IMG/VR virus record: IMGVR_UViG_2548876955_000006
Location: 1 to 9,179 of that record
Source of the DNA: a virus
Lineage: Duplodnaviria > Heunggongvirae > Uroviricota > Caudoviricetes
DNA: 9,179 nt
Reading direction: 5' to 3' (one strand)
This document shows, one piece after another, positions 1 to 9,179 of this stretch. Positions within the stretch are counted from its first letter, which is position 1; the number at the start of each line of letters is the position of its first letter. The position numbers and the translations under genes are program-made. The notes under the pieces are model-generated. The model ran no database searches, had not been told where the DNA came from, and saw only the letters and a list, made by a program, of their open reading frames with translations.

Positions 1-33
1 AAAGTTAACCATCTGTGCGGCGATGTTTTTCAT
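1..33 (-). CDS. P: Replication protein P, 5' end only (runs off the window edge)
   Basis: Reverse complement of 1-33 reads ATG AAA AAC ATC GCC GCA CAG ATG GTT AAC TTT = MKNIAAQMVNF, the lambda P N-terminus as I recall it. Its ATG (31-33) overlaps the O stop (30-32) in an ATGA arrangement, as in lambda. Confidence 0.85.
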   Translation of the reverse strand, partial: MKNIAAQMVNF

Positions 34-929
34 AAATCCACCCCGTAAATCCAGTCAGTGTTTGTCAGGTCGAGTTTTGGTTTGCTGGCTGTCACGCCTG
101 CCTGTTGCTTGTTACGGTTGATTTCGAGCTGGGTCCACTTGTCGCGGAGTTTGGCCGGGCTCAGCACGTTACCGGACCAGAAGTTGTCCTGGCATGCCCA
201 GCGGAACAGTACGCACATGTCGCGATGGTTACGTCCGTCACGTTCACGCATCAGGCGGATATCGTTAGCCCACCCTGCAAAATTCGGTTTTCTGGCTGAT
301 GGCGCGATGGTCTTCACCATGTCAAACATCCACTCTGCGGCGGTCAGGTCTTCTGCTGTTCCCCACTTGCTGCCGCTCTGAATTGCAGCATCCGGTTTAA
401 CCACAGAAAGATCGTTTTCTGGCTGGTCAGAGGATTCGCCAGAATTCTCGGACGAATAATCTTTTCTTTTTTCTTTTGTAATAGTGTCTTTTGTGTCCCC
501 CTGTTTTGAGGGATAGCAATCCCCCAATTTGAGGGATGTTTTATCCCTCGTTTTAGGGGATTTTCCCTCGTTTTGAGGGATACACCATTCTGAGATGTTT
601 TTATTTGGTCCAAACATGCCGCCTTGCTGCTTGATAATATTCATTCTGACGAGTTCTAACTTGGCTTCATTGCACCGTTTGACGGGTAACTTTGTAATCT
701 CGCTAAGTTGAGAATCGGTGATTCTGTCCATTGGTTTATTCCACCCATAGGTTTTACGCAGAATGGCAAGCAGCACTTTAAACTGTCGCTTGGTCAGATC
801 TGCGCCTGAATAAGCCTCAAGCAGCATATTTGATAGTCTGGCGTAACCATCATCGAGATCTGCCACATTACGCTCCTGTCCGGCAAAGTTACCTCTGCCG
901 AAGTTGAGTATTTTTGCTGTATTTGTCAT
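30..929 (-). CDS. O: Replication initiator protein O (lambda O-like)
   Basis: 299-aa ORF MTNTAKILNFGRGNFAGQERNVADLDDGYARLSNMLLEAY...DWIYGVDL, matching lambda O from memory. AGGAG Shine-Dalgarno upstream of the ATG at 927-929. Contains the ori iterons internally. Confidence 0.95.
   Translation of the reverse strand: MTNTAKILNFGRGNFAGQERNVADLDDGYARLSNMLLEAYSGADLTKRQFKVLLAILRKTYGWNKPMDRITDSQLSEITKLPVKRCNEAKLELVRMNIIKQQGGMFGPNKNISEWCIPQNEGKSPKTRDKTSLKLGDCYPSKQGDTKDTITKEKRKDYSSENSGESSDQPENDLSVVKPDAAIQSGSKWGTAEDLTAAEWMFDMVKTIAPSARKPNFAGWANDIRLMRERDGRNHRDMCVLFRWACQDNFWSGNVLSPAKLRDKWTQLEINRNKQQAGVTASKPKLDLTNTDWIYGVDL
498..583. repeat. Origin of replication: four iterons (O-binding sites) inside the O gene, with adjacent AT-rich stretch (approx 440-480)
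   Basis: Four ~18-19 bp repeats of the form (A)TCCCTC-N-TTGAGGGA(T): ccctgttttgagggat, atcccccaatttgagggat, atccctcgttttaggggat, ttccctcgttttgagggat. Lambda ori has this architecture. Confidence 0.85.
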
Positions 930-932
930 AAT
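904..932 (+). promoter_or_regulatory. Po promoter for oop RNA
   Basis: -35 TTGAGT (904-909), 17-bp spacer, -10 CATAAT (927-932), placing the start about 7 nt downstream at the oop 5' end. Confidence 0.5.
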
Positions 933-939
933 GACTCCT

Positions 940-1016
940 GTTGATAGATCCAGTAATGACCTCAGAACTCCATCTGGATTTGTTCAGAACGCTCGGTTGC
1001 CGCCGGGCGTTTTTTA
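940..1016 (+). ncRNA. oop: oop antisense RNA (antisense to the cII 3' end), with intrinsic terminator
   Basis: Sequence gttgatagatccagtaatgacctcagaactccatctggatttgttcagaacgctcggttgccgccgggcgtttttt matches lambda oop RNA as recalled. It is 77 nt, ends in a GC-rich hairpin plus T6, and overlaps the 3' end of cII on the opposite strand. Confidence 0.8.
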
Positions 1017-1255
1017 TTGGTGAGAATCGCAGCAACTTGTCGCGCCAATCGAGCCATGTCGTCGTCAACGACCCCCCATTCAAGAACAGCAAGCAGCATT
1101 GAGAACTTTGGAATCCAGTCTCTCTTCCACCTGCTGATCTGCGACTTATCAACTCCCACAGCTTCCGCTGTCTTCTCAGTTCCAAGCATTGCGATTTTGT
1201 TAAGCAACGCACTCTCGATTCGTAGAGCCTCGTTGCGTTTGTTTGCACGAACCAT
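962..1255 (-). CDS. cII: Transcriptional activator CII
   Basis: The internal Met of ORF 962..1315 gives the 97-aa MVRANKRNEALRIESALLNKIAMLGTEKTAEAVGVDKSQISRWKRDWIPKFSMLLAVLEWGVVDDDMARLARQVAAILTNKKRPAATERSEQIQMEF, identical to lambda CII as recalled. AAGGAA Shine-Dalgarno upstream of the ATG at 1253-1255. Confidence 0.95.
   Translation of the reverse strand: MVRANKRNEALRIESALLNKIAMLGTEKTAEAVGVDKSQISRWKRDWIPKFSMLLAVLEWGVVDDDMARLARQVAAILTNKKRPAATERSEQIQMEF
1233..1246 (+). promoter_or_regulatory. CII-binding site TTGC-N6-TTGC of the pRE promoter (would drive plus-strand transcription toward cI)
   Basis: ttgcgtttgtttgc lies just inside the 5' end of cII on the opposite strand, the lambda pRE arrangement. 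Confidence 0.6.
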
Positions 1256-1334
1256 ATGTAAGTATTTCCTTAGATAACAATTGATTGAATGTATGCAAAT
1301 AAATGCATACACCATAGGTGTGGTTTAATTTGAT

Positions 1335-1367
1335 GCCCTTTTTCAGGGCTGGGATGTGTAAGAGCGG
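1335..1367 (-). promoter_or_regulatory. nutR (boxA + boxB) N-utilisation site
   Basis: Minus strand reads CGCTCTTACACA (boxA, 1356-1367) followed by GCCCTGAAAAAGGGC (boxB stem-loop, 1335-1349), between cro and cII. Confidence 0.8.
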
Positions 1368-1374
1368 GAATGTC

Positions 1375-1590
1375 TTAAGCGGCTTTGTGTTCCGGCGGGA
1401 ACACGTCATCAAGACTGACTTCTGCGCCTAACTTGTTTAGGCACTCAACAAGAGCACGGCATGTTTTAAGGTCTGGGAAGCGACGACCAGATTCCCAATG
1501 TCCGATAGCTCCCTGTGTGCATCCAACTGCCTTAGCAAGTGTTGTTTGAGAGATATTCAGTGACTCTCGATATTTTCGTAGGTTGCTCAT
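1375..1590 (-). CDS. cro: Cro-like repressor (HTH, XRE-type; not lambda Cro)
   Basis: 71-aa MSNLRKYRESLNISQTTLAKAVGCTQGAIGHWESGRRFPDLKTCRALVECLNKLGAEVSLDDVFPPEHKAA, from the internal ATG of ORF 1375..1761 with a GGAGG Shine-Dalgarno. Helix-turn-helix signature. Divergent from cI and followed by nutR-cII. Confidence 0.85.
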   Translation of the reverse strand: MSNLRKYRESLNISQTTLAKAVGCTQGAIGHWESGRRFPDLKTCRALVECLNKLGAEVSLDDVFPPEHKAA

Positions 1591-1701
1591 ATGCCCTCCA
1601 TAGTAACCATGAAACAATAATACGATATGTACTTTTAGAATGCAAACAAAAAATACATCTTGTGCATGGATGGTTTTAGTACAGAGCGTAATAATAAGGG
1701 T
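1591..1701. promoter_or_regulatory. OR operator region with divergent PR (minus) and PRM (plus) promoters
   Basis: 111-bp cro-cI intergenic region. PR candidate on the minus strand: -35 TTTGCA (complement of 1641-1646), 18-bp spacer, -10 TATTAT (complement of 1617-1622). Operator-like sites sharing the core RTACA-N-CGTA: 1620-1634 (tacgatatgtact) and 1678-1692 (agtacagagcgtaat), with a weaker middle site near 1650-1664. Confidence 0.5.
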
Positions 1702-2361
1702 ATGAAAATGAAATGGTATGAACTGGCTAGATCCAGAATGAAAGAGCTCGGCATAACTCAAGAGAAGTTAGCTGAAGAGCTTGGTATGACGCAGGGTGGA
1801 ATTGGTCACTGGTTGCGCGGATCTCGTCATCCATCTCTTGACGAGATTGGTGTGGTGTTTAAATACCTTGGTATTGATAACGTCTCATTCAACCACGACG
1901 GTACATTTTCACCTGTTGGCGAATACTCATCTGCCCCCGTTAAAAAACAATATGAGTACCCTGTTTTTTCTCATGTTCAGGCCGGGATGTTCTCGCCTGA
2001 GCTTAGAACCTTTACCAAAGGTGATGCGGAGAGATGGGTCAGCACAACCAAAAAAGCCAGTGATTGTGCGTTCTGGCTTGAAGTTGAAGGTAATTCCATG
2101 ACCGCGCCAACAGGATCCAAGCCAAGCTTTCCTGACGGGATGTTAATTCTCGTTGACCCTGAGCAGGCTGTTGAGCCAGGTGATTTCTGCATAGCCAGAC
2201 TTGGTGGTGACGAGTTTACCTTCAAGAAACTGATCAGGGATAGCGGTCAGGTGTTCCTACAGCCACTAAACCCGCAATATCCAATGATTCCATGCAATGA
2301 TAGCTGTTCCGTAGTAGGGAAAGTTATCGCCAGCCAGTGGCCTGAAGAGACATTTAGTTAA
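1702..2361 (+). CDS. cI: CI-type phage repressor (N-terminal HTH plus LexA/S24-like autocleavage domain)
   Basis: 219 aa from ATG 1702 ([37 protein letters not shown]...), with AAGGG Shine-Dalgarno. The C-terminal domain carries an Ala-Gly cleavage site (VQAGMF), the catalytic Ser (GNSM) and Lys (FKKL), and matches the lambda cI C-terminal domain as recalled. The N-terminal domain is non-lambda. Confidence 0.9.
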
Positions 2362-2392
2362 CAGCCTCACCACTCTAAAGCACACAACAATA

Positions 2393-2421
2393 ACCCGACC
2401 TTAGTGTCGGGTTTTCTTTTT
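2393..2421 (+). terminator. Intrinsic terminator downstream of cI
   Basis: Hairpin acccgac-cttagt-gtcgggt followed by TTTTCTTTTT. Confidence 0.6.
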
Positions 2422-2440
2422 CCAAAATATAAACCCACTA

Positions 2441-2521
2441 AATACAAAGCGTTATAAAAAACTAATTATATTTAGAACATTTTGTATTGACTCAATAAAG
2501 TACAAATCGTACTATTTAGCC
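2441..2521 (+). promoter_or_regulatory. OL operators and PL promoter
   Basis: -35 TTGACT (2487-2492), 17-bp spacer, -10 TACTAT (2510-2515), start near 2522 (ATCAGCAGG, as for the lambda PL transcript). Operator-like sites of the same family as OR: 2442-2455 atacaaagcgttat, 2474-2488 (complement aatacaaaatgttct), 2499-2513 agtacaaatcgtact. Confidence 0.55.
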
Positions 2522-2554
2522 ATCAGCAGGACGCACTAACCACCATGAAGGTGA

Positions 2555-2585
2555 TGCTCTTAAAAATTAAGCCCTGAAGAAGGGC
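2555..2585 (+). promoter_or_regulatory. nutL (boxA + boxB)
   Basis: TGCTCTTAAAAATTAA followed by GCCCTGAAGAAGGGC (boxB hairpin, 2571-2585) in the PL leader, matching lambda nutL apart from one boxA position. Confidence 0.85.
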
Positions 2586-2742
2586 AGCATTCAAAGCAGA
2601 AGGCTTTGGGGTGTGTGATACGAAACGAAGCATTGGCCGGAAGTGCGAATCCGGATTAGCTGCAAATGAGCCAATCGGGGGTGTTTTCGTTCAGGACTAC
2701 GACTCACACACACCACCAAAGCTAACTGACAAGAGAATCCAG

Positions 2743-4565
<1,823 letters not shown>

Positions 4566-4635
4566 TGGAGCACCTGTGTTGTTCTGAGGTGAGCATATCA
4601 CCTCTGTTCAGGTGGCCAAATTCAGTGTGCCACTA

Positions 4636-4893
<258 letters not shown>

Positions 4894-4926
4894 TTAAAAG
4901 ACAGGCATACTAATAAACACTGCACT

Positions 4927-4954
4927 GTGTATTCATTCCAACGAGTGAATACAC
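4927..4954. promoter_or_regulatory. Perfect 9-bp inverted repeat GTGTATTCA-N10-TGAATACAC (possible regulator binding site or RNA hairpin)
   Basis: Read directly from the sequence. No adjacent T-tract on either strand, so it is unlikely to be an intrinsic terminator. Confidence 0.35.
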
Positions 4955-5016
4955 GGAGCAATGTCGCTCGTAACTAAACAGGAGCCGACTTGTTCTGATT
5001 ATTGGAAATCTTCTTT

Positions 5017-5040
5017 GCCCTCCAGTGTGAGGGCTTTTTT
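5017..5040 (+). terminator. Intrinsic terminator on the plus strand upstream of cIII (tL-like)
   Basis: GCCCTC-cagtgt-GAGGGC hairpin followed by TTTTTT. The T-tract is only on the plus strand. Confidence 0.6.
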
Positions 5041-5106
5041 ATATGCATACCAATAACGCTTCACGAGAGGCGTTTTCGTTATGCAATCAAATATAAGGAG
5101 TTACCC

Positions 5107-5241
5107 ATGATGCACTTTCAGCTCGCGGGTAGCGGCGTCATGTCCGCTTTCTACCCGCTCGAATCTGAATTATCACGCCGAGTTAAACAATTAATCAGAG
5201 CAGCAAAGAAACAACTGGAGGCGTTATGCGCAATGAAATAA
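5107..5241 (+). CDS. cIII: CIII-like protein (putative FtsH inhibitor)
   Basis: 44-aa MMHFQLAGSGVMSAFYPLESELSRRVKQLIRAAKKQLEALCAMK with AAGGAG Shine-Dalgarno. Resembles the lambda CIII pattern (M.Y.IAG...ESLLERI.RKL) and occupies the cIII position before kil. The ORF-track start at 5002 is an upstream over-extension. Confidence 0.6.
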   Translation: MMHFQLAGSGVMSAFYPLESELSRRVKQLIRAAKKQLEALCAMK

Positions 5242-5378
5242 CCATCAATCACCAGATGCTTCGTGCAGCACAAAACAAAGCAGTAATAGCCAGATTTATT
5301 GGTGATTCCAAAATGTGGCTTGAAGCAAATAAAGCGATGAAATCAGCTATCAACCTTCCGTGGTATCGCAGGAAATGA
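5226..5378 (+). CDS. kil: Kil-like protein (host cell-division inhibitor)
   Basis: 50-aa MRNEITINHQMLRAAQNKAVIARFIGDSKMWLEANKAMKSAINLPWYRRK, absent from the ORF track because it is short. Its start overlaps the cIII 3' end, as kil does in lambda. The IARFIGD-KM segment resembles lambda Kil from memory. Confidence 0.5.
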   Translation: MRNEITINHQMLRAAQNKAVIARFIGDSKMWLEANKAMKSAINLPWYRRK

Positions 5379-5453
5379 GTTTTACAGATAACTGGTCAGA
5401 CGAAGAATTCATTCGTCAGATGAAAGAATTAATCGGTAACGAAGGAGATATTC

Positions 5454-5624
5454 ATGTCACTTGCAACCACCGTGAAGGAGAGCAAGTTACAGAGACGCAT
5501 GTACACGCAGCAGGCGTTAATGTATCGCCAGAAGGGAGATCGTGAAGGTGTTCGCGTCTTTTTAAATGCGGCAAAGACCGAAGTATTAAATCAGCGTTAT
5601 TTCCTTGGTCCATGTCCATTCTGA
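5454..5624 (+). CDS. Hypothetical small protein (56 aa) at the position lambda gam occupies
   Basis: MSLATTVKESKLQRRMYTQQALMYRQKGDREGVRVFLNAAKTEVLNQRYFLGPCPF. Strong Shine-Dalgarno AAGGAG 6 nt before the ATG. Its stop precedes the SSAP gene by 8 nt. No family recognised. Confidence 0.45.
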   Translation: MSLATTVKESKLQRRMYTQQALMYRQKGDREGVRVFLNAAKTEVLNQRYFLGPCPF

Positions 5625-5632
5625 GGTGAATT

Positions 5633-6340
5633 ATGGATTTGAATAAATTCGATGAGCCATTCAGCCCTGAAGATATCGAATGGCGAATACAGCAAAGCGG
5701 TAAAACACGCGATGGCAAGGTGTGGGCTATGGTGCTGGCTTATGTCACGAACAGGGCAATCATGAAACGCCTGGACGATGTTTGCGGCAAAGCAGGATGG
5801 CGCAATGAATACCGCGATATTCCCAACAACGGAGGCGTTGAATGCGGCATATCAATCAGGATTGATTCCGAATGGGTAACCAAATGGGATGCTGCTGAAA
5901 ACACGCAGGTAGAAGCCGTCAAAGGTGGTCGTTCCGGCGCAATGAAGCGCGCTGCCGTTCAGTGGGGAATCGGTCGGTATCTGTATAACCTTGAGGAAGG
6001 TTTCGCACAAACATCTCTCGATAAAAAGCAGGGGTGGCACAGGGCAAAACTGAAGGATGGAACAGGATTTTACTGGCTCCCTCCATCGCTGCCGGGATGG
6101 GCAATCCCAGCATCAGATAACAAACCATCACCAGAAAATACCAACCAGAAATCTCCATCGGTTGACTGCGAACAAATCCTGAAAGACTTCAGCGATTATG
6201 CATCAACAGAAACTGACAAGAAAAAACTCATCGAGCGTTATCAGCGTGACTGGCAATTAATGGCTGGCAACGAGGAGGCACAGGCTAAATGCGTTCAGGT
6301 AATGAACATCAGAGTTAACGAACTAAAACAGGCGGCATAA
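5633..6340 (+). CDS. Rad52-like single-strand annealing protein (Sak-type recombinase)
   Basis: 235 aa with GAGGTG Shine-Dalgarno. Motifs typical of the phage Rad52/Sak family (...RDGKVWAMVLAYV...GGVECGISIRI...GAMKRAAVQWGIGRYLY). Occupies the position of lambda bet. Confidence 0.7.
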   Translation: MDLNKFDEPFSPEDIEWRIQQSGKTRDGKVWAMVLAYVTNRAIMKRLDDVCGKAGWRNEYRDIPNNGGVECGISIRIDSEWVTKWDAAENTQVEAVKGGRSGAMKRAAVQWGIGRYLYNLEEGFAQTSLDKKQGWHRAKLKDGTGFYWLPPSLPGWAIPASDNKPSPENTNQKSPSVDCEQILKDFSDYASTETDKKKLIERYQRDWQLMAGNEEAQAKCVQVMNIRVNELKQAA

Positions 6341-6808
6341 ATGTCTCACTTGGACGGAATTATTAAAAGATTCGAGTCCAGCTACAAAGTTAATGAAACA
6401 ACAGGTTGCTGGGAGTCTACCTATTCAAAAAACAAAGGAGGATACACAAAATTTGTAGCCTTTGGCGTAACAATGCTTTCTCATCGGGTTGCTTTTGAGC
6501 TTTATCACTCCCCCATTCCATCTGGGAAGATGGTTTGCCACAAATGCGATAACCCATGCTGCGTTAATCCTGAACATCTCTTTTTAGGTAGCGCGCAAGA
6601 AAACATGGACGACAAGATAGCAAAAGGAAGGCATCGTGGAGCCAAGAAAGGTCATGCTCATCATGGTGCAAAATTAACAGAGTGGCAGGTTATAGAAATT
6701 AGGAAAAGACTCTCTGAAAAAGAGAGTCAGTACAAGATAGCAAAAGACATGGGTGTATCTCAATCAATTATAAGCAACATAAAAACTGGCAAGAGGTGGA
6801 GCAAATGA
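6341..6808 (+). CDS. HNH endonuclease (HNH_3-like) with C-terminal HTH
   Basis: 155 aa with the HNH signature ...[45 protein letters not shown]... The ATG directly follows the SSAP stop, and its own stop overlaps the ssb ATG. Confidence 0.85.
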
Positions 6809-7311
6809 GTTCTCGCGGGATAAATAAGGTGATTATCCTTGGTCGGGTAGGACAAGACCCGGAAGTTCGATACTCACCATCAGGAACAGCGTTCGCTAAC
6901 CTGACAATAGCCACGTCAGAACAATGGCGAGATAAAAATACTGGCGAGCAAAAGGAATTGACTGAATGGCATCGTGTTGCTGTATCCGGGAAACTGGCTG
7001 AGGTCGTGGGGCAGTATGTGAAAAAAGGTGATCAGATTTATTTCGAGGGAATGCTGAGAACCAGAAAGTGGAAAGACCAGTCAGGGCAAGACCGTTACAC
7101 AACCGAGGTTCATGTCGGAATTAATGGCGTGATGCAAATGCTTGGCGGCATTGGCGACAGCAAACAACAAGCAGCCAGCAGGCAATCACAGAAGCCACAG
7201 CAGCAATCATCACCAGCACAACACAACGAACCTCCGATGGATTTTGACGACGATATACCCTTTGCACCAGTAACTCTCCCCTTCCCTCGTCACGCTATTC
7301 ACGCAATTTAA
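6805..7311 (+). CDS. ssb: Single-stranded DNA-binding protein
   Basis: 168 aa [44 protein letters not shown]...[15 protein letters not shown]...[18 protein letters not shown]..., with the acidic C-terminal tail [11 protein letters not shown]. Closely resembles E. coli SSB as recalled. Confidence 0.9.
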
Positions 7312-7324
7312 TCAGGAGAAAATC

Positions 7325-7618
7325 ATGCCAGCGCCTCTGTATGGTGCGGATGACCCGCGCCGCTGTTCCGGCAATTCCGTATCGGAGGTGCTGGATAAAT
7401 TCAGAAAAAACTACGATCGGATAATGTCGCTACCGCAGGAAACGAAAGAGGAAAAGGAATTTCGCCATTGTATATGGCTTGCAGAGAAAGAAGAACGCGA
7501 GCGAATTTACCAGACATCAATCCGACCATTCCGCAAAGCCACATATACCCACTTCCCTGAAATTGACCCGCGCCTGCGTAATTATCGATCACGCTATGGC
7601 GCTATCAGTAATGACTGA
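7325..7618 (+). CDS. Hypothetical protein (97 aa)
   Basis: ORF with Shine-Dalgarno CAGGAGAAA 6 nt upstream of the ATG. No recognised domain. Part of the co-directional early-left operon. Confidence 0.5.
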
Positions 7619-7628
7619 GGAATTTACC

Positions 7629-7793
7629 ATGAGAGGACTTGCATACAATCCCGGCATTCTTCCGGCAGAAATGATTATTCGCCAACGCGTAAAGCCAATG
7701 CCATCGAGAGAGGAATTGCTTAAGAGAAATTCTTCTCCGTCAGTGAATCAAAACAAATATCTGAATGCGATGTGGCGGAGTGGGAAGAAATGA
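7629..7793 (+). CDS. Hypothetical small protein (54 aa)
   Basis: [60 protein letters not shown] Shine-Dalgarno 7 nt upstream. An alternative ATG at 7611 has no Shine-Dalgarno. Its stop overlaps the next ATG (ATGA). Confidence 0.45.
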
Positions 7794-8227
7794 AACGAAT
7801 GACACTAATTGAGATGGATGGATTTCTGAAAGGTAAATGCATCCCATGTGATTTAAAGGTTAACGAAACAAATGCTGAATATCTGGTACGCAAATTTGCT
7901 GAAGCGGAGGCCAAGTGCGCGGCGCTGGCGGCGGAGAATGCGGAGCTGAAGTCTGTGCACCCTCAACCATTCGGAGCAGAGATGATGAAGGCTCTTGATG
8001 AGTATGAGAAGCATCAGGATGAAGTGCCAGAGACTGGAATGCTCAATGCATTTTTCATCTTGCGCGACAGCATCCGTGTTGAAACCCCAGCCACCGACTC
8101 TTTCCTGTCTGAAGTGCGGGCGCAGGGGGTTGAGATGATGCGCGAACACCCATCAATCAAACTTTGCTCTTTGACGCACATATGTGATGAGTTAGCCGCC
8201 CAGCTTCGCAAAGGAGGCAACCAGTGA
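7790..8227 (+). CDS. Hypothetical protein (145 aa), possibly Ead/Ea22-like
   Basis: [54 protein letters not shown]... with a coiled-coil-like Ala/Glu-rich segment. The Ea22-like assignment is a weak recollection, not a verified match. Confidence 0.5.
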
Positions 8228-8307
8228 CTGGACATGCAGCAATCCTCGACATGTGCTGTGGCAGTCGCATGTTCTGGTTAGATAAGAATGACGAACGGGC
8301 GAGATAA
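8224..8307 (+). pseudogene. Possible truncated gene remnant (27 codons) with a SAM-methyltransferase motif-I-like sequence
   Basis: GTG-initiated [27 protein letters not shown] then stop. ILDMCCGS resembles motif I (hhDhxxGxG-like) of methyltransferases. Downstream frames are closed by multiple stops. Confidence 0.3.
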
Positions 8308-8357
8308 GCGATCGGTTAAGTGCTATAGTAATGCGCTTTTGTATTTATGGAGTGAAT

Positions 8358-9056
8358 ATGAAAAATATCCTACTGGCATCATTGTTAGTGGCATCGCCGG
8401 GTGCATTTGCAGCCAGCTTTGACTGCCAAAAGGCTTCGACAGCAATCGAACATAAAATCTGCGATAACGAACGTCTGTCAAAATTAGACGAACAGCTTAG
8501 CTCTGCCTATTCTAGTGCCCTCAAAGGAAACCCAGAGAACGCAGACACCCTAAAAATGGTTCAACGTCAGTGGGTAAATATGCGTGGAAAACTCACTGAT
8601 AATAAGGCTCTGGAGCTGGCTTATCTTATCCAAATTAATGGCCTCAAAGGTTTGGGGAGTTCAGTCAGCGTAACAGCGGCCAATGACATACCCACGTCGG
8701 CGCAGAAACATTCTGAAGAGCAGGAAGAAACAAGTAAGGCAGAAGCTAAGTCGGTCAAGAACGGCAATGAGCTAACCTTAGAGTCATTCCGAGCTAAATA
8801 TGTAGAAGTAGATGGTGAGTATTACAGCACGACATCCATTCCTAGAGGCAGTTCGTTCTTGTTCACTTGCGCCAGTCGTATTGCTGATGACCAAGTGAAT
8901 ATTTGGAAGAAACAGGCAGCCAAAGAGGGCAAAATCGACTTATTCTTTGAGGTTGAGAATCACTTACACACGGCTATGTTGAACGCCAATTTTCAGAAGT
9001 TGAATTCAGACCCTGCCAAAAGAGGTATTTGTAATCTGATTAACGCAGTGCCGTAA
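8358..9056 (+). CDS. Secreted DUF1311 / LprI-like (lysozyme-inhibitor family N-terminal domain) protein
   Basis: 232 aa from ATG 8358 with GGAG Shine-Dalgarno. Signal peptide MKNILLASLLVASPGAFA|AS. DUF1311-type pattern FDCQKASTAIEHKICDNERLSKLDEQLSSAYSSALKG...LKMVQRQWVNMR. C-terminal half of unknown function. Followed by a strong terminator. Confidence 0.7.
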   Translation: MKNILLASLLVASPGAFAASFDCQKASTAIEHKICDNERLSKLDEQLSSAYSSALKGNPENADTLKMVQRQWVNMRGKLTDNKALELAYLIQINGLKGLGSSVSVTAANDIPTSAQKHSEEQEETSKAEAKSVKNGNELTLESFRAKYVEVDGEYYSTTSIPRGSSFLFTCASRIADDQVNIWKKQAAKEGKIDLFFEVENHLHTAMLNANFQKLNSDPAKRGICNLINAVP

Positions 9057-9065
9057 GTAAATTTA

Positions 9066-9096
9066 GGGCCACAGTTGTGGCCTTAAATATTTTTTC
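9066..9096 (+). terminator. Intrinsic terminator after the DUF1311 gene
   Basis: GGGCCAC-agtt-GTGGCC hairpin followed by TTAAATATTTTTT. Confidence 0.7.
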
Positions 9097-9179
9097 AGCC
9101 TTTTCTTATTTGTAATAAGCAGTACTTGGTAGTGCTTATAAAACAGAATAAAAAACATATGACTTTGGCGATTACCCAG

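Follow-up and report, generated by a model that had tools for sequence, protein, structure and literature searches.

Positions 1369-2520 of the window, by which we mean the whole 9,179-nt stretch of tailed-phage DNA analyzed here, very probably represent an immunity cassette of the VT2-Sakai (Sp5) type, set in the lambda-allele backbone of a natural lambdoid prophage by recombination at module boundaries. The cassette would comprise cro and cI, a three-part OR carrying PR and PRM, a terminator, and a three-part OL carrying PL, and the lambda alleles around it would be N and nutL on one side and nutR, cII, O and P on the other. The mosaic is genuine yet ordinary, and its kind is already known: a 2023 paper (PMC10742460) relays from Fattah et al. 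(2000) that VT2-Sa and lambda CI have high C-terminal and low N-terminal homology, and CI of the VT2-Sakai type has been placed in a single clade with lambda CI at 61% overall identity (PMC8951638). A mosaic immunity module had been proposed in the initial annotation, and our analysis upholds that interpretation with the corrections given below.

Comparison with phage lambda (NC_001416) by blastn resolved the region into blocks. Positions 1-1368, with O, cII and nutR, are 98.5% identical to lambda, and positions 2521-3066, with the PL transcript start, nutL and N, are 95.6% identical; of P, the window has just the initial 29 nt. The C-terminal part of cI (1951-2355) is 93.8% identical to lambda, and a short segment (2384-2419) matches the lambda terminator 3' of rexB at 86%, whereas 1369-1950 and 2420-2520 gave no DNA match in NC_001416. 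The unmatched DNA covers cro, the cro-cI intergenic operators, cI codons 1-81, and the OL/PL promoter region. Identity to lambda steps sharply at 1368/1369, ~1950, 2355-2361 and 2520/2521 (Table 1). We take 2521 to be PL +1 from the lambda PL transcript and from the position relative to the annotated OL1. The initial annotation had described the flanks as lambda-like and had named two junctions, one between cro and nutR and one inside cI, between the DNA-binding and the cleavage/oligomerization parts; the alignment with lambda agrees on the flanks and locates both junctions. Its inventory did not include a junction at PL +1 or another at the cI stop, nor the lambda type of the terminator or the VT2-Sakai identity of the cassette. 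On the flanks as they stand, establishment (cII at PRE) and antitermination (N at the nut sites) would be lambda's own.

Table 1. Features of the immunity region and its flanks (window positions; right and left are used in lambda map terms)
Feature	Position	Strand	Remarks
cII	962..1255	-	97/97 aa identical to lambda cII; flank, outside the substituted cassette
PRE, cII-binding motif	1233-1246		TTGC-N6-TTGC
nutR	1335..1366	-	boxB GCCCTGAAAAAGGGC 1335-1349, boxA CGCTCTTA 1359-1366; both equal to the lambda sequence
Right-hand breakpoint	1368..1369		6 nt past the cro stop, 2 nt from boxA
cro	1375..1590	-	71 aa, all-alpha HTH_3 protein
PR, candidate	1617..1646	-	TTTGCA-18-TATTAT or TTGCAT-17-TATTAT, toward cro; position agrees with AP000422
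OR1, putative	1618..1634		TAATACGATATGTACTT; overlaps PR spacer and -10
OR2, putative	1651..1667		AAATACATCTTGTGCAT; weakest of the six sites; center ~43 bp upstream of the predicted PRM start
OR3, putative	1677..1693		TAGTACAGAGCGTAATA; overlaps the predicted PRM -10 (TAATAA/AATAAT, ~1689-1697)
cI	1708-2361	+	217 aa; alternative ATG at 1702
cI N-terminal part, residues 1-81	1708..1950	+	HTH_3 and linker; VT2-Sakai type, 78/81 aa
cI-internal breakpoint	~1948-1951		residue 81/82, 10 residues ahead of the Ala-Gly cleavage site
cI cleavage-site region and Peptidase_S24 domain, residues 82-217	1951..2361	+	133/136 aa identical to lambda cI
cI-end breakpoint	2355-2361		at the cI stop
Intrinsic terminator	2392..2421	+	stem-loop and T-run, ending the PRM/PRE transcript
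OL3, putative	2440..2456		AAATACAAAGCGTTATA
OL2, putative	2473..2489		TAGAACATTTTGTATTG; 3-bp overlap with PL -35
PL, candidate	2487..2515	+	TTGACT-17-TACTAT
OL1, putative	2498..2514		AAGTACAAATCGTACTA; closest to consensus; covers PL spacer and -10
Left-hand breakpoint	2520..2521		lambda homology restarts at the presumed PL transcript start, CATCAGCAGGACGCAC...
nutL	2555..2585	+	boxA TGCTCTTA 2555-2562 (lambda: CGCTCTTA), boxB GCCCTGAAGAAGGGC 2571-2585; lambda-type flank
N antiterminator	2743..3066	+	lambda type, in the block 2521-3066

The immunity type, which the initial annotation had left to be established from the N-terminal part of cI and from Cro, is that of VT2-Sakai. The window proteins are identical to their AP000422 counterparts at 210/217 (cI) and 69/71 (Cro) positions, with every difference outside the recognition helices, and between the stop codons of cro and cI the DNA is 92.8% identical. 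In AP000422, annotations for cI, cro, PR, PRM, PL and six putative operators stand at matching places. With respect to lambda immunity, the DNA-binding domain, Cro, the operators and rexA-rexB are all non-lambda or absent; the DNA-recognition residues of cI and Cro and the operator family at OR and OL are those of VT2-Sakai. The VT2-Sakai/Sp5 immunity region is common to Stx2 II, Nil2, 2851 and PA phages and encodes the "Clade I" CI of Stx phages. Like the window, it has collinear cro and cI, six homologous 17-mers, an OR spacing of 32-33 and 26 bp, and a lambda-like C-terminal half in cI. The two differ in their flanks, which are HK022-like (cII/O/P) and 933W-like (N) in VT2-Sakai but lambda alleles in the window, and in the cI-OL interval, where VT2-Sakai has two open reading frames (~1.3 kb) and the window a terminator only. 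Their OL/PL regions are only 81% identical, and the C-terminal domain of the window cI is slightly nearer to lambda (93.4%, nucleotide identity) than to Sakai (91.2%). Across the whole window, no Rfam family reached the gathering score.

The cI gene is read from the ATG at 1708. A 233-aa open reading frame that starts at a TTG (1660-2361) had also been considered; its start would fall inside OR2, homologues are annotated from the ATG equivalent to 1708, and the longer frame is an ORF-caller artifact. The claim that cI matches lambda from about residue 95 fits that frame only. From the likely ATG, the junction falls at residue 81/82 and the lambda-like stretch begins at YEYPVF, but the C-terminal match itself stands (Table 1). 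The protein has an HTH_3 domain (residues 9-56, E = 8e-11, over the curated Pfam cutoff) and a Peptidase_S24 domain (residues 85-207, E = 9e-29) with a Ser/Lys dyad and an Ala-Gly site, as a lambdoid CI does, and its gene and cro diverge across a multipartite operator, a second set of sites lying at PL. This HTH_3 and S24 architecture is common to lambda cI (NP_040628; 3bdn, 1f39, 2ho0), and the match to 3bdn, the structure of the full-length lambda repressor, has E = 2e-96.

The N-terminal domain had been called unrelated to that of lambda, and this did not hold. Although the 81 residues are only ~20% identical to lambda overall, 12/26 residues (46%) are identical in the helix-turn-helix (E = 1e-7), where the equivalents of Gln44, Glu34 and Asp38 are kept and the recognition helix QGGIGHW pairs with lambda Q44-L50; structures of the lambda repressor N-terminal domain match at an E value of about 1e-3. 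By this similarity, the domain is a distant homologue of lambda's, 20 residues shorter and without the lambda N-terminal arm region. From residue 82 onward, cI would be the lambda repressor module, with the Ala-Gly cleavage site, the Ser/Lys autopeptidase, and the dimer, tetramer and octamer surfaces. The counterparts of lambda A111-G112, S149 and K192 are Ala92-Gly93, Ser130 and Lys173, which do not vary among 14 homologues. Since cI from this point is the lambda module, its RecA-stimulated self-cleavage and cooperative binding are expected to be lambda-like. Because the cleavage/oligomerization half shares 98% identity with its lambda cI counterpart, it is also conceivable, if rather unlikely, that cI and the lambda repressor of hetero-immune co-resident prophages form mixed dimers or mixed cooperative tetramers/octamers. 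The cooperativity logic of the switch may likewise differ from that in lambda, as this family combines a conserved 33/26-bp OR geometry with the same C-terminal domain.

Cro was rightly described as non-lambda: the window protein gave no BLASTP alignment with lambda Cro at E values up to 100. It aligns instead with the N-terminal domain of cI, with 22/62 residues identical (E = 5e-13), and is, by this alignment, a paralogue of that domain. The recognition-helix motif that the initial annotation had seen in both proteins (VGCTQGAIGHWESG in the Cro stretch shared with cI) is real, and because it falls inside this alignment, it reflects paralogy rather than chance. Position 2 of the recognition helix co-varies between cI and Cro (Q/Q, K/R, Q/Q and K/K), in four lineages only. 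An all-alpha HTH_3 Cro that is homologous to the repressor N-terminal domain and has recognition-helix residues in common with it is also the arrangement of phages 434 and P22, whose repressor structures (434 repressor and P22 C2) match the window cI N-terminal domain and Cro weakly (E = 0.006-0.4). With its nearly identical recognition helix, Cro would read the sites of cI and shut PRM, as in phage 434. The 434 operator is a 14-mer, ACAA...TTGT, and the window 17-mer, AAGTACA...TGTACTT, differs from it in both sequence and length.

By homology, cI dimers would read 17-bp pseudo-palindromes (consensus AAGTACAAATTGTACTT) through the HTH_3 domain. A weight matrix made from the VT2-Sakai operators placed OR1-3 and OL1-3 ahead of every other one of 9,163 window positions, and the core pattern ARWACRNNNYGT was found 11 times versus 1.07 expected, with 9 of the 11 within the six operators; both enrichment tests are partly circular, because the matrix and the degenerate pattern were built from homologous or identical sites. 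Each site differs from its VT2-Sakai counterpart by 1-2 nt, mainly in the center or at the outer positions. In six related switches, whose cI N-terminal domains range down to ~43% identity, the cro-cI interval always holds exactly three sites with an AC-N5-GT core, at center spacings of 32-34 and 25-27 bp. The window OR follows this geometry with 33/26 bp; its OL has 25/33 bp, and the lambda spacings are 24/23. Because the operator geometry is not lambda's, the expectation of lambda-like cooperativity is extrapolated solely from the C-terminal domain. No extra operator scores in the 16 bp that separate OR1 from OR2, where the PR -35 lies, and the lambda operator TATCACCGCCAGTGGTA has no match within three mismatches anywhere in the window.

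On this layout, cI bound at OR1 and at OL1/OL2 would block PR and PL. A consensus promoter scan did not pick up PRM, which we placed from the AP000422 annotation. cI at OR2 probably activates it, as suggested by the distance of the OR2 center from the predicted start (Table 1) and by the retention of acidic residues, E18 and E22, at the Glu34/Asp38 equivalents. The lack of rexA/rexB and the terminator directly after cI had been noted correctly: the 78 bp from the cI stop to OL3 hold the terminator alone. Its stem carries one compensatory change, G-C to A-T, relative to the 86% homologous post-rexB terminator of lambda. In the literature searched, we found no binding or footprinting of cI or Cro of this type, and the operators are "putative" also in the VT2-Sakai record. 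The only binding data found used lambda CI instead of the cognate repressor (PMC10742460), and PMC10810198, consulted on the repressor and the cI-downstream cargo of the PA phages, has nothing on operators.

Recombination at module boundaries, whether homologous or illegitimate, would have produced the mosaic, and the near-identical C-terminal half of cI and the flanks would be sequence common to phages of differing immunity. Vertical descent without any recombination in cI, in which selection for a new immunity drove rapid divergence of the DNA-binding domain, of cro and of the operators while purifying selection froze the C-terminal domain, appears very improbable. It would accommodate the N-terminal homology that persists in the helix-turn-helix (12/26) and in the matches to lambda structures (E of about 1e-3), as well as the strong purifying selection on the C-terminal domain, where 23 synonymous and 3 nonsynonymous codon differences separate the window from lambda. 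The profile, however, is stepwise, with a jump from undetectable DNA similarity to 93% within ~5 nt, and synonymous sites in the C-terminal domain are ~93% conserved as well, a conservation that selection at the protein level does not explain. Furthermore, at least four classes of N-terminal domain are joined to one C-terminal domain (at least 80% aa identity), and junctions also lie at other positions (P0111). A C-terminal domain of 58% is in turn paired with an N-terminal domain that is Sakai-like (81%).

The initial annotation had the new DNA-binding domain grafted onto a lambda-like C-terminal domain; the composition stands, but the direction does not, as the C-terminal domain forms a three-way star, with nucleotide identities of 93.4% between the window and lambda, 91.2% between the window and VT2-Sakai, and 92.9% between lambda and VT2-Sakai. 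We give somewhat less than an even chance to the reverse course, in which the pairing of a Sakai-type N-terminal domain with this C-terminal domain came first and lambda cI is a derived mosaic that took up the C-terminal domain, or in which both drew repeatedly on a shared pool of C-terminal alleles. In other Enterobacteriaceae (P0002-P0007), Sakai-type N-terminal domains and their C-terminal domains diverge in step, at ~80-86% in both halves, and the window C-terminal domain is not nested in that of Sakai (15 sites unique to the window, 17 to Sakai and 8 to lambda, in patches), as this course would have it. Against it, proteins of Klebsiella, Yokenella and Citrobacter (P0052, P0072, P0093, P0110) combine lambda-type N-terminal domains with versions of the C-terminal domain at 82-86%. 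Both N-terminal types have long-standing associations with this C-terminal domain, neither demonstrably the older, and donor and recipient are not resolvable from the sequences compared.

The exact arrangement recurs at about 98-99% identity in five phages, vB_EcoP-720R6, vB_EcoP-683R2, phi458, Louie and Dewey, and with 99.9% identity a prophage of E. coli 2015C-4136CT1 (CP027550) has the identical mosaic; the cI DNA is 100% identical to that of 720R6. All six share lambda-type cII, cro and cI of the window type, the terminator, and lambda-type N, but they differ in the replication genes and in the remaining genome, and none has the IS insertion at 3389-4637 of the window. 720R6, a P22-like Lederbergvirus, has a primase/helicase where lambda P stands. 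At a coverage of at least 80%, 127 of the 5,426 complete E. coli genomes carry the arrangement, and the immunity type in some form occurs in more than 1,500 of them, 1,546 genomes having a match. The whole window, by contrast, is present to 80% or more at a single place in none of the complete E. coli genomes, and an exact 30-mer spanning the IS/phage junction had no match among the species-representative genomes. This distribution bears on a laboratory origin of the mosaic as a hybrid of the lambda imm434/imm21 kind. The breakpoints immediately beyond cro and at PL +1 resemble those of classical lambda immunity-substitution hybrids, which would favor such an origin, but the 127 genomes come from humans, birds, dogs and food, the five phages were isolated independently, and the arrangement is not confined to K-12 laboratory derivatives. 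The rest of the window, moreover, is non-lambda, with a Rad52-like/HNH/SSB/Abc2 recombination block, an IS3-family insertion and an LprI-like cargo gene, and the chance that the mosaic was made in a laboratory is negligible.

As a discovery, the mosaic matters little; it is a textbook case of modular phage evolution in which breakpoints coincide with functional boundaries. It places the switch core of a medically relevant immunity group of Stx phages within a lambda backbone. For this immunity type, widespread though it is, no biochemistry with its own repressor was found in the literature searched. With a C-terminal domain identical to lambda's, the type offers a natural system in which DNA-binding specificity and operator geometry vary while the machinery of cooperativity and cleavage would be held fixed.

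The window is a 9,179-bp lambdoid early region in the orientation opposite to the lambda map. We compared it with lambda (NC_001416) by blastn, down to word size 7, and used base-by-base alignments to place the steps. Four blocks homologous to lambda were found, whereas 1369-1950 and 2420-2520 gave no lambda match by blastn, word size 7 included. Thus, unlike the lambda-like flanks, cro and the 5' part of cI gave no DNA match to lambda. Two of the steps between these tracts lie where the initial annotation had placed recombination junctions, inside cI between the DNA-binding and oligomerisation/cleavage domains and between cro and nutR; the stop codons of cro and cI are the exact ends of the interval that it singled out, 1375-2361. 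The observation holds up, its location is correct and its interpretation, with the corrections discussed below, is essentially right. The nutR boxA is the same as in lambda; that of nutL is TGCTCTTA, the lambda counterpart being CGCTCTTA, and its T presumably agrees with the ribosomal rrn boxA consensus.

Features of the window, with lambda homology blocks and breakpoints
Feature	Position	Strand	Remark
P, first 29 nt	1-29	minus	
O	30-929	minus	
cII	962-1255	minus	97/97 identical to lambda cII
PRE element	1233-1246		TTGC-N6-TTGC
nutR boxA	1359-1366		
cro	1375-1590	minus	
OR1 (putative)	1618-1634		homologous to annotated VT2-Sakai operator
PR candidate	1646 to 1617	minus	consensus TTTGCA-18-TATTAT; overlaps OR1
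OR2 (putative)	1651-1667		homologous to annotated VT2-Sakai operator
OR3 (putative)	1677-1693		homologous to annotated VT2-Sakai operator
cI	1708-2361	plus	
Stem-loop and T-run	2392-2421		
OL3 (putative)	2440-2456		homologous to annotated VT2-Sakai operator
OL2 (putative)	2473-2489		homologous to annotated VT2-Sakai operator
PL candidate	2487-2515		consensus TTGACT-17-TACTAT; overlapped by OL1 and OL2
OL1 (putative)	2498-2514		homologous to annotated VT2-Sakai operator
nutL boxA	2555-2562		
N	2743-3066	plus	
IS3-family insertion, 1,249 bp	3389-4637	minus	orfA 4263-4601, orfB 3397-4236
cIII, kil, Rad52-like/HNH/SSB/Abc2 recombination block	about 5100-7620	plus	
cIII-like	within 5107-7618		phrog_550
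kil	5226-5378		
Small "recombinase" ORF	5360-5545		phrog_2123
Rad52/Rad22-family annealase	5633-6340		
HNH endonuclease with C-terminal HTH	6341-6808		
SSB-like ORF	6796-7311		name from annotations of matching genomes
Abc2, P22 anti-RecBCD protein	7325-7618		
Lambda block: O, cII, nutR	1-1368		98.5% identity
Lambda block: cI 3' two-thirds	1951-2355		93.8% identity
Lambda block: terminator that follows rexB	2384-2419		86% identity
Lambda block: PL transcript start, nutL, N	2521-3066		95.6% identity
Breakpoint	1368/1369		6 nt past cro stop, 2 nt from nutR boxA
Breakpoint	about 1948-1951		cI codon 81/82, ten residues ahead of Ala-Gly cleavage site
Breakpoint	2355-2361		cI last codon and stop
Breakpoint	2520/2521		PL transcript, first bases

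The two halves of the 217-aa repressor relate to lambda cI very differently. Residues 82-217 are identical to lambda cI at 133 of 136 positions, the differences being S139C, E217D and G236S (lambda numbering), and the protein matches the full-length lambda repressor structure 3bdn (E=2e-96). The N-terminal domain, which had been called unrelated to that of lambda, proved to be a distant homologue: the helix-turn-helix aligns with 12 of 26 residues identical (E=1e-7), matches to N-terminal structures of lambda repressor have E ~1e-3, and equivalents of Gln44, Glu34 and Asp38 are kept, the positive-control pair being E and E here. Cro, as proposed, is not of lambda type and gives no alignment whatever with lambda Cro. 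Since Cro aligns instead with the cI N-terminal domain (22/62 identity, E=5e-13) and HTH_3 is found in both, it is a paralogue of the repressor DNA-binding domain, as is Cro in 434 and P22; its closest solved relative is PDB 28tn_A, an 82-aa "lambda repressor-like protein" (E=2.5e-16, residues 1-69 aligned). The TQG(G/A)IGHW motif noted in both proteins falls within the cI-Cro alignment and aligns with lambda repressor Q44-L50, which we take from the known lambda structure to be the recognition helix.

A symmetrised weight matrix built from the VT2-Sakai sites (consensus AAGTACAAATTGTACTT) ranked the six putative operators as its top six positions across the whole window, with 0.38 sites at threshold in shuffled windows, and the core ARWACRNNNYGT occurred 11 times against 1.07 expected, with 9 of the 11 inside these operators; both tests are partly circular, because homologous or identical sites supplied their models. 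No lambda-type operator was found in the window. Operator centres are spaced 33 and 26 bp apart in OR and 25 and 33 bp in OL, compared with 24/23 in lambda, despite a C-terminal domain 98% identical. The PR -35 hexamer lies in the OR1-OR2 gap, not beneath OR2. The consensus promoter scan gave no match for PRM; going by the layout annotated in AP000422, the -10 would lie in or just past OR3, which would put the OR2 centre ~43 bp upstream of the PRM start, the site from which lambda cI activates PRM.

We identified the cro-OR-cI (N-terminal) segment in 64 phage records, at ~98-99.7% identity in vB_EcoP-720R6, 683R2, Louie, Dewey and phi458 and ~94% in VT2-Sakai, Stx2 II, Nil2, 2851, the PA series and others. 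Homology to VT2-Sakai (AP000422), at 92.8%, is bounded exactly by the stop codons of cro and cI, and the OL/PL region adds a further stretch at 81%; cI (210/217) and Cro (69/71) are nearly the same and the recognition helices identical. That record annotates PR, PRM, PL and six putative 17-mer operators, and labels its cI "similar to bacteriophage lambda CI." The cassette is therefore of the VT2-Sakai (Sp5) immunity type, set between a lambda-type N and lambda-type cII-O-P. The precise arrangement is present in five sequenced phages and, at 80% coverage or more, in 127 of 5,426 complete E. coli genomes (best, CP027550, 99.9%). According to a 2023 paper in Genes (PMC10742460), Fattah et al. (2000) described high C-terminal and low N-terminal homology between VT2-Sa and lambda CI, so the mosaic nature of this repressor was already published; the 2023 paper proposes residual similarity of the recognition helices as the cause of the reported cross-immunity and measured lambda CI as binding the VT2-Sa operators weakly, in the micromolar range. 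Elsewhere, VT2-Sakai CI and lambda CI, 61% identical overall, share "Clade I" (PMC8951638). Thus both the immunity type and its mosaic repressor are already known, and the arrangement is a common one.

Four related switches (L004, 1682-2654; L005, 1675-2660; L006, 1672-2648; L007, 1668-2654), whose cI N-terminal domains are 43-81% identical to that of the window, each carry a divergent HTH_3 Cro of 69-71 aa and exactly three AC-N5-GT-core sites in the cro-cI interval, their centres 32-34 and 25-27 bp apart, a geometry conserved in six related switches. Across four lineages, recognition-helix position 2 co-varies between cI and Cro (TQG/TQG, TKG/TRG, SQG/SQG and SKG/TKG), and operator position 2 is mostly A with Gln and mostly T with Lys or Arg, the Gln/A pairing recalling the lambda Gln44-A2 contact. 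This co-variation is suggestive, at four lineages, of cI and Cro reading the same putative sites.

The initial annotation had the DNA-binding domain "grafted onto" a lambda-like C-terminal domain. Three-way identities over the 408-nt C-terminal segment (window-lambda, 93.4%; window-Sakai, 91.2%; Sakai-lambda, 92.9%) cannot show such a direction. Unique sites there are patchy (window, 15; Sakai, 17; lambda, 8), and changes relative to lambda comprise 23 synonymous and 3 non-synonymous. The flanks are nearer lambda than this segment is, which argues that the flank exchanges came later than the event that gave both repressors a common C-terminal domain. Among 120 cI homologues from the protein database, at least four N-terminal classes occur together with a lambda-like C-terminal domain (at or above 80% aa). 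One homologue (P0028) joins a Sakai-like N-terminal domain (81%) to a 58% C-terminal domain; in another (P0111; E. coli, 214 aa) the N-terminal domain is of HTH_19 type and unrelated, the cleavage-site region diverges, and 100% lambda identity starts only at AFWLEVEG and lasts to the end, so the junction is a different one. Together, these point to common shuffling at or near the cI domain boundary.

As had been noted, rexAB is absent: the 78 bp from cI to OL3 hold a stem-loop with a T-run and nothing else. By alignment it is a homologue of the lambda post-rexB terminator, with a compensatory pair change in the stem (2392-2413; lambda CCCGGC...GCCGGG, window CCCGAC...GTCGGG) and 2 of 6 loop positions different. 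This slot, empty in the window (2362-2439), takes varying cargo: rexAB in lambda, a pair of unknown ORFs in VT2-Sakai (3988-5473), a 153-aa ORF and a 348-aa protein-kinase-domain ORF in L004 (2740-4241), and in L006 (2658-3348) ORFs with DUF3024 and DUF333.

Just downstream of N, the IS3-family insertion splits an opposite-strand ORF (flanks 3059-3388 and 4638-4815) in the lambda sieB position. The ORF is unbroken in phage 720R6 (164 aa, phrog_1244, function unknown), where the two flanks join directly and overlap by 3-4 bp, suggestive of a target-site duplication. Many E. coli genomes carry copies of this IS, 99.9% identical, at other places; we take the OrfA sequence to resemble IS911. The non-lambda recombination block (5107-7618) comes after short lambda-like remnants. 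An ORF at 8331-9056 (241 aa; phrog_4675, E=4e-94) has a signal-like sequence at its N terminus, weakly matches the LprI (lysozyme inhibitor) domain (E=2e-5), and is possibly a cargo gene of the early left operon.

The sequence itself shows the domain composition, the catalytic and cleavage residues, the operator-like sites and their conservation in relatives, promoter-like hexamers for PR and PL, the terminator and the breakpoints. By homology to lambda and 434, cI dimers would repress PR and PL from OR1/OR2 and OL1/OL2, activate PRM from OR2 and autoregulate via OR3, while Cro would shut PRM at the same sites and RecA would trigger Ala92-Gly93 cleavage. Pairwise cooperativity would come from the lambda-type C-terminal domain, as perhaps would OL-OR looping, which would span about 0.88 kb because rexAB is absent. 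Lambda cII at the lambda PRE would establish repression by antisense transcription through the foreign cro into cI. The OR spacing is conserved yet un-lambda-like despite the lambda C-terminal domain, and the shared C-terminal domain may permit cross-talk with lambda-type repressors.

Follow-up and report, generated by a model that had tools for sequence, protein, structure and literature searches.

The window is a stretch of 9,179 nucleotides from a Caudoviricetes virus record (IMGVR_UViG_2548876955_000006), and the host of the module it carries is an E. coli lambdoid prophage. Three genes, encoding an annealing protein, an HNH endonuclease and a single-stranded DNA-binding protein (SSB), sit downstream of cIII and kil in it. 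The features of the locus are as follows:

5107..5241, + strand: cIII (PF08134, E 3.5e-28), context, marking the early-left operon position
5226..5378, + strand: kil (PF06301, E 1.7e-20; phrog_2055), context
5360..5624, + strand: two overlapping small ORFs (5360-5545 and 5454-5624) at the position of P22 arf (phrog_2123, E 3e-39; phrog_1723, E 4.5e-34)
5633..6340, + strand: Rad52/Sak-type single-strand annealing protein, 235 aa (PF04098, phrog_1097)
6086..6337, + strand: annealing-protein C-terminal domain, aa 152-235 (similar by BLASTP to the L008 Erf)
6341..6808, + strand: free-standing HNH (His-Me finger) endonuclease, 155 aa (PF13392, weak C-terminal HTH)
6344..6822, + strand: inserted cassette relative to HNH-less alleles (alignments)
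6808..6822, + strand: recoded patch, ssb codons 2-6 (comparison with HNH-less ssb)
6805..7311, + strand: phage SSB, 168 aa, HK75-type allele (PF00436, TIGR00621)
7264..7311, + strand: C-terminal extension of SSB, 15 aa, after the canonical DFDDDIPF tip (sequence comparison)
7325..7618, + strand: Abc2 anti-RecBCD protein, fourth gene of the module (PF11043, E 6e-64; phrog_656)

For the Rad52/Sak-type annealing protein, the HNH protein and SSB, coordinates agree with those given in an earlier note on this DNA, Pfam matches bear out the protein types named there, and the junctions between the genes read as it describes. The annealing gene ends in ...GCGGCATAA and is followed by ATGTCT, with 0 nt between its stop and the HNH ATG; at the next junction (...GGAGCAAATGAGT) the HNH stop overlaps the ssb start as ATGA. 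The abc2 gene starts 13 nt after ssb. The earliest possible ssb start in the ORF list is a GTG at 6796, but in alignments with HNH-less relatives their ssb start falls opposite the ATG at 6805. The listed cIII ORF begins at 5002, its Pfam match covering aa 37-73. Both small ORFs at the arf position carry the PHROG label 'recombinase' and have homologs annotated in mEpX2, Sf6 and HK75; Pfam gave no match for them, even at E 5. A promoter and terminator scan of 5300-7700 returned signals at chance level, and a search for inverted repeats of IS ends found nothing.

The protein encoded at 5633-6340 has a sole Pfam match, Rad52_Rad22 (PF04098, E 7e-26, residues 4-136), with Erf, RecT and Red-beta domains absent by Pfam. 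It matches phrog_1097 at E 6e-130, the PHROG label 'Erf-like' being a family name only, and its gene is 98-99% identical in nucleotides to those of HK75, mEpX2 and Sf6. A single-sequence search against the PDB gave no meaningful match and no solved relative. The C-terminal domain is 37% identical to the Erf of L008 over 84 aa (BLASTP, E 1e-15). Common to this Rad52-type annealing protein and to Erf-type proteins, it terminates in ELKQAA and probably binds a partner protein. At the DNA level ...AAACAGGCGGCRTAA is conserved in both Rad52- and Erf-type loci, and the last codons of the annealing gene contain the ribosome-binding region serving the next gene.

Because cIII (PF08134) and Kil (PF06301) lie directly upstream, the position of the module is equivalent to that of lambda gam-bet-exo, and the non-Red character ascribed to it earlier is borne out by the absence of Red families. 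Lambda Exo/YqaJ, Red-beta/RecT and Gam had no family match in any ORF between kil and 8227, and an identity with lambda Red was rejected on gene position and family assignments. The statement that the window holds no exonuclease is correct, but it overlooked Abc2 (7325-7618) after ssb. The presence of Abc2 indicates a module of the P22/Sf6/HK75 type; since Pfam found neither Erf (PF04404) nor Arf (PF17585) in the window, and since SSB occupies the abc1 slot, the module represents the Sf6/HK75 variant and differs in its genes from P22 itself. In P22, according to Murphy (2000), as cited in PMC5928155, and to PMC12315714, ends are processed by host RecBCD modified by Abc2, and by analogy the same would apply to the window's module. 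The functional module consists of the annealing protein, SSB and Abc2, as in P22, HK620, Sf6 and HK75, and mEpX2 has it too. The HNH protein had been counted among three components standing in place of exo-bet-gam, a place that this composition does not give it.

The HNH protein matches HNH_3 (PF13392, E 1e-13) and, weakly, PF05551 (zf-His_Me_endon), and its C-terminus matches HTH_38 with an E value of 0.0016, below the gathering score. Its layout comprises an N-terminal nuclease, a flexible linker (aa 100-109) and a C-terminal three-helix HTH; in the AF2 model (pLDDT 81.7) the three-helix bundle occupies aa 114-149, after the low-confidence linker. In a Foldseek search of the PDB the best match, extending along the full length of the protein, was I-HmuI (1u3e; E 3.6e-4, probability 1.00), followed by I-PpoI. 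Sequence identity to I-HmuI is 17%, and the TM-score is 0.40 for what is an elongated two-domain protein. These matches came from the fold search, a single-sequence search against the PDB having given no meaningful match. Residues H48, R49, C66, H67, C69, D70, C74, N76, H79 and N88 do not vary among 16 sequences whose identity goes as low as 51%. Lineages with saturated synonymous sites have thus kept the catalytic and zinc-binding residues unchanged, and the dN/dS of 0.07 indicates purifying selection. As modelled, the protein combines an intact His-Me catalytic core with a separate DNA-binding domain joined to it by a linker. One truncated variant of 119 aa (P0007) is the one degenerate copy catalogued. 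The GC content of the cassette is 40.8%, against 48.4 and 48.5% in its flanks.

The presence/absence polymorphism that the earlier note took as the mark of a homing-type insertion was found in E. coli. HNH DNA occurs in 41 of 5426 complete genomes, every copy being at least 99% identical; the annealing-gene/ssb junction occurs in 407 genomes, 40 of which (~10%) carry the HNH insert. Matches in HNH-less E. coli span exactly 604 bp as against 1068 bp, that is, 464 bp less. In the HNH-less phages HK75, mEpX2, Sf6, Bas106 and ES18, the annealing-gene stop is directly followed by the ssb ATG. The cassette thus amounts to 479 nt in place of 15 nt (GCAAGCAGAGGCGTA), which lengthens the locus by a net 464 nt, and is bounded on the left by the shared ATG and on the right by the shared AAATAAGGTGAT. 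Strain E2348/69 holds both HNH+ and HNH- prophages. Presence of the gene is therefore sporadic, at one precise site between conserved genes, among near-identical genomes. The cassette also assorts independently of an optional DnaQ-like exonuclease and of the gp26-type endonuclease. In the phage collection, megablast gave no match to the HNH DNA; prophages and IMG/VR contigs are the only known sources of the gene at this identity. A search of the phage collection for HNH-less counterparts of the Erf-type (Cronobacter/Salmonella) lineage gave weak partial matches only, so that the comparison of filled and empty sites rests on the E. coli lineage.

Insertion is accompanied by a change in the presumed target gene. 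Codons 2-6 of ssb read AGT TCT CGC GGG ATA in place of GCA AGC AGA GGC GTA, which alters 10 of the 15 nucleotides, turns ASRGV into SSRGI in the protein and creates the ATGA overlap. Between the window ssb and the HNH-less ssb of E2348/69, 10 of 507 nt differ, all of them at nt 4-16 (codons 2-6); under uniform scatter such clustering has P <= 6e-14. The patch was found 28 times in IMG/VR, with HNH upstream in 28/28 and 0 directly after an annealing-gene stop, in a comparison set with at least 120 empty sites. It is borne by two ssb alleles of only ~71% identity, and the cassette boundary is the same on both, the alleles diverging directly after a 12-nt shared stretch. The 15-nt recoded 5' end of ssb thus travels with the cassette, and no HNH-linked SNPs beyond it were seen in the few alleles compared. 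The SSB protein itself matches PF00436 (E 2e-36) and TIGR00621, and after codon 8 its gene is 99.8% identical to the ssb of HK75 and ET245. Where phages have a gene for the Sf6 gp26-type endonuclease just after ...DIPF, that endonuclease has the sequence of the 15-aa SSB extension as its C-terminus. The 5' end of HNH-less phage ssb is identical to that of the E. coli K-12 chromosomal ssb at 24 of 27 nt.

A constant association with ssb is seen beyond E. coli. In every HNH relative examined at 51-74% identity (from Cronobacter/Enterobacteriaceae, Citrobacter, a Vibrio phage, Shewanella and metagenomes), the stop overlaps the start of the downstream gene. This gene is a Pfam-confirmed SSB in 6 of 7 lineages, and in the seventh, the 51% relative P0017, it is a contig-truncated ORF with an SSB-like N-terminus (MSKRGINRVILVGNIGKDPE). 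The gene upstream varies, being Rad52-type, ERF, RdgC+FtsK_gamma, Sipho_Gp157 or unknown. Among relatives at 36-50% identity only 2 of 158 loci adjoin ssb, a count that leaves out L100 and L101 with their 100%-identical E. coli HNH gene; the scan of genome contigs gave only distant (36-48%) relatives, which served as an outgroup for context. Constant ssb adjacency at 51-74% against 2/158 at 36-50% marks these relatives as a single clade, specialised on one target, within a generic mobile family.

Two phage endonucleases were compared with the HNH protein: the 'endonuclease' gp26 of Sf6 was rejected as a homolog, as it showed no similarity by BLASTP and had no Pfam match, and ES18 gp47, the HNH gene of the literature, was rejected as the same gene, being a 35% paralog in a different slot. 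An HNH protein of the type reported by Kala et al. in 2014 is said to act as an accessory factor of phage DNA packaging. Such a role was rejected here because the gene's neighbours are the annealing gene and ssb of the early-left operon, not terminase or portal genes.

Cumulatively, these results favour the following reading, to which we give a probability of about 0.68: the optional HNH gene encodes a free-standing homing-type endonuclease targeting the 5' end of ssb, and it travels with the module as a selfish passenger instead of serving as its nuclease. The earlier note had left the choice between a mobile homing-type insertion and a nuclease partner of the annealing protein, and the evidence favours the former. 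A promoter-less HNH cassette has been inserted, exactly at the ssb start codon, into a P22/Sf6/HK75-type module made up of the small ORFs at the arf position, the Rad52-type annealing protein, SSB and Abc2. The start used by the cassette is the ancestral ssb ATG with its upstream ribosome-binding region. As read in the sequence, its last codons, AAG AGG TGG AGC AAA TGA, supply a Shine-Dalgarno-like AGGTGG and the ATGA overlap, which may re-couple the translation of ssb. Upon prophage induction or infection, transcription from pL would lead to expression of the enzyme, which we liken to I-HmuI and MobE in having a His-Me nuclease domain and an HTH domain. Its substrate would be the HNH-less allele in related phages or prophages resident in the same cell, which it would nick or cut in or close to the junction of annealing-gene stop and ssb start (...AAACAGGCGGCATAAATGGCAAGCAGAGGCGTAAATAAGG...). 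Repair from an HNH+ genome would copy in the cassette together with the patch, an 'intronless homing' to which the recombination functions of the phage itself would contribute. With its site interrupted by 464 bp and changed at 10 of 15 positions, the HNH+ allele would be immune; the patch presumably destroys the target of the enzyme, and from this we infer that the annealing-gene/ssb junction is the target site. Since free-standing endonucleases often cut hundreds of bp away from their own gene, cleavage may occur elsewhere than at the junction.

Some observations run against homing. Lambdoid mosaic exchange within the 98%-identical annealing gene and the conserved ssb NKVI codons could spread the cassette without any endonuclease. 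The ATGA overlap forces part of the recoding, namely the initial A of codon 2. The stable adjacency of HNH and ssb from Vibrio to E. coli, with translational coupling, also fits a partnership with SSB.

This last point is shared by the alternative that the HNH protein contributes to recombination as a genuine component of the module, a nickase or endonuclease making or processing ends for the annealing protein and SSB, either as a nuclease partner or as the initiator of recombination-dependent replication. Its gene fits tightly between the annealing gene and ssb, with translational coupling, adjacency to ssb is kept across distant hosts, and purifying selection is strong. Moreover, a 2025 survey (PMC12315714) counts HNH as the fourth nuclease type of lambdoid Rec modules and regards tightly packed HNH genes as likely legitimate module members. 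We nevertheless consider this alternative unlikely. The gene is missing from ~90% of near-identical modules, including those of HK75, mEpX2 and Sf6, and the ability of these phages to form plaques without it also counts against the nuclease partner proposed earlier. By analogy with P22, Abc2 would already provide RecBCD-based end processing (PMC5928155), and HNH co-occurs freely with the optional DnaQ-like exonuclease, with no substitution of one for the other. The constant partner is the ssb start, not one annealing-protein family. A part in the module leaves the recoded patch and the difference in composition unexplained, and in fold and architecture the protein corresponds to site-specific homing enzymes.

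A broader version of homing, which strikes us as quite improbable, would have the HNH lineage, conserved between Vibrio phages and E. coli prophages, recognise specifically the opening codons of bacterial-type ssb genes; with its presumed target almost intact in the essential chromosomal ssb of the host (24 of 27 nt), it may cut the ssb of rival prophages and of the host at induction, its own recoded ssb being immune, and would thus be both a homing device and one of host takeover or competition. If this is true, phage ssb would be a three-site hotspot for selfish nucleases when the gp26-type and ES18-type endonuclease slots are included. That the cassette is less a pure parasite than a weapon appears very unlikely; the enzyme would cut ssb at its 5' end in competing phages or prophages (marker exclusion), and possibly the chromosomal ssb of the host, while the phage supplies an immune ssb of its own. 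Consistent with a weapon are the near-identity of HNH-less phage ssb to the K-12 gene at a 5' end that is recoded in the HNH-linked allele, the joint occurrence of HNH+ and HNH- prophages in E2348/69, and the competitive advantage or marker exclusion conferred by homing endonucleases of SPO1/SP82 and T4 (PMC2988022). Its target range, however, is speculative, as is cutting of the host chromosome, where three mismatches in the site may abolish recognition, and it extends the homing model instead of being an exclusive alternative. Least probable of all is that a single old insertion survives as an inactive or domesticated relic, shuffled passively by lambdoid mosaic recombination: the highly conserved flanks (annealing gene 98%) would let homologous exchange alone move the cassette, and E. 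coli copies at least 99% identical are compatible with a single recent origin, but invariant catalytic and zinc residues despite saturated synonymous sites, with a dN/dS of 0.07, are unexpected for a relic, the same boundary recurs on two ssb alleles that diverge right after the 12-nt shared stretch, and the insertion point is constant in several genera while the upstream genes change.

If the homing-type passenger is the right reading, the HNH gene should be dropped from module classifications and from recombineering toolkits built from such operons. Population data for this HNH lineage oppose the view of the 2025 survey that HNH is a module nuclease, since the cassette is optional, its patch strictly linked and its ssb partner constant while the annealing proteins change. 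The locus would offer a clean example of intronless homing among temperate phages of enterobacteria, one open to experiment, for which HK75, Sf6 and the E2348/69 prophages provide filled and empty sites of natural origin. It also delimits a short stretch with exact borders as the candidate site that a new site-specific nickase or endonuclease would recognise.

Known systems resemble the locus at the level of the module and of the nuclease. The Rec modules of Sf6, HK75, mEpX2 and ES18 (PMC12315714) share the annealing gene, ssb alleles, Abc2 and the cIII-kil context with the window and differ in being without its HNH gene. In ES18 the 35%-identical paralog gp47 comes after ssb, with intergenic spacers, and in Sf6 the unrelated endonuclease gp26 lies at the 3' end of ssb. 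Whereas PMC12315714 treats HNH genes as probable module members, the evidence from the window points to a mobile passenger. P22 (arf, erf, abc1, abc2) has in common with the window the position after cIII and kil, Abc2 and an annealing protein without a dedicated 5'-3' exonuclease (PMC5928155); the window differs in its Rad52/Sak-type instead of Erf protein, in having SSB in the abc1 position, as in HK620, and in having no Pfam Arf match.

As to the nuclease, I-HmuI of Bacillus phage SPO1, a nicking enzyme (PDB 1U3E), shows the same order of an N-terminal His-Me nuclease and a C-terminal helix-turn-helix. It is encoded by an intron in a DNA polymerase gene, whereas the window HNH is free-standing and its nuclease domain has a Cys/His zinc site (PF05551-like). 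T4 SegG is a free-standing endonuclease encoded between genes 32 and 59 that targets gene 32, the T4 SSB gene (PMC2988022). Like the window HNH, it adjoins a phage SSB gene, which is its target and the presumed one here, and in both the expression signals of the downstream SSB gene are embedded in the endonuclease gene (PMC2988022). By contrast, SegG is a GIY-YIG and not an HNH enzyme, gp32 is unrelated to bacterial-type SSB, and SegG cuts at a distance from its own gene. T4 MobE, an HNH nickase with a DNA-binding domain, is promoter-less and lies between nrdA and nrdB, its start overlapping the upstream stop (PMC2988022). MobE and the window HNH share several traits: each is a promoter-less cassette set in an existing operon, with a conserved gene of DNA metabolism on either side; each starts right after or within the stop of the gene before it, an arrangement suggestive of translational coupling; and each occurs sporadically among relatives (PMC2988022). 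MobE belongs to T-even phage and targets nrdB, while the window HNH resides in a temperate lambdoid prophage with ssb as its presumed target. Of the two, it is the window cassette only that also overlaps the downstream start and carries with it the recoded 5' end of its target gene.

The window comes from an E. coli lambdoid prophage, and the following features were assigned.

30-929, minus strand: phage O-type replication gene (TIGR01610)
962-1315, minus strand: ORF at the cII position, named solely for its place among its neighbours and for the CII-family annotations that related prophages have at that spot
1660-2361, plus strand: ORF at the cI position, corresponding to LexA-family/S24 repressors annotated there in related prophages
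before the insertion sequence, plus strand: N antiterminator (N36 domain)
about 3397-4601, minus strand: IS3-family insertion sequence between N and cIII, with transposase ORFs orfA (4263-4601) and orfB (3397-4236); it resembles the element annotated as ISEc52 in strain Ecol_AZ159
5360-5545 and 5454-5624, plus strand: two overlapping small ORFs at the P22 arf position, in PHROG families labelled 'recombinase'
5633-6340, plus strand: Rad52_Rad22 annealing protein, 235 aa
6341-6808, plus strand: HNH_3 protein, 155 aa
6805-7311, plus strand: SSB
7325-7618, plus strand: Abc2 anti-RecBCD protein, starting 13 nt past ssb
8331-9056, far end of the early-left region: protein of 241 aa whose N-terminus resembles a signal peptide and which has a weak LprI (lysozyme inhibitor) domain; it may be a moron

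Past the insertion sequence, the early-left operon runs cIII, kil, the two small ORFs, the annealing gene, HNH, ssb, abc2 and further early-left genes. The small ORFs have no Pfam match, Phage_Arf included. The IS3-family element runs counter to the pL operon and may have a polar effect on recombination-gene expression; a repeat search found no terminal inverted repeats.

An earlier note had placed annealing, HNH and ssb genes in this region as a non-Red module, and we found the three genes and their coordinates as described, with a TAA|ATG junction lacking any spacer followed by an ATGA overlap. The content it gave was incomplete, however, as it left out abc2 directly after ssb. The module is of an already catalogued type. 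Lambdoid 'Rec modules' combine annealing protein, SSB, nuclease and anti-RecBCD functions, and both Abc2 and HNH genes are among the parts listed in a 2025 survey (PMC12315714). HK75, mEpX2, mEp235, Sf6, ES18 and many other phages share its ssb and abc2 as well as the annealing gene, the latter at 98-99% nucleotide identity. In the P22/HK620 paradigm, for which PMC5928155 cites Murphy 2000, Abc2 binds RecC and turns host RecBCD into the activity that processes DNA ends for the annealing protein. By analogy, the window would need no exonuclease gene because Abc2 is present, and this homology would account for the missing gene. The C-terminal domain of the Rad52-type protein (about 84 aa; 6086-6337) is 37% identical to its Erf-type counterpart in Cronobacter/Salmonella-like prophages (3746-3997 of locus L008). 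Both domains end in ELKQAA, and their final 15 or so nucleotides are nearly identical as DNA. This likeness suggests a shuffled partner-interaction domain, with a conserved junction sequence ahead of ssb.

This module can carry the HNH gene as an insert or lack it. The stop of the annealing gene directly abuts the ssb ATG in HK75, mEpX2, Sf6, Bas106, ES18 and E. coli ET245. The junction is present in 407 of 5426 complete E. coli genomes, only 40 of which have the HNH gene there, the presence/absence polymorphism that the earlier note expected of a homing-type insertion. Universal, syntenic presence, which it had set against that idea, is contradicted by empty junctions in both phages and E. 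coli. Matches to the junction span 604 bp without HNH and 1068 bp with it, a difference of exactly 464 bp. HNH DNA was found in 41 E. coli genomes, at an identity of at least 99% in all. The prophages bearing it vary in immunity region, replication genes and site of integration, and it adjoins two ssb alleles whose mutual identity is only about 71%. The cassette is also present or absent independently of two optional genes, a DnaQ-like exonuclease and an Sf6 gp26-type endonuclease.

By alignment, the left edge of the cassette lies directly after the shared ATG and the right edge is the shared AAATAAGGTGAT. Codons 2-6 of ssb read GCA AGC AGA GGC GTA in all HNH-less alleles versus AGT TCT CGC GGG ATA in all HNH-bearing ones; 10 of 15 bases are changed in this patch, and serine and arginine change codon family. 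HNH-bearing and HNH-less modules (annealing gene, ssb and abc2) coexist on the chromosome of E. coli E2348/69 (NC_011601.1, about 726 kb and 1047 kb; loci L189 and L190), where the ssb genes are the same except for the 10-nt patch. When the window ssb was compared with the HNH-less ssb of this strain, 10 of 507 positions differed, all within nt 4-16 (P ≤ 6e-14, uniform scatter assumed). These two prophages are a natural filled/empty pair usable for experiments. IMG/VR has at least 120 copies of the empty junction and 28 of the recoded patch, every one of the latter (28/28) with the HNH gene directly upstream; the patch fused straight to the annealing-gene stop has 0 occurrences there. The same AGT TCT CGY recoding also marks the Cronobacter and Citrobacter HNH lineages, at 74% identity. 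The former ssb start and its upstream ribosome-binding region now serve as the HNH start. The conserved C-terminal K-R-W codons (AAG AGG TGG) supply, five bases upstream of the new ssb ATG, an AGGTGG that resembles a Shine-Dalgarno sequence and is a putative functional signal for ssb.

In every HNH relative examined whose identity is 51-74% (Cronobacter/Enterobacteriaceae, Citrobacter, a Vibrio lentus phage, Shewanella and metagenomic contigs), the HNH stop overlaps the start of the next gene. Pfam confirms that gene as an SSB for six of seven lineages; in the other, a 51% relative (P0017), the downstream ORF is truncated by the contig end and has an SSB-like N-terminus. The upstream gene varies: Rad52-type, ERF, RdgC plus FtsK_gamma, Sipho_Gp157 and unknown-family proteins. 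We retrieved 160 family loci and set aside two (L100 and L101, the 100%-identical E. coli gene); ssb lies downstream in only 2 of the remaining 158, at 36-50% identity, both from Rhodobacterales. The constant partner of this HNH clade is the ssb start, not the annealing protein. This pattern is expected when, within a generic family of mobile endonucleases, a single clade specialises on one conserved target, and is unlike that of a co-evolved partner to a particular annealing protein.

In Pfam the protein matches HNH_3, a homing-endonuclease zinc-binding loop and, weakly, a C-terminal HTH. An AlphaFold model (16-sequence alignment; mean pLDDT 81.7) has a disordered linker at residues 100-109, and the top PDB fold match over the full length is the HNH homing endonuclease I-HmuI, followed by I-PpoI. 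Catalytic and zinc residues are invariant. The gene is under purifying selection, with dN/dS of 0.07 for the Cronobacter/Citrobacter pair; between lineages, synonymous sites are saturated and dN is about 0.2. Its GC content is 40.8%, versus 48.4% and 48.5% in the flanks, and no promoter or terminator signal rose above chance.

The window SSB extends 15 residues (7264-7311) past the canonical DFDDDIPF tip. The ssb genes of Sf6 and Bas106 stop right after the DIPF codons, and the next gene is that of an unrelated 159-aa endonuclease of gp26 type, which ends with the same 14 codons as the window extension (window 7264-7311; Sf6 locus L003 4254-4743; M9 locus L007 about 7230-7280). By this comparison the gp26-type gene seems to be a second endonuclease cassette that entered at the ssb 3' end; here too, filled and empty alleles occur in both ssb types. 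ES18 gp47 (locus L019 8214-8735, minus strand), a 35%-identical paralog of the window HNH protein, is located past ssb, with a spacer on either side, within intergenic DNA that is AT-rich; its site is a third endonuclease slot around ssb. A DnaQ-like 3'-5' exonuclease (PF16473, Rv2179c-like; L001 3312-3860, L007 7289-7837, L008 4974-5522) is optional between ssb and abc2 in many relatives, independently of HNH, and is absent from the window.

The best-supported reading is that the HNH cassette is a free-standing homing-type endonuclease, a case of 'intronless homing'. The enzyme would cut the HNH-less junction or the ssb 5' end, repair of the cut allele would copy the cassette in, and the patch would give the HNH-bearing allele immunity. 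The 5' end of the E. coli K-12 chromosomal ssb (L188 1126-1152) is identical to HNH-less HK75 ssb (L002 2830-2856) at 24 of 27 nt. Because of this match, and with the HNH-linked allele recoded, the host gene could be a near-cognate site of the presumed target. The main competing view makes the HNH protein a working nuclease of the recombination module, as proposed for the ES18 HNH gene, a likely module member in PMC12315714; our evidence on the window gene has no direct bearing on that one. For the window gene this role is weakened, as HNH is missing from 90% of junction-bearing genomes, Abc2 is already present, HNH co-occurs freely with other nucleases and its annealing partner changes.

Phages commonly encode HNH homing endonucleases. 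The novel part is specific evidence that the HNH gene of this Rec module is a mobile passenger directed at the start of ssb, together with a precisely bounded candidate target. The closest precedents for the homing-type cassette are two genes of phage T4 (PMC2988022): MobE, an HNH nickase with a DNA-binding domain, encoded by a cassette that has no promoter and has its start codon in overlap with the stop of the gene upstream, and SegG, a free-standing endonuclease adjoining and targeting the T4 SSB gene.

Follow-up and report, generated by a model that had tools for sequence, protein, structure and literature searches.

The interval 7325-8227 of the window (the whole 9,179-nt stretch of Caudoviricetes DNA analysed here, from IMG/VR record IMGVR_UViG_2548876955_000006) is, in our judgement, probably the distal end of a P22/HK75-type recombination (Rec) locus, in which the first gene would encode the RecBCD modifier Abc2, the third a counter-defence protein, and the second a small DUF2737 protein acting in the same conflict. 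It carries three co-directional ORFs on the + strand, ORF A (7325-7618, 97 aa), ORF B (7629-7793, 54 aa) and ORF C (7790-8227, 145 aa), which follow ssb just as the initial annotation described. That annotation named no family for any of them and called all three uncharacterised, a description which does not suit ORF A, a PF11043 protein and homologue of the structurally solved Abc2, or ORF C, a homologue of P22 EaE and HK446 Oad2, and which stands for the function of ORF B, although this gene too has a family name, DUF2737 (PF10930). The view that these are three novel early-left proteins of no recognisable family is hardly tenable: while ORF C does fall outside Pfam and NCBIfam and ORF B has no assigned function, it is already refuted for ORF A, ORFs B and C have the relatives just named, and all three genes are annotated in RefSeq. 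The broader guess that this early-left stretch is a home of host-takeover or anti-defence functions was right in kind, as Abc2 and the Oad2 family illustrate. The locus is a new allele within known kinds, and no new system.

The sequence record indicates that the three ORFs are more than chance ORFs, since ORFs A and B have curated Pfam matches, omega is low (ORF A with P22 abc2, 0.10; ORF B with P22 orf56, 0.09; ORF C N-terminal module with HK446 gp27, 0.10), the exact ORF C protein is recorded on 291 contigs, and these three CDSs are annotated by RefSeq in E. coli DNA of identical sequence. Synonymous changes far outnumber non-synonymous ones in all three genes (in the N-terminal module for ORF C), which denotes purifying selection. 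The good Shine-Dalgarno sequences initially ascribed to all three genes are found for ORF A (AGGAG at 7314-7318, 6 nt 5' of the ATG) and for ORF B (GAGGA at 7617-7621, overlapping the abc2 stop and 7 nt 5' of the ATG, the gap between abc2 and DUF2737 being 10 nt), but not for ORF C, whose sole Shine-Dalgarno-like element is a weaker GGAG (7777-7780). For this reason, ORF C is probably translated by coupling to DUF2737 through the ATGA stop/start overlap, which can be read directly at 7790-7793 (+ strand), as had been reported. Within 7325-8227, an Rfam scan found no family and a signal scan found no promoter or terminator above background, which fits read-through expression from pL.

Two features of the surrounding DNA bear on whether these genes still matter to their host genome. 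Upstream, an IS3-family element (~3397-4601), for which a repeat search found no terminal inverted repeats, interrupts the pL operon, and expression of the interval is here predicted only. Downstream, and on the same strand, lies a 27-codon remnant of a DNA methyltransferase gene (8224-8304; phrog_11564 and phrog_954, residues 1-26 only), at a position where an intact gene for a class I SAM methyltransferase is present in other E. coli prophages; a deletion in the ea region has its boundary at this remnant. Both features, together with the many pseudogenes of related prophages, would suit a decaying prophage whose three genes are silent cargo with no current function in this genome. We regard this as very unlikely, because all three ORFs are intact and have start signals, their alleles are identical on hundreds of contigs, omega is about 0.1, and N-antiterminated transcription can cross insertions.

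By homology, ORF A is Abc2, the P22-type anti-RecBCD protein. It matches PF11043 at positions 1-97 of 97 (E = 6e-64; 212.7 bits against a cut-off of 25) and phrog_656, 'abc2 anti-RecBCD' (E = 3e-55), and its RefSeq entry, WP_001111303.1, is a 'phage anti-RecBCD protein'. When compared with P22 Abc2 (PDB 8b1t_A, E = 2e-58), 89 of 97 residues (~92%) are identical, and only two of the eight substitutions, L32R and A65S, fall within residues 3-66, which are modelled in 8B1T (62 of 64 conserved) and make up its RecC-contacting part; Pro68, the PpiB site, is also kept (PMC9836394). P22 Abc2 is among the best-studied genes of the region, with genetics, biochemistry and cryo-EM structures (8B1T and 8B1U) to its credit (PMC9836394), and a match to a phage protein characterised to this degree goes, in spirit, against the idea of an uncharacterised cluster. 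Abc2 of P22 binds RecC and leaves the helicase activity intact (PMC9836394). From the ~92% identity, we infer that ORF A would likewise bind RecC and alter the Chi response of RecBCD.

The position of ORF A agrees with this assignment, as it directly follows the genes of a Rad52-type annealing protein (5633-6340, Pfam Rad52_Rad22) and of a single-strand binding protein (ssb, 6808-7311, Pfam SSB), as in the phage recombination modules of P22, HK75 and HK446. The two proteins are 99% identical to HK75 gp32 and gp31, whose genes abut in HK75, without the HNH endonuclease gene that is inserted between them here (6341-6808, Pfam HNH_3); all three genes are on the + strand. Given this context, 5633-7311 would be the recombination module served by Abc2. 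In the mechanism we propose, the interval would be read from pL as one message, and Abc2 would keep the RecBCD helicase running while stopping the normal Chi response. This would spare phage DNA ends and pass them on to the annealing protein and SSB of the adjoining upstream genes, a step of the proposal that leans on published experiments with a homologue ~92% identical to ORF A.

Profile matches identify ORF B as DUF2737 (PF10930: E = 1e-29, 102.7 bits against a cut-off of 25, positions 1-52 of 53; phrog_1117: E = 3e-36), the family to which P22 orf56 (74% identical), HK97 gp38 and HK446 gp28 belong. The core motif of the family, which ends in (P/G)SVNxN(K/R)xL, is present, but ORF B has a Ser (RNSSPS) at Phe36, a residue conserved in at least 90% of DUF2737 members; the Ser36 allele also occurs in 5 viral contigs and in RefSeq genomes. 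The AF2 model comprises three short helices and is of low confidence (pLDDT 65, pTM 0.22), and a PDB sequence search with ORF B gave no matches. A literature search for 'DUF2737' retrieved no paper, the one mention of the name being in a gene table in the supplement of PMC12373910, and HK446 gp28 is not mentioned in the preprint on OLD inhibition discussed below (bioRxiv 10.64898/2026.07.10.737580). Long DUF2737 'fusions' (112-207 aa) in the representative library were considered as Rosetta-stone evidence and rejected, as they are mis-called ORFs or frameshifts, the mis-called ones being read-through from an alternative frame of the abc2 3' end.

Gene order provides clues as to which neighbour DUF2737 might work with. 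The succession abc2, DUF2737, EaE-like gene recurs in P22 (erf, abc1, abc2, orf56, eaE), HK75 and HK446, and in seven of seven GTDB loci, down to 29% identity for Abc2 and 57% for DUF2737. Abc2 is directly upstream of DUF2737 in all 80 IMG/VR loci, even where it has diverged to 60-75% identity. In addition, Klebsiella phage phiKp_30 carries an Abc2-like protein (34% identical) upstream of a DUF2737 protein (48%). One might thus suppose that DUF2737 is a cofactor of Abc2, stabilising this protein, which is unstable when produced by itself, or contacting RecBCD or PpiB, rather than a partner of the EaE-like protein. This supposition would account for the pairing in the 80 IMG/VR, seven GTDB and Klebsiella loci and for the conserved 10-nt junction, and it is in line with the fact that purification of P22 Abc2 alone was not achieved (PMC9836394). 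However, P22 Abc2 and RecBCD form a defined complex, with or without PpiB, in which orf56 is absent (PMC9836394). Moreover, abc2 and DUF2737 are separated by an inserted gene in HK446 and in a Pseudocitrobacter prophage, both of which keep the DUF2737/EaE overlap, and a RecT-type phage devoid of Abc2 retains both DUF2737 and the EaE-like gene, again with the 4-nt overlap. We therefore hold the cofactor explanation to be improbable.

The junction of ORFs B and C is widely conserved, as the EaE N-terminal module starts at the last DUF2737 codon in 75 of the 80 IMG/VR loci, and the 4-nt overlap is also present between HK446 gp28 and gp27 and between HK75 gp29 and gp28. The LRKGGNQ-type tail of ORF C moreover ends many DUF2737 alleles. 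DUF2737-like proteins in which only the C-terminal half is conserved occur without an abc2 or EaE-like neighbour, both in virulent Jerseyvirus phages and on a further contig, which counts against the reading we propose. In the preferred reading, DUF2737 would be a small, basic and mostly unstructured protein, translationally coupled to ORF C and involved in the same conflict, where the EaE-like N-terminal module would be its most likely partner.

Alignments place ORF C in the mosaic EaE family, as a full-length homologue of HK446 Oad2 (gp27), to which it is 44% identical (E = 3e-35). This kinship extends beyond the conserved N-terminal module, since residues 43-145 taken separately are still 37% identical to gp27 (E = 1e-12). 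Identity is 69% with the 'EaE' of HF4s, 57% with HK629 gp35, 41% with HK75 gp28, and 35% over 82 aa with P22 EaE (E = 3e-10), and the phrog matches are phrog_614, 492, 368 and 583. A Pfam search with ORF C returned no match, NCBIfam and PADLOC searches with the three proteins returned noise only and no defence-related profile, and a PDB sequence search with ORF C gave chance-level matches (E of 0.27 or worse). The AF2 model of ORF C is all-helical and of low confidence (pLDDT 64, pTM 0.30); structural homology, which the initial annotation had suggested as a check, yielded nothing below E = 1 when this model was run through Foldseek against BFVD and PDB.

The protein can be divided into four parts, all encoded on the + strand. 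The N-terminal module (aa 1-42; 7790-7915) shows 81-100% identity in 75 of 80 loci, against 30-45% for the remainder of the protein, and is kept at 69% in Pseudocitrobacter. The core, as defined by alignment (aa 43-113; 7916-8128), lacks a coiled-coil insert carried by many relatives and ends with the family motif ETPATDxFLxEVRAQG (aa 98-113; 8081-8128), which is common to ORF C, P22 EaE, Oad2, HK75 gp28 and the distant RecT-type phage. Next comes a hypervariable C-terminal cassette (22 residues, ~aa 114-135; 8129-8194), for which a comparison of 82 close relatives revealed 16 unrelated types between the EVRAQ and LRKG anchors. The type found in the window is the commonest (20 of the 82) and differs from those of Oad2 and HK75 gp28. 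Finally, a conserved 10-residue tail and the stop codon (8195-8227) include LRKGGNQ (aa 139-145), which ends 59 of the 82 relatives; the corresponding DNA also encodes the Shine-Dalgarno sequence of the next gene (AAGGAGG, 8211-8217) and a GTGA overlap with it (8224-8227). Such variability, with 16 types, is the pattern expected of an arms-race interface, and the cassette is a candidate specificity determinant. The mosaicism of the cassette could also come from recombination at conserved gene-junction sequences, and not from selection for new targets; this, as well as the low confidence of the structure models and the empty fold searches, speaks against our proposal.

The functional part of the proposal for ORF C comes from HK446 gp27, which was named Oad2 (OLD anti-defence 2) in a July 2026 preprint (bioRxiv 10.64898/2026.07.10.737580). 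P2 OLD is an ABC-ATPase/TOPRIM nuclease; Oad2 binds it directly, inhibits it and blocks its activation, and is sufficient alone to rescue OLD toxicity in a recB-deleted host (bioRxiv 10.64898/2026.07.10.737580). The HK75 homologue, 54% identical to Oad2, is reported to be inactive against OLD (bioRxiv 10.64898/2026.07.10.737580). As we found HK446 gp27 and HK75 gp28 to be 54% identical, exactly the figure of the preprint, the identity of Oad2 is cross-checked. Since a homologue this close is inactive, activity against P2 OLD is not transferable to ORF C, which is 44% identical to Oad2 and has a different cassette. The EaE family contains only one member with an assigned function, from a single unreviewed preprint.

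OLD fires once RecBCD is disabled. According to our proposal, ORF C would be a counter-defence protein of the Oad2 kind, directed against a guard that would otherwise be set off by the RecBCD-manipulating genes of the phage itself. The provoking genes would be that of Gp33, whose OLD-trigger activity is published (bioRxiv 10.64898/2026.07.10.737580), and perhaps that of Abc2, for which no triggering of OLD is reported. A Gp33 homologue (56 aa; 5375-5545, + strand) is indeed encoded in the window, and is 98% identical to HK75 Gp33 and 95% to HK446 Gp33. The swappable C-terminal cassette would probably set which guard variant is bound.

A different possibility is that ORF C and DUF2737 assist recombination, replication or the lysis-lysogeny decision as accessory factors, and lie beside abc2 through block inheritance of the early-left region. 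Both genes are located in the Rec locus by the annealing protein, SSB and Abc2, and P22 Abc1 and Arf, also encoded there, promote recombination in ways not yet explained; the failure of the HK75 homologue against OLD and the absence of any matched defence-related profile point in the same direction. Yet the one family member tested binds a defence nuclease directly, and hypervariability of a cassette between conserved anchors is unusual for a core recombination factor. Ea22 and EaD are linked to lysogenisation, but a kinship of ORF C with these proteins was rejected, as it shows no similarity to HK629 gp33 (Ea22-like) or to P22 EaD. On balance, an accessory role seems rather unlikely, and we retain counter-defence as the preferred reading for ORF C.

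A bolder extension of the counter-defence reading, which we put forward as doubtful, is that DUF2737 and the EaE-like N-terminal module form a fixed two-protein platform for swapped C-terminal cassettes (at least 16), each of which would neutralise a different OLD-family or RecBCD-guard nuclease. ORF C would then act against a defence other than P2 OLD, and in natural hosts it would need DUF2737 as a partner or be enhanced by it; for the activity of Oad2 itself, DUF2737 is not required, as Oad2 alone is sufficient. If true, the platform would be a modular, cassette-swapping counter-defence system located beside guard-provoking genes. More generally, the locus places this prophage within current work on Rec loci that combine RecBCD manipulators, triggers for guards such as OLD, and fast-changing guard inhibitors. 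It also raises two questions: which defence the common ORF C allele neutralises, given its distinct cassette, and what DUF2737 does, being under strong purifying selection and nearly always located between abc2 and an EaE-like gene.

Compared with known systems, ORF A shares with P22 Abc2 its length, ~92% identity, Pro68 and a position downstream of an annealing protein and SSB. Its eight substitutions lie mostly in the disordered C-terminus, and its partners, like those in HK75, are an annealing protein of the Rad52 type and a phage-encoded SSB, whereas those of P22 Abc2 are Erf, Abc1 and Arf. Lambda Gam and T7 Gp5.9, which are known triggers of OLD and retron guards, serve the same purpose as Abc2, namely neutralising RecBCD so that phage DNA and phage recombination profit, but have no kinship with it in sequence or mechanism: by mimicking DNA, they block both the DNA-binding site of RecBCD and every activity of the enzyme, while Abc2 binds RecC and spares the helicase. 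ORF B resembles P22 orf56, HK97 gp38 and HK446 gp28 in size, in its slot between abc2 and an EaE-like gene, and in the 10-nt upstream gap and downstream overlap, and differs from them by the Ser at the near-invariant Phe36. With P22 EaE, HK620 hkaH and HK97 gp37, ORF C has in common the core motif, the tail and a gene position after orf56, although identity to P22 EaE is low and, in that protein, the E. coli-type N-terminal module is missing and the C-terminal cassette is longer. Finally, ORF C and HK446 Oad2 share the N-terminal module, the ETPATDxFLxEVRAQ motif, the LRKGGNQ tail, the slot that follows DUF2737 and overlaps it by 4 nt, and an operon that includes the OLD-trigger gene gp33, but ORF C lacks the 21-residue coiled-coil insert of Oad2, its core has diverged, and its cassette is unrelated.

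Three co-directional ORFs follow ssb on the + strand, at 7325-7618 (ORF A, 97 aa), 7629-7793 (ORF B, 54 aa) and 7790-8227 (ORF C, 145 aa), and the sequence bears out these boundaries as well as the ATGA overlap between ORFs B and C at 7790-7793. The good Shine-Dalgarno sequences ascribed to all three by the initial annotation are present for ORF A (AGGAG, 7314-7318) and ORF B (GAGGA, 7617-7621), but the sole candidate for ORF C is a weaker GGAG nine bases ahead of its start, and translation of ORF C probably relies on coupling. Purifying selection acts on all three ORFs, with an omega of 0.10 for ORF A against P22 abc2, of 0.09 for ORF B against P22 orf56 (with saturated synonymous divergence in both cases), and of 0.10 when the first 38 codons of ORF C are compared with HK446 gp27. 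Scans of the three-ORF interval detected no Rfam family and no promoter or terminator above background. We have very little doubt about the identities of the three products, namely Abc2, a DUF2737 protein and a member of the EaE/Oad2 family, respectively.

The cluster had been labelled uncharacterised, which fails for ORF A. The Pfam profile PF11043 ('Bacteriophage P22 anti-RecBCD protein 2') covers this protein over its full length (E 6e-64), and phrog_656 and the cryo-EM chain of P22 Abc2 (8B1T_A, E 2e-58) match it too; eight of the 97 residues differ from that chain. Abc2, helical and extended in shape, binds RecC at the domains that recognise Chi (the 'inactivated helicase' domains), leaving the helicase uninhibited, and host PpiB co-purifies with it, engaging Pro68 (Wilkinson et al. 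2022, PMC9836394). Pro68 is kept in ORF A, and L32R and A65S are the only substitutions within modelled residues 3-66. Given the family and structure matches, the conserved Pro68 and the few changes in the modelled part, ORF A represents a characterised host-takeover function: by homology to the published experiments, it would reprogram RecBCD via RecC, in favour of the annealing protein and SSB of the phage.

For ORF B, the label holds insofar as no function is assigned, but the protein belongs to a known family, DUF2737 (PF10930, E 1e-29; phrog_1117), and is 74% identical to P22 orf56. The family is very narrow, with only 100 clusters at 50% identity among 1.84 billion representatives and only seven loci, all from Enterobacteriaceae, in 185,579 species-representative genomes. 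In the literature searched, it is mentioned in one supplementary gene table only. Long DUF2737 'fusion' proteins were rejected as mis-called reading frames. The conserved part of the family is the C-terminal half, and the AlphaFold model of ORF B consists of three short helices at low confidence, as would be expected of a peptide folding on a partner. Codon 36 (7734-7736) encodes Ser, versus Phe in at least 90% of the family (RNSSPS versus RNSFPS); RefSeq genomes and five viral contigs share this allele, which therefore circulates and is no private mutation.

ORF C matches no Pfam family, and several PHROGs of unknown function match it piecewise. It is an EaE/Oad2-family protein, 44% identical over its full length (E 3e-35) to HK446 gp27 and still 37% identical (E 1e-12) once the shared N-terminal module (aa 1-42) is removed. 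It is also 69% identical to the 'EaE' of HF4s, 57% to HK629 gp35 and, over the core, 35% to P22 EaE. A kinship with Ea22/EaD proteins was tested and led nowhere. No lead came from PDB sequence searches with ORFs B and C or from NCBIfam and PADLOC searches of the three proteins, and structure prediction for ORFs B and C and fold searches with the ORF C model were uninformative. More than 7,700 relatives of ORF C were found, all in enterobacterial prophages, and an alignment displays a fixed anatomy: from N to C terminus, the N-terminal module, an optional coiled-coil insert (missing from ORF C), a core which closes with ETPATDxFLxEVRAQG, a hypervariable cassette and a conserved tail. At the variable position, 82 close relatives with the same core carry 16 unrelated cassettes, and the cassette is likely the specificity determinant. 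In E. coli A25, a prophage that is otherwise near-identical encodes an ORF C version of 115 aa (comparison DNA L003, 13837-14184), with the same N-terminal module and C-terminal cassette and an in-frame internal deletion of part of the core, which shows that the core is dispensable or rapidly changing.

The order abc2, orf56, eaE of P22 is also that of the window, including the 10-nt gap after abc2. Among 80 IMG/VR loci recovered via DUF2737, abc2 lies directly upstream of the DUF2737 gene in all 80 (in eleven of them, Abc2 is only 60-82% identical, with DUF2737 at 96-98%), and the N-terminal module of ORF C begins at the DUF2737 stop in 75, the rest of the downstream protein ranging from 30 to 100% in identity. 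All seven GTDB loci show the same order, the most divergent being a Pseudocitrobacter prophage (Abc2 29%, DUF2737 57%, N-terminal module 69% identity), and in a Klebsiella P22-like phage an Abc2-like gene (34%) precedes DUF2737 (48%). DUF2737 could be a cofactor of Abc2, but the RecBCD-Abc2 structures were obtained without it, and inserted genes separate abc2 from DUF2737 (HK446 gp29; Pseudocitrobacter). Such insertions do not separate DUF2737 from the EaE-like gene, except for a 64-aa ORF, identified in the raw sequence, in an Intestinirhabdus prophage and an HNH endonuclease gene in HK629; moreover, a RecT-type phage without Abc2 retains DUF2737 overlapping an EaE-like gene. Judging from synteny only, the EaE-like gene thus seems to be a closer companion of DUF2737 than abc2 is, the counter-examples being a lone DUF2737-like protein in virulent Jerseyvirus phages and in one other contig type. 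Conserved linkers lie at the junctions (7610-7631 and 8205-8227 in the window; also in comparison DNAs L087, L088 and L004). The junction between abc2 and the next gene, TAATGACTGAGGAATTTACnATGA, is kept even when that gene differs (HK446 gp29), and the tail ...LRKGGNQ, encoded by Shine-Dalgarno, spacer and GTGA, is found at the end of EaE-like genes and of many DUF2737 alleles alike. Such shared stretches, all of them short, are probably recombination joints driving mosaicism.

A function in this family has been reported for HK446 gp27, named Oad2 (bioRxiv 10.64898/2026.07.10.737580, 10 July 2026). According to this preprint, P2 OLD, an ABC-ATPase/TOPRIM abortive-infection tRNase, is activated once RecBCD is disabled; Gp33 of HK75 or of HK446, possibly a new RecBCD manipulator, is a sufficient trigger; Oad2 binds directly to OLD and prevents its activation; and the HK75 homologue, 54% identical, gives no protection. 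HK446 gp27, which adjoins the DUF2737 gene gp28 on its 3' side with a 4-nt overlap, is confirmed as Oad2, as its identity to HK75 gp28 equals the preprint figure. The window carries a Gp33 homologue (5375-5545, +; 56 aa), which overlaps the kil stop and is 98% identical to Gp33 of HK75 and 95% to that of HK446. As the annealing protein and SSB are also 99% and Kil 98% identical to their HK75 counterparts, this is an HK75-type recombination locus, the type shown experimentally to set off OLD. Its Oad2 slot holds a different allele, and ORF C departs from the Oad2 prototype by a differing core, the lack of the insert and a different cassette.

On its + strand, the window carries the pL (early-left) operon of a lambdoid E. 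coli prophage, in the order cI-type repressor, N, IS3-family insertion, cIII-like gene and kil, 56-aa gene, Rad52-type annealing protein, HNH endonuclease and ssb. The HNH gene (6341-6808, +; C-terminal HTH) looks like a homing-endonuclease insertion, as the annealing-protein and ssb genes abut directly in HK75. Just after N, a 114-aa ORF on the - strand (3059-3403) combines a coiled-coil N-terminus with two CxxC pairs of zinc-ribbon-like appearance, and has no PADLOC match. Downstream of ORF C, a 27-codon remnant (8224-8304, +) is left of the N-terminal end of a DNA methyltransferase gene; the GTG start, preceded by a strong AAGGAGG, overlaps the ORF C stop (GTGA). As an intact class I SAM methyltransferase occupies this place in other E. 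coli prophages, the rest of the ea region was lost by deletion. Next comes a protein of the LprI family (8331-9056, +), lysozyme-inhibitor-like, which has a signal peptide and its own terminator-like hairpin at 9061-9088; in close relatives, this moron separates the early-left genes from xis, int and the chromosomal attachment site. The IS3-family element (about 3397-4601, -; orfA 4263-4601, orfB 3397-4236; annotated ISEc52 in relatives) is antisense within the operon, between N and the cIII-like and kil genes, and terminal inverted repeats were not detected in a repeat search. The element may lower the expression of all downstream genes, and ORFs A-C could accordingly be silent cargo of a decaying prophage, but they are intact and their alleles widespread. 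Two complete E. coli genomes are 100% identical to the window across 7600-8330, and RefSeq labels the same three CDSs there 'phage anti-RecBCD protein', 'DUF2737 family protein' and 'hypothetical protein'.

We propose that ORF C would act as a counter-defence protein of the Oad2 kind, protecting the phage against a guard nuclease which detects RecBCD manipulation by the phage's own operon, in which Gp33 is the reported trigger; more speculatively, DUF2737 might partner the N-terminal module of ORF C. We give roughly even chances to ORF C being an anti-defence protein of any sort, and consider it unlikely to inhibit P2 OLD itself. Alternatively, ORFs B and C could serve recombination or lysogeny in an accessory role, instead of anti-defence. 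Compared with known systems, ORFs A-C are the classical abc2, orf56, eaE segment of P22-like and HK97/HK75-like phages. Of its products, Abc2 was known before, DUF2737 is an established family with no assigned function, and ORF C adds a new allele to a family for which a first function has been reported only recently. Interest is modest overall, and what remains of it concerns DUF2737 and the specificity of the cassettes in Oad2-like proteins.
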